Source: Octopus sinensis (lineage: Eukaryota). From it: 64,000 nt of DNA. The notes under the pieces are model-generated. The model did not search any database. It saw only the letters and a list, made by a program, of their open reading frames with translations, and was not told where the DNA came from. The DNA is taken from contig NC_043004.1 of the NCBI RefSeq assembly GCF_006345805.1, positions 69,750,001 to 69,814,000 on the forward strand, in the 5' to 3' direction. Below, in pieces: positions 1-64,000 of the stretch (position 1 is the stretch's first letter; every line of letters begins with the position of its first letter). The position numbers and the translations under genes are program-made.

Positions 1-407
1 GTTCATAAGGCCATCACCACACACACACACTCACAAGCTGAGAACAAATACCTCATAAATAAGCTGGTCTACGTTTCAGGGGAGATAATTTTTCTTCTAC
101 TGACTAACACCATATTGTAAAATTACTTCTAAATTCTTAGAATTAATTTGTCAAATTCATATGATGATAACATACTCAGTAATATGTATATTAACTTGTG
201 CCCCTACTTCATTATCATAACCTCTTTTTAATATTCTCCTTCCGTGCTGGTATGGGTTGGATATTTTGACAGGAACTGGCAAATCAGAAGGCTGTGCTAA
301 GCCCTACTGTCTGCTTTGGTACGGTTTCTATAGTTGGGTGCCCTTCCTTCTTAACCATGTTCAATCAGAGAACAGCTGACAACACCCAAAATTGTGTCTA
401 CATTTAG

Positions 408-662
<255 letters not shown>

Positions 663-964
663 TAAAACAGCTTATTTTGCTTTCTATGAAAAATTCAACA
701 TCCCTAATAAACAATATCAACACCCTTTGTTTAGATGATATAATCTAAAATGCAAAACAGAGAGTTTGGGCCCAGTGGTAGGGGCTGTTGAGAGGATGTA
801 TGTTTTAATCTCTGTAATTAATATGTCTAAACTACGAAATGAGACATTTAGGTACTGCTGTTTGGACTCTGGCAATTAGGCGTGGTTGACTGGACATGGA
901 ACCTGTTTTGGTGACATTACTTTTTGGTACTAGAGGCAAAACTACATGCACAGTGAAAGAGAGA

Positions 965-1353
965 TACTCTTTTACTTGTTTCAGTCATTTGACTTTGGCC
1001 ATGCTGGAGCACCGCCTTTTAGTCCAGCAAATCGACCCTAGGACTTATTCTTTGTAAGCCTAGTACTTATTCTATCAGTCTCTTTTGCCGAACCGCTAAG
1101 TTACGGGGACGTAAACACACCAGCATCAGTTGTCAAGCAATGTTGGGAGGACAAACACAGACACACAAACATATACACACACACACATATATACGACAGG
1201 CTTCTTTCAGTTTCCGTCTACCAAATCCACTCACAAGGCTTTGGTCAGCACGAGGCTATAGTAGAAGACACTTGCCCAAGGTGCTATGCAGTGGGACTGA
1301 ACCCAGAACCATGTGGTTCGTAAGCAAGCTAATTACCACGCAGCCACTCCTAC
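965..1353 (-). mobile_element. tRNA-headed SINE, family A (about 390 nt, internal TA/TG microsatellite)
   Basis: Head GGAGTGGCTG.GTGGTAA, B-box-like GGGTTCAGTCCC, tail CTGAAACAAGTAAAAGAGTA; many copies in the window. Confidence 0.85.
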
Positions 1354-1556
1354 GATGATAATTCAATAATTGAATATGATTGGCATAAATATTTTTCCTC
1401 TCAAACACATAAGCAGAGAGAGAGATAGAGAGAGAAAGGCATTAAAATTTCTAATGTCAAATAAATCTGTTGACTCAGTGATGCCAAGTAGGTGGTACCA
1501 AAACAGCTGTGCCAAAATGTCTCATACCCTATAAATTTTGACAGAATTCCTTGTAA

Positions 1557-1774
1557 CCCTTTAGCATTTAAACCAACAATATCTGACCTAAATATTCTAC
1601 TTATTTTATGTTCAAACTGGCTAGATCCAACCTCTCACACCTACCCTGCAATGTCATTCTGAAAATATCCAATTATATCATTGGAATCTCAAAGCTAATA
1701 TTATGCATAATTAATTCAAAACAACATGAATAAGTAATCATCACATTTGGCAGATTAATCTGAATGCTAAAGGG
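1557..1774. mobile_element. piggyBac-like MITE (CCCTTTAGCATT...AATGCTAAAGGG); second copy at 21784-21987
   Basis: Terminal inverted repeats next to TTAA-like sites; two aligned copies. Confidence 0.65.
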
Positions 1775-1844
1775 ATAAGCACATACATTTACTATGGTCT
1801 CAGTTACCAACAAATCCTACCACGACATCATAGTCTCTTTTATT

Positions 1845-2444
1845 AACCCTTTTGATACCAACCCGGCCAAAACTGCCTCTGGTTTTGCAGTACAAATGTC
1901 TTGTTTCTGTAAGTTTTGAATTAAAATCTTCCACCAAACCTTAGTCACAATTTATGTTCCTAACACTAGCTTAATGATAACTAAGTTATTTTACTAAATT
2001 CTTTGTTATATTTAAAACTAGCAGTATCGCCCGGCGTTGCTCGGGTTTGTAAGGGAAATAACTATAAAGCATTTTTAGAGAGTTATAGCCAAAAAATGGG
2101 GAAAAAATGATGGTAAATTTTTTTTAGAGTTAAAAAGGTGGAGTTGCGTCCCCTAGACAGTCTGTGGTTTGTGTTTCTGATTCTCGACCCCATGTCGAAT
2201 TTATCGATTTTTTTCAGAACTGGGGGAACTTTTCAAAATTTTCGCTGCGTTAGTTTTGAATTATGACATTGGGCTATGTGTGTGTCAAATTTCATCAGAA
2301 TCGGTTGAAAGCCGTGGTCAGGGTGAGGGTACAACCTAACAGACACACAGAAACATACACAGACAAACTGCCATTTATATATAGAGAGATAATTGAAAGA
2401 AACACAGAGCATCTCAAAATAAATACGGTAACGAAAGGTTTAAC
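1845..2444. mobile_element. piggyBac-like MITE interrupted by the Helitron at 2018-2389
   Basis: TTAACCCTTTTGATACC ... GGTAACGAAAGGTTTAA termini. Confidence 0.55.
2018..2389 (-). mobile_element. Non-autonomous Helitron
   Basis: Minus strand starts TC, ends with a CCCG..CGGG hairpin then CTAG; inserted between A2017 and T2390 with no TSD; a related empty site is present near 4720-4770. Confidence 0.85.
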
Positions 2445-2699
2445 AACACAACCACCACCATCACCATCAAACACTCATTATCACTACAGTTTAACTGGAT
2501 CTCCCCACATCATGTGATTGCCATAGTCTCAGTTAATAACACAATTACTCACTGTTCTATATTTAAAAGATGAGAAATTATTTACATTCGACGGATATTT
2601 GAAAGTAAAAAAGAAGACTGGAGGGTGTATCAGCCGAAACGTTGTGTTAACAACAAACAAGATGAGGACAAATATCCATCAAATGTAAATAATGTACAA

Positions 2700-3271
<572 letters not shown>

Positions 3272-3314
3272 TAAATTCATTCAATAATTAATCAACTATG
3301 AGCATTGTATATAA

Positions 3315-3727
3315 GGCACAGGAGCGGCTGTGTGGTAAGTAACTTGCTAACCAACCACATGGTTTCGGGTTCAGTCCCACTGCGTGACATCTTGGGCAAG
3401 TGTCTTCCACTATAGCCTCGGGCCGACCAATGCCTTGTGAGTGGATTTGGTAGACAGAAACTGAAAGAAGCCTGTCGTATATATGTATATATATATATAT
3501 AAGTGTGTGTGTATATGTTTGTGTGTCTGTGTTTGTCCCCCTAGCATTGCTTGACAACCGATGATGGTGTGTTTACGTCCCCGTCACTTAGCAGTTCGGC
3601 AAAAGAGACCGATAGAATAAGTACTGGGCTTACAAAAGAATAAGTCCCGGGGTCGATTTGATCGACTAAAGGCGGTGCTCCAGCATGGCCGCAGTCAAAT
3701 GACTGAAACAAGTAAAAAAAAAAAAAA
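3315..3727 (+). mobile_element. SINE family A, full length with A tail
   Basis: Same consensus as 965-1353 in the opposite orientation. Confidence 0.85.
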
Positions 3728-3888
3728 GGGTGTGGTGCTCATATCACCATGACTGCCTGTTCTTTTATCTGTCTACAAATAACTCCTTTTTTAAGTGTCT
3801 CCCTATACATGTATGTGCATTTGTACATATGTCTTACCATGAGTTTTTCACTTGTATACGCTTTTGTCAATATACACAAATATATATA

Positions 3889-4121
3889 AGGGCGGCGAGC
3901 TGGCAGAAACGTTAGCACGCCAGGCAAAATGCGTAGCTGTATTTCGCCTGCCGTTACGTTCTGAGTTCAAATTCCGCCAAGGTCGACTTTGCCTTTCATG
4001 CTTTCGGGATCGATAAATTAAGTACCAGTTACACACTGGGGTTGATGTAATCAACTTAATCCGTTTGTCTGTCCTTGTTTGTCCCCTCTGTGTTTGGCCC
4101 CTTGTGGGTAGTAAAGAAATA
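3889..4121 (+). mobile_element. tRNA-headed SINE, family B (about 230 nt)
   Basis: GGCGGCGAGCTGGCAGAAACGTTAG A-box-like head, GAGTTCAAATTCC B-box; recurs near 5500, 9464, 16722, 20400, 26163 and 43991. Confidence 0.85.
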
Positions 4122-6814
4122 TATATAAATATACTCTTATTTGATTTCTGTATGTATACATATGTCTGTCTGTCTGTCAATGAGCTGGTCCCTTTTTTGT
4201 GTCATTATATGAGTATTATTATCCGTTTATTCCTCAACCCTACATACATTACCAGATCTGTTAAACCAGTGTCAACTGGCTATATTGGCTGAACCATGGT
4301 TTGTTTAGTTTAGTGTATGTGTTACCATTCTTGATGCAAACCTGAAACCACCCCTGGTTCAGCTGGAACAAGCTTCTTCTTCATCATTATCATCATCATC
4401 AACATTTAACATCTGTTTTCCATGCTGGCTTAAGTTGGATGGCTTGAGAGGAACTGGCAAGACCAGGGGCTGCACCAGGTTCCACAATCTGTTTTGGTTT
4501 GGATTCTACAGCTTGATAACCTTCCTAATGCCAACCACTTTGCAGAGTGTACTTGGTGCTCCTTACATGGTGCCATCACCAGTACTTTTTATTTGGCACC
4601 AGCACCCACACCAATGCTTTTTATATGCTACTTTTGTTTTAAGATATCAATTCTGTTGGGGTGGGTGGGTCATTTCCTTTATAAGGCTCATTCCATATAC
4701 CTGCTTATAAATGACAAAATTATTTTGCTAAATTCTTTGTTACTTTCAAAATTAATTGAAATAAATGCAGTATATTTCAACCAAAGTCTCTCTTAGATAT
4801 TTTTGTTTTTCGTTTCCTTGTCTTTGGCGTCCCTTGTTAGCTGTAAGCAAACATCAGTGCCATACAAGCTGTGCTGCCATTTGTCTGTAGACTTCTGAAC
4901 TGGATGGAAATATCTTGCTTGGCAACAGGTGAGGGTTAATGACGGGAAGAACATCAAGGTGTAGAAAATCTGACTGAATGAATTTCAAGTGACTCATGCA
5001 AATAGTCATTAAGATGATGATGATGATACACACGCAATAAATGCAGGCATTGCTATGTGATTAAGAAGCTCACTTCCCAATCACTTGGTTCTAGGTTCAG
5101 TCCCACTTTATAGCACCTTGGGCAAGTATCTTCTACTATAGCCCCAAGCTGAGTGAAACCTTGTGTTTTGATGGAAACCAAGAGGAGCCTGTCGTGTGTG
5201 TGTGTTTGTGTCACCTTATCTTGACTATGCATGGTTGCTGTAAACAAGTGCCACCATCAGTCAAGTGGTGTTCTTCATCTCCAGTCTTCCATGAAAGCAT
5301 GCTTAGTCATGGGGGAAATATTACATTGCTCAGAAACAGAGTATTGTTGGTGACAGGAAGGACAACCAGCTTTGGAAAATCTACCTCAACAAATTTCATT
5401 CAAGCATGTAAAAGTGTGCATAAAAATAATAATATGCATATACATATAATATACACACATAACTGGTGCTCCCTTGATTACAATGACTAGGGTTCTGAGG
5501 GGGCAAGCTGGCAGAAACATTAGCACGCCGGGCGAAATGCTTAGTGGTATTTCGTCTGTCTTTATGTTCTGAGTTCAGATTCTGCTGAGGTCAACTTTGC
5601 CTTTCATCCTTTCAGGGTCAATAAATTAAGTTCCAGTTGCATACTGGGGTCGATCTAATCGACTTGCCCCCTCCCCCAAAATTTCAGGCCTTGTGCCTAG
5701 AGTAGAAAAGAATGTCTGGTGTTCCAGTTGATCTGATCAACGGAACAGCCTGCTCGTGAAATTAATGTGCAAGTGGCTGAGCACTCCACAGACAGGTGTA
5801 CCTTTAATGAAGTTCTCAGGGAGATCCAACATGACACAGAATGTGACAAGGCTGGCCCTTTGAAATACAAGTAAAACTCACCTTTGCCAGCTGAATGGAC
5901 TGCAGCAGCGTGAAATAAAGTGTCTTGCTCAAGGACACAATGCACCACTGGGAATTGAACTTGGAACCTTACAATCGTGAGCTGAATCCCCTAACTACTA
6001 AGCCACATGCCTTCACCATATATACAATATACACACACACACACACACATGCATTTGTACAGATAACTGTTCCTCTTTGAGCCTTTCTGTTGGCACTTAT
6101 ACAAGTGTGTCCAGTCATGTGAGCCAACCCTACTGCAGTTAATATATATTTAATTCTAAAATTCTCTCAACCTACTCCACCCAAACAAAAAAATGCTCTT
6201 AAAAGCCAGCTTTATGAGTTACAGGAAATGGAAATTTCCTTGTTCCCACAGAAATTCCTCTGATTCTGTTTCCAACATCAAAACACAAAATCAGCCATTA
6301 ATAATTGCTTCTGTTATCATCTCTTTTAATTTTACTTTTTCAACAACGATGGAATCGGTTTTTTTTTTGGGTTTTTTTTTTCTAATTTCTCTTTTAATTC
6401 ATTCACACTAATGTATTCCAAAATGTGGTTAGCTTAGTTTTTCTTCCAGCATCTGTTTATTTATTTTTGTGGGTCTTATTCAAAATAATGTTGCTGATTG
6501 CTTTAATACCCATTATGTTGTTTAATTAATGCAATTCCGTTTGAATATTTGTCTAAATGTTAGGGCCGTTTGTTGCTATGGTTTTGTTGCTTATTGAGTT
6601 TTTCTGAAGCTCTCTTTGTCCATAGATTTGAGGGCTATTCAACAGAAACAGCAATGTTCTGACCAGAATATTGATCTAGAAGAAACACTATGACCACTTT
6701 CATCATTTTCATTGATTATTTTGCCAGCTTTGTTGATTGTTATCTGGTTTTACTCATTAGTCACAGAAAAATCACAGACTGGATCTGTCGCTCTATTGAT
6801 CCATTTACATGTTA

Positions 6815-7080
6815 TGCATCTGGACCTCTCATCTGTTGAATATTATGCCTGTTAGATCTTACATCTGTTAGATCTCACATCTGTTAGAACTCTCTTGCTA
6901 CATATTACAGCCATTAGATGTTTCAACTGTTTTATATATCACATCTGTTGGATGGTCTCAAATGTCAGACACCACATCTGTCAGTTATCACAATTGTTAT
7001 ATATCTATCACATCTATTGGATATCTCAACTGTTTGATCTCATCTGTTGGATATTTCAGCTGTTTGATATCTCAAATGCG
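6815..7080. repeat. Degenerate minisatellite of about 15 nt (CACATCTGTTAGATC-like)
   Basis: Recurrent CATCTGTT / CAACTGTT units. Confidence 0.65.
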
Positions 7081-7498
7081 TTCCAGTTCATTGCCTCACT
7101 GTTCTGAGATCAAGTTCCTCTAGGACCAATCCAGACAACTATGTCACTCCTGGAAAGCCAGTTTAGGAGCCTTAATGTGACACTCAACCTGCTAGAAATA
7201 GTAGTCAAATATCCCTCAAGTCACATGTTAGCTATTGTAGTGAAAGAAGACAGATACCTTCAACAGTATAGTCTCCGACATATATAAAAAGGAGAAGATT
7301 GCTGCTAGATTGACTTTGGTCATAGGTCTGTTCTCTTGTGGCTGACCTAGCACAAAACAATCCTTAGAACATCAGTATTTAGCAGCAACATAGAATGGAC
7401 ACACATTTTCTCAGCTTCTCAAACACAGGGTCGAGCCAAGAATCTTCAGTAACAACTATCTTGATTAGAATCTCTTATGAAATGTGTGTATAAATGTA

Positions 7499-7573
<75 letters not shown>

Positions 7574-8469
7574 GTCTGGGGAGAGTCATTCTCTTTTAGT
7601 GCCTTGTTATTTAACACACCCACAGGTAATGTTTCCACTCATTTACTTATTTATTTTTCTAAAATATTCATTACGTCTTGCAACCTTTTCAATAGTCGTT
7701 GACTCTGTTATCCGAGCTGCGCAGTGAGTGTGTTAAATAATATGACACTAAAAGAGAATAACTCTCCCCACACTCAACAAAATATGCTTCAATACACAAA
7801 CTCACATAGAGTATCTTGCAAACCAAATCCAAAACGAAATATAGGAGAAAATACTTGCCAAGAGTGCCACACAAGAGCTTCCTACTATAGCTCCAGGCCA
7901 ACAAAAAGCCTTGTGAGTGGATGTGGTAGATGGAATCAGAAAGAAACTGTGTATATGTGTGTGTGTGTGTGTGTATATATATACACACACACATACACAG
8001 TTTCTTTCTGCTTCCATCTACCACATCCACTCACAAGGCTTTTTGTTGGCCGGGAGCTATAGTAGGAAGCTCTTGTGTGGCACTCTTGGCAAGTATTTTC
8101 TACTATAGCCTTGAGTTGATCAAAACCTAGAGAGAAGATTTGGTGGATGCTAATTGAAAGGATCACATCCTCTGTATGTATGTGTGTGTATTATTATTAT
8201 TATTATTATTAAAACCACAAAGTACCTTGTGAAATACACCTACCCAGGGTCTCCTGGCCAAAATATTAATTCATTTCACTATTTATCAAGCTGTTAAAAA
8301 CATATTACTATAATGATATCTTTACTCTCTTAACAGATGAAGTGCTATACTGCTTGTTGAAAATTTTACCACAGTGTGTGTGTGTGGTGTGTGTGTGTGT
8401 GTGTGTTGCCTCTTATAAACAAATTCCTGCGTTATTTCACTCTAACACATTGTCTTTATTTCATTCCAG

Positions 8470-8607
8470 CTATTAGATAAAGATCCAAATAAACGTCTCG
8501 GAAGTTCTGAAGCAGGTTATAAAGAAGTCAAAGCTCACAAATTTTTCAAAAATATCAACTTTAAACGATTAATGGCTGGATTATATCGATCACCGTTTGT
8601 CCCAGAT
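8470..8607 (+). CDS. GRK5: GRK exon LLDKDPNKRLGSSEAGYKEVKAHKFFKNINFKRLMAGLYRSPFVPD
   Basis: ttccag acceptor, gat|gtaagt donor, 138 nt, phase 0-0; kinase subdomain XI and start of the AGC tail. Confidence 0.97.
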
Positions 8608-8804
8608 GTAAGTGCTACATCTTTTTGTTCCATTTCCCTTTTTTTTTGCCTTTATCACAGTATATGAATATGATGACAAGACTGGATATGTTTAGAAGCA
8701 AGACATTTAGTAACAAAACTAATTACATATAATATAGGAAGTCCAAAACTTTAGGCATTTAGCATCAAGTCTAGATATGTTTTTAGCATTGAGAGAGCAA
8801 CAAG

Positions 8805-9077
8805 CTGGCCTCCGTGCCGATGGCACGTTAAAAACACCATTCGAGCATGATCGTTACCTGCGTCGCCTTACTAGCACTTGTGCTGGTGGCATGTGAAAAA
8901 ACATTCAAGCGAGGTCGTTGCCAGTGCCGCTGGACTGGCTCCTGTGCAGGTGGCACATAAAAAGCACCATTTGAGCATGGCCGTTGCCAGTACCTCCTGA
9001 CTGGCCCCCATGCCGGTGGCACATAAAAGCACCCACTACACTCTTGGAGTGGTTGACGTTAGGAAGGGCATCCAGCT
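8805..9077 (+). repeat. Interspersed element with an internal minisatellite of about 62-65 nt (about 4 units, GTGCCGGTGGCACGTAAAAAGCACC core)
   Basis: Diverged tandem units followed by CCCACTACACTC..GGAGTGGTTG.CGTTAGGAAGGGCATCCAGC. Confidence 0.75.
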
Positions 9078-9463
9078 AAGATTCCATTGGCTCAGTTGAG
9101 CTCTTTCGTTGCCTCTTTACTACCTGCCATGCTGCAGTCCCATGACTTTGCCGTATCCATGGTGGAGTGGTTGAACAGGTGCTGTGCACTGCCAAAGGGT
9201 AACCTGTAACTATGCAGGGTATTATCAAAATACCCACACACCCAAGCAATTGTGTAAGATTTTGAAATTGCTTGGTGGTAGTCAAGAAGGGGGTTCACAC
9301 ACAATCACTTCTACAAGATTTTGTGACTTAAGAAGTTTGGTTTGCAGGTGTGTGATTTCAGGGTCAGTCCTGTGTGGCACCTTGGGCAAGTATCTTCTAC
9401 TGTAACCCCAAACTGATCAATGACCATGTGGGTGAATTTGATTGGCAGAAAATGAAAGAAGTC

Positions 9464-9663
9464 AAGGCGGCGAGCTGGCAGAAATGTTAGCACGCCGGGC
9501 GAAATGCTAAGCAGTATTTCATCTGCCGCTACGTTCTGAGTTCAAATTCCGCCAATGTCGACTTTGCCTTTCATCGTTTTGGGGTCGATATAATTGACTT
9601 AATCTGTTTGTCTGTCCTTATGTCTCCTCTGTGTGTAGCCCCTTGTGGGCAGTAAAGAAATAA
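9464..9663 (+). mobile_element. SINE family B
   Basis: Same consensus as 3889-4121. Confidence 0.8.
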
Positions 9664-10013
9664 GAAACTGAAAGAAGCCCATGTGTGTGTATGTTTCCTT
9701 GTCTTCATATAGTGCCCTACCTGTAAGGAAATGTCACAATCACACAGGTGACGCTATTTATTTGCAGTCTTCAAACTTGCCTTGCTGGCCATTTTAGCTG
9801 TTAACATTCAATGAACTTTGGTAAAATATCTCCAAAAATATTACTTCAAGATTTACTTTATGCAAATCACTCACAGACTTACTACGGTTGCTAACCGCTC
9901 ACCGCAGACCACAGTTGACCATTCACCCAGAAGTTATCTGTAGCGATAATAAACCACCAGTATTTCTCCATGTGTTGTAAATATACCTGAATTCATTGTT
10001 TCTTTCATTGTAG

Positions 10014-10211
<198 letters not shown>

Positions 10212-12204
10212 TAAAGAATTGATTATAATATTTATGAACATCTACTATAGCAAACTGGTTTGCATTTTACAAAATATGTATACATTGGATTGGAATTTGA
10301 GTTTACATGTATCATCATCATCATCATCATGGTCATTTACTTAAGTCACTGAGGTGGTCAGTTTATAGTTTCTCAACAAGGTAAAAATAATGAAATCTCC
10401 CTCAAATCACACCACTATTGCAATATTTTCCAACTGGAGTCTCATGAAACCCATGTGTTCCATGGAAGGTTCTTAAGAGTTCCATGAGAAATAGTGACAA
10501 ATAGCATGATTATTTGGTACAAATCTATTTTTTTATAAATTTTGTGTAAATTCTATATTCATAGTTTTATTATATGCTATTTCCAAAAGTAGAGAAAGCC
10601 TGGTATCAGTGAGTAATACGGAGATCCTACCAGAAAAACAAGCTCTTAATTGAGAATTTTAAGAGGATTTAGTCTAAGAAGAAATTTTGTAGAGAAGAAA
10701 TTTCTTAAACTGAATTTCTGGCTCCTGAAGGATTCAGCACAGGTAGACTTTTCCAGAACAATCTTTATATCCTGCTTATTGTGAATGTATTATTGAAATA
10801 CTGCAGTATTGCCCCTGAGAGAATCTCTCATATAGATGTACAACATTAAGAGCACAGACATATGTTAACAGATGGGAACCATTTGGTATGGGTGCCGGAA
10901 TTGCCAGATCATGTGATTTCAGCATGCTGCACTTCTTCAGTGACAGGTACCCACTTGTCACATACCAGCCGGATTTCACTGTCAATGATATACAAAATAA
11001 TAGTGACTTTTCAGTCTCTGATGTTGCAGATAACCAGCAGGCTTATCAAAAAGTAAATATTAATGATGGAATCTGTATTAATACCAAACAGCAATCTTTA
11101 TATCCAACTTAACATGGATGTAGTGTTAGAACAGTGAATACTGTGGTGTTTGCCTTAATTAACATCTTGTAGATGTTAATTAAGTAGGATATAAAGATTG
11201 CCATTTGCTATTAATAATGTTTCTGTTTACCTTTTACTTGTTTCAGTCATTAGACTGTGACCGTGCTGGAGCACTACCTTGGAGAATTCTTCTTTTTTTT
11301 TTGTTTTTTTCTTAAGCCTGGTACTTATCCTGTTGGTCTCTTTCATCGAACGGCTAAGTTACAGGGACATAAACACACCAACAGCAGTTGTCAAGTAGTG
11401 ATGGGGGACAAACGCACACACACATACAAAGGGCTTCTTTAGGCTTCTTTCAGTGTTTGTCTGCCAAATCCATTCACAAGTAGATAATACTTGCTCAAGT
11501 GCTATTCAGTGGAGCTGAACCCAGAACAGTGTGGTTGGGAAGCAAGCTTCTTACCACACAGCCATGCCTGAGGAGGTTTTCTCAGTCATGGAATGTTCTT
11601 GTTGTTGCTGTTATTATTCAAATCCTGCAGAGATTAGCTTTGTGTTTCATCCCTCTGGTGTCAATAAAATAAAACACCACTCAAATCCTGGGGTTGACTG
11701 AATCATCTAACCCCTTCCTCTCCCTGCAAAATTGCTAGCCTTGTGCCTGTTTTAAAGAGCAGTTATTATCAGCCATGTCTTTACTGATACATGAAGGACA
11801 GACATATTCAGCCACCACCATCTCCTCTCCACTACTGCCTCCTCATCCTCTTCCTGTCCTTAGTCATTTCCTCCGTCAGAAACCCCACAGCCTTGCTAGT
11901 CAGTGTTAAGTATTTTGCCCTAGATCTTCCTCAACTGCAGTTCTGCTTGCTGGTCATTTGTTGGTCATCAGCCTTATGACAGTGCAGTTGTTGCACTTAC
12001 CATAGACAGCCTGATGCTGTGGCTGGAGTCTGACAACTTTCTGTCTGTCTGTCTGTCTCTGACCTTCAGTATAAATAAAGAAATATTCAACTCTCTTGCA
12101 TTATCTTTGTTAACATTGAATTGATTTTTAATTTATATTCATAATGTCTTTTCTTCCCTAACCCTAATGTTATGTTTGTGTGTATGTGTTTGTATACATA
12201 CACT

Positions 12205-12251
<47 letters not shown>

Positions 12252-12350
12252 ACACACACACAATATCATCATGACCATCATTTAAAATCTGCCTTCCATG
12301 CTGGCATGGGTTGGCTGGTTTGACAGGAGCTGGCCAGACTGCAGCTGCCT

Positions 12351-12351
12351 T

Positions 12352-12445
<94 letters not shown>

Positions 12446-12452
12446 GTATGTA
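12351..12452. repeat. (TTTA)n of about 16 units, then (TA)n and (TATG)n
   Basis: Direct reading. Confidence 0.9.
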
Positions 12453-12550
12453 TATGTATATATATTTTGTTTGGGGACTTGGTCTGCAAGATTCTACATG
12501 TTAGTTTATGTGTTGAACCACATTCTGTTATGTCGGGGGAGAGCGTTGAA

Positions 12551-12854
12551 ATTATGACCTTGAGGTTGTGAGTTCGAATCCCGGACCAGGCTGCGGTTTG
12601 TGTTCTTGAGCAAGACACTTTATTTCACGTTGCTAATGTTTACTCAGCTGTAGAAATGAGTTCTGACATCACTTGGGTGCCAAGCTGTATCGGCCTTTGC
12701 CTTTCCCTTGGATAACACTGGTGGCGTGGAGAGGGGAGGCTGGTATGCATGGGCGACTGCTGGTCTTCCATAAACCACCTTGCTCAGACCTGTGACTAGG
12801 AGGGTAACTTTCTAGGTGCAACCCCATGGTCATTCATGACCGAAGGAGGTCTCT
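12551..12854 (+). mobile_element. tRNA-headed SINE, family C
   Basis: B-box GAGTTCGAATCCC, core TTGAGCAAGACACTTTATTTCAC; reverse copy at 17241-17567. Confidence 0.75.
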
Positions 12855-12896
12855 GGCTCCGGCTACAATACTGCTACACTTTTTATATGTCTTTAG

Positions 12897-14072
12897 TAAT
12901 GGTTCCCAAACTTTTTATCTGAATGAGTTTTACCACAAACCCTTTTTAAAGTGCTTATCCTTATGTGTGTGTGTATATATATATATTTATATATATATAT
13001 TAATAATTATATACATGATTATAACAAGTGATTGGCTATAAGCCTCTCCTACGCTAGAAAAAATAGACACCAAAAGACACTATTACAACCTTAAAAAATC
13101 TGAAAAATAAAGCACGGGTTGTAGTCGGGCAAAAGAAAGATAACGAATTAAACTTTTGGTTAACCGTGTACAAGATCCTGTTTCGAGCTTAAAGTAAAAA
13201 AATTTTTACTTACTGCTAAACTGACGAGTATTTATACATTTGTATATGAGCAGTGACTTTGTACAGTAATATACACTCACACACACTCGTAGAAATATTC
13301 AGTAAAATAGAATTCCCATCTTTTTTTTACAATTATATCAAAACATACTCTGCAGTAGATGCAGTTTTGATCAAGGAGTAAATTTTTCAAATATTAATTA
13401 TAATAAAGGGTAAAAATCATTAATGATTTTACCAGGGGGTCAGTGCGGAAATAAAAACCTTATAGGTAAATTTTACAAATATTCTAATAATTGTATACAT
13501 AATTATGACAAGATATTGGCTATAAGCCTCTCCATGTGCTAGAAAAATAGATACCAAAAGACGCTATTACCACTTTAAAAACTCCAAAAAATAAAACACA
13601 GGTTGTAATCGGGCAAAAGAAAGATAAAGAATTAAACTTTTGGTTAACCATGTATAAGAAAGATGGAAATTCTACTTTACTGTATATTTCTACAAGTGTA
13701 TATATATATTGCAGTACAAAGCCGCTGCTCATATATATGTGTAAATACTCATCAATTTATACTATGGAATATCTTTGCTGATGAGAGCAGTAAGTAAAAC
13801 TTTTTTACTTTAAGCTTGAAACAGGATCTTGTACACAGTAAACCAAAAGTTTAATTCTTTATCTTTCTTTTGCCTGACTACAACCTGTGTTTAATTTTTT
13901 TGAGTTTTTAAGGTGGTAATAGCGTCTTTTGGCATCTATTTTTCTAGTGCATGGAGAGGCTTATAGCCAATCCCTTGTTACAATGATGTATATAATTATT
14001 AAAATATTTGTAAAATTTACCTATAAGGTTTTTATTTCCCCCTGGTAGAATCATTAATAATTTTTACCCTTT

Positions 14073-14120
<48 letters not shown>

Positions 14121-14172
14121 GAATTAGTTCACAGACCACCAGGGTCTGCGGACCCCAGGTTGGGAACCACTA
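12897..14172. mobile_element. hAT/Charlie-type non-autonomous element with complex palindromic cargo
   Basis: TIRs TAATGGTTCCCAAAC / GTTGGGAACCACTA; degenerate 8-bp flanks gtctttag / ctctataa. Confidence 0.65.
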
Positions 14173-14815
14173 CTCTATAACTTGCATGTTTGATGTTAGG
14201 TTCATCAATGAAAAGCACTCAGTATATTTAGTGATTGTCAATGCATTTTATATACAGACCACAGTAACTTCTCGAGCTAAACTAAAAAGTTAATTAATGT
14301 GTGTGTAAGCCAGCTAAGAGTCCGTAAACAAAATGCATTTGTATGTCTGTCAGTAGAATGGATATGTGAATCGAAATGTACAGTATCATATATGCATTAC
14401 CACTGATCTTACCAATCAGTTTTGCACTAGGGGTTCAACAGAGTGTTAGGTAACAGTCTGATTATGTAATCCTGAACTCTTCAGAGGTAGCCATTATGGA
14501 ATGAAATATGGCAACTGTTCTGTGAAACCAGATGTCTGTTCACCTCCAACAATAGAGAGCAGTCACCTTACTTCATTCCATGACAGCTACCTCTGAAGAG
14601 TGCAAGGTTACATTATTGGACTGTTACCTAGCACTCTGTTGAACCCCTAGTGTGAAACCGATTGATAAAATTGGCTGTAACTGATATATATAATATTGTA
14701 TGCTTTGATTAATACGTATATATATATATATATATATATATGAAAGAGAGAAAGAGGAATCAATAAGATTTTATATAAAAATACATAAATTGGTGTAATA
14801 TTTTTCTTTTTTCAG

Positions 14816-14950
14816 ATGATTGAGACAGAATGTTTTAAAGAATTGAATGTGTTCGGTGAAAACTTTACCCCTTCACCAGACCTACTGGAGGACCAGCCGC
14901 CTCCGCCTCCCAGACCTGGCTTACTAGATCGAATCTTGCGTCGTAGGCGG
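14816..14950 (+). CDS. GRK5: GRK exon [45 protein letters not shown]
   Basis: Long T tract + cag acceptor, cgg|gtaagt donor, 135 nt; [14 protein letters not shown] and the amphipathic [11 protein letters not shown] helix (GRK5: GLLQRLFKRQ). Confidence 0.96.
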
Positions 14951-15022
14951 GTAAGTAGCAGTTGTACTGACTTCTTCAAGATCTGTTCCAGTCATAGCGG
15001 TGACACCTCCACCGATGTCTGA
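14951..15022 (+). CDS. GRK5: Putative GRK read-through C-terminal tail [23 protein letters not shown]
   Basis: The frame stays open past the donor to TGA at 15020-15022; non-repetitive sequence with two Cys and a class I PDZ-type end. Confidence 0.5.
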
Positions 15023-15124
15023 TCGCTGCGCCACCACACCTTCGATAACCGGATGCCACTTATGCAGATGCTATGAAGAACAATGGTCACAACGTTGCTT
15101 ATATCCTCGGTGCTCCATTCTTTC

Positions 15125-15570
15125 ACTTCCTTTCTCACACACACACACACACTTTCTTCCCTCTCTCACACATGTACACTTTCTTTCTCTCTCTCACACT
15201 TATACTCTCTTCTGTCTGTCTATCATTCTGTCACTCTCTCTCTCTCACACGCACACACACACAATCTCCTACCTCTCTTTTATACACACACACACACACA
15301 TGCTCTCTCTTTCTCTTTCATTTTCTCTCTCACATGCACACACACACTCTCTTTCTCTTTCTCTCTCTCTCTCTCACTTTTATATACACTCTTTTTCTCC
15401 GACCTCTCTCTTACACAACTCACTTCTCTTTCATTTCTTCCTCTCTCTCTCTCTCGCTCTCTCTCTCTCACACACATTCCCTCTCATGCACTCCTCTTAC
15501 TCATACATACTCTCCCTCAAAGACACACACTCCCTCCCTCCCTCTCTCTCACACATCACTCCCTCTCTTA
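15125..15570. repeat. Compound (CT)n/(CA)n low-complexity tract
   Basis: Direct reading. Confidence 0.9.
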
Positions 15571-17240
15571 TACTTCAACTTTTTTTGTTTTGTTTAGTTT
15601 TTTTTTTTCTCTATCTCCCCTAAATGTTAATCAAAGGAGGCCAACCTTACAACCCAAGCATTTATTTAATGGAACAAACCATCCGCGCATGACATGCTGC
15701 ACCCGGTCATATGTCAGCCCACAAACACACTGCAGGTTCTGCAGGGTCAAACTCAACCAGACCTGACCAAAGAGAGGGAGGGAGGCGAATGGGGAGGGGG
15801 GGAATCTATACAACAGCAACAATTATCTATGTAGACTAGTTAATTAGTTGTAATTACAATACACAGTGTTCAGGGTTCAATCTGCTCTCCACCACCGCCA
15901 TTTTGACCACTCTTGACCGGTAGGAGCAGGTAAGACCATAGTGCATGCATAGAATGCCTGTTGCAGTCACTGCACAAAACTACATCTGTCTTCATCTCGC
16001 TGCTTTTTTTTTTCCCCTCCCATAAACCCTTATCGTTACGGGTGTTTGTAGGGCTGAATCATTAGTGCATTAGAGAAAAATCATCATTGTCATTGCCATC
16101 TTCATCTTCATCATCATCGTCATTGTTCTAAGGTCCACTTTTTCCATGCTTGCATGGGTCAAATGGAAGTTTATATCGAGGCAGATTTTTTTTCTACGGC
16201 CGGATGCCCTTCCTGTCACCAACCCTCATCTATTTCCAAGCAAGGCAATACTTCCCCCATGGCCAGACATTTTCACAGAATATTGGAAATGAATGACACT
16301 GCTTGTATGACAGTGACACTCATTTACAGCTATCATGACAAGGAGGCACAAACAAACACACTCATACTTACTCACACACACACACACACATGGTGGGCTT
16401 CTTTCAGTTTCTTTCTACCAAATCCACTCACAACGCTTTGGTTGGCTTGGGGCTATAGTAGAAGACATTTGCCCAAGGTGTCACTCAATGGAACTGAACC
16501 CGGAGCCATGTGATTAGGAGGTAAACTTCTCAGTCACATAGCCATGTCTATGCCTAGGATATTTATTTCCAGCTCTTTACATTCTGAGTTCAAATCCCAT
16601 CAACATCACCTCTGCCTTTCATCCTGTCAGAGTTGATAAAGTACCAGTCAAATGCACAATATTGCTGGCCTTGTGCCTAAATTAGAGATATCATCATCAT
16701 CATCATCATCATTATTTACTAAGGCGGTGAGCTGGCAGAATTGTTAGCACACCAGGCAAAATGCTTAGTAGCATTTTGTCCGTCCTTACATTCTAAGTTC
16801 AAATTCCACCAAGGTCTACTTTGCCTTTCATCCTTTCAGGGTCGATTAAATAAGTCCCAGTTGACTTAATCCCTTTCCCCAAAATTTCAGGCTTTGTGCC
16901 TATAGTAGAAAGGATTATTATTAAAGTGGCAAGCTGGCCCAATCTTTAGCACGCCAAGCAAAATGCTTTGCAGTAGTTTGTCTGTCTTCACATTCTGCAT
17001 TCAAATACTGTTGAAGATGGCTTTGCCTTTCATCCTTTCGGGGTCGATAAAATAAATACCAATTGAATTCAGGGGTTGATGTAAATGACTTCCCCTACTC
17101 CTCCCCTGAAATTGCTGATCTTGTGTTAAAATTTGAAACCAGTTGCTCAAACTGCTAAACAAAATAACTAAATGTCCCTTGAACTACTGCTGTAAACAGT
17201 GGACATATTAATAATATATATGGGGAGAGAGAGAAAGAAT

Positions 17241-17567
17241 GATCCCCTTCGGTCAAGGATGACCATGGGATTGCACCTAGAAAGTTACCCTCTGAGGTAC
17301 AAGTCCAGGAAAAGTTGTTTTTGGAAGACCACCAGTTGCCCATGCACTCCAGCCTCCCATCTCCATGCCACCAATGTTATCCAAGGGAATGGCAAAAAAG
17401 ACCAATACAGTTTGGCACCAGTGATGTCACAGCTCATTTCTACAGCTGAATGAACTAGAATAACATGAAATAAAGTGTCTTGCTCAAGAACACAACACAG
17501 AGCTCAGTCCGGAAATTGAACTCACTATCTCATGATTGTCAGCCCAATGCTCTAACCACTGAGCCAT
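17241..17567 (-). mobile_element. SINE family C, opposite orientation
   Basis: Reverse complement aligns along 12551-12854. Confidence 0.75.
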
Positions 17568-18241
17568 ATTAGACACAATATGTCTGAAAATATGAATGGA
17601 TGCTTGTGACTGACATGTCATTGATTATAAGTCTGCAAGAATTTTAGTTGAGACGCTTTAAACCTATCTCTCTCTCTCTCTCTCCCACACTCACATTCAC
17701 ATCTGTATACAATATATTCTCATTGTAGTTTAACATTTACTCTCATATGTATGTCTCTTGTAGTAGAAAATGAAAGAAAAAGGAAATCAGAAAGCTTCCT
17801 ACAGTTCAGAGAGTTTTACAAAAACTTGTATATTTCAGGGGCAAAGTTCTATCTTCAGAAGGAGGCAGTTCCAAAAAATCTCTATTTACATCGATTGTGT
17901 TATTTTATTTTAAGCTGCTTGGCATTTGGGATAGCAACAGCAACTCTCCAACTGTTGATCATTTTGTCTTTTTTCACATGGTGGCGGAAGATGGTGTTGA
18001 TGGCATATTTTATGACAACGGTGACCAACCTCATAACATACTCCACCAGCAACCATCTTCTACCACCACTACACGAACCAACGGTTGGAGAGTTGCTGCT
18101 GCTGTTGCGATCCCAAATGCCAAGCAGTTTAAAATCAAATCAATGTAACTAAATATTTCTTGCACTGCCTCCTTCTCAGGATGGGACTTTACACCTGGAA
18201 AAACTTTCTGCATTGCTCGAAGCTTTCTTTATTTCCCTTTT

Positions 18242-18299
<58 letters not shown>

Positions 18300-20027
18300 A
18301 TACACACACATACATATATATTTTAATATAGATGTGTGTGTGCACGCATATATATATATAATATATATATATATACACACACACACACTCATACCCTTGT
18401 AAAGACACTTGTCAGATGATTGGGGGTGGGGCAGCTCACCATTTCCATTTTCCTAGCAATGGAATAAATTGTTTTTCTTTGTTGTCTTTTATTGTTGTTG
18501 TTTTTTTTTTAGTTCTGTTATGTTTTTTATTTAATTTCTTTGCTAACTTCCATTCCTATGAAATCTTGTTCTTGAAATATTTTGCATTTATATTTCTGCC
18601 ATTACTACCACGACCACCACCACCACCACCACTACTACCACTACTGTTATTACTGCACAATTTCTGTTTTTTTTCATTGTTTTGTTTGTCTTTTATTTTG
18701 TGTTTTTTTTTCCAAAATTTTGTTATCTTTATACATATGTATATGTGTGCGTGTGTGTAATCATCATCATTATCATCATCCTATATGCTTTTCCATGCTG
18801 GCATGGGTCAAATGAGGCTTGTTGGGGCAGTGTGTTATGGCCAAATTCCATTCCTGGCACTGACCCTTACTAGTTTTTTTCCAAATTAAGGATTTATTAT
18901 TCTACAGATCTTTGCATGAACTTCCAAGATCCCAGATTTTTTTCCCCCACATATTTTCTTGCTGAATGATGTCAAAAAAGCTGAACGCTCATACACCATC
19001 TTCAATGGGAGAGTCCATCATCATATATATACACACACACACATAATGGAATCTCCCATCATTAGACAACATATGAGGGTTCGACAATTTCTTACCGAAC
19101 AACCACACAGGTGATTTGTTTATAGTGATTGAATGTTGGTGTAGGCATAAGCTCACTCCCTCTCCATCAGATTGACATTACCTGTACAGGTGCAACAGGT
19201 GCCACATGTCAGATGTCGAAATAATCACAGAGCAACATGAAATGAAGTGCTTTGCTCAAGAACACAATGCAATGCCTGGGTCTGGGAATCAAACCCACGA
19301 TCTCACAATCATGAGTGCAACACCCTAACCACTAAGCCATATAGAACTAAGAGTTCATTTGTGAATACAAGCAATTGAAATAGAATTCCTCCAAAGGACC
19401 TCTGGAGTAATGTTTCTCGACAGGGTGCAACATTCAGCGATCAAGAAGTCTCTGCGGTCAACCCACTACTTCTCTACATTGAGCAGTCATACCTCTGGCA
19501 CTATGTCACAGGAAACAATCACAAGACAGATTCTTCAAACTGAACCAACCAGCAGGAGACTTAGTGGTAGTTCAAGAATGAGATGGTTGGATATTATCCA
19601 TCATAGCAGTTGGTCATGCTAAGCTTCCAGCCGAAAGGTGTTATGACAGCTGCTTCTTGTAGAACTAAATAGAGAGGTGCCTCAGAACTCTCTCTCTGTG
19701 ACCCTTTCAGGAAAGATGAGCAGAAGAAGATGGATGGATATAATAGGTGCAGATATGGATGTGTGGTTAAGAAGTTTACTTCGTAGTCACATGGTCTGGT
19801 GTTCAGTCTTAGTGTACCACACCAAGGGTGAGTATTTTATACTTAGGCCCAAGACCATTCAATGTGTTGTAAGTGGTATTGGTAGGCAAAACCTCTGTGG
19901 AAGCTATCTTATATCCATATAAGGGCTTCACATTGCTTTATCAATAACTTATTTCAGGTTTCAGTGGTTCTTTCTAGCAATGGCTTTGCTCGTATATAAG
20001 AAAGCAGCCACTATTCTATACTATACC

Positions 20028-20068
<41 letters not shown>

Positions 20069-21049
20069 CATGTATATATTAGAATGTTATTAATTACAGC
20101 CAGTCCCTTTCAAAGATCTGTAGAAAAACAAAAATCCTTATTTGGAAAACAGGTGAAGGTTGGTAATAAGAGTGGGTGGCATCTAATGCTAAAACACTGT
20201 CTCAAACAGCTCCTGTCCAACAATGCATAGTAGCATGGGAAAAATAATGGATATGGAACAAATATATTGGGGTGGGGTGGGGGGGCAACTGGCAGAGTTA
20301 CTGTGGCATCAAGTAAATTGCAGTAATCATTCCAGCTCTCTTACTCTCTGAGTGCAAATCTTGTCTCAGCCAACTTTGCCTTTCATCCTTTCAAGGTTGA
20401 TAAATATATAGGTTTCAAATTTTGGCACAAAGCCAGCAATTTCAGGGATCTGAACCCCAGCACTCAACTGGTACTTATTTTATTGACCCCCAAAAAAACA
20501 AAACGCAAAGTTGACTGTGGCAGAATTTGAACTCAGAACATAAAGACGGACGAAATGCTGCTAAGCAATTTACCCAGTGTGCTAATGATTCTGCCAGCTC
20601 GCCATCTGACACTGCCTTTCTAATAATAGCAATGTTAATAATAATAATGATTTCAAATTTTGGCACAAGGCCAGCAGTTTTGAGAGAAGGGTGTTAGTCA
20701 AAAATATCGGACTTCAGTGCTTAGCTGGAACTTATTTTTTGACTCTGAAAGGATGAAGGGTAAAGTTGACTTTGGTGGGATTTGAACCCAGAACCTAAAG
20801 AAGGGCAAAATGTCACTGAGCATTTTGCCCAGCATGCTAATGATTCTGCCAGCTCACCATCTCAGGGTTGAAAAATGTAGTACCAGTTGATTCTTTTCTA
20901 CCTCTCTTTCTCTCTCCGGAACAAATTAGCTGTCGCCATCCTGGGAGAGGGTTGACCCTATCAGGTTTTAAATCACCAATGACATGCTGTTTGCGATGGT
21001 ACCTCTGCAACTCCACCAGGAGCTGAGGAACCAATGGATGTTTGGCATA

Positions 21050-21450
21050 TACTCTTTTACTTGTTTCAGTCATTTGACTGTGGCCATGCTGGAGCACCGC
21101 CTTTAATCGAGCAACTCAACCCCAGGACTTATTCTTTTGTAAGCCCAGTACTTATTCTATTGGTCTCTTTTGCCGAACTGCTAAGTAACGGGGACATAAA
21201 CACACCAGCATCAGTTGCCAAACAATGCTAGGAGGACAAACACACACACCACACACACACACATATATATATATATATACACACATATACGATGGGCTTT
21301 CAGTTTTCCGTCTACCAAATCCACTCACAAGGGTTTGGTCGGCCTGAGGCTATAGTAGAAGACACTTGCCCAAGGTGCCACGCAGTGGGACTGAACCCAG
21401 AACCATGTGGTTGGTAAGCAAGCTACTTACCACACAACCACTCCTGCGCC
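21050..21450 (-). mobile_element. SINE family A, full length
   Basis: Same consensus. Confidence 0.85.
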
Positions 21451-22005
21451 ATATAGGTAAAATTAATATCCAAAGTTATGCAATGTTGGGCCTGTTCTGA
21501 TACTCAAGTGGGCCATTGTGAAATCTGGCTGCTGTAAGCAGCTTCATTTTTATGATTCTGCTCCAGCATGACCACAGATCACAGGCGGCAAATAAATGCA
21601 GACTTACATGCAGCTTTATATTATCAAAATTTAGCATCTCATGCATACCCACACGCACATAAATACATACATACAGACAGACATGCATACGTACATACCA
21701 AACACAGCCATGTGCCTCTACAAGGTTGCTTAATTTGGTAGAAATAGCAGCCAAATCTCCCAGAATTAACCCTACTGTCTTAACTCTTTAGTATTTTATC
21801 TAGCCCAAATATTTTAATTCTTTTATGTTCAAACCAGCCGGATCTGGCCTTTCACACCTACCTTACAATATCATTCTAAAAGTAAACACAACAAAGATCT
21901 CAAGGCTGCAAGCTAATACATGGTCTTTTCAAAAGAATGTGAATAAGCAAGCATTACATTTGACAGGGTAATCTGAATGCCAAAGGGTTAGATAATACAC
22001 TAGAT

Positions 22006-22567
22006 CAGTGTATTTTTTGCCTTTGGACCCCTTTGATTCCTATTTTACATGGATAGGCCCCTGGTTTAAAATATCCTATTTTCATTATGAGATATCATCA
22101 GGAATTGTATTAAAAAATGTATTTGGTGTATTATAAAAGTATAACCAATTTATAGCATATAAGTTTTAACAAAATTTTGTGACAGTGGTTCTCAGCTGGA
22201 GTCTCTATGAGATTTTTTTGGGGTCTATGCAACAAAATAGTAAATTGGGGATCCATAATGGTATTTTAGGGGCTACAGAAAAAATTTTGCTTTAGATTCT
22301 ATTGGTATGTATTGCAAGAAACAGCTGAGTTTCTTTCTCTAACATTTTACAAAGTTCAACCTACACAAGTTAATGTGAGAAAAATAAAACAGGAATTTCG
22401 AAGGAAGCATCTATAAAACTAGCTTTTAAATATCAAAAGGGCAATGGGGGTCCACCAGAGAAAATATTAATGAAAGAGGTCCATTGATAAAAATTAGTTG
22501 AGAACCCCTTAGTTGAGAATTATAAGGACCCCCCAAGGGCCATATGGACCATGGTTGAGAATCATTG
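22006..22567. mobile_element. hAT/Charlie-type MITE, with a nested similar element at about 22183-22510
   Basis: CAGTG ... GGTTGAGAATCATTG termini; 8-bp TSD cactagat / tactagat. Confidence 0.65.
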
Positions 22568-23162
22568 TACTAGATGATAAAATATAAGGGGATGGTCAGA
22601 TCAGGAACAGTTTTAATTGTAGAGTCTGTTCCACCAACAATGAACTATGGACTAAACAAGTACTAGGGGTCAATGTATACCTTGAGTGTAATTGAAGCCT
22701 TTAATTTATCACTCTAGCTGGCAGAATCATTAGAGCATCAGACAAAATTGTTAGTGGTATTTCTTCTGACTACTAACATTCTGAGTTCAAATTCCACCAA
22801 GATCAACTCTGCCTTTCATCCCTTTGGAATACCAGACAAGTACTAGGGGTCAATGTAATCAAGTTGCCCACCCTGGCTTCAACATTGCTAGATTTTGGAC
22901 TTTTTAGAAAGAAATTTACCATTCTAGTTGGACAATGTCCTTAGATTAGCAGTTGGCCATTTGTATAATCTTCCAAGATTGCAACTATTTCTCACCAGAA
23001 CTATTCAATTTTTAAATGTTTCTTTATCTCCCATTTACTCAAAAGAAAAAAAATGTCGCATTAAAATGAGTTTTATGCAATGTCCAAATTATCAAACACT
23101 TTTGTTTGTTATTAAATATTTTCTTATATGTTGTTTTTGTGTGTGTGTGTGCATATATAAAG

Positions 23163-23215
<53 letters not shown>

Positions 23216-23399
23216 AACACAGACACACATACATACATACATACATACACGCAATTTCATGTAAAAACCTGGAAGATCTGAACACGGGTTTGTTTTTGTT
23301 GTTTTTTTAATCACAGGATATATTTTTTTTACTTTCTGTCTCATTTCTTTAATTATACTTTTTCTTTTTTTTTTCTTTTCTTTTTTTTTTTTTTTGCAA

Positions 23400-23810
23400 T
23401 TTCATTATTGATTTTTGAAGTTTTTGAGAATAAAATATAAATATTTAAATTTTGGCTTGAATTTCTTTCTCAGATGGACACAAGACGGACAATTGTTTTG
23501 TTTTTCCTTCCTTTATTACAGTGGATCTTCACCCCAGCTCCCTCACCCTGCCTCCAACACTTTTCACAAATTCTGTGGGTCTTTATTTTTGTTGTGGGAA
23601 GGGTCTTTATTTCGTTTTTCTTTTGGTGTATCTCCAGAGAATGGGGCCTTGCTTCTTTGCCTTCGTAGGCCCTTCTAGACCAATAAGATTGTTGCTATTA
23701 GTGTTCCTTTTGAACCTCAATAAGTCAATGTCACAGGGGAAAGATAGACATAAGCATTCCAGAGGAATGAAACCCTAGGAGGAATAAACTGGACCAGTGG
23801 TTAGTGCAGG
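23400..23810 (-). mobile_element. CR1/L2-like LINE 3' end with A-rich tail
   Basis: Minus strand reads PRVSFLWNA..FPCDIDLLRFKRNTN across a frameshift; T-run on + at about 23350-23396. Confidence 0.45.
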
Positions 23811-24694
23811 GCTGGAGGGTGGTAGCGAACAAAACAAGATATTTATTTATTTCACTGTTTATATTGTATTACATAACTGGAAGCATTGATTGTGTATCTG
23901 TGGAGTACTCAGCCACTTAGAGGTTAACTCAAGAAGCAGTTGATCAAATAACTGAACCCTGATCATTGAAACTGAAGGTGGTCTATATTTTCTCTTTTAC
24001 TTCTTTTAACCATTGGACTGTGCCCATGCTGGAACACTGCCTTGATAGTTTTAGTCAAACTAATCAACTCTAGCACTCTCTTTTTTCCAAGGCTGGTACT
24101 TATTCTATCAGTCTTTTTTTGCATGGATGTCAACAAACCAACACTGGTTGTCAGGCAGTGTGGGGTCACACACATGTTATTTCACTTAGAGATAGCAACA
24201 CTATATATCTTTTATCTTTTACTTGTTTCAGTCATTAGTACTTGGTGTATTTAGCTCATAATCCTATGGTCAGAAGTTCAATTCCTGATGGAATGAAGCA
24301 AAGCACTTTCGTTCGCATTGTTCCAGTTCACTCATCTGGAAAAATTTAGTTTTTAGTTTGTATTTCAGTGAACCAGCCCTGTCACATTCAGCGTATCGTG
24401 CTGAATCACCCTGAGACCTACTTTAAGGGTACATGTGTCTGTGGAGTGCTCAGCCACTTGCATGTTAACTTCATGAACAGGCTGATCGGATCAGCTGGGA
24501 CCCTTGTCATCATAACTGACAGAGTACCCAGCCGTAACTGAATCAAGAAAATCTGCTGTCTTTTAATGTTAGAAAATTGTTTATTTGTTTCAAAATAAAT
24601 AACAACTACTTGTATAGAAAATTTCATGGAAATAATGTTTCCAGTTGATTATACCAATTTGGACAACATCAGCATTATATATAAATCTATATAT

Positions 24695-24736
<42 letters not shown>

Positions 24737-26162
24737 AAATATATAAACGATATGACTAGTATGATGTGGGGCAGTTATCTCCCCTGTCAGTGCATAGACG
24801 TATTCTTCTTTGTGGCTCTAAGGGTTTTTTAACTCTTATTTCTAACAATGTAGGTGCTACTCTTCACCATCAGTCACAATTAATGACAATTGAATTTTTC
24901 CTTTATATATATATATATTAATAGTTATCACCATACTAATATGGTAGTCTATAAATATAAGACTAAAGCTGTCACTGATTAGCTCCAAGAGGCCATCGCC
25001 TCTAGCTAGCTATTTGACACACGAACCTGCGTCCATTACAAACCTTCGAACAGGGGAGGTCAGCCGCTTCACCTTGCTAGTCAGACATCTGCTGACATGT
25101 TTCAGGGTTGTTGCCCTTTATCAATGCAGCGTAGTCAGACCCAGCAGGTGTCGCTGCTGACCGTCTGTTCGAAGATTTTATTTACCTAGTTACAGTGGAA
25201 TACATCCACTTGTTTTCAATAATGGAAATATTAAAATTACTAAGTCTCTCTATATAGTAATTTTAATATTTCTATTTATATATATATATACATATATATA
25301 TAGCGAGAGAGTGTTTGAAGTTGTGTAGAGATACTGTATATTGAGAGAAAGGAGGCAGTCAGAATTTTGGATAATCCTTTATGAGCACTTTTGTTTGTTT
25401 ATGAACTCCTCTTGATTTTGTCTTGATGATTTCATAAACAAACAAAAGCACTAAAAAAGGATTATCCAAAATTTTAACTACCTCCTTTTTCTCAATATAT
25501 ATATATAATTTTGATATTTGGTTTGCAAGATTCTTGATGTGAACTTGTGTGTTGAAACATTTTTTTTTTGTTTCTTCGATGGATCATTATTCCAATAAAC
25601 TTACACACTGGTTCTAATTCACTTTTTTATTATTCATCAATTGTTAACTATTTAAACAATTAACAATTAATTGTTCAGTTGCTTAATGAGTTATGTTTGT
25701 TAAAGTTCTTTTGTCACCATTTGTGACCTCTTCAATAGCATGCTCTCTCTGCTTCAGGTCTGTCTCGGATAGGTTGGGAATGACAACAAAAGGACTTCGG
25801 CAAACATAAATGATTGATTGGTCAGATGATTAATCAAACAATTGATTAGTTTATTGACTAAATTTTTTACCAATTGACAGAAGTGAAATAGAACCAGCTA
25901 ATGTGTTTATTATTGGCATAATGACCCACCCAAGATACAACATATATATTCACACACACACACCCATGCTAGTTGGTATTTATTGGATAATCCACAGCTC
26001 TATAAATAGTTAGTTTTATAGTTATCTTCTTGTGATAAACTACATTTAAAGGGTTTAGATGAGTAAAATAAATCTTCCTCTTTACCATTTAAAGAATAAG
26101 AAGATATACATACATACAGATGTATATAGATTGATAGATAAACAGGTACAAGATGTATAAAT

Positions 26163-26380
26163 AAGGCGGCAATCTGGCAGAAATGTTAGCACGCCGGGCA
26201 AAATGCTTAGCGGTATTTTGTCTGCCGTTGCGTTCCGAGTTCAACCTTGCCTTTCATCCTTTCGGGGTCGATTAAATAAGCACCAGTTATGCACTGGGGT
26301 CGATATAATCGACTTAATCTGTTTGTCTGTCCTTGTTTGTCCCCTCTATTGCCCACAAGGGGCTAAACATAAAGAAATAA
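26163..26380 (+). mobile_element. SINE family B with an internal deletion and a 25-nt micro-inversion
   Basis: Same consensus; the 3' segment is reversed. Confidence 0.8.
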
Positions 26381-28305
26381 GCTAGATAAACAGGTACCAC
26401 ACACACACACGCTCTCTCTCTCTCTTGCATGCACAATTTACATGTTGACAGTTTAAGTTATATGTCTCCTGTAGTCCGCTAACTAAACGGATCATTAGGG
26501 TTTTTTATGTTATACTTACATAATCAGCTAATTGCTGCTGATGTCAGAGTGACAGAGAATCAGAGAGAGAGATGACAGACATAGACACTACCAATCTTAT
26601 CAGTAGATATACACACACACACACACATATATAACTTGCCAAATTTACTGCCATTTTACTAAATGTTGATTGTATTGAAAATTTATTAAACATTGGTGGC
26701 ATAAAAGGCGCCCATGCCAGCGACATATAAAAGGCACCCAATATACTGTAAGGTGGTTGGCATTAGGAAGGGCATCCAACCATAAAAACCATGCTAAAAC
26801 AAACAACTGGAGCATGGTGCAACTCTGTGGCTTGCCAGTTCCAGTCGAACCAATCTCATGGAGAATGGACGTTAAATGATACTGATCATTAGCAGTTCAC
26901 GCATGAGAGATGCACACAGCATAACTGAATATTGAAGATGTTCACTTTGCAATCCTGAGGTCCCAAGTTCATTGCCACTGCATGGCACCTTAGACAAGTG
27001 TATTCAGTTTTAATCATAGCCTCAAGTTAATCCAACCAAGCATTGTGAGTGAAGTTGGTTAGATGGGAAATTGTGCAGAAACCTCTCGACTGGATTGTCC
27101 CTGTGATTTAAAGGCACAGCCATTCCATGCACATTGGTTGTGTATCTGTGGAGTACTCAGCCACTTAGAGGTTAACTCAAGGAGCAGTTGATCAACTGAA
27201 CCCTGATCATTGAAACTGAAGGTGGTCTATATTTTCTCTTTTACTTCTTTTAACCATTGGACTGTGCCCATGCTGGAACACTGCCTTGATAGTTTTAGTC
27301 AAACTAATCAACTCTAGCACTCTTTTTTTCCAAGGCTGGTACTTATTCTATCAGTCTTTTTTTGCATGGATGTCAACAAACCAACACTGGTTGTCAGGCA
27401 ATGTGGGGTCACACACATGTTATTTCACTTAGAGATAGCAACACTATATATCTTTTATCTTTTACTTGTTTCAGTCATAAGACTGAGGCCATGCTGGGGC
27501 ACCACCTTGAAGCATTTTTAGTCAAATGAATTGAATCCAGCACTTTTATTTTTTTAAGCCTGATACCTATTCTGTCAATCTCTTTTGCCAAATCACTAAG
27601 TTACAAGGGACGTGAACACATCAACACTGGTTGCCAAGCAGTGGTGGGTGACAAGCACAGACACACACACACATCAGGCTTCTTTGAGGTGCTAAAAAGT
27701 TCTTGGTTTTAAGGATATAGCAAAAGGTCTGAGTTCTTTTTTCAGGGCTTAGAAAAACTGAAAGGCTGCTGCAATAAGTGTGTGAATCAGTGAGGGGGAG
27801 GAATATGTTGAATGAAATCATAATTAACTGATCCTCCTGTATTTTCTTTCACCCAAAGACAGGAACTTTTCAGCACCCCCTCATACCAGATTTAGAGAGA
27901 AAAAATATATAGTACTGGGGTCAATTTGTTTAACTAAACCCTTCAAATCAGGGTCTCAGAAAGGTTGTATGGTCTACTGACTGAAACAAGTAAAAAATAA
28001 AATTGCATAATTTGCAGAAATTTCAGAAACAAAACTTCGCCGGGAGTTTACTTTCAACCAAGATGAGGACTCATTAATCAACCAACCTTGCTAATCATTT
28101 CATTGTATTTTGTATCTAATCTCTTCTTTTAATATCTTTTGCCTGCCACAAACGAGGAGACCTTCTTGCATGTTCGTTTGCAAACTGTACTTTTTTTCTT
28201 TACCATCCCTGCTCTGTATACCATCATGATCATATTTCTCTCTTTATTTAATTTGCTCTCTTATAGATGTCTATTTACTGCTTGATGTAGAAATGTGCTT
28301 TGGAA

Positions 28306-28355
<50 letters not shown>

Positions 28356-29111
28356 CATACACACAAATATATATAGAGAGAGGAGATATAGATATACACA
28401 CACATACAAATGCTGCATTTATTTGTGTATATATTGCACTATTTTATACATGATTTCAACTGAAAAAACTGGAGTGTGACTTGTACACAGAGCAAGGCTA
28501 AAACTATGAAGGGAAAAAAATTTGTATCAAGATTTGACACTGAATTAATTGCAAAATTCACACAAGTAAATACAGTGTATGTGTGTATATAAATATATAT
28601 ATATATAAGTGGATTCTGGACCAGTTAGTTTATATTGGCATCAAGTCATGTAAGTTGTAATAATGAGTTGTTTTGAAATCATTTAATCTGTATGTTTCAG
28701 GTTTGCATAATGTATAACAAGAAATGCATCCATTACGTAATATCTTCCTCAGTGAATACATTTCAGAATATCAAAATTGGTTTTTGACTTCATTATTACA
28801 ACTAATATAACTCGCTGCCAGTACAAACTAACCGATCCAGAATCCACTTATGCAGATATTCTAATGATTTGGAGTTCTTCCTTATATTTGACTAAGAGTC
28901 AAAACTTTCGTTACCAGCACCCCTTCTTAGCATAACACAAAATGATACATATATATGTATGTATGTGTGTGTATATATATATATATAATGTGTGTGTATG
29001 TATCTATCTATCTGAAGAGCAAATAGGTTTGTGTTGCTGCTAATAGATGCTTGTTATAATTTTTCTTTTGTTTCAAATCTCTCACTTTCCATTCTTCTTT
29101 ATCTGTTTCAG

Positions 29112-29129
29112 CCTCGTGATACCAACTGA
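29112..29129 (+). CDS. GRK5: Candidate spliced terminal GRK exon PRDTN*, followed by a long U-rich 3'UTR-like region
   Basis: Long polypyrimidine tract ending tgtttcag at 29111; phase 0 compatible; about 2.8 kb of repeat-free T-rich sequence follows, with AATAAA at 29302, 30692, 31467 and 31901. Confidence 0.45.
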   Translation, partial: PRDTN

Positions 29130-31900
29130 TAACCTGTCTTATTATCATATAGATCAAAATCATTACCACAACAACAACAAAAAAAAATGATTTATCTAAA
29201 GGAAGTCTATTAACAACTTTATTGGTGGATCAGCAGTCAGGATGGGTTTAAAAAAAAACAAAAGATCTTTTTAAAAAGCCTGTCCGGGTTGCTGTTAGCT
29301 TAATAAATACCATTGCATTATTGGTGCTACAAAAACCACCTTTTTTTGAAAACTGCTGTTGTTTAATACCATCATCAACAAGTAGTTAGGATTTATTATT
29401 ATTATTAATAATAATAATAATAATAATGTACACATCTTTATTTAAAACTTCTACACCTCAGAAGTCAAAAGAAAAAAAAAAGAGAGAGAGAGAGAAGCTA
29501 CCTTGCTTTCTTTACACCTTTGATAATCCTAAAAGACCTCCTGAACTTTGTACTAAAAACTAGTTCTTCACCAATACCATCATCACTCACTTCATGGTTC
29601 TCTGTTATGTTTCCTCCTCGTTATCTCTTATATTTCAATTACCATTTCCTCCCCCCCCCCTTCATCCTATTATTGCCTGTGCACCTAAGAACATTTTTTT
29701 TTTTTTTTTAAAACTATGTTCCCTCTCCCCAACACTATTAACTTGACTTTCACATCTTGGTTTTTATGATACCACATTAACTGACAGACAATTGTTTTGT
29801 TTTTTTCGTTACACAAAGGTTTTTTTGAGTTGGCAACCGGAAATATATATATATATATGTGTGTATATCATACTTACAGCAACATCACTACCACTCCCTC
29901 CCACCTGGGGAGTTGTGGCGGGTATGATGTAGATTAACTGGTGATCAACATCCATGGCTCCTCCAGGCCAAACTGTTTCGGCAAGAAAAGTAAAAGTGCA
30001 CATTTTAACAACTCAAAGCAATCAATGTCTTTTTTTTTTTTTTTTTTCAACAGAAAAAAAAAATCATAAAACTCTGTTCTTTGTACAAAGGTCTTTGAAA
30101 ACTACCCAATTTCTACATTTAGGTGATTGCTTTTTTTTTCTTTTTCCCACCCCCCATTTTTAATTATCATATATAATATATATATATATGAAACGATATT
30201 TTTATTAACAAATAGATATTTTACCTCAAAACTTTAAGCAATATTTTTCACAACTACACACAGAATGAACTAAAAAGTGGTTTTTACTTGCTGTTTGCAA
30301 ACCGGTCTTTTTTTGTTTTTTTTTTTCCATTTTCTTTAATATCAGTTGTTGCTAGATTAAATCTGTTTTTATTTATTTATATTTTTTTTAGTTCTCATGT
30401 TGGATTTGGTAAAATGCATGGTTCTTTTTTAAAAAAAAAATAATACCATGCTTTCATTGTTTCTCTTGCTCTCTAAATGTGTTTCTGCTGCTTTCAATAT
30501 TTGCATTTTTTTTGTCTTTTTTTTTTTTAATGAGTTTATCGCAGTATCTCAAGTCAAATTAAATGGTTTTGCTGTCAGCCATTTGTCATATATATACTTT
30601 CACTCATATTCTTCAACACACTGTAAACCTGTTTGTCTCCAAGTTCTTTGCTAGCGTGTCCTTTGACTGCTGCTTGAGAGGGGAAGCGAAGTAATAAATA
30701 TGAAAAACAAAAAAACTTTTCTGCTGATATGTAGCATATTGAGATTGCTTATAATTTTATATATATATATAAAAAAAAACCTAAAGTAGATGAGATTGCG
30801 TTATAATTTTATAACAGAAATCTAAAGTAGATATAGAGTAAAAATTCTTGAACGAAGGATTTAGTAATTGAATTTGTCATAATGTTAAATATAATTATGC
30901 TCCCTTTTTATATATATATATATAATATATAAGCTACTATTAATTCCATTTTGTTATTATAGTAACATGTAACTTCAAATATTATATACCTCCACCAATC
31001 AGTTTCGGCCACGACCATTTCAATTCACTGACTCTCTATAGATACTTCTTTCGATTTGGCCTCACAATCTTGTATTCTCATCTCTAAGATTTATTATTCC
31101 TAAAACTTACCAGTCATAGACATCAGAAGAAGACAATAGTAGCAACAATTCTTTACATCAGTTATTCCATTTCTAACATAATTTTTCATTAAATGGTTTT
31201 GTCATCGTGAGTTTGATTAACAGTACTGAAGAAGAAAAAAATGTTTTGCTTTTTTTTCAAAGAACTAGCCAACATACTTTGTCTGATGTTCCTAGATGGA
31301 TGATGTTTCTCATTCCTTTGACTTACCTATAAAAAAAAATGACTCAAATGTTGGAAACTGTACAAATAGATTTGAATAACCATTTTACAGAGAGGAAAGG
31401 AAGGTCACATAGTACTTTCCTCTGCACTTGGTCCAACCTTTCACTGTTGCGCTAGATAGTTTCTATAATAAACATGCTCCAAAAAGAAAAGAAAAAAAAA
31501 AAGAATATTTCCTTCAACTGATTTAATTAATGTATCTGTCCATTTGTTTAAATTTGCTGGACAGACAAATTGAGAGAGAAATCTTTTGAAGATCATTTTT
31601 CTTCATCCATCTATACATATATTTTTGCCATGTGTTTAAATCATGTTTGAAACTAAGAACATTAACACTTTTTTTTTTTGTATCATACTTTAGACATGAA
31701 AATAACAAAAGCACCTTTTCGGGTTTCACACCATGTGATATATTTTTATTTCATTTTTCTTTTTTTCATATTTGGCACGCAATGATGGTTTGTTTTGTTT
31801 GTTTTTTTTCCTACATTCATAAAAGGAATTTAAACTCTGCAAGAATTTAAAAAGTCATCCATCCATAATTCCTTTGTCTTTTTTTTCCCCCCTTCTATTT

Positions 31901-31906
31901 AATAAA
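31901..31906 (+). terminator. Candidate distal poly(A) signal for GRK
   Basis: AATAAA at the end of the T-rich UTR-like block, followed by T-rich sequence. Confidence 0.3.
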
Positions 31907-32892
31907 ATGGAGCTGTGCTTCATCTTTAAAATATAAAACATTGACAAATTTATTTTCCTGAAAACTGGTGCTTTATTTTATTTTTACTTTTTATCAAAAG
32001 ACATTTGTCAAATAATTCTCTAGAAATCAGAACGGGCTTGAGTAGACATATTTATGATTTAGAGATGTTGCCGAAAGAAGACCTGCAAATCCAACTGAAT
32101 AATTTTCCAGCCTCATCACATGCCAAGTATGGGAAGACACTAGATGGAAGAGGGCAACCGTTGCCTTCCTCTTCACATTTGCTGGTATTTTCTACCACGC
32201 AGGGAAAAATATAAATTGTTTCAAACAAGACCAAAAACATAAGAAATAAATCATATCTCACAATAAAGTTGTTTTGTTTCTTTATCTGCCTCCCACCACC
32301 CATGTGTTCTTGTATCAAAATAATTGTTTTATCACCCAGGAGACTCAATGCAGTTTGAAATTCTTTAATTTCAAATGAAGATGACAAATGTACTTCCACC
32401 TCCAATGAATCTCTAAGAAGAATGTTTGGACCAGTGGGGTTCAAAGGAATTCCTGATGAGAATTCAGCAGATCTAAGAAATATTTCTGAAGATTCATTTC
32501 AAAATAAAGGAAACTTTAATGACAATGGAGACATTCACATAGACACAACCTGGGTGAGGGGACAATTATTAAGAATTACTTTTTTTTATAGTTCCAACAT
32601 GTATCAAATTGAATCAATATTGCTATGTTGTGTTTATCCCTTTTTTTTCTTTTTACCAAACTCCGGTGAAATACATGGCTTTTGTTTCAATTCATTTTGA
32701 AAATAATGAATTTAGTAAAGTCACTCCATGATTAAAGCCAGTGTGTGGAACAAATTAATGGAAGGCTTTAATTGAAATCACTTCAAAGCAGGAAGGTTGT
32801 ATCCTAGAACCAAGGGTTGTCTCAGTTGATTTGGTATCAAAAGGGTTACGGTAAATTGGGTAATCTAGTAGGCTTGCGTCACCTGAAGCAGG

Positions 32893-32898
32893 TTTATT
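32893..32898 (-). terminator. Candidate poly(A) signal for TCERG1
   Basis: TTTATT on + (AATAAA on -) about 750 nt after the stop; alternatives at 31949 and 31972. Confidence 0.35.
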
Positions 32899-33644
32899 GC
32901 TCTTCTTCAACCTCTAAAATCATTAAATAGCAGCAGCTTTTTTCAATATGATCAATTAGAACCAATGTGTTAGGAAGGGGATAAGGACGGAGGGACCAAA
33001 GGCACACTGCCCTTGTGGATAAAATGTTTTACTTAATTGATCTGCAATAAACTCACAACATCAAACTAACTGAAAATGAGAACAATTGTCTACATATAAA
33101 GGAAACTTTACAGTTTATACTTAAGTGTATTGAAACAATACTAACAGGTAAAAATAAAATGGGGTTTTTTTCTGTTGCATTTAAAATATGAGGGGAAACA
33201 AAAATAAGACGTTATAACAAAATAACAAAGAACCTTCCCATTCATTTGTTTTAATTATAATTTACATGGAAAAATGTATAAAATAAAAGTCATGAAATAG
33301 AAACCAAAAAAAAAAAAAAAAAACAGGCCAACTGTTACTGCTAAAAAATGACTGTTAGTACTGTAAAATGCTGAGTCCAATGTTACAGAGCCAAGACCAG
33401 CTGGAACGAATGGGTGAGGCAGCAGTTAAAAGTTAGAGCTTGCAGGCTTTGGTATTTTAGCTACAGTACAGTAGTAATATGAAGGATGGAAGTCTAAAAC
33501 AGTTCATTAGTTTGTGGTTGGGAAAGGGTCTGTAAGTTTGTAAATGTATGGTATAAAATGTGTGAAAGATAAAACAAGAAAAATGAGAAGCTAGAAATGC
33601 AACAACGTTGTCATTTTTCCTCTGCCTTAATCAGGAATCTATCA

Positions 33645-33785
33645 TTATTTGGTGGTTCTTCTGGATGGTTCGGATGCTGTTGGAGGTGGAGGAACTCCTT
33701 TGCGGTCCAAATCATCAATGTAGGATAAAAGAATCTTTTTGCGGTCCTCTGCGATGCAATCTAACACCAAATATCGACGATCATT
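33645..33785 (-). CDS. TCERG1: TCERG1 last coding exon NDRRYLVLDCIAEDRKKILLSYIDDLDRKGVPPPPTASEPSRRTTK*
   Basis: Matches the CA150 C-terminus (GPPPPPTASEPTRRSTK); ttacag acceptor; TAA at 33647-33645. Confidence 0.97.
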   Translation of the reverse strand, partial: NDRRYLVLDCIAEDRKKILLSYIDDLDRKGVPPPPTASEPSRRTTK

Positions 33786-33906
33786 CTGTAACAATTCACA
33801 GAAAAGCAAAATAAATATGACATCTACCGTAATTTAAAAGTTGTTTTTATTTTTAATTCAAACTTCATCTTCAAATAATTCTGCAAATAAACAATCTCCC
33901 TCTTAC

Positions 33907-33967
33907 CTGTAAAATTGTTTCTATATCTTTTAAATGTATTTCATTTTCTTCTATCATCTTTTTTGAT
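33907..33967 (-). CDS. TCERG1: TCERG1 exon (R)SKKMIEENEIHLKDIETILQ (FF6)
   Basis: cttcag acceptor, cag|gtaaga donor, 61 nt; phases join correctly. Confidence 0.94.
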
Positions 33968-35817
33968 CTGAAGAAAAGAAGGTTAAAAGTTTTCTTTTAA
34001 TGCAACATCTATGTCTTGCAACTTAGATCAATAAAATAAGTAACAGGCTTGAAGAATAAGTAGAGATAATATTATTGACTAAATGATTTCAAGGTGGTGC
34101 CCCAGCATGACTGCAGTCTAACACAGTTTGAAAACATTGCTTGTTTGTAGAATTATGGTTTCACGAGGTAGCCATGTCAGAAACATTTCCCCATCGTACT
34201 TTTAACCTCTCATCACCTGGCACAATTACAACTCCCTCAATACTGTACCCCTTGTTCTCAGTTGAAGCATCTTGTCTTGTGAGTTAGTACCACATAAAAA
34301 AGCACCCAGTATTCTCTGAAGTGGTTGGCACTAGGAAGAGCATTCAGCTATAGAAACTATGCCAAAGCAGTCATCGGACTCAAGTCTTTGTCAAACTATC
34401 CAGCTCATGCCAGTATGGAAAGTGATCATCATCATTGTCTTTATGTTAGTTTTTCCATGCTGGCAAATCTTGAAGCAAAATGTCTGAAGCTGGATAGTCT
34501 TCCTGTCACAAACCCTTAACTGTTTTCCAAGTAAAGTACATTCATTCAACTGATCCTCACACATCAAAAGCAATGAAGCTACTGAAATTACTGGAAAATG
34601 TAAGCATAGATACCATTTTATTAAAGAGATCAGCACAAGGTGTGCTGACTTGTGAACCTCCATAACTCAGAAAGGTTATGCCAGAAGAGCAGAAGCTTCC
34701 AAAAGGACCTTCCGTATTGGCCAGATCAAAGGATAAAAACCAAGCTATGGACCACCTCTTCCCAAGGATAAAAATGGGTTTGCATAGGATCAACACCCTA
34801 ACATGTAACAGAGAATCAATGACAATTCAAAACCAACAAGATCTGAGAGAGGAAAGCCTTCTCTCAGCTCCAGCCCAGAGTTGAGAATAGGAGGGAAAAG
34901 TTGCTGATGACATATGCTTTGTTATTATTATTAAGGCAGAATCGTTAGCATACTGGATGAAATGCTTAGTGGTATTTCGTCAATTGCTACATTCTGAGTT
35001 CAAATTCTGCCACAGTCAACTTATGCTTTCCCGGTTGATAAATTTAAGTACTAGTCAAGTACTGGGGTCAATGTGAATGACTTTCCTCTCCCACCAAATT
35101 TCAGGCCTTGTGCCTATAGTACAAAGGATTATTATGTCATCCTCCAACAAAACCAATAAGTCAACTTACTGTGTTCTGTCAGAAAATGGATATCAGAGTT
35201 CCTTAGACCACGTCTCATGCCAGAGGCATAATCTTAGAAAATTTCCAACTTTTCATTAAACAGAAACCTGACACACAGTAAATTGAAGATAATTTGTTTC
35301 AGTCTTTTGTAATTAGCTCAGTTTCAGGCTTTTTGACTTATTTTGTATAGTCAGAGGTGGGAAGTTTTTTGTCATTAGTATTAAAGAGAGCAGTTTTATC
35401 ATTAGTGACAAATAGGACTGGTTGAGATGACATTCTCACACACACACTCAAGACTCTCTCTCAGTTTCTGTTTATGAATCCCACGCACAAAGCATTGGAT
35501 ACCCCAAGGTTAGGATAGAAAGGCACATGCTTATGGTGTTGTGTGCTTGCAAAACAAACTTCATAACCATACACTCATATCTGTACCTTAATTATAGTTT
35601 GAAAAAACTTTAAGCATAAAAACATAAGCTGCCTACAATTAAATTCTATTTTCTTCTCATGAAAGGCATATCTTACACAGCTTTTCAACAGGCTGAATGA
35701 ATGCTGCCTACTTTTCATCTTCAGCATTTACAACCTCAAAGTTACTCTATGTACTTCCAACCATTCTTAAAATTTCAGAACATCCAATAGTCTAAAATGA
35801 GTTGTGTATTTACATAC

Positions 35818-35918
35818 CTGTATGTCACCAGTTTAGTCTCTTTTAACAATTCCCGGAAATCTGCTTTAGCTTGAGCAATTTGTTCATAGCGATAATCTTC
35901 AAATTCTTTTTCTCTTTT
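35818..35918 (-). CDS. TCERG1: TCERG1 exon KREKEFEDYRYEQIAQAKADFRELLKETKLVTY(R) (end of FF5, start of FF6)
   Basis: cttttcag acceptor, ag|gtatgt donor, 101 nt; AKADFR.LLKETK conserved. Confidence 0.96.
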
Positions 35919-36981
35919 CTGAAAAGAAAAAAAAAAAAAAAATGATGTATGTGAAAATAGAAAAGTAAAACAATTTTAAAACAACAAAAACTATTTTGTA
36001 GTATCTATAACATAATGATTGAAAAAGTGCAGGACTGTGTCCCCCCCCCCCCCATTCATGTTATTAAAACAAGTTATATTACTTCGAAGAAATTATAAAT
36101 GGGTATTAAAAAATTTTTAAATATAAATTATAATGCTCAATATTACAAGATTCACTTCTGTTTTAAATGTCAACTTCCGTTTGAATTTCATGTCAACAAA
36201 GTTTTTTCTTTGCATTCATAAAAAAATGTAATAAGGCGAAAGAAAAGAACGGGTAAATTATTTTTAATCATATTACAAAATACAACAATCCCTATCTATC
36301 ACAGTTTTCAAACTGTGTTAGACTGCAGTCATGCTGGGGCACCACCTTGAAATCATTTAGTCAATAATATTATCTCTACTTATTCTTCAAGCCTGTTACT
36401 TATTTTATTGATCTAAGTTGCAAGACATAGATGTTGGCATTATCAAGAGCATTAAGAAAAGAAGATATAAAAACATTAACCCCGATAAATACAAAGGGTC
36501 CATTTGCTGACAATTGTGTCCACAAAGAAGAAACATTCATTACTCTCTTTTAATTGAAATGTATTTAAGTTTCTTTTTAATTGCTAGGAAAGGGACACTA
36601 GAAACACTTAAGAAGTCTATAAGTGAATATAGCAAAACTCAACTCTTCATATTGGTAAACGTAATTCATTAATTCTCACCAGAGAATCTATTTTCAAATT
36701 CACTCAAGTGAAGATTCAGGAACATTTTCTCTTGACAGTCTCAACACTTTTCCAATTTTCATTATCGTCTTTTTAAAATGTATCATGGATTATTTTACTG
36801 ATTACAGAATAAACTATAACAGAGTCTTTGTTCAATTCATGTGCATATTGTCAATTTACTTTATAATTTATATATCATATCTATATGTATACGTAATATC
36901 AATATGCAAAATACAGAAAAGTTTTGAGAATAATACTAAAGAAAATCATAAAAATTATGTGAAATGTTTGCCATTACTTAC

Positions 36982-37065
36982 CCTGTCACTAGATGAAAAC
37001 TTGGAATATCTAGGATCATCTTTGATCATTTTCTTCACATCTTTCCAAGAAGAGGTCAATGTAAT
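36982..37065 (-). CDS. TCERG1: TCERG1 exon ITLTSSWKDVKKMIKDDPRYSKFSSSDR (FF5)
   Basis: ctccttag acceptor, agg|gtaagt donor, 84 nt. Confidence 0.96.
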
Positions 37066-38629
37066 CTAAGGAGAAAAAAAAAATGGAAATCAACAGAAAT
37101 CAAACCAATTTAAAAACAAAACAACCAAGAGACCACATTGTTTGTTATAAATGAAATATAATTAATTTTAATTGTAGACACAGGGACAGATGTGCCTGTG
37201 CGGTTAGAAGTTTGCTTCCCAACCACATGGTTCTAAGTTCAGTCTCACAGTAGGGTAGCTTGTGTTCTACTATAGCCCCAGAACGACAAAAGCCTTGGGA
37301 ATAGATTTGGCACAAGTTTATTGAATATGTATAAATGTATATTTGTGTATTATTGTCTCCTTGCCTTGACATTACATGGTAGTTGTAAATGTGTGTCACC
37401 ATAATGCAGGCAATGCCCTTCATTTCCAATATTCTGTGAGGGCATGTCTGGCCATGGGGAAATATTTATCTTACTTGGAAACCAGTGAAGGTTGGTAACA
37501 GAAAGGGCATCCTGCTGTAGAAAACTCACCCCCAATAAATTCCATCTGACCCATGCAAGCATGGAAGAAAAGTGAATACTAAAACAATGATGATGGTCAA
37601 GATTCATCAGTTACTTTGTACAACTACTACATTTGTGACCCCAAAGGGACCCACTTCAATACTGTTCCAAAATTATTTGTCAATGAGAAGAGAGCAAAGA
37701 GATTATAAATAATCCAGTCATAGTTTTGAACAGAATCATGTAGTGAGATATACTCAATGGCAATTAGTCATTTTATTAATTAATCAGCTGAGCATTGTCT
37801 TGTGGTAGGCTCTTCCACACACCAACAGTAGCTTATAATAAGCATTTAATGAGTTGCTGTCATTCACTGAACATTCTCACATTCTCCGGTTACAAGGTGA
37901 ATTAATACTTGTTCAATTGTAACTATTATAAGCACAGACGTGGCTGTGCAGCAAGCAGTTTGATTCCCAACTACATGGTTCTGGGTTCAGTCCCACTGCA
38001 TGGCACCTTGGGCAAGTGTCTTCTACTATAAGCCTCCTCGGGTCAACCAAAGCCTTGTGAGTGCATTCTGTAGATGGAAACTGAAAGAAGCCCATCATAT
38101 ATGTGTGGGTCTGTGTCTTTGTGTCTGTATTTGTCTCCCACCACCACTTGACAACTGGTGTTGGTTTGTTTACATCCCTGTATCATAACAGCTTGGTAAA
38201 AAGAGACCGGCAGAATAAGTACCAGGCTTTAAAAAACAAAAGTACAGGGGTTAATTCATTCAACTAAAAGTTCTTCAAGACGGAGCCCCAGCCGGACCAC
38301 AGTCTAATGACTGAAACAAGTAAAAGATAAAAATTAGGACTTGTCCCTTTACTTTGCCAGCATCTATCTTAAATGTTGGGGTCTTCTTCAGCTTCATTAA
38401 CTTTAATGATGCTAATGTCCTTAGTAAATTACACAGATGAAAGAAATGTGCAAAAATCTAATATCATGATGCTTTCCAGAAATATGCCAAGATACTTCAG
38501 ACTAGTTTGGAAGGAGTTCCATGAAATACTCCAACCGTTACTTTGAAAACAGATCTTTAAAAGACTTTCTGATCCTCTTCAGGACCAGAAAATGCTTTAC
38601 TTCCAGTAATTACTAACCCTACAAAGCCT

Positions 38630-39060
38630 AGGTGAGATGCACAACGGAGGACTGCTCCCATATCCAGGATAATCTTACCACTATATACTCGGATATCTTG
38701 AACCTCATTCCAAAAGGAGAGGGAGAAACATTTGACCCGTTGGCACTGTCAGGTGTTTCCCTCACTCGCCAAACTCATACAAAGCCCCTAACCTATAAAC
38801 TCACTCAACTCCAGCTTCTAACGTACACCCATGTCTCTTTTCCCTGCTTTTTATGCCACTACTACAATAGCCTCTACTGTCTGAAGCTGACTGATCTCAT
38901 ACAACCAACCACTCACACACAGCCAATGGACTCATTTTTCCCCCCTCATCCATAGCTATGTCCACTTTTCATTTCACCCAACCGTTCCAGCCCAGAACAT
39001 TTGTCCTCTGGAACCCCATTCTGTCCATCTTTTACCAGCAGCCATCTCAAAAAGTTTACC
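38630..39060 (+). mobile_element. CR1/L2-like LINE ORF2 3' remnant
   Basis: Degenerate FLCHYYN..LTDLIQP ... PRTFVLWN..SIF C-terminal motifs. Confidence 0.5.
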
Positions 39061-39159
39061 AAGAGTCATAGGCACAGTTTCTTACTCCAAGTAAAACCAG
39101 TACATAAAATATAAATTACAGGTGAGAACTCTTTACATAACATAATTACAAAAGTTTAC

Positions 39160-39339
39160 CTGAAGAGTTTCATCAAGGAGTTTATGAAACATCTCTTTAT
39201 TTTTCTTATTTAAAATATCAATATGTTCCTCAAACAATTTTTCTTTCTCATCACGGTCAAGCAAATCCGCCAGTTCCCAACGATGGTCTTTACGCAGTTG
39301 TTTTCTTGTTTCTCGCCAAGAAGATTCAGAGTTACGCAC
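39160..39339 (-). CDS. TCERG1: TCERG1 exon VRNSESSWRETRKQLRKDHRW...EMFHKLLDETLQ (FF4 and start of FF5)
   Basis: W..TR..LRKDHRW conserved; acceptor ttttactgaag, donor cag|gtaaac. Confidence 0.97.
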
Positions 39340-41378
39340 CTTCAGTAAAACAAACGGCAAATGATACATATTTAACAGAAAGTAACCCAGGGAGTTCAGG
39401 TCAAATTGTTTAGCTAAACAATATGAATGTGAATACACAATAGATGTGAGAAAAAGAGAAAAATATAATTTAGTATCAATCATTGTTTTTAGATAATGTC
39501 AAAACTCATTTTTGGATATCGATGTGGACAAAGGAGCATGATCAACAAACTGATGGTACCCCACTACATCAAAGATACCCATAAACAAACTTTCAACAGG
39601 TACCATGCCATTTTATAGTAACATCCATTTAACATTAATTCTCTTTTCAGAAATAGCTTTGGTGGTTTACTATTATTCAGTATTCACATCTTGTTTTGTC
39701 TGATTGATTGATTTAGACAGACATAGGCAGGCAGAGAGATGAAACAGATAGATGAGAAGACAAGACACAAAGAGAAAGAAAGACACACACACACACACAC
39801 CACACACACACACAGAAGACTTCTTCAAATTTCCTGAATAAATCCCATGCTCAATCTCCGTCTTGAATAAAGAAAGTCTTAATAATTATCAAGATGTCAC
39901 AAGATGAAACTGTTTACTTAGTCAATACCTCAACAATAAAACACAGAGAATCCCTCATTATTCTATGGACTGTGGGTTTTTTTGGTTTTCTTTTCTGTCA
40001 ATCCTGCTATGTATTAAACAGGTCAGCACACATCAGAATCATTTCTTTTTCCCAAATTATTATCTCCCAAGATGGATCACCAGGCCAAGTCTTAGTCATG
40101 CTTTCAATTTTCAGAACAAAGTAGAATATATTGGATATAGACAATACAGCAGCAATTCCAATCAACACTAAAACACCTCATGTCAATAATTACTGACATC
40201 TCAAATATTACTGCCCACCACAAAATCCAGTCCTTGTTGCAGTGTAATGGCTTATGTTACTCGATGACCCTCAGATCTATGTCAGCAGTGTCCAAGTTCC
40301 TGGTAGAACCTCCAATGCTGGACCAGTCAAAGGACAGGAGTCAGATTAATATGAACCACTTCTTTCTAGAGCTAAAAACGAGTTTGCATAGGACCAACAC
40401 CCCTAACTAGGAAAAAGCAAAGTTACAGAAGCATTGATGACAATTCAGAACCTAAAAGATCCTGAGAGAAGGTCCTTCCTCGGGGAGAAAAGATGACAGC
40501 AGTGGGAGCAAACCAATATTTTGCATAACATGTCAGGTTTTGACCTGGAACCCATAAGGGAAGAAAAGAGGACACCATTTAAGTAGTTGGGGGCAGGAGA
40601 CTGAAGTAGAGCTGAAAAGAAGAAGAGACAACAAGGGCAGAAGAGAAAAGTCATTGATGGACCTTTGCTCCACAGGAAGCAAAGGGCTTATGTAAGTAAT
40701 TATTACTACATTGTTGCGTGAAGAAAATGACAATACTGAAAGCTTTAACAATCTTTAGTATTATTTATGCTTGAGCAAGATTTATTACATAAGTTTGCCT
40801 TGCAACCACACAGTTTCAATTTCAGTTCCATGATATGGCACCTTGGGCAAGTGACACCCCAGACCAATATTTTTTAAGTGAATTATTTATGGTCAACAAC
40901 AGTGGGAAGTCTATATATGCATGTGAGGGTGAGTGTGTGAATGTTGACATTAAATGAGCAAAACGGTGATGTTAACAGCCCTTAATATTATGACTGATTG
41001 CTCTGCACTCTTCAAGACCTGTAAAATAAAACATCCCTTACTTGGAAAAACAGGTAAAGGTCAGCAACAAGAGTAGCATCCAGCTGTAAAGTCCTACCTC
41101 AAATATGTTCCCACCCAAAAGACAAGCAGTTTATCAAACAAACGACTAAATGAACAAAGAAATTATATCTGGCAGTGATTGCAGGATCAACACTAATTGG
41201 AATCTGTATCATATATAAGAATGCATGTCAGGGAAATGTGTCCTGTGTTAATTTTGACATCACACATGCTCCTTACTCTTAAATAAGCCAAAAAGACCAA
41301 TAAATTTTTTTATCCTTACATATTGATAATCTAGGCATTAGAGGATTAAATGGCTACAGAGAAACTCTTAATACTTAC

Positions 41379-41561
41379 AAGATCAGCCAACAAAGCTTTG
41401 AAATGCTGAATGGCTTCATCTTTCTTGTGTTGTTCTCGTTCTTTGTCTCGCTCTCGGAGAGAATTAGATAGTGTCCGTTGGACTTCCTTCTCTCGTTCTC
41501 TTAGACTGGCTTCAACACGTTCTTGTTTTTCCCTTTGCTTACGATCTTCGTCATCTGATTC
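41379..41561 (-). CDS. TCERG1: TCERG1 exon ESDDEDRKQREKQERVEASLREREKEV...EAIQHFKALLADL (linker and start of FF4)
   Basis: EASLRERE.EV and EAIQ.FKALL conserved; acceptor ttccgtgaag, donor ctt|gtaagt. Confidence 0.95.
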
Positions 41562-41879
41562 CTTCACGGAAAAAATAACAATAAGAAAAAGCTTGATAAG
41601 TTAATCACACTCACAATATTGACACTGACATCAGAATAAAAGTTCTGTTTTTGAATTCATATTCCGGTGGCACATAAAAGGCACCTGGCACCCTCTGCTA
41701 AGTGGTTGGTGTTAGGAAGGACATCCACCTGTAGAAACCATACCACAACAGACAGCTAGAATCGAAACAATTCCCTACTAGCCAGCCCCATGTCAAACCG
41801 TCCGACCCATGCCAGCATAGAGACTGGATAATAAACAATGATGATGATGATAATTCCCATAAAAAACATGATGGGTCTG

Positions 41880-42257
41880 AAAGGAGTGGCTGTGGGGTAA
41901 GTAGCTTGCTTACTAACCACATGGTTCCAGGTTCAGTCCCACTGCATGGCACCTTGGGTAAGTAAGTGTCTTCTACTATAGCCTCGGGCCGACCAAAGCC
42001 TTGAGTGGATTTGGTAGACAGAAACTGAAAGAAGCCCATCGTATATATGTATATATTGTGTATCTGTGTTTGTCTCCCCAACATCACTTGACAACCAATG
42101 CTGGTGTGTTTAGGTCCCTGTAACTTAGCAGTTCGGCAAAAGAGACCGACAGAATAAGTACTGGGCTTACAAAGAATAAGTCCTGGGGTTGATTTGATTC
42201 AACTAAAGGCGGTGCTCCAGCATGGCCACAGTCAAATGACTGAAACAAGTAAAAGAA
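41880..42257 (+). mobile_element. SINE family A, full length; older copies near 11230, 16330, 37930, 46300, 56085 and 63140
   Basis: Same consensus. Confidence 0.85.
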
Positions 42258-42976
42258 TCTTTGTACAGACCTATATTTAGCACAACTAAACTGTAATGAA
42301 ACAAAGAAAAAACCTGTATGTAATCACTAGTAAAAAATATCTATCAAATGGCAGTGCCCCAGCATGGCCACAGCTCATGAGCTGAAACTAGATAAAATTT
42401 TAAAAAATAAAAAATCTTTTTCCCAAACCACATTCCACTATCCTCAATAAGAACACGTATTAAATAATGTAATCCTATATGCTCCTAAAAACACATATTT
42501 GTCATGTTTGAATGTCTCTGATCATACATAGGAATGCACTAACCAAGTCAACGGAAGGTCAAATAACAACTAAATTATCAAGCAGGGGTATTGTGTGTCA
42601 TCATCATTTTGAAGTTCATTTTCCCATGTCTGCACCAGTCAGACAGAATTCAATGAGACAGATTCTCTACAACTGAATACCTTATCTCCACCTATTTCCA
42701 AGCAAAGTAATATTTCTCCAAAGTCAGATATGCTTAACATGGAAGATGAGAAATTAACATTGCTTATGTGACAGTGACACCAGTTTGCAAACAACCATCA
42801 GGCGTTGTTGTTAGGACAAGGACAGAGACAATCCATTCAACAGGCATCTATAATGTCTATCCAATTTCATTGTCATCAGTTTCAGTTAACCCAAGTCCTA
42901 TGATAGTAAACACCTACACAGTAGGATCGAACCTAGAACCTTGAGATACAGAAGTAAACTTAATTACTGTGTCACG

Positions 42977-42979
<3 letters not shown>

Positions 42980-43037
<58 letters not shown>
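42980..43037. repeat. Pure (CT)n microsatellite
   Basis: Direct reading. Confidence 0.95.
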
Positions 43038-43042
<5 letters not shown>

Positions 43043-43990
43043 ACAAATCATACCTCAATCATCATCAAAATCAGATTAAAGGAAGTCAGGCCAGATTTGA
43101 GCTTTCAATCTCTATCAAATACCTTTCTGTATATTGAGCATTGTTCTTAACCTATGATTCTGAAATGACAATGAAGTGAGTAGCAATTCTACGATGATAG
43201 GGAAGTTTTTACTGAAAACTATATATTAAAACTAACCTCTAACACCAAAACTAGTCTTCTATTGCAAGCAGGTATGACTTAAGTGATTACATAGTTATGA
43301 GCAAAGACCTTCTCAGCACTTTTCCTCTTGCCCCAGTGGAATACCTGGGAGGTGACTGCTTGAAGGATTGAGTGGGGTTTGCACCAACACTAGGCAAGTA
43401 GTTATTTTCAGTTGAATAAACAGGAGCAATGTCATATTATTTGCCTTACTAAAAACACAACATGCTACCCAGTCCAATAATTGAACCTACAACCTCATGG
43501 TAAGTCCAACACCTTAGCAACTAAACCACATGCCAACATAATGCATTGCCCTCCCCTATATAGTCTTGTACCTCCACCTTCCCACACTCCTGGATCCCCT
43601 GCCCCACTCACTTCTACCCTTTAGGGTTTACCCTCACACCTCATCACCACTATTTTATCTCTTCATAATTTCACCCAGATCACTCCCACCTTCTCTTCTA
43701 AAATCTAAGTAGGTGTGTAGCTCCTTTACAGCAAGAAACCTGTTCTGCTCTGGCCCCTTTGCTCATACATTAACCCTTCACCTCCAAGCACAAACCCACT
43801 CGCTTAGGATTATTAGCTTTGCAAGCTACATGCTGACCTAAATACACACTGTGAAGTGGTTGGCATCAGGAAGGTCACCAAACTGTAAAACTCGTGCCAG
43901 AGCAGACGCAAGAACATGATGCATTCTTGGACACATTGAATCCTGTCAAACCATCCAATCATTACCAATGCAGACCAAGGATGTCAAATG

Positions 43991-44209
43991 ATAATCCTTT
44001 CTACTATAGACACAAGGCCTGAAATTTTGGGAGCAGGAACTAGTCGATTACATCAACCCCAGTGTTGCATGGGTACTTAATTTATCGACCCTGAAAGAAT
44101 GAAAGGCTAAGTCGACCTTGGTGGAATTTGAACTCAGAACGCAAAGATGGATGAAATGCCACTAAGCATTTTGCCCAGCATGCTAACGATTCTGCCAGCT
44201 CCCTGCCTT
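43991..44209 (-). mobile_element. SINE family B variant
   Basis: Reverse complement of the family B head and core. Confidence 0.75.
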
Positions 44210-44271
44210 TGGGTGTCAAATGATAATGACATTCACGTACAATTAATTTAATGAGAAAAAGATTGAATTAC

Positions 44272-44439
44272 CTCCTCCATGTTTTTCACATAATCTCGGA
44301 ACCAGTCCTCTCGACGAGAACTACTTTCCACAGCTTTATATCTAGGATCGGAATCGATCTTTTTCTTGATTTCACTCCAGCGAGAATTACGTTCAATAAT
44401 TGAAGTCTCTTTCAGAAGCTGCATAAACTCGGCTTTCAA
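44272..44439 (-). CDS. TCERG1: TCERG1 FF3 exon LKAEFMQLLKETSIIERNSRWSEIKKKIDSDPRYKAVESSSRREDWFRDYVKNMEE
   Basis: ttacag acceptor, gag|gtaatt donor, 168 nt; W..K..DPRY..R..F signature. Confidence 0.97.
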
Positions 44440-46462
44440 CTGTAACGGAAAAACACTAAGATCAAGCCAGGCATATCAACTGAGTGGGAAGCAGAGAAAA
44501 AACTGAAAGAGAGCTGCACCACGCATATTATTTATTCACTGACATAAGGGACACAACTGACATGTTTAGCTGTGGAGAAATATATTATAGATAAAACAGC
44601 AAGGTTGAATTTTGTTATTAGTGCATGTATTGGTATGTGTGAGTGCATATGTGTATGTAGGAGTGAATGAGTGAGTGTGCACACATATTTCTGTAGAGAA
44701 ACAAGTTGAAATTCAAATTAAAAGCATTTTTCTTTCTTCTTCATTCTCATTTAATGTGAAAATATATTTGGATAATTCTCAAATATTGTCACAATGGTCA
44801 TGTTGCTGGTGCCACAATTAAGAAGAGAGGCAGCTGAGCAACAGTGCATAGCACAATTTATACAACTATACACAAAACAGCAATCAGAACAAATTAAACA
44901 ATGTTTAAGAAACAAAAGTCAAGTAAAATACCTGACCATGGTATTATATGTATAAACAATGTCTTGACAAATGTTAGGAGGGGAGAGAATCAGCTCTGAC
45001 CAATGGAACAGTGAATTTAGAGGCTGTATGATGACAGTGGAATAGCAAAAACGAAGAAAAAAAATATAACTCATCGTTTCACTTAGAACTAACTACAGAA
45101 TTTTAAATCCAAATGATTACAAACAGTAATGATTCTGTCAGACTAATTCTAAAAAGCTGAAAAGTAAAGAAAATTAAAAACAAAATCACACACATACAAA
45201 AATAAAAATAATCCCTAATATTTGTTACAAGAAAATAAACAATATAGCAATGGTAGCTTGTAAATTATATTTTACAAGAAAAAACAAAATGATCTTTTTT
45301 ACAAATTGAGATCTAAATGAACTTATTTGTCACCCATTTCTCCCAATATTTAAAAAGAAATTTCTATGTTCAAATCCATGAGAACGAAATCCATCATCAA
45401 CGAATATATCAATACCTGGCAAAACAACTTTTAGAAAGATAAAACTGAAATCAACAAAATTGAAGGAAATTATCTCAAATACTAGTTTCACGGTTGAACT
45501 GCCTATTAAAATGAATATGGGATGATTCCAAGCTATAAGAAATTAGTTAAAAACAATAGCATGAGCTACAAATTTTAAATTTGAATCCTAAGAAACACAG
45601 ACTGCATGTTACTGAAGTTAGCATTGCTATATTCCGTAGTTTCATACAAGCCTTCACTGAAACAGCCAGAGGTCAAAACGTAAGCTTCTCTTATCGGTTA
45701 ATTGAAGGAAAATGTGATAAGATGTCCAATGATGCTGAGAGAAATTATAATTTAAATCAACAAAACCATATAAATGAAATGCTTATGAAAGATGAAGGGG
45801 AAATAATAACAGTGAAGTAAATGCCTTGTAAACCTAACTTCTCAAGACTGAATGGAAATGATACTCAAACGAACTTTGTCTCAACTGACTTATTAAAGAA
45901 TGAAGAAGGAAGGCAAAAATGTTAGATCACCGGATAAAATGCCATGCACTGTTTGTTCAAATTCTTTGCATTGGGGGCCAATAAAATAAAGTACGAGTCA
46001 AGTTCTGAGGTAAATTAATTTCACTATTCTCCCTTCACCCCAGCTGCCATTCCCATCACCAAAATTTCACACCTTTTAAGTTACAAACAATTTGAGACAG
46101 TGATTTGGCAGAATCATAAGAGAGTCAAACCACTTTAGCAATATTTGATCTATTTACATTGTGAGTTCAAATCCCACGGAGGACAACACTGCCTTTCATT
46201 ACTCCAGGGATATGAAAGTACTAGTCATGCTCTGGTGTTAATATAATCAAATTTGTTTGCTTTGTGCATAAATTACAAAGATAAACAAATACACACAAGC
46301 GTGGCTGCGTGCTAAGAAGCTTACTTCCCAACATCACAGTTCCAGGTTCAGTCCCACAGTGTGGCCCCTTGGACAAGTGTCTTCTACTATAGCCCTGGGC
46401 TGGCCAAAGCCATGTGAGTGGGTTTGGTAGACAGAACCTGAAAGAAGCCCATCGTGTGTGTA

Positions 46463-46497
<35 letters not shown>

Positions 46498-47160
46498 GCG
46501 TGTGTATCTATATGTGTGTTCTGTCCTCCCATCAGTGCTTGACAACAACTGTTGGTTTGTTTATGTCCCCATAACTTAGCAGTTCGACAAGAGACCAAAC
46601 AAAAAGTACTAGGCTCAAGAAAAAGTCCCGGGGGTGGTTTGTTCAACTAAAACCCTCCAAAGTGGTGTTCTAGCATGGCTGCAGTCAGATGACTGAAACA
46701 AGTTAAAGAATAACGGAATAAAAGAATAATTACAGCTGTGGTTGTTTCTTCGTGGTACAGTTGCTTTATACCATGGATTGTAGAACGGACAGAAAAAGCA
46801 ATGGAACTCATTCATGTTTTGAGTGAGGTAAACAAATCGAAATTATAATTGAAGTTGTAATGTATAACAATCACATAACTCCAAATTATGTAACCACAAT
46901 TACTATTAATTACAGGTGAAGCACACCTGACCCAAAATCTACATTTAGTTAATAATTATTCACTAGAGAAAAATTTAAAAAATTTTTTAAATCCTTCTCT
47001 GTTCAAATCAATGCCTGATATTCAGATTAGTCCCACTGTTTATAGCTGACACTGCAAAGCTGTAAACAGAGACACACAGACAGACAGACACTACCTGCCA
47101 ATTAAAATGAGCAACTCAAGTAATGAAAGATATAGTAAAATATATAGGAACTCCTGTAAT

Positions 47161-47334
47161 TATGTGTGTGTGTATATCACACACACACACACATCTACAT
47201 ACATATGTATGTACGTACATATATATACTTTTATATATTTATGTATATATACACACACACGTACATATGTATACACACATGTACATACATATATATATAT
47301 ATATATATCTACACACACACATATATATATATCT

Positions 47335-47392
<58 letters not shown>

Positions 47393-47440
47393 ACATTATA
47401 CACACACACACACACACACACGTGTACATATATACATACA
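47161..47440. repeat. Compound (CA)n/(TA)n/(TG)n microsatellite
   Basis: Direct reading. Confidence 0.9.
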
Positions 47441-47442
47441 TA

Positions 47443-47666
47443 TGAAGGGGTGCTGAAAAATTCCTGGCTTTCAGGGTATTGCAAAAGACCTGGTTAGAAG
47501 TTCAACCTTTAAAATTTCTTTTACAGGGCTTAGAAAAACTGAAGAACTATTGCACCAAGAGTGTGAGTCTGAGAGGGGAATATGTTGAACAAAATCATTA
47601 ATCAACAGACCCTACTGCACTTTTTTTTTTTGTACACAAAGCTAAAAACTTTTCAGCACCCTCTCA
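47443..47666 (+). mobile_element. Mariner-derived MITE; second copy at 27685-27883
   Basis: GGGGTGCTGAAAA / TTTTCAGCACCC TIRs, TA flanks, residual GLEKL..RGEYVE transposase end. Confidence 0.75.
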
Positions 47667-48947
47667 TGCATATACACGTGTGTGCGTGCATGTGTGTGTG
47701 TATAAATATATATATATTCATGTATGTGTATATAGCAAAACCCAGAAATAAAATTTCCTATAATTTCCACCCATCAAGAGAAATTCAGTTTATTTTACGA
47801 ACTGCTCCAAAGCAACTGCCAAATACCACCACAGGCTTCACACCAATAGCAAAGTCATATTCATGAGAGGTACTGTTTTACAGCTTTCTCAAGCAGTGGC
47901 CAACAGTTTTAAAGCTTTAATATAGAGTAGAAATCAAAAGACATACAAGTCGCTAATTATAACAGCCAAACAATATCAAACAGTGAACAGACTCACATAC
48001 CAGCAATAAACATTGCTGTTGAGAGTGGGGGAGAAAAACCAAAAGTTTTCTAACATATTAACCAGTTTCCTAATAAGTCTCCAACTGAAGACAAAAACTG
48101 TCCAATAAAACTCTATATAGACCAAATAACAAAGTGAAATTCTATCCCCATAAAAAACATAATAAATCTTTTTTTTTTATATAACATTTTATAAACAGTC
48201 TACACAAAATAGACTTATTTATTCATTTCCTACCTGCTTCATTAGAAGAGATTTTTTTAAACCATTTTTCTTCAAAGAAATATCTGTTTTTAAGTCAATG
48301 ATTGTTAAACTTCTCAGACTATAAGCAAAAGGTAAAAAAAAATTACAAAATGAAATCAAGAACACCGAGTAACTGATAATAGTAGTAGTAGTGGTAAAGC
48401 TAACAACAGAGAAGAAAATCATTTTACAGAATTCATTACAATTAGGCAGTTGTTTGTAACGATTCATAAACATGTCTATTCTTGAGCATGACTTTTTAAG
48501 AACACTGTTTTCACACCACAAAGTACTGAATATATTTCAAAAAGTAGAGTGCTGTTATTTTTTTTTTTTGTCCCTTTTATAGAATTAATTCACTTTGCAG
48601 TTCCATGGGATTCATGTTCACAACTAATAATGAATAAGACTGAAATAGCATTAAATTGGTGTGTATGTTTCAATGTATGTGTATGAGTAAGTGTGTGTAT
48701 ATACCACATCAACATTTAATATCTGTTTTCCATGGTGCATGGGTTGAATGATTTGAGAGAAGAGGGCAAGGCCAGGAGCTACACCATGTTCCATTTTTTG
48801 TTTTCGCAAGGTTACTACAGTTGGATGCCCTTCCTAATGCTAACCACTTCACGGTGTGCCTTTTATGTGGCACTAGTGCTTTTTAGTGCCATACACACGC
48901 ACACCCACAGATATGCACACAGACACATGCATGTATCATTTTATGTA

Positions 48948-49742
48948 TTGGGTCATCCCATAAAGAACGTGGGTTTTTTTTCTCAACTGCATGAACTAAA
49001 AGTCAGAGAGAGACAGGATAAACTACCTGCATCAACTTGCTATAAAAGCAGGCAGTAATTTTACCTTCTACTTATTCTTAGTGCAAGTTTTGAAGAGTGC
49101 AGTTTGATTTTAACAATTATTTTTTCAAAGCTATAATGGAAGTGACAAAGGAACATGTTCAGCATATTTTGCTTTATGAGTTCAATAAAGGCAACAACAC
49201 AATGGAAAGTGTGAGGAATATTAATGCAGTATATGGGGATTGGACAGTAAGCTTAAGTCAGTGTCAATGGTTGTCTCAGAAATTCCGAGTGGAAAACTAC
49301 AGCCTAGAAAGTGACCCTTATCCTGGAAGATCTGTTGAGTTCAAAGAGGATGTCCTGCAAACCCTGGTGGAACAAAATCCCATCGTAACTGTTAAAGAAC
49401 TAGCAGAGAAGCTTGGATTTGGTCATTCAACTATTCGTTCAACACTTGCATTCCATTGGAAAAGTCAGCCAATTGGGTCATTGGGTTCCTCACTAACTTT
49501 CCAAAGTCTAATCGCATGCAGAGAGTGAATGTGTGCTCTTCTTTGCTGTTATATCTCACGAATGAACTCATTTTGGACCAAATAGCAACTGGTGATGAGA
49601 AATGGGTTCTCTATAAAAATGTTAAGCGCCAAAGACAGTGGGTAGGGAAATGCAAAACACCGGCACTCCAGGCTAAAGAAGGCTTTCACCCACTTAAGGT
49701 GTTTTTATCTGTTTGGTGGGATATGAAAGGTTTAGTCCACCT
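48948..49742 (+). pseudogene. Decayed, 3'-truncated mariner transposon
   Basis: TA + TTGGGTCATCCCATAAAG TIR; ATG at 49136, HTH region, WVPH*L (WVPHEL with a stop), TGDEKWVLY and VWWDMKG motifs spread over three frames. Confidence 0.92.
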
Positions 49743-51109
49743 CTAATCTTTAACTTCAATTTCTACAAAGACAGCTTTCTTTTCTGTGGAAAGGTGGTTT
49801 CCATAAAGCTTCGGAATTAGTTATGCTGTTGGATAAATAAAACTATTTATCTACACTTTTCTTTCATTCAATGTTGTTGTTTTTATTTTTAAGGACACTT
49901 AAAGATATTGTGCGTGTCAGGGTTTCTGACAGAGTCCCTATTGCTTTCATTTGAAAAATATTCATTTGAAAAATATTCAGGTCTTCCTGCAAGCCGTGTG
50001 TGTATGTGTTTCATATTGACAAAGAAAGCCCTAAGAAACTAAGGTAAGTTTAACTAACATGACATTAACAGAGAAAACACAAAGAAACTGATAACACAAT
50101 TTTACAGAATATCTAAGGCTACCCAGGAAGTACTTTAAAGAACCTTAATAATATCGGCTAACATTTGTAGAAAAATTAATTGACTTTGATATTTCGATAT
50201 TCATTTATTCTTTTGCTATTTAAAAAGGAGCAGGAGATTGTAGTTACACGCGTACCAACTTTAAAGTTACCTATTTCTAACAATATCGATGTAGGGAGAA
50301 AATAACAAAAACAAAAAATTTTTTTTAATTTGGCAATATACAAATTACACCAAAAATATGAAGATTTCAATATCAAAAGAAAAGGAGAGTTTTTCATTTT
50401 TTTTTTTCCCCTTTTCTTTTCTTTTGATTAAAATCCAAGTGAAGGCCAAAATATTTCTGAAAAACAAAAATGATTACAGTATTGGCAGCTCTCAGCTTTA
50501 CTCAGCTGTCTCTGGCCTGTGCTTTGGTTGAAGTTTTAATTGTAGAAGAAATAATAATAATAATAATATTCAATGAGATTCAAAGATTTCTACAGTTATA
50601 GACAAAAAGAAGCATTTTCTATTGTGGGTAATTTTGAAATTACTATTGTTTTCTCAACAGCTATGAGTTTAGTTTTTGTATGTATATATATTGTGTGAAA
50701 TAGTCTTGATGCCAACATATGTTAAGTTTATATGTACTTTTTCTTATTCAATAAATGAAAGTTTTAAATAAAACAAGGTAATACTTTGCATATTATCAGA
50801 TGAATATGATCAAATTCAATATTATCAAAAGTAGTTGATTTTGTTTTTACTCTCTTTATCAATTTGAAATTTTACAACTTGCTCATTTGTACTTAATTTG
50901 ATTGTCATTACAAACCGTAAAGATTGGAATGCAATTTTACGGTTGTTCTTATTGCAAATGTATGCTAATAACAAGTACAAAATAATTTTTAATCATTTTC
51001 GTTATATAAAATTACTCTTCAATGAGTTATATGTAGAAATAAATAAAATGCAATTTAATTGAATTTCTTTTATGTAAAAAAAAAAAACGTTTTCAATTAT
51101 CCTAGCCCA

Positions 51110-51592
51110 AATGCATATATATGTACACATGTATGTGTATATATATATATATACATACATACACATATATAAACATACATACATGTGTAAAAATATACAC
51201 ATATATACATTAACACACACACAAACTTGTATACATATGCATATACATACACATATATACACACAAATATAGACATACAAACATATATATATACATAGAC
51301 TTCTGCATACATAACTACATGCATAACATCTACACACATACACATATGTACATAAATATATGCACATACATAAGCAAATATGCACACACATATGCATACG
51401 TACACATATACACAGACACAGATATATATACACACATACCTACATATGTAAATACATACATATACATATGTATATACATATATGTACATATATGCATATG
51501 TACATACATACATTATACATATACATGCATACATGCATGCATACATACATACATACATACATGTATGTATATTTGCATGCATGTATATATGT
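51110..51592. repeat. Degenerate (CATA/TA/CA)n microsatellite
   Basis: Direct reading. Confidence 0.9.
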
Positions 51593-54500
51593 GTATTAAA
51601 GTATTGATATTTTTCACTGTTTGAATGTAAAGTATATTGGCATTACTGCAAAACAGCTATTATTCATGAAATTAATAATCACATTACAAGCTCACCATAC
51701 GTTGAATGATTAGGAATTAAAGATTTAAATGGTCAAAATATTTCAATCATTACTACTAGCTACAAATAATTATGTGAAACATATAAACAAACATACTGGA
51801 ACATGATACAGTAGCTAAAACAATACATGTGGAACTTGTCACTTGCAAAGTACAAAAGTTAAATGGTGAATGCCCACACAAACACCATAAAAATACTGCA
51901 CAAACTGGATAGATATAAATGTCTATCTTAAAACATATACACATAAGTTTGTAAGGATGATATTTAACAGATTAATAATTTCAAAAAATACACATGGGAT
52001 GGAGAAATGGATAAAATCAATTGAAATAACATATCTGTTCTCCATGAACTTGGTTTTAAGCAAATGAAAACAATGTTGAGATATAATATATCGAAATGAA
52101 TGTTGTATTAAAGAAATACCTCTAGATAGATAGATAGATAGATATGTCTAACAGGCTGCTTTGAATCAATTTTCTTCCCATAACAAAATTATCAATTTGT
52201 CTCTTGCAAATTTTACAACTTATAATTATTAAAATAAAGTACAAATAAGTGAAAGTCCGAGTCCATTTCTAACTGAGCAGTTTGTAAAACAAATATGTAT
52301 TTATAAAATCGTTTACACTATGGGTAAACCAATTTCTCTTTTAGACTTAATCCTTCCTTGTTAGTTAATTTTAAAAACATCCTATCTGATTTATGACTGG
52401 AGACCAAACGAAAATGAAAGAACCTTTTTTTTTTTGTCATAACAAAATTTTTTTTCAATTTCATTATGAAGAAATTAAAAAAATAAATTCAAGATTTTAG
52501 TCAGAGCCTGTAATCTGAAAGTGTTGTTTCTGTGTACATGAATGCCAATGCATAGATAGACAAACACACATGCATGCAGCACAGGATAAGTGGTCTTTCT
52601 GCTCATCAAACTCACAAGCCTGACAAACCTTTCCGTTTAAGTGGTTCATAAAAACACTAACAATGCTGACATATTGATATCCCAATTAAAAATATTATGG
52701 TTTGAACAAAAATCAAGTCCATGGAGATAAGATATGAATGTATAGAACATTTTAGAAGTAAACAACCAGCACATGAATCTCTTGAGAAATACAAGGCCAA
52801 TATTGGTTTCACAAGAATCACTCGTTTTTATCTGCAAGTGACTCTAGACTGCTGGTGGCATAAAGAGTGGAAACATTCACACACCAACATACTAAGATTT
52901 ATAAGTAATCTCACACAATGAACCAAGTTTACTAATTTTAATATGTAAACTTCAACTTAATATGACAGGGTCATTCCATACACAAAAAGAAAAGTAACAA
53001 AAAAAAAAAGTCACTATCAATATGTTTAATAATTATTTAGTTAACTACAAAGTTTTAGATATTCAAAGAGATTACAGAACTGAAGGCTACAAAACATACT
53101 AAAACATAATGTTATTTTAGCAAGATTGTATTAATTTAAAATAATTGTCAATGTTAATAAAAGATGTTAACTGAGAACAATAGAAATTGCCGTTTAGTGC
53201 CAACTGAATATTTTAAGTTAAATATCTTTGTAACATCAACTGATATTAGTTTGGTTTTGTCAGTTTTAATATGAGCCACAAGGAATAATTATGCAAAATA
53301 TTAAAATTGCACATAATATAAATTCAATTGTAAAAGAAAATGGGCTCGTTAGCTTTGATTTATTGTTTTGATTTTTTACTTAAATTTGATTATAAATAAG
53401 TTGCAGAAGTTTCTATTAAAAGTGAAATTACAAGTGAAAAATGTAAACTACAGCTAAAAGTAGTTCTAAAAATTAAACATGGCAAAATTACTTACATGCA
53501 GATGGAATATCATTCAAAAAAGATTCTAAAAGTTGACACGACTAATACATTATTATCATATGCAAATATTTTAAACTAACAACTATTAAGAAATTATAGA
53601 AATATAAGGCATTAAATTTAACATTTAATATTAACTTTTAATAAAAACTTAACTAAATATCTATATATTTATGTGGAACCTTTTTAAAAAAAAAAGATTA
53701 AAAAATGAAAATTACAAAATTTTCTAACAGTTATTATTGTTATTATTATTATGACATGGAATGGAATGACCCCAATTAGATTATCATGTAAAAACCCTAA
53801 CAAAGTTCATTCAAACAAAAGATACAGAAGAAACAAATACCAGTCACTGATATAGCCTATTGGCTATGTATGCGCCAGAGCAATTCGTCTGGAATGGCTG
53901 ACGAAATATCCATAACTCAATGCAACTGAGACTGCACATCGACAAATTCAACCTCGGGCCTTACTTGACTGTAACTGCAAGGCTTTCTTTTGAAAGGGAC
54001 ATAAAATTATTCATCAGAAAAATATTGAAACTCAAACACTTTTTAAATAGTTAGAACATCATAAAAATTGGGTTGACTTGCAGTTCACCAGCCTCTTGTG
54101 TTAAATACAACATCACAGATAGAACAGCTGCTCTAACAAGTTTTAAACCTATTCTAGATACATATATATATATACATATGAGAGTTACAACTATGAAGAT
54201 TACTAACTAATAAAATACACTTAAATTATTTAGATGGAAACTGATAATAATTATTACTTTCTTATTTAAAGTTCATTATAATGATATTTTTAAAATTGTT
54301 CATTTATTTACAGTTCCTCAATAAAGCTAATTATAAAATTATGCTTAATATAAACATTTACTTAGAATTTAATAAACTTATTTTAAAAAATTAAGGAAAT
54401 GAATTATCATAGATACTATATTTTATCTCATTTAACAGTTAACAGAAATAACTAAAAACCTAGTAAAAATTCATTTTAAATATTAAAAGTATGTGATGTA

Positions 54501-55777
54501 TAAAATATTTATATGTAAAAAAAAAGCAAAAGAAAAATTTAAAAAATAAAAAACTTATCTCTAGCGACTGGCAAACTGCAATCTACCCAAACATTCTTAT
54601 GAACACTTACAATTTTAACAAATGTGAGAACAGTTACAAAATTACTTCAGTGAAAAGCTTATTGGAATGAGTTACACTTATTAAGAAGTAGATTGGTTCT
54701 TTACTGAGAAATTGCCAGGTACATAGCATAATGAGGGATTTACAAAAGATGAATTATATAGTTAGATTACTATTACTCTCAAGATAAAGTGCACATTTAG
54801 TAAGTAATATTACAGAATTCCAAACCGTTAATATTTCACGGGGGGGAAAAAAATGTGACAATTACTGAAAATACTAATGACCTTTACTGACTTACTAATT
54901 GCTTGTGTAACTAAAAAATTTCATATCATGCAACAATATTTATTATTATTATTTATTATTATCATTATTATATAACCAAGTAATGTCAGTTAATAGAGGT
55001 TGAATCAGTTGCCTTATCTGTGATTAAAATATTTAATACAAAAATAAGAAAAAATATTTTATAAAAAGACACAGGTGTATGTTGCATTGGAAATACAAGA
55101 TATATATATATATCATTAATGTGAAAGCACTTAACATGTAGAACAATGAAATCCAATGCATTAAACATGGGTGAGATAGCAAAAAAAAGAAATATATATA
55201 TATACATGTTCACATAGCCTTCAACTTTCAGCTCATTATGATTAATGATTGTTATTATTATCATCATTATTATAAGTAAAATGAGTCTGGGAGTCAAACA
55301 TAAGAACTAACAGAGTATAACATTTTAGAAAATACAAGAAGGCATGAAAAATGTTATTTGGAGAAGATTCCTGAAAACAATAGATATCATTAGATTATAT
55401 ATAATAAAAACAAAAAGAAAAGGTTTTTTTTTTCAACCCAGACTGCAAGCAGAAGCTGAAAGGAAACAAGGAATCGGCCAATTCAAAGGTTGTTTCATAT
55501 AATAGACATACTTTTTTTTTCTTTTTTACATTATTTTGATATATATATACTCTGTATACTCGTTTCCTAGTCAAAGATGGGCTAAAACATTCATTAAATT
55601 TATCTGTTCAAGCAATTATGTTTCTCTTTGGAATTTGAGGAATTAAAGAATTACAAGAATAAAATAATATAAATGAAGAACAAGGAAAAAATATATATAT
55701 AATATTAATATATATATATATATATATATGTATGTATAACCAGGTCAGCTGCTAACACACCAACTTTAAACACATAC

Positions 55778-55928
55778 CCTCTCTTTCTGGGTAGACTTCT
55801 CTTCTTTCTCCTTTTTGCGAAGTTCAGATACATAATCACTGAACATAGATTCACGCTCTCTCATCTTTTCAATCCCCTTGAAACGTTCGTCTTTACCATA
55901 TTTAGCTGCAAAATCACTGAAAGATGAC
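55778..55928 (-). CDS. TCERG1: TCERG1 exon SSFSDFAAKYGKDERFKGIEKMRERESMFSDYVSELRKKEKEEKSTQKER (end of FF2)
   Basis: tttttcag acceptor, agg|gtatgt donor; FF-domain pattern. Confidence 0.97.
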
Positions 55929-56238
55929 CTGAAAAAACAAGCAAAAGAAAAGCACAAAGTTAGAAATAAGATCCAAAATTCTGTTTCACCAACAAATCAC
56001 GCCTACAACCGACAGAAAAAGCCGTGTTCTTCTGCCATAACTAATGAAAAATGTAAGAGAAATTGCTAAAATATATATAGATGCAGGCATGGCTGAGTGA
56101 TAAGAAGCTTGCTTCACAATTACATGGTTCCAGGTTCAGTCCTATTGTGTGGCACCTCAAGCAAGTGCTTTCTACTATAGCCCCAGCCCAACCAAAGCCT
56201 TGCAAGTGGATTTGACAAATGGAAACTGAAAGAAGGCC

Positions 56239-56280
<42 letters not shown>

Positions 56281-56847
56281 TTCCCCTCCCCAATCATTGT
56301 TTGAGAAGTGGTTTGAGAATGTTTACATCCCTGTAACTTAGCTGTTTGGGAAATGAGACCAATACAATAAGTACGAGGTTTTAAAAATAAGGTAGGGGTC
56401 GTTTTGTTCTACTAAAATCCTTTAAGCAGTGCTCCAGCATGGCTGCAGTCAAATGACCGAAACAGATAAAAGGATACAGAATTAATAATGTTAGCACTAT
56501 GATAAATAAAATGATGTCTGTTCTGTAGGCTGTTGCTGGTATGAAGAGGATTGTGCCATAAATCATTTGCCTACAAAGAGGATGCAATCCAGAAATGATG
56601 AAGAAATGCACTATTCTATGGACAAAGCTGAGATTTGAACTAGTGACCTTATGGTCAGCAGTACAGAAACCTTAGCTCAATATGCCCAAGGAACCAATGG
56701 AAAGAAAATTAGTTGCACTTAAAAGCAGTGTATGCAATTTCTATCAAAGATATAGAAATTTCATGAAAAGGAGAGAAAAACCCTAAATAAATCAAGGCAG
56801 GATATAAGATACGTTGGACTATAAAGCTACAAATGGACTGCACTTAC

Positions 56848-57056
56848 TTGCCGTGCAACTTTGCCTCTTCCATCAGCATCCGGAATGATTCCCTTTTCTC
56901 CTTCAGTTTGCGGTGTTTCTCCCGTCTCTCTTCTTCAGCTCGTTCCTTGACATATTGCTCAAACACCTGTTTACGCTCTTTGGATGTCAATAATAAATAT
57001 CTGGTATCGAACACAATCTTGTGTAATTCTTTCTCCCAAGTGGAAAATGCAGACAC
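56848..57056 (-). CDS. TCERG1: TCERG1 exon [23 protein letters not shown]...EEAKLHG(K) (FF1 and start of FF2)
   Basis: Near-identical to the human [23 protein letters not shown] segment; tttag acceptor, aa|gtaagt donor. Confidence 0.98.
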
Positions 57057-57508
57057 CTAAACAAAAGAAAAGAATCACCTGTCTCAAATCAGCTCAAATG
57101 AATTCTGTCTCTGGGGCAAAGAAGTCATCATCATCATCATTTAATGTCCATTTACCATTCTGGCACAGGTTGGGCGTTTTGACAGGAGCTGGCCAGCTGC
57201 AGAGCTGGCCAGATTCCAATTGTCTGTTTTGGCATAGCTTCTATGGCTTGATGCCCTTCCTAATGCCAACCACTTCACACAGTGTGCTGGGTGCTTTTTA
57301 CGTGCCACTGGCATGAGAACGTTTTACATGACACCAGCACAAGTTCATTTTGCATGGCACTGGCACCTGCAAAACAAAGACCTCTCAAGTGGGAGAGCGA
57401 GTGGGGCATGGCTATAAAGGACATGCCTATATGTAGGGATGGCCACAATTTTTACTTTTTACTTAAAATCAAAATCGATCAACATCAATGGAAATTGAAG
57501 CTGTGATA

Positions 57509-57873
57509 CCAGTGCCGGTGGTATGTAAGAGAACCATCCGAACGTGGCCTTTGCCAGCGCCGACACGACTGGCCTCCGTGCCGGTGGCACGTAAAAAGCA
57601 CCATCTGATCATGACCGTTGCCAGCCTCACTTGGCCCCCGTGCTGGTGGTACGTAAAAAGCACCATCCGATCGTGTCCGTTTGCCAGCCTCATGTGGCAC
57701 ATAAAAAGCACCCACTACACTCACGGAGTGGTTGGCATTAGGAAGGGCATCCAGCCATAGAAACATTGCCAGATTAGACTGGGCCTGGTGCAGCGTTCTG
57801 GCTTCCCAGACGCCAGTTGAACCATTCAACCCATGCTAGCATGGAAAGCAGACGCTAAACGATGATGATGATG
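57509..57873 (+). repeat. Same minisatellite-bearing retroposon (4-5 units) with a (GAT)n tail
   Basis: Same unit and 3' block as 8805-9077. Confidence 0.75.
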
Positions 57874-58333
57874 AATCTTCTTAACTGCAGCAAATTGCCA
57901 TGAGTCCCAGTCTCTTGTCGTCTCAGTGAGGAACAGCATCTGAAGATCCTTTCTCACCACTTCATCCCGCATTTTCCTGGGTTTACCTCTTCCATTTGCA
58001 GTAAGAGATCAGCACTTCTGTAAGCGGCTGTCCTTACTCATATGCATCACATGGCCATGCCAGTGCAGTCTTCTCTCTCTTGTACACGCTCAATGCCTCT
58101 TATACTATTTTCCTCTTAAGTCATTTACACTCTGTGATACATGCACACTGACATTACCCATCCAGCAGAGTATGCTGGATGGGTAAGGCTTTACAAGTTC
58201 TCTGTAGTCATAGCCCATGCTTCACTGCCATGTAGCATAGCTGTACATACACAAGCATCATACAATTTGCCTTTCACTCTGAGAGAGAAGCCCTTAGTTA
58301 TCAACAAAGGTAACTGCCTGAACTTTGCCCAGC
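57874..58333 (-). mobile_element. RTE-clade LINE ORF2 3' remnant
   Basis: Minus strand reads KGKLYDACV..AMLHGSE.W ... RRLHW.GHV ... RGKPRK with stops. Confidence 0.8.
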
Positions 58334-58817
58334 CCCGTTCTTATTCTAGAAGTGATGTGATATATAATTATCATCATCAACATTATGTTATTTGTTTCAA
58401 AGGACTGCATTCAATGACATTTTTTCCCCAGTCAATTCATTACAACAATAGAAATTTCAAAAGTACATCATTTGTTTATTAACATAGATACAGGCATGAC
58501 TGTTTGGTGAAGAAGTTCACTTCTCTGCCACATGGTTTTGCATTCAGCATCATAACACAGCATCTTGGGCAAGGGCCTTCTGCTACAGCCTTGGGCAACC
58601 AAACCTTTATGAGTGAATTCAGTAGACAGAAACTGAAAGAAGCCTGTCGTATGTGAGTGGGTGTATGTGATTTACAATTGTGCTTGTCTGAGAATAACTG
58701 AGATTCCTTACAGATAAGGGCTGACAACATAAAGAGCAACAAGCCACAAAATCCTATCTAAAAATAAGTTCAGGCTAGCATTAGGAAAATTAACGTTAAA
58801 CAAAGGAACAAACCTAC

Positions 58818-58986
58818 CTCTTTCTCTGCCAACATATCTCTGAACTGTTTCATTCGAATCTCCAAAGGTACTATAGCCCTCTGCCTTGCTGCTTGAACTT
58901 CAGCCTCTATAGCAGCTTCCTTACCAGCATCAATCTGTTTTATGGTTTCTCTCTTATCATCTAGCTTGCTTTCATCTTTATCAATT
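58818..58986 (-). CDS. TCERG1: TCERG1 exon IDKDESK...GKEAAIEAEVQAARQRAIVPLEIRMKQFRDMLAEKE (start of FF1)
   Basis: ttttcag acceptor, gag|gtaggt donor; EAAIEAEV..AR.RAIVPLE.RMKQF conserved in CA150. Confidence 0.97.
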
Positions 58987-59544
58987 CTGAAAACATAAAA
59001 TCAGATCCACTAAATTTCAATTTCTAATAAATTTTTATCAGATTTCTCACTGTACAATACAATGTTTGTACCACTGAGGGACACTCTATGTGGTCACTCA
59101 GTTTGCTCAAATTACACACTGAGGTTTTAAAAATGTAAGGTGGGTGGGGTTGTACATTGGATGAGGAGTCCTAGATACACATGAGCCTAGAGGAAAGATG
59201 AGATGATGACAAATGAAACAATTTTGATTGTATCTTGATCTGAAGCAGGAATAAACAATCACAGTAATTTAATCTTAACATTCATTAATACTATGTACAA
59301 AAATCCTAATCTAAGATTCAAATAGTTTTAAATACTATTGTTTATAAGAGGAAAGAGGTATACAAGCAAAAGTATGACAGTAAAACAAAGAAAGAGTGGT
59401 GAATAGTAACAAACGTAGACAATTTTAAGAGTGATTGAGTGATGTCATCAACAGATGATCTGGGAAAATTGAGATTGATGACTAGCAACAGAGAAAGATA
59501 AATGGTAGATGGTAACGGAAAGTTAAATGAAAACTAAAACTTAC

Positions 59545-59593
59545 TTCTTTTTTTTGGTAGCAGGCTCATCTTCATCTTCTTCCTCTTTCTTTT
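59545..59593 (-). CDS. TCERG1: TCERG1 small exon KKKEEEDEDEPATKKK(K), acidic/NLS-like linker
   Basis: ttttcccag acceptor, aa|gtaagt donor, 49 nt; phases 1 to 2 join both neighbours in frame. Confidence 0.88.
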
Positions 59594-60779
59594 CTGGGAA
59601 AACAGAGCCAAGTACTGTGGTTAATTACTATAGTTCAAAATGCAGTGATCAGAGTGGAGAAAATAGACAAAATGGGACATAAAGGTTGAGCAGTTTAGGC
59701 TAACATTTTCAACAGCTGGGGGAAGGGGACTATGTTGAACTTAATCCCACAGATCAAAAGTAATAATACTAATTATTGTATAATACTGTGTAATTATTAT
59801 ATAACACTGTAATTATTAAATAATACAGTACACCTCTGATAATATACCCACTCTGTTGACAGATACACAAGTGCATTTTTATTTGATTTATGGACTCTTA
59901 GACGACTAAGACGTGCATGCCCACACACACATATAAATGTAAATGTAGATTTTATATGCATACGTATATATAGAAAGTGAAAATGAAGTGAGGAACAACT
60001 ACATGACTATAATTGTATAAGGATACAGGCTTCCAAATCTTTTTCATTTCTTGAAAGAAAGTGCCAACATCTCTACCCAACCATACAGAGTCATCAGATT
60101 ACAACTAATCATTGATGAAAGTCAGCTAGCTATTCAAAAGATTTATCTATCTTAAATGTTCAAGTCATGCTTTGACAGGGTTGAACAACCAACAACCATT
60201 CACAACCAGTCAGGATTCACAGAACAGATTATTCTATTCCTCCTTTTGATCAGTGAATATAAAACATGGCTCACAAGACCACCATTTGGACAATTTTCCT
60301 GAGTGACAGTCTCATCCTTCTAGGTCAATCTGTCACAAGGTTAGCCAATTACAATGGAGTGGACCAGAGCAACATGAAGTGAAGTGTTTTGCTCAAGAAC
60401 AATATACAGCCAGTCTGAAAATCAAACCCATGATCTTGCAATCATGACTGCAGCACCTTAACAACTAGGCCACACACCTCATACATTATGCACGAAAATA
60501 AATTTCAAACTACCAATGTTTTTAGAAAGGCATTATGTTTAAAGGGTTATCAATAGTAAAATTACTTTGCAGTTTCTAGTGTAATAAAGCCACATTAGAT
60601 GCAGGGCAATTTTTTTGACACATTTAAAAAAAGTATGCCACAAATCAGCAAAGACAGTAATCATATTTCAGAGATGAGAGAGGTGCTCCAGGTAGCTATT
60701 ACTTCTTCAAATTGAGAGATCACAGTTTCAATATTATGAACATGTGGAAAGATTGCCTGAGAAGAAAATCAGTGGACAG

Positions 60780-60975
60780 GTGTTATAGAGAAAACTAACT
60801 AACAGGAGACCCAGGGGTAGATCACAGGTAAGATGATTGGATAACATCCACGAGTTCGATTGGTCTTGCTTGGGGATCCAGCCAGATCAAGTGAAGACGG
60901 CTGCTTCTGGCAGGACCTGATGGAGGGTGTGCTTGAGGACGTTGCCCCAACAACCCTCTCGGGATTAAGTGGGCA
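60780..60975 (+). mobile_element. RTE-like LINE 3' end, second family; related piece at about 19500-19650
   Basis: RRPRGR..R.LDNIH..WS.LGI motif in both pieces. Confidence 0.55.
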
Positions 60976-61217
60976 AAGTTGAGACAAGATGGAAGATGAA
61001 ATATTTCAGATCTGACACTTTAAGAGAATATGCAAATTTGAGCACAACGTTGAGCAAAATGTAAAGAGATGATATGACTCAACATAAGGAGGTATGTCAA
61101 AATGCTGGATATGCTACAAAAACCATTTAAGCCAATGGCAGTGACACACATTTTCACTTCACTAAATTCTTAGAGGACTTAAACTTGGTTTAAATATTCC
61201 AATAAGCATATATTTAC

Positions 61218-61366
61218 TTTTATCAGCTGGAGAGCCACCTGGTGGACCTTGTAGCATTCGTTCAACATCTGCACGACCAACAAGTCCTTCAGGTTTTTCC
61301 CAAACAGAAAGATGCTGACTAGGATTATAGAAGAAAACTCGGCCATCTCCAGTCCAAACAACACAC
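61218..61366 (-). CDS. TCERG1: TCERG1 WW3 exon [49 protein letters not shown]
   Basis: WW signature W..VFFYN..W..P; acag acceptor, a|gtaaat donor, phases 2 to 1. Confidence 0.97.
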
Positions 61367-62247
61367 CTGTAAAATAAAAACATTGGAATATGAAAGGGAG
61401 AAATGTTTACAATAGACAACTAATTTTAATACAACTGAAACAAAAACAGCAAAAATATTAGCATTGCATCTCCACATCTTTAGATGTGCTTGTGTATACG
61501 CACACATAACATTTATTCACACACCTTCTAACCAGTGGAGTGGTGGGACAATGGATTCATACAACTCTTACTGGGCTCTATGCAAACAGAGTTACCTCAT
61601 TATTTAAATTTGTGCTTTTTGCCTATTATACAGCTAATGGTAGACCCATTTTAATAGTTGAAAACTCACTTATTCAAAATCATTGTTACACAACTATTAT
61701 TACTTGTGATCTTATTCCTAAATATTACAGACATACTTTGCAGAAAATGAAACTCCAGATATTGAAAACAAAATAACTATAAAACATTTGATATTTTAAT
61801 TTTGTTCACTCTTTCACAATGAAGTTCACTGATGCTTCAACACTAAAGAAGAAGGAACTATTTTTACAAGATTCAAAAAGAACAAGGACATTCATTATAC
61901 ATCCTTTCATCTAATTCAATATCTACTTTTCTATGTTTGCATGGGTCAGATGAGACTTTATTGAGGCAGGCAGCTTGTTCTTCAGCTAGATTCTCAACCC
62001 TCACTGCTCAACTATCATCCTGGACTCACTTTCATGCAGTACTGCAGACAAGTGACACCATTTGTAAGAACTGTCACCCATTGTTTAAATCAATGCACAT
62101 GTCAAGACAAGAGGAATACACATATATAGCACAAGCTTCTTCCCCTATTTCTGTCAACCAAATTCTACTCACAAAGTATTGGTCAACCAACAGCTACGGT
62201 AAAGACACCAGCCAACAATGTGTACACAGTGGGCGCAATCTCTAAAC

Positions 62248-62473
62248 CAGTGGTTTGCAACTATTTTTTATCTTTTGACTCCTACTTTATTCTCATTCAA
62301 TTTTTTTTAAATCTTATTATTTTTATTATCAAATAATATTAGGAATTATATTTCTAAAAATTGTTAAAATGTTGCATGCATTGTAGAAGCATAACCAATA
62401 TACTGCACATAAATTTTAACAAAATTGCATATGGATTCCCAAGGGTCGTAAGGACCCCAGTTGAGAACCACTG
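62248..62473. mobile_element. hAT/Charlie-type MITE
   Basis: TIRs CAGTGGTTTGCAACT / AGTTGAGAACCACTG; perfect 8-bp TSD CTCTAAAC. Confidence 0.85.
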
Positions 62474-62686
62474 CTCTAAACAATGTGGTTCTGAGATGAA
62501 CTTCTGAACCATATGGCCATGCCTGTGCCTAGAAGCCATAAAAGAAAATCAGCAAGGGAAATTACCTGAAACACTCATTTATATGAGATATTTTCTATGC
62601 AATTATATAATAACATTGCAAATAGTCTCTCAGTTTAATCTTCCTGCTTTTTTTTTAATTCTTTTTTTTTTTTTGGGGGGGGGGTT

Positions 62687-62910
62687 TCACATGATGCAGA
62701 TGGATGAGGACAGTTGCATAAAAAAGTGCCTATCACTTAGAGTGGAGGGAAGTTGTGGAAGAGGGAGACCTTAGAGATGGGACCAAGTATTGAAGGACAA
62801 TATCAAAATGCTGAGCCTTACAAACGAGGTGACAGAGGACGAAGATAAGTGGCACATTGATCTACTCAAGAAGACCTGCTTGCCACAACAAAATTGATAT
62901 CCTAAAATCA
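62687..62910 (+). mobile_element. RTE-clade LINE 3' end
   Basis: HMMQMDEDSCIKKC..VEGSCGRGRP*RW.QVLK remnant. Confidence 0.7.
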
Positions 62911-63365
62911 AGATGCCACATAAAAAGCATTGGTGTAGGTGCTGGTTCCATGTAAAAAGCACCTAGTACACTGTAAGTTAAGTTGGCATTAGGAAGGGCA
63001 TCCAACCATAGAAACCATGCCAAAAGAGACTATGGAAACTGGTGCAGCTCCTGGCCTTACCACTTCCTGTCAAGCCATCCAAACCCATGCTAGCATGGAA
63101 AACGGACATTGAACGATGATGATTGATGATGCTTCAGTCATTTGACTATGGCCATGCTGGGTAATCACCTTGAAGGGTTTACTCAAACAAATCAACCCTA
63201 GTACTTATATCAGTCACTTTTGCTGAACTGCTAGGTTACAAAGATGTGAACAAACCAACATTGGTCGTAAAGTAATGGTAGGGGGAACAGACACAAACAC
63301 ACAAATATATATCGTCCAACCCGTGCTAGCGCGGAAAACAGACATTAAACGATGATGATGATGAT

Positions 63366-63399
<34 letters not shown>

Positions 63400-63649
63400 A
63401 TAGGCTACTACACAGTTTCTGTCTACCAAATTCATTTACAAGGCATTGATTGGCCTTGAGTTAGAAGACACTTGCCCATGGTGTTGCACAGTGGGACTGA
63501 ACCTGAAACCATGGTTGCAAAGCACACAGCCATGCCTGTATACAAACTTGGCCAAAATCTACATAAAATTTGCTTGATAACTCAAACATGGAAACAAGAC
63601 TTCATTTATTCAGGTGAGTACGTAAGAGTTAATAGAATATAAAACCTAC

Positions 63650-63747
63650 CAAGGGGTTCCAGGAACAGGGGTACTAGAAACAGGTCGAGCTTTATCAGCA
63701 GCCTTTTGTTCTTCGGTTTTTTCCTCACTTTCTTTCTGCTTTTCATC
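63650..63747 (-). CDS. TCERG1: TCERG1 exon DEKQKESEEKTEEQKAADKARPVSSTPVPGTP(W), leading into WW3
   Basis: tttttag acceptor and tg|gtaggt donor on the minus strand; RPVSSTPVPGTPW precedes WW3 in CA150 proteins. The gene continues beyond the window end. Confidence 0.93.
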
Positions 63748-64000
63748 CTAAAAAAAGCCATTTATTTTCTCTTCTATAATATCAATGAACACAACAGTAA
63801 TACAAGACACATCATAACTGTAGGGACAAAACAAAAAGAATAATGCTAAAGTATTTCAGTACAAAATCTAAAACTGAGTTACCTCTCTCACCATTTCAAG
63901 TCCAACTATGCAGGAATGCACAACACCAAGTGAACAAAGGTAGCTAGTATCAGACCGACACCAAGTCCAATTTGCCTATGATCTACAGATTGACAAAAAC

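What the first reader, a model, noticed from the sequence alone, without database searches (positions are those of the whole stretch)
34003..36436. Perfect 133-nt inverted repeat enclosing a single TCERG1 exon
Seen: 34003-34135 and 36304-36436 are 133/133 reverse-complement identical by manual comparison, although the SINE-derived part is diverged from other copies. One arm ends about 35 nt from the acceptor at 33968. Pairing loops out the 101-nt exon 35818-35918. Skipping would read DR-IKKDDRRK*, with the stop only 34 nt before the last junction (predicted to escape the 50-nt NMD rule) and FF6 lost. Inference: a recent duplication or gene-conversion-maintained stem creating a truncated isoform, circRNA or editing substrate in a splicing regulator.
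Basis: partly seen in the sequence, partly recalled or inferred. Interest (0 to 1): 0.7.

Follow-up and report, generated by a model that had tools for sequence, protein, structure and literature searches.

The report
Perfect inverted repeat around TCERG1 exon
Two identical 133-base copies of an old repeat fragment lie in opposite orientation in the introns on either side of one conserved exon of a TCERG1-like splicing-regulator gene. This is a young, local example of the well-known inverted-repeat-pair arrangement, and its effect on splicing or RNA editing cannot be tested from sequence alone.

Summary
Positions 34003-34135 and 36304-36436 are 133/133 reverse-complementary, or 139 nt with one 1-nt indel. 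The borders are sharp and the flanks are unrelated. It is the best repeat in the 64-kb window.

The arms are a fragment of a 386-nt SINE-like family that is abundant in the window. They are only 70% identical to its consensus and 64-73% to other copies. Their identity therefore comes from a secondary copy event. Two other short, sharp-edged, 97-98% identical local duplications lie in the same window, so this looks like a general local copying process and not something specific to TCERG1.

In the pre-mRNA the arms form a 133-bp duplex (-236 kcal/mol). That is a textbook substrate for ADAR hyper-editing and a geometry that can favour back-splicing or exon skipping. None of this is testable here. 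Exon B has strong splice sites and is conserved in distant relatives that lack any such repeat.

Verdict: a real, young member of a known kind, with function unproven. No close relative of the source species could be reached.

The parts
36304..36436 (-). Upstream arm (in transcript order) of the perfect inverted repeat. It lies in intron A-B, 545 nt after the exon A donor and 385 nt before the exon B acceptor. It is a fragment (model positions ~9-150) of a 386-nt SINE-like family.
34003..34135 (-). Downstream arm of the perfect inverted repeat. It lies in intron B-C, 1682 nt after the exon B donor and 35 nt before the exon C acceptor. It is the same repeat fragment in the opposite orientation.
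33998..34002 (.). 5-nt extension of the pairing (TAATG), matching 36437-36442 (GCATTA) across a 1-nt indel. It is either part of the original duplicated segment or a junction microhomology.
34136..36303 (-). 2168-nt loop between the arms. It contains exon B and other unrelated repeat fragments.
35818..35918 (-). Exon B, 101 nt (KREKEFEDYRYEQIAQAKADFRELLKETKLVTY + 2 nt). It encodes the last helix of FF5 and the first helix of FF6. It is conserved as a separate exon in distant relatives.
36982..37065 (-). Exon A, 84 nt, phase 0 at both ends (ITLTSSWKDVKKMIKDDPRYSKFSSSDR). Donor AGG|GTAAGT.
33907..33967 (-). Exon C, 61 nt (SKKMIEENEIHLKDIETILQ). It contains the frameshift stop used if exon B is skipped.
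33645..33785 (-). Coding part of the last exon D (NDRRYLVLD...SRRTTK, stop included). Intron C-D is only 121 nt.
33968..34002 (-). 35-nt end of intron B-C between the arm and exon C. It holds the pyrimidine tract and a likely branch site (CUUUUAAC, A about 19 nt upstream of the AG). The helix begins immediately upstream of it.
   Evidence: sequence; the branch-site assignment is inference

Best explanation
A ~139-bp fragment of an old, diverged SINE-like repeat was recently copied in inverted orientation about 2.2 kb away within the same gene. The likely route is a local replication or repair template switch or a templated insertion, not transposition. One copy now sits in each of the two introns that flank constitutive exon B of a TCERG1-like gene. 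No substitution has occurred since. The upper 95% bound on divergence between the copies is about 2%, so the event may even be polymorphic. Both copies are transcribed in one pre-mRNA and can form a perfect 133-bp intramolecular duplex that loops out exon B and ends 35 nt from the acceptor of exon C. The most probable molecular consequence is intronic A-to-I hyper-editing by ADAR. That would melt the duplex. At most, low-level by-products would result: a 101-nt exon B circle, or skipping of B, C or B+C. The arrangement is best read as a neutral or slightly deleterious young structural variant, not an evolved regulatory device. Shown: the anatomy, the repeat origin, the in-silico duplex and the reading-frame outcomes. 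Inferred: the copy mechanism, the age, editing and the splicing effects.
For: The pair is a perfect 133-nt IR, or 139 nt with one indel, with sharp borders. Both arms match the same segment (positions 19-128 by HMM, ~9-150 by eye) of a family with at least 10 full copies in the window. The arms are 70.5% identical to the consensus and 64-73% to the other copies. Independent copies share a median of 72%. No other copy in the window has the arm's borders. No target-site duplication is visible at either arm on reading the flanks printed. The same window holds two more young, short, sharp-edged local duplications. One is a 355-bp direct copy whose breakpoints cut through repeat and unique sequence, which proves segmental copying and not transposition. 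The other is a 125-nt-arm palindrome at 97%. In the minimum-free-energy fold of the 3.27-kb pre-mRNA segment, 132 of 133 in-register arm pairs form, and the duplex alone is -236 kcal/mol. Exons A-D and their boundaries are conserved in three distant lophotrochozoan loci that have no flanking inverted repeat and none of this repeat family. The stem is therefore lineage-specific and not part of ancestral TCERG1 regulation. Splice sites of exons A-C are near consensus. Literature: neighbouring inverted repeats are the main ADAR hyper-editing substrate across Metazoa, and long near-perfect dsRNA loci are exceptionally frequent in octopus (PMC5625713). ADAR antagonises circRNA formation (PMC5042038). 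Octopus circRNAs are overall low (PMC9699675).
Against: No transcript, read or population data could be consulted, so dsRNA formation, editing and neutrality are all inferred. Which arm is the parent could not be established: the apparent continuation of the family end at the 36304 side is not significant (p=0.11-0.48). No sister-species locus was reachable, so 'recent' rests only on zero divergence, which continuing gene conversion would also produce. The source organism was not identified with the tools. Co-transcriptional removal of intron A-B before the downstream arm is made could prevent the duplex from forming at all.
Confidence: 0.6

Rival explanations
1. One reading: the stem is an operating regulatory element that produces a C-terminally truncated TCERG1 (skip of exon B), a circRNA, or an editing-controlled switch in a splicing regulator.
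For: The geometry is right for looping out exon B, and the duplex is extremely stable. The skip product terminates 34 nt before the last junction. An inverted Alu pair close to an exon shifts it from constitutive to alternative in minigenes (PMC2533698). Reverse-complementary intronic sequences promote circularisation (PMC5042038).
Against: The stem is absent from distant orthologues and shows no sign of age or of constraint beyond its identity. Two similar young duplications lie nearby in non-equivalent places. Exon B has strong splice sites. A 101-nt single-exon circle is short for efficient back-splicing (my own knowledge). ADAR activity counteracts such stems (PMC5042038, PMC9699675). The truncated protein would lack part of FF5 and all of FF6 with no evident benefit.
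Confidence: 0.1
2. Two old, independently inserted copies of the repeat in opposite orientation have been homogenised, and are kept identical, by gene conversion.
For: Both arms belong to an old, diverged family. Perfect identity with a 1-nt indel just outside the identical tract could mark the edge of a conversion tract.
Against: Independent insertions would not share both end points, and here both arms cover the same model segment. No residual diverged homology exists beyond either border. At 133 bp the tract is at the low end of the homology needed for efficient recombination in the systems where this was measured (my own knowledge).
Confidence: 0.12
3. The 133-139-nt unit is itself a young mobile subfamily that inserted twice, by chance, on either side of exon B.
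For: The identical ends of the two copies are what a defined element would give.
Against: No target-site duplications or terminal features are visible at either copy on reading the flanks printed. No third copy or near-copy lies in 64 kb. Exact 22-mer scans of public metagenome and prokaryote genome collections were empty, though those collections are not expected to hold this genome. Two hits within 2.2 kb would be a coincidence.
Confidence: 0.08
4. Assembly artefact: one arm was introduced by a chimeric or fold-back read or by a polishing error.
For: Perfect identity of short inverted segments is a pattern that mis-polishing could create. Reads were not available.
Against: Both arms are embedded in unique, non-N sequence with intact, conserved exons in the right order and strand between and around them. 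Fold-back artefacts normally give kilobase palindromes without a unique 2.2-kb spacer (my own knowledge). Similar but slightly diverged duplications nearby argue for a biological process.
Confidence: 0.07

Closest known systems
Inverted intronic Alu pairs (IRAlus / reverse complementary matches) flanking exons in primates
   Same: Two copies of one SINE-type repeat sit in opposite orientation in the introns on either side of an exon. They are predicted to pair in the pre-mRNA. Such pairs are known to be ADAR hyper-editing substrates and to favour back-splicing (PMC5625713, PMC5042038).
   Different: Alu pairs arise from independent insertions and are typically 10-20% diverged and ~300 nt long. 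Here the arms are a 133-nt fragment, identical to each other but ~30% diverged from their family, so they arose by a secondary local copy. No editing or circRNA data exist for this locus.
RABL5 intron 2 inverted Alu pair (Lev-Maor et al. 2008, PMC2533698)
   Same: One arm lies very close to an acceptor (24 nt there, 35 nt here). Pairing was shown by editing and shifted an exon from constitutive to alternative, and the effect was lost when the arm was moved more than ~68 nt away.
   Different: In RABL5 both Alus are in the same intron upstream of the affected exon. Here the arms lie in two different introns and enclose an exon. By analogy the exon most at risk may be exon C, not exon B.
Mouse Sry circular RNA with long flanking inverted repeats
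   Same: Near-perfect inverted repeats flank a single exon, and base pairing drives circularisation (cited in PMC5042038).
   Different: The Sry repeats are tens of kilobases long and the circularised exon is over 1 kb. Here the arms are 133 nt and the exon is 101 nt inside a constitutively spliced, multi-exon gene.
Short local segmental (template-switch type) duplications
   Same: Sharp borders unrelated to element ends, no target-site duplication, copy within a few kb of the source, and either orientation. A direct 355-bp example and a 125-nt palindrome lie in the same window.
   Different: The mechanism is inferred from anatomy only. Junction microhomology is at most the 5-nt TAATG, and it is interrupted by a 1-nt indel.

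Membership tests
TCERG1 / CA150 orthologue (host gene) | TCERG1-type WW domain | tested here: met
   PF23517 WW_TCERG1 scores 70.7 bits against a cut-off of 70, on the exon at ~61.4 kb
TCERG1 / CA150 orthologue (host gene) | Array of six FF domains ending at the C-terminus | tested here: met
   PF01846 FF, 6 stretches, 229 bits. Best database relatives are named transcription elongation regulator 1.
TCERG1 / CA150 orthologue (host gene) | N-terminal WW1/WW2 and Q/A-rich region | not testable with these tools
   The 5' exons lie beyond position 64000 of the window
Exon-flanking intronic inverted-repeat pair (IRAlu-like) | Two copies of one repeat family, opposite orientation, in introns on both sides of an exon of one transcription unit | tested here: met
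Exon-flanking intronic inverted-repeat pair (IRAlu-like) | Arms predicted to pair with each other in preference to other partners | tested here: met
   132 of 133 in-register pairs in the MFE fold of 3.27 kb, duplex -236 kcal/mol. Other inverted partners in the gene are 76% identical or less.
Exon-flanking intronic inverted-repeat pair (IRAlu-like) | dsRNA formed in vivo (clustered A-to-G mismatches in RNA reads) | not testable with these tools
   No RNA-seq of the source species was reachable
circRNA-producing locus | Back-splice junction reads (35818 donor joined to 35918 acceptor) | not testable with these tools
   No transcript data; no close relative in the protein or contig collections
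SINE (repeat family that the arms derive from) | Short interspersed multi-copy element | tested here: met
   At least 10 full-length (~386 nt) and many partial copies in 64 kb
SINE (repeat family that the arms derive from) | Pol III (tRNA/5S/7SL-derived) head | tested here: inconclusive
   ARAGORN finds no tRNA-like gene in the window. Rfam gives no match on a full copy at E<=10. B-box-like motifs seen by eye only.
SINE (repeat family that the arms derive from) | Target-site duplications and a defined tail | tested here: inconclusive
   No clear TSDs at nine full copies. One end is followed by A-rich / TAAAAG-like sequence.
DNA transposon with the arms as terminal inverted repeats | Target-site duplication outside the arms and a non-host interior | tested here: not met
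   No direct repeat is visible outside the arms on reading the flanks. The interior carries a host exon whose position is conserved in distant species.
Hairpin-RNA / pre-miRNA locus | Short loop and a match to a known RNA family | tested here: not met
   The loop is 2168 nt. The only Rfam hit is RT-6 at 25 bits against a gathering score of 46.7, E=0.054, i.e. chance.

The most novel reading that the evidence does not exclude
The perfect stem is kept identical by selection or conversion and works as an ADAR- or temperature-sensitive switch. When unedited, it loops out exon B (or occludes the exon C acceptor) and makes a TCERG1 lacking FF5-FF6 or a 101-nt circle. A splicing and elongation regulator would then tune its own isoforms through RNA editing in an editing-rich lineage.
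Probability: 0.04. Interest if true: 0.6.

Novelty: new member of a known kind. Interest (0 to 1): 0.22.

Why it matters
If the stem forms in vivo, it is a clean natural test case for how a perfect 133-bp intronic duplex competes with constitutive splicing and with ADAR. The arms are identical, there is a single small exon in the loop, and one arm lies 35 nt from an acceptor. It also adds to evidence, within one 64-kb window, that this genome makes short local direct and inverted duplications. That process could explain why some genomes are unusually rich in long near-perfect dsRNA loci. As a single locus with no expression data, it is otherwise an ordinary instance of a common arrangement.

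Tried and rejected
(1) Close relatives. Three protein searches, exact-ORF look-ups and a metagenome locus scan gave nothing closer than ~80% protein identity, so presence or absence in sister species could not be tested. The searches seemed to return only proteins up to ~1.75x the query length, so full-length orthologues may have been missed.

(2) Exact 22-mer of the arm in metagenome and prokaryote genome collections: no hits. This is uninformative, because those collections are not expected to contain this genome.

(3) Which arm is the parent. The inner flank at 36290-36303 looked like a continuation of the family end, but this is not significant (p=0.11-0.48). Rejected as evidence.

(4) An older, longer inverted repeat around the arms. 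An apparent 25-nt inner-flank similarity is not significant (p=0.43-0.80). Rejected.

(5) nhmmer extensions of the repeat beyond the outer arm border run into conserved exon C and are spurious.

(6) tRNA origin and orientation of the repeat family. ARAGORN and Rfam were negative and the TSD search was inconclusive. I therefore call it 'SINE-like' only.

(7) Transposon-with-TIRs reading. Rejected, because the interior holds a conserved host exon.

(8) Organism identity. A literature search for a repeat-core string was empty. My recollection that the repeat and base composition resemble octopod genomes is a lead, not a result.

Full report
OBSERVATION. The repeat finder reports arms 34003-34135 and 36304-36436 as 133 nt, 100% complementary, 2168 nt apart. 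A direct string comparison confirms identity. BLAST extends the match to 33998-34135 vs 36442-36304, 139 columns with a single 1-nt gap. It is the highest-identity repeat pair in the window. Within the gene, the next-best inverted pairs are 76% over 222 nt and 74% over 196 nt. The sequences immediately outside both borders are not significantly similar. Inner flanks give p=0.43-0.80. Outer flanks give p=0.02-0.11, for an out-of-register low-complexity match. The repeat therefore has sharp edges.

GENE CONTEXT. The minus strand carries the 3' two-thirds of a TCERG1-like gene. Stop-to-stop translations show a WW exon at ~61.4 kb and FF-domain exons down to a stop at 33645-33647. Pfam gives WW_TCERG1 (70.7 bits, cut-off 70) and six FF stretches. 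The nearest database proteins are 'transcription elongation regulator 1' of gastropods, bivalves and annelids at 70-79% identity.

The four last exons are:
- A, 37065-36982 (84 nt)
- B, 35918-35818 (101 nt)
- C, 33967-33907 (61 nt)
- D, 33785 to the stop

All have AG/GT borders and near-consensus signals. Introns are 1063, 1850 and 121 nt.

The upstream arm lies 545 nt after the exon A donor and 385 nt before exon B. The downstream arm lies 1682 nt after exon B and 35 nt before exon C.

Skipping B reads ...SSSDR|IKKDDRRK*, with the stop 34 nt before the C/D junction. Two additions:
- Exon B also encodes the last helix of FF5, so FF5 is damaged as well as FF6 lost.
- Skipping C alone gives ...TYRMIVDIWC*, while skipping B+C removes 162 nt and stays in frame.

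WHAT THE ARMS ARE. nhmmer with the arm contexts finds about a dozen related copies in the window. I aligned nine good copies and built a 386-position profile. Both arms match positions 19-128 (44 bits each), and by eye the similarity runs from about 9 to 150.

The family is abundant, with at least 10 full-length and many partial copies. It seems to consist of two modules that also occur separately.

I could not show a tRNA-derived head. ARAGORN found none, Rfam found none on a full copy, and target-site duplications were not evident. I therefore call it SINE-like.

The arms are 70.5% identical to the consensus, against 75-88% for other copies. They are 64-73% identical to individual copies, and independent copies share a median of 72%. 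Two independent insertions of such an old family cannot be 100% identical, so a secondary event made them so.

ORIGIN. Both arms cover the same segment of the family, and nothing beyond either border is homologous. On reading the flanks printed, I see no target-site duplication at either arm. No third copy with these borders exists in the window. This fits a single copy event of a ~139-bp fragment better than conversion between independent insertions or two hits of a mobile unit.

I could not tell which arm is the parent. An apparent continuation of the family end on the 36304 side is not significant.

The window offers precedent:
- A 355-bp direct duplication (23884-24238 vs 27132-27481, ~98%) has breakpoints that cut through unique sequence and 21 nt into a repeat copy that is complete only at the 27-kb site. 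It is thus a segmental copy, not a transposition.
- A palindrome with 125-nt arms, 97% complementary and an 18-nt spacer lies at 7840-8107.

Three short, sharp-edged, young local duplications in 64 kb point to a general local copying process.

With zero substitutions in 133 bp, the 95% upper bound on divergence between the arms is about 2.3% (inference). The event is young and may be polymorphic.

RNA. Folding the 3266-nt pre-mRNA segment from exon A to exon D gives 132 of 133 in-register arm-arm pairs in the minimum-free-energy structure. The duplex alone is -236 kcal/mol, or -241 with the 5-nt extension. The 35 nt between the helix and exon C hold the pyrimidine tract and a likely branch site about 19 nt upstream of the AG (sequence; the assignment is inference).

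COMPARISON ACROSS SPECIES. No close relative was reachable. Three distant lophotrochozoan genomic loci (L002-L004) have the same A/B/C/D exon structure, with introns of 0.3-1.2 kb. They carry no copy of the repeat family and no inverted repeat flanking exon B. Exon B is thus an ancient constitutive exon, and the stem is lineage-specific.

MECHANISM AND KNOWN RELATIVES. Neighbouring inverted repeats in one pre-mRNA are the main substrate for ADAR hyper-editing in all Metazoa. The octopus genome has an exceptionally high fraction of loci that can form long, nearly perfect dsRNA, 4.4e-3 (PMC5625713).

Reverse-complementary intronic sequences promote exon circularisation, and ADAR counteracts it (PMC5042038). 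In octopus, circRNAs are overall low (PMC9699675).

An inverted Alu pair 24 nt upstream of RABL5 exon 3 pairs, is edited, and makes that exon alternative. The effect vanishes when the distance exceeds ~68 nt (PMC2533698). By that precedent the exon most at risk here may be exon C.

Three points weigh against a strong effect on exon B:
- Its splice sites are strong.
- A 101-nt single-exon circle is short (my own knowledge).
- Intron A-B may be removed before the downstream arm, 2.2 kb later, is transcribed (inference).

Its validity in this lineage is unknown (my own knowledge).

The source organism was not identified by any tool. My impression that the repeat family and ~36% G+C resemble octopods is a recollection only.

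VERDICT. It is a young local inverted duplication of a repeat fragment. It creates a textbook exon-flanking dsRNA stem in a TCERG1-like gene, and so is a new member of a known kind. Functional consequences are plausible in kind but unproven, and on present evidence more likely minor: intronic editing and trace by-products. Interest is low to moderate.

Noticed in passing
window 7840-7964 / 7983-8107: Near-perfect palindrome: 125-nt arms, 97% complementary, only 18 nt apart. It is built from the other module (profile positions ~195-311) of the same repeat family. It lies ~26 kb downstream of the TCERG1 stop.
   Followed up: partly
window 23884-24238 and 27132-27481: Direct 355-bp duplication, ~98% identical (2 substitutions, 2 small indels), 3.2 kb apart, with sharp borders. 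The 23.9-kb copy ends 21 nt into a repeat that is complete only at 27460-27863. The 27-kb site is therefore the parent, and this is a segmental copy, not a transposition.
   Followed up: partly
window 33907-33967 and 35818-35918: Exons B (101 nt) and C (61 nt) together are 162 nt. Joint skipping would keep the frame and delete 54 residues (FF5 helix 3 to FF6 helix 2). Skipping C alone gives ...TYRMIVDIWC*.
   Followed up: yes
window 47150-47500 and 51000-51650: Long compound (TG/CA)n-(TA)n microsatellite blocks inside TCERG1 introns. They give self-inverted BLAST matches and long spurious ORFs rich in C/M/Y/V.
   Followed up: no
window 57119-57308 / 57694-57882: Another inverted pair (196 nt, 74% identical, 386 nt apart), from a second repeat family (the one also seen at 34290-34400). 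It lies just upstream of the exon at ~57.05 kb.
   Followed up: no
window 36250-36322 (-): Weak Rfam hit to RT-6 RNA (25 bits against a gathering score of 46.7, E=0.054), overlapping the inner edge of the upstream arm. Judged a chance match.
   Followed up: partly
window ~36043-36056 and 35921-35936: A homopolymer C run of about 13 in intron A-B, and a T16 tract (on the transcript strand) forming the pyrimidine tract of exon B. Both are places where assembly length errors are common.
   Followed up: no
L003 / L004 (GCA_022702875.1, GCA_022702835.1) and L002 (ENA ERZ25084522): Unannotated genomic contigs of distant lophotrochozoans carry the TCERG1 3' exons with the same exon boundaries but introns of only ~0.3-1.2 kb. 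They are useful as outgroups for intron-position conservation.
   Followed up: partly

What the first reader, a model, noticed from the sequence alone, without database searches (positions are those of the whole stretch)
49750..55777. Six-kb transposon-free, U-rich block after the FF2 exon: candidate intronic-polyadenylation isoform resembling TCERG1L
Seen: reading through the donor at 55777 gives KEEKSTQKER-VCV* (TAA at 55768-55766). The next 6 kb or so has no recognisable SINE or MITE, unlike other introns here with roughly one per kb. It is U-rich on the sense strand and has AATAAA signals at 54957, 54943, 54308, 50209 and 49887 (minus strand). Known: the vertebrate paralogue TCERG1L ends shortly after its second FF domain, and splicing factors often autoregulate through unproductive or truncated isoforms. 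Inference: one cephalopod gene may make both a six-FF and a two-FF protein, the latter with a long regulatory 3'UTR.
Basis: partly seen in the sequence, partly recalled or inferred. Interest (0 to 1): 0.72.

Follow-up and report, generated by a model that had tools for sequence, protein, structure and literature searches.

The report
Conserved stop-codon exon inside octopus TCERG1 intron
The repeat-free stretch after the second FF domain exon of the octopus TCERG1 gene is real and conserved, but it looks like a splicing-control region around an ancient stop-codon-carrying alternative exon, not a hidden 3'UTR made by early polyadenylation.

Summary
The window is Octopus sinensis TCERG1, on the minus strand. 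Reading through the donor gives VCV then a stop. The block is T-rich, and it is the longest repeat-free run in 125 kb (6.3 kb, P about 0.001). However, sense-strand AATAAA is rarer than composition predicts, and no poly(A) hexamer is conserved in Argonauta. The VCV stop is not conserved either, and the databases hold no cephalopod short isoform.

The block is the first half of an 11.3-kb intron and aligns in the same order with Argonauta hians. Its core is a 341-nt element, 54097-53757, that is 97% identical. Coding exons are 88% identical and four-fold sites 63%. The core has acceptor AGs, an in-frame TGA and a conserved CTG|GTAT donor. It has a significant match in the same intron of abalone. 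A profile built from it hits an annotated alternative exon of the limpet Patella.

RNA contigs from oyster-like, heterobranch and other molluscs carry stop-containing cassettes exactly between the FF2 and FF3 exons.

Best reading (confidence about 0.55): a conserved poison or alternative exon with its regulatory intron. It would give an unproductive or FF2-truncated isoform. Use of the exon in octopus is inferred, not shown.

The parts
55778..55930 (-). TCERG1 exon that completes FF2 (SSFSDFAAKYGK...KEEKSTQKER), ending in phase 0
   Evidence: Sequence read. tblastn of Octopus TCERG1 proteins P0121-P0126 covers the exon; the 96% HSP identity comes from the HSP running into the flanking junctions.
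55766..55777 (-). Donor GT (55777-55776) and read-through codons GTA TGT GTT TAA (VCV then stop)
   Evidence: Argonauta has GTATGTGTTCAAATG at this place, so its read-through tail is 35 residues.
44440..55777 (-). The complete FF2-FF3 intron, 11,338 nt, the longest intron in the window
   Evidence: Exon mapping. The same intron is about 12.2 kb in Argonauta, 4.9 kb and the longest in scallop, about 5 kb in Patella, and 3.5 kb in Haliotis, where it is not the longest.
49754..56066 (.).
   Evidence: Longest repeat-free run in 124.8 kb, P about 0.001. The orthologous Argonauta stretch is also the longest repeat-free run of that locus (3,788 nt).
55687..55777 (-). Conserved intron flank of about 91 nt just downstream of the FF2 donor
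   Evidence: The BLAST HSP 55931-55687 against Argonauta extends 91 nt past the exon. Exon flanks facing other introns extend 39 nt or less.
55209..55499 (-). Conserved island 1
   Evidence: 67% identity over 326 columns to Argonauta, E 1e-17, in the same order.
53742..54946 (-). Main conserved segment of about 1.2 kb, which contains the ultraconserved core
   Evidence: HSPs 54946-54823 and 54824-53742. The second is 72.6% identical over 1,099 columns, E 2e-160.
53757..54097 (-). Ultraconserved core, 341 nt
   Evidence: 318 of 327 aligned bases (97.2%) are identical to Argonauta. Coding exons are 88% identical and four-fold sites 63% (69 of 110). Best hit in the Haliotis locus lies in the same intron and on the same strand, E 2.4e-5. 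No Rfam match. Folding z-scores are about 0 on both strands.
53841..53986 (-). Candidate stop-carrying alternative exon. Possible first bases are 53986, 53974 or 53968, all in the same frame. The last base is 53841, before GT at 53840-53839. Length 146, 134 or 128 nt, each 2 mod 3.
   Evidence: Coordinates and translations ...KER-(KALQ)(LQ)SSKARG* (the 53986 acceptor and its KALQ- start are my reading of that sequence). The CTG|GTAT donor motif is shared by Octopus, Argonauta, Haliotis and Patella. A profile of the element hits the annotated Patella alternative exon, E 0.0055. Use of the exon in Octopus is inferred.
53948..53950 (-). In-frame TGA within the CGAGGTTGA motif
   Evidence: The same GGTTGA with the stop in frame is present in Argonauta and Haliotis and in the L008 cassette (...SYRG*). 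The oyster-like cassette has CGAGGTTAG (...LRG*).
53959..53964 (-). Consensus-like 5' splice-site motif CAA|GTAAGG, 4 nt after the TTACAG acceptor
   Evidence: identical in Argonauta. Its role is unknown. It could be a decoy U1 site or a micro-exon donor. Use as a 4- or 10-nt exon would also shift the frame.
52712..53051 (-). Conserved island 2
   Evidence: 72% identity over 354 columns, E 2e-47, with perfect runs of 30-40 nt.
53761..53772 (-). Arm 1 (GGGTCATTCCAT) of a 12-nt perfect inverted pair, at the 3' edge of the core
   Evidence: identical in Argonauta at L006 35555.
52968..52979 (-). Arm 2 (ATGGAATGACCC) of the inverted pair, inside island 2
   Evidence: identical in Argonauta at L006 36306. 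This is a post-hoc observation with no covariation to test it.
51957..52091 (-). Conserved island 3
   Evidence: 79% identity over 136 columns, E 1e-24.
50411..50490 (-). Conserved island 4, the last one in order
   Evidence: 75% identity over 83 columns, E 2.5e-7.
51100..51600 (.). Imperfect TG/TA-rich microsatellite inside the block
   Evidence: Sequence. It is the source of all the sub-threshold Rfam 'miRNA' hits.
44440..44598 (-). Conserved 159-nt intron flank upstream of the FF3 acceptor
   Evidence: HSP 44598-44257 against Argonauta, 82% identity.
44272..44439 (-). FF3 exon (LKAEFMQLLKE...), the normal splice partner of the FF2 exon
49097..49746 (+). Mariner/Mos1-type transposase remnant that bounds the block
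   Evidence: Pfam HTH_48 E 3.9e-14 and Transposase_1 E 8.4e-11. A second copy lies upstream in the gene.

Best explanation
The block is the constrained first half of the FF2-FF3 intron of Octopus sinensis TCERG1. It stays free of transposons and aligns with Argonauta because it carries a splicing-control module. At the centre is a 341-nt ultraconserved element containing an alternative exon (about 53986/53974/53968 to 53841). When spliced between the FF2 and FF3 exons, this exon puts a TGA in frame 6-12 codons after FF2 and also shifts the frame.

The resulting mRNA would either be removed by nonsense-mediated decay, lowering TCERG1 output (homeostatic or regulated unproductive splicing), or be translated into a protein with three WW domains and two FF domains. 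The other conserved islands, the long conserved flanks at the FF2 donor and FF3 acceptor, and possibly a conserved 12-nt complementary pair would be the elements that set how often the exon is included.

Shown: repeat exclusion; same-order conservation; the ultraconserved core; its significant match in the same intron of Haliotis and a weaker profile match (E 0.0055) to the annotated Patella exon; and stop-bearing cassettes at this junction in RNA of other molluscs.

Inferred: that the octopus element is actually spliced in, the choice of splice sites, sensitivity to nonsense-mediated decay, and any feedback by TCERG1 itself.
For: 1. The repeat-free run is the longest in 124.8 kb, P about 0.001. 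The orthologous Argonauta region is also the longest repeat-free run in its locus.
2. About 2.1 of 6.0 kb aligns in the same order with Argonauta at E < 1e-5. Other introns align only within 39 nt of exons. The FF2-donor and FF3-acceptor flanks are conserved for 91 and 159 nt.
3. The core is 97.2% identical, against 88% for exons and 63% at four-fold sites.
4. The core holds three same-frame AG acceptors, an in-frame TGA and a CTG|GTAT donor. The donor motif and the GGTTGA stop are shared with Haliotis. The octopus-Haliotis hit has E 2.4e-5 and lies in the same intron on the same strand.
5. A profile of Octopus, Argonauta and Haliotis hits the RefSeq-annotated alternative exon of Patella vulgata, E 0.0055. 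RefSeq splits the Patella gene exactly there.
6. Spliced RNA contigs carry stop-containing cassettes exactly between the FF2 and FF3 exons. They come from oyster-like runs (three contigs with the full cassette and a fourth cut at its end), from L008, and from L009, where the FF3-FF6 frame follows immediately. Arion P0026 shows the same pattern. Tails: RRHLRG*, MKRCRSVSYRG*, KRMESSRSCRACA*, KRMKASGSCRQRG*.
7. There is no Rfam family and no unusual folding, which argues against a structured RNA gene.
8. TCERG1 links transcription and splicing. Ultraconserved poison exons are the known pattern for such genes (established knowledge: Lareau 2007, Ni 2007; animal-wide examples are mentioned in PMC13100119).
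Against: - There is no transcript evidence from any cephalopod. No junction could be examined, and no cephalopod protein ending in the predicted tail is in the databases.
- The proposed donor GTATTT is weak compared with the donors this gene uses, and the acceptor is ambiguous.
- Direct similarity between the octopus core and the L008 RNA cassette is not significant on its own: rank 6-29 of 622 windows, and local scores at shuffle level.
- No homologue was found in the scallop intron.
- The link to transcripts therefore runs through Haliotis and Patella, at E 2.4e-5 and E 0.0055.
- TCERG1 is not known to bind RNA, so direct self-regulation is speculative.
- Only two octopod species give the 97% figure. 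With so few substitutions, neither coding nor structural constraint can be tested.
Confidence: 0.55

Rival explanations
1. Some transcripts fail to splice at 55777, read into the intron, stop after VCV and are cleaved and polyadenylated within the block. This would give a two-FF protein with a long regulatory 3'UTR.
For: - The in-frame stop after 3 codons is real.
- The block resembles the true 3'UTR region in being AT-rich and repeat-free.
- The 91 nt after the donor are conserved.
- RefSeq isoforms in Limulus (P0245, P0323) and Armigeres (P0011) read through the same donor, and mollusc RNA contig L001 reads about 370 nt into this intron.
Against: - Sense-strand AATAAA occurs 6 times against 10.6 expected and 15 on the antisense strand. 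Its density is 1.0 per kb against 2.6 per kb in the real 3'UTR region.
- None of the 17 AATAAA/ATTAAA sites is conserved in Argonauta.
- The read-through stop is not conserved.
- Conservation is patchy and peaks in an exon-like element 1.7-2 kb downstream.
- All annotated Octopus and Argonauta isoforms splice on to FF3.
- Read-through ORFs at exon ends are common database artefacts of intron retention or of ORF calling on genomic DNA. They are also seen at the neighbouring LHGK junction.
Confidence: 0.12
2. The block is a cluster of conserved non-coding DNA elements: enhancers, or an internal promoter for TCERG1 or a neighbouring gene. It would act at the DNA level and have nothing to do with RNA processing.
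For: - Transposon-free conserved blocks are typical of regulatory DNA, and several separate islands are conserved.
- There is no transcript evidence in octopus.
- Some gene models start at FF3: Sepia P0312 and Patella XP_050398332.2.
Against: - The core carries splice-site motifs and an in-frame stop that are shared with Haliotis on the sense strand.
- Its profile matches a transcribed, annotated exon in Patella.
- Cassettes at this junction are seen within otherwise continuous mRNAs (L009, L003).
- The conserved intron flanks lie at exactly the two splice sites that border this intron.
- TCERG1 is a broadly expressed housekeeping-type gene (established knowledge).
Confidence: 0.17
3. The core encodes an independent small or long non-coding RNA, or an antisense transcript, hosted in the intron.
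For: Very high conservation without an obvious ORF. Introns often host snoRNAs and miRNAs, and cephalopods have many novel miRNAs (general knowledge).
Against: - No Rfam match at E <= 1 in the core. All hits lie in the microsatellite and are below threshold.
- Folding energy is no better than shuffles on either strand, z -0.03 and +0.43.
- 341 nt of continuous conservation is longer than a snoRNA or miRNA.
Confidence: 0.06
4. Nothing functional. The region would be a chance gap between transposon insertions, in an AT-rich stretch that aligns because of low complexity or a slow local mutation rate.
For: AT-rich sequence inflates alignment identity. Global alignment gives 40-50% identity even in unconserved parts. 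Self-similarity detects only repeat families with two or more copies in 125 kb.
Against: - P about 0.001 for the run length.
- The same repeat-poor state is seen in Argonauta.
- E values down to 2e-160, with 97% identity in the GC-richer core, while four-fold sites are 63% identical.
- Other AT-rich introns of the gene give no hits.
Confidence: 0.03

Closest known systems
Ultraconserved poison exons of splicing regulators (SR protein and hnRNP genes; Lareau et al. 2007, Ni et al. 2007; established knowledge)
   Same: An intron of an RNA-processing gene holds an element more conserved than the coding exons. The element has splice sites and an in-frame stop. Inclusion would give a premature stop far upstream of the last exon junction. 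The flanking intron is conserved for about 100 nt on each side.
   Different: The host is TCERG1, a WW/FF adaptor that is not known to bind RNA, so direct self-regulation is not expected. The lineage is molluscan. Inclusion and decay have not been shown in octopus. The element sits in a 6-kb transposon-free, multi-island block, much larger than typical poison-exon footprints.
Animal-wide conserved splicing-control elements: the SF3B3 poison exon and the ENOX1/Enox ultraconserved pseudo-5' splice site (PMC13100119)
   Same: Short intronic or exonic RNA motifs, in the same intron across very distant animals, are tied to an alternative event that decides between a productive and a stop-containing mRNA. 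The octopus core also contains an unused-looking consensus 5' splice-site motif (CAA|GTAAGG).
   Different: TCERG1 does not appear in the main text of that paper. Conservation here is shown only within molluscs (cephalopod, vetigastropod, patellogastropod). The role of the GTAAGG motif is untested.
Unproductive splicing controlled by pairs of conserved complementary regions (BRD2/BRD3; PMC10789245, title and abstract listed)
   Same: A conserved 12-nt perfect complementary pair (53772-53761 and 52979-52968) lies just downstream of the candidate exon, and both arms are identical in Argonauta.
   Different: About one such pair is expected by chance in 6 kb. The finding is post hoc and there is no covariation. 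That paper was not read beyond its abstract.
Intronic polyadenylation with composite terminal exons (established knowledge)
   Same: Read-through of the FF2 donor meets a stop after 3 codons. Annotated arthropod isoforms end this way at the same exon.
   Different: There is no enriched or conserved poly(A) signal, the stop is not conserved, and there is no 3'-end evidence.
Vertebrate TCERG1L (paralogue; domain content recalled from memory, not tested here)
   Same: A product of either the cassette or the read-through would keep the WW domains and FF1-FF2 and lack FF3-FF6.
   Different: TCERG1L is a separate gene. Here any such product would be a splice isoform that is likely subject to decay. 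No sequence comparison with TCERG1L was possible.
Transposon-free regions and conserved non-coding element clusters (Simons et al. 2006; general knowledge)
   Same: A run of more than 5 kb without transposons, in a genome where about a third of the local sequence is repeats. It is conserved between genera.
   Different: Such regions usually flank developmental transcription factors and act on DNA. This one lies in an intron of an RNA-processing gene and is centred on an exon-like element.

Membership tests
Intronic polyadenylation isoform (composite terminal exon) | In-frame stop soon after the unspliced donor | tested here: met
   VCV then TAA at 55768-55766. It is not conserved, since Argonauta has a 35-residue tail.
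Intronic polyadenylation isoform (composite terminal exon) | Poly(A) signal hexamers present above background on the sense strand | tested here: not met
   AATAAA 6 observed against 10.6 expected, with 15 on the antisense strand. ATTAAA 11 against 12.1 expected.
Intronic polyadenylation isoform (composite terminal exon) | Poly(A) site conserved in related species | tested here: not met
   None of the 17 hexamers is conserved at the aligned Argonauta position.
Intronic polyadenylation isoform (composite terminal exon) | Transcripts with 3' ends and poly(A) tails inside the intron | not testable with these tools
   No RNA-seq or 3'-end data were available. No cephalopod protein with this end is in the collections.
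Conserved poison (stop-carrying) cassette exon | Exon-like anatomy inside an intron of the main isoform: acceptor AG with an upstream pyrimidine and branch-like tract, and a donor GT | tested here: met
   AGs precede 53986, 53974 and 53968. CTGAT lies at about 54017-54013. The donor is CTG|GTATTT at 53841|53840. The donor is weak compared with the donors this gene uses.
Conserved poison (stop-carrying) cassette exon | Premature stop in the frame set by the upstream exon, far upstream of the last exon junction | tested here: met
   TGA at 53950-53948 is in frame for all three acceptors. The exon length is 2 mod 3. Seven more exons lie downstream.
Conserved poison (stop-carrying) cassette exon | Exon and flanks conserved more strongly than neutral sequence | tested here: met
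   97.2% identity against 63% at four-fold sites. The homologue is in the same intron of Haliotis, E 2.4e-5.
Conserved poison (stop-carrying) cassette exon | Observed inclusion in spliced RNA | tested here: inconclusive
   Not observable for octopus. It is seen at the same junction in oyster-like, L008 and L009 RNA contigs and in Arion. The octopus element is linked to the annotated Patella exon by a profile hit, E 0.0055. The direct octopus-L008 match is not significant.
Conserved poison (stop-carrying) cassette exon | Isoform stabilised when nonsense-mediated decay is blocked, and feedback on the gene's own level | not testable with these tools
   This needs an experiment.
TCERG1 orthologue (host gene) | WW domains followed by six FF domains, and orthology to annotated TCERG1 | tested here: met
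   Window exons match O. sinensis, O. vulgaris and O. bimaculoides TCERG1 proteins at 100%. Precomputed Pfam domains are WW, WW_TCERG1 and FF. The window is 100% identical to the O. sinensis chromosome record.
TCERG1L-like two-FF protein | A stable protein ending shortly after FF2 | not tested
   The predicted tails are 3 residues (read-through) or 6-12 residues (cassette). Translation and stability are unknown.
Structured non-coding RNA gene | Match to a known family, or folding better than shuffled sequence | tested here: not met
   No Rfam hit in the core. Folding z-scores are -0.03 and +0.43.

The most novel reading that the evidence does not exclude
The FF2|FF3 junction of TCERG1 carries an unproductive-splicing switch more than 500 million years old. 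The same stop-bearing exon (GGTTGA/TAG, giving ...RG*) would be retained from cephalopods to gastropods and probably bivalves. In octopods it is embedded in a 341-nt ultraconserved element and a 6-kb transposon-excluded regulatory intron. If part of the isoform escapes decay, protostomes would make by splicing the WW-plus-two-FF protein that vertebrates are said to encode as the separate gene TCERG1L. The truncated isoforms annotated at the same junction in arthropods hint that the switch could be older than molluscs.
Probability: 0.35. Interest if true: 0.7.

Novelty: new member of a known kind. Interest (0 to 1): 0.55.

Why it matters
Poison exons in ultraconserved elements are the classic way splicing regulators keep their own levels steady, but nearly all well-studied cases are vertebrate SR and hnRNP genes. 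I found no paper linking TCERG1 to a poison exon or an ultraconserved element.

If the reading is right, TCERG1, a factor that couples transcription elongation to splicing, joins that class. The element would be traceable between cephalopods and gastropods, which is a rare depth of non-coding conservation for invertebrates. It would also give cephalopod genomics a concrete, testable example of why some introns resist the transposon load of these genomes. Finally, it would give a defined handle (exon skipping or forced inclusion) for changing TCERG1 dosage in molluscs.

For the scan, it shows that a 'transposon-free intron block' is a useful flag, but that composition-driven poly(A) hexamers are not.

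Tried and rejected
1. Rfam scan of 44000-56500 at E <= 1. It gave only sub-threshold 'miRNA' and snoRNA hits in the TG/TA microsatellites at 47.2-47.7 kb and 51.1-51.6 kb, and nothing in the conserved core.
2. RNA folding of the core on both strands was no better than shuffles.
3. I first took the shared CGAGGTT(A/G) plus stop as proof that the oyster cassette and the octopus core are homologous. Unbiased local alignment of the L008 cassette against the whole window, and a window-by-window ranking, showed the direct match is not significant. The oyster cassette can also be aligned to a different part of the L008 exon. I therefore rest homology on the Haliotis and Patella genomic matches.
4. 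The scallop FF2-FF3 intron has no detectable homologue of the oyster cassette, the octopus core or the profile.
5. Three protein searches for a cephalopod isoform ending after FF2, covering representative lengths of 99-315, 426-1353 and about 530-1690 residues, found none. The 779-residue O. bimaculoides entry is an N-terminally short full-length form, not a two-FF isoform.
6. Two exact-pattern scans of JGI metagenome contigs, one for the core and one for the FF2 exon, found nothing.
7. The global MAFFT alignment of the block misplaced a 1.4-kb gap near the donor. I used BLAST-anchored alignments instead.
8. The inverted-repeat tool output was swamped by microsatellite pairs, so the 12-nt pair was located by direct search.
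9. Logan protein P0316 begins with MIQ in place of the expected residues. No matching sequence lies between 44000 and 64000 of the window, and the matter stays unexplained.
10. Literature searches for TCERG1 with 'poison exon', TCERG1 with 'ultraconserved', and TCERG1L with 'FF domains' returned nothing usable.

Full report
**What the window is.** The minus strand carries the 3' two-thirds of a TCERG1 gene. Exons read from the sequence match TCERG1 proteins of Octopus bimaculoides, O. sinensis and O. vulgaris at 100%. The window is 100% identical over 31 kb to O. sinensis chromosome record CM016866.1 (locus L011).

The next coding exon (FF3, LKAEFMQLLKE...) starts at 44439. The intron is therefore 55777-44440, 11.3 kb, the longest in the window.

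**Checking the observation.**
- Read-through of the donor gives GTA TGT GTT TAA, as stated.
- Self-BLAST of the window shows no repeat coverage from 49001 to 56000.
- I joined L011 to the rest of the window to make 124.8 kb, of which 31% lies in intra-locus repeats. The longest repeat-free run is 56066-49754 (6,313 nt). The runner-up (3,807 nt) is the region just downstream of the stop codon, 32666-28860.
- Random placement of the 159 repeat blocks gives a gap this long in 0.06% of trials. An exponential model gives 0.13%.
- The longest stop-free pieces of the block have no transposon domains. The lower boundary is a mariner/Mos1 transposase remnant.
- The sense strand is 40% T.
- The poly(A) hexamers do not hold up. 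There are 6 AATAAA against 10.6 expected from a first-order model of the block, and 15 on the antisense strand. Density is below half that of the real 3'UTR region.

**Comparison with another octopod.** The Argonauta hians orthologue (L006) has the same exon structure and an intron of about 12.2 kb at the same place.
- BLAST of the whole window against it finds exons. Outside them it finds a same-order series of hits confined to this block: 55931-55687, 55499-55209, 54946-53742 (E 2e-160), 53051-52712, 52091-51957 and 50490-50411. There is also a 159-nt flank upstream of the FF3 acceptor.
- Exon flanks facing other introns are conserved for at most 39 nt.
- The Argonauta counterpart is also that locus's longest repeat-free run.
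- None of the 17 sense AATAAA/ATTAAA hexamers is conserved at its aligned position.
- The read-through tail is 35 residues in Argonauta instead of 3.

**The core.** Within the 1.2-kb hit lies a 341-nt stretch, 54097-53757, with 318 of 327 aligned bases identical (97.2%). The coding exons of the same gene are 88% identical and their four-fold degenerate sites 63%. The core has no Rfam match and folds no better than shuffles on either strand.

Read on the sense strand, it contains the following:
- a CTGAT branch-like motif and the tract TGTCCCTTTC;
- three AGs, with possible exon first bases at 53986, 53974 and 53968, all in one frame;
- a consensus-like CAA|GTAAGG;
- the motif CGAGGTTGA, whose TGA (53950-53948) is in the frame set by the FF2 exon;
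- a donor-like CTG|GTATTT (exon end 53841).

Any use of these sites gives a premature stop, and the exon length is 2 mod 3.

**Evidence from other molluscs.** The protein searches turned up RNA-derived sequences that carry an insert with a stop exactly between the FF2 and FF3 exons.
- Oyster-like Logan contigs have a cassette of about 57-58 nt (tail RRHLRG*). Three contigs hold the whole cassette and a fourth is cut at its end.
- L008, from an unidentified mollusc, has a cassette of about 137 nt (tail MKRCRSVSYRG*) followed by the FF3 exon.
- L009, a heterobranch-like metatranscriptome contig, has a cassette of about 55 nt (tail KRMESSRSCRACA*), with the FF3-FF6 frame immediately after it.
- The slug Arion has the related tail KRMKASGSCRQRG*.
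- In Patella vulgata, RefSeq ends one model in an alternative exon inside this intron and starts a second model at FF3. P. caerulea has the normal 1,014-residue protein.

The octopus core has its best match in the 34-kb Haliotis asinina locus inside the FF2-FF3 intron, on the sense strand (E 2.4e-5), with an adjacent same-order second hit. The GGTTGA stop, TCTCAGTTGCA and CTGGTAT are shared. A profile of Octopus, Argonauta and Haliotis hits the annotated Patella alternative exon as its top match (E 0.0055).

I could not show significant direct similarity between the octopus core and the RNA cassettes themselves. The scallop intron has no detectable counterpart. The chain from the octopus element to an expressed exon is therefore indirect.

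**Interpretation.** The most economical reading is a conserved alternative exon carrying a stop, surrounded by the intronic elements that regulate it. Purifying selection against insertions would explain the transposon-free state. The outcome would be an unproductive mRNA or a protein truncated after FF2.

I put this at about 0.55.

A conserved 12-nt complementary pair just downstream of the candidate exon may point to long-range RNA pairing of the kind described for BRD2/BRD3 (listed). It is a post-hoc observation.

**Limits.**
- No cephalopod RNA data could be examined.
- Searches found no cephalopod protein ending after FF2. Few cephalopod transcript contigs are indexed, and short fragments cluster under full-length representatives.
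- The statement about TCERG1L domain content rests on memory and was not tested.

**Known or new.** Ultraconserved poison exons in RNA-processing genes are a known kind. Animal-wide examples, the SF3B3 poison exon and the ENOX1 pseudo-5' splice site, are described in PMC13100119, which does not mention TCERG1 in its main text. Full-text searches found no paper pairing TCERG1 with 'poison exon' or 'ultraconserved'. I therefore rate this a new member of a known kind, of moderate to good interest, pending transcript evidence.

Noticed in passing
window 49097-49746 (+); L011 24250-24960: A mariner/Mos1-type transposase remnant (HTH_48 and a partial DDE domain) forms the lower edge of the repeat-free block. 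A second copy, 84% identical, lies upstream in the same gene.
   Followed up: yes
window 53772-53761 and 52979-52968 (-); L006 35555 and 36306: A perfect 12-nt complementary pair (GGGTCATTCCAT / ATGGAATGACCC) lies at the 3' edge of the ultraconserved core and in the next conserved island. Both arms are identical in Argonauta. It may be a long-range RNA pairing. About one such pair is expected by chance in 6 kb.
   Followed up: partly
window 51100-51600 and 47150-47750: Imperfect TG/TA microsatellites produce dozens of sub-threshold Rfam 'miRNA' hits (mir-297, mir-466, mir-3149 and others). These are compositional noise.
   Followed up: yes
L002-L005 (for example L003 516-1121): The oyster-like RNA contigs that carry the cassette also keep an intron of about 600 nt just upstream of the FF1 exon. 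These may be detained or incompletely processed transcripts.
   Followed up: no
Proteins P0245 and P0323 (Limulus), P0011 (Armigeres), P0271 and P0259 (beetles): Annotated or assembled arthropod TCERG1 forms also end right after FF2. Some read through the donor (tails starting with V). Others have different tails, and one cluster has 139 members. The FF2|FF3 junction may be a truncation hotspot beyond molluscs.
   Followed up: partly
L010 8001-28822 and 30480-35658 (Patella vulgata): RefSeq splits TCERG1 into two gene models exactly at this intron. The first (763 residues) ends in the alternative exon and the second (305 residues) starts at FF3.
   Followed up: yes
Proteins P0312 (Sepia pharaonis, contig 27.9 kb), P0315-P0317 (Logan): Cephalopod members hidden inside the cluster of P0123 start at or just before FF3. 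Their contigs could show what lies upstream (the element, the cassette or plain intron), but look-ups were exhausted. P0316 starts with MIQ in place of the expected residues, which is unexplained.
   Followed up: partly
window 32666-28860; 32285-31897: The region downstream of the TCERG1 stop codon (TAA at 33647-33645) is the second-longest repeat-free run. Part of it is conserved with Argonauta, so it is probably a long 3'UTR.
   Followed up: partly
window about 59636-59539 and 61219-61213: A small conserved exon between the WW3 exon and the pre-FF1 exon, and a donor choice near 61213-61219, appear to account for the 7-8-residue differences between O. sinensis isoforms X1 and X4. This is ordinary alternative splicing.
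   Followed up: no
Protein P0059 (Myxine glutinosa isoform X2): A hagfish isoform joins FF2 directly to the FF5/FF6 region, skipping the middle FF domains.
   Followed up: no
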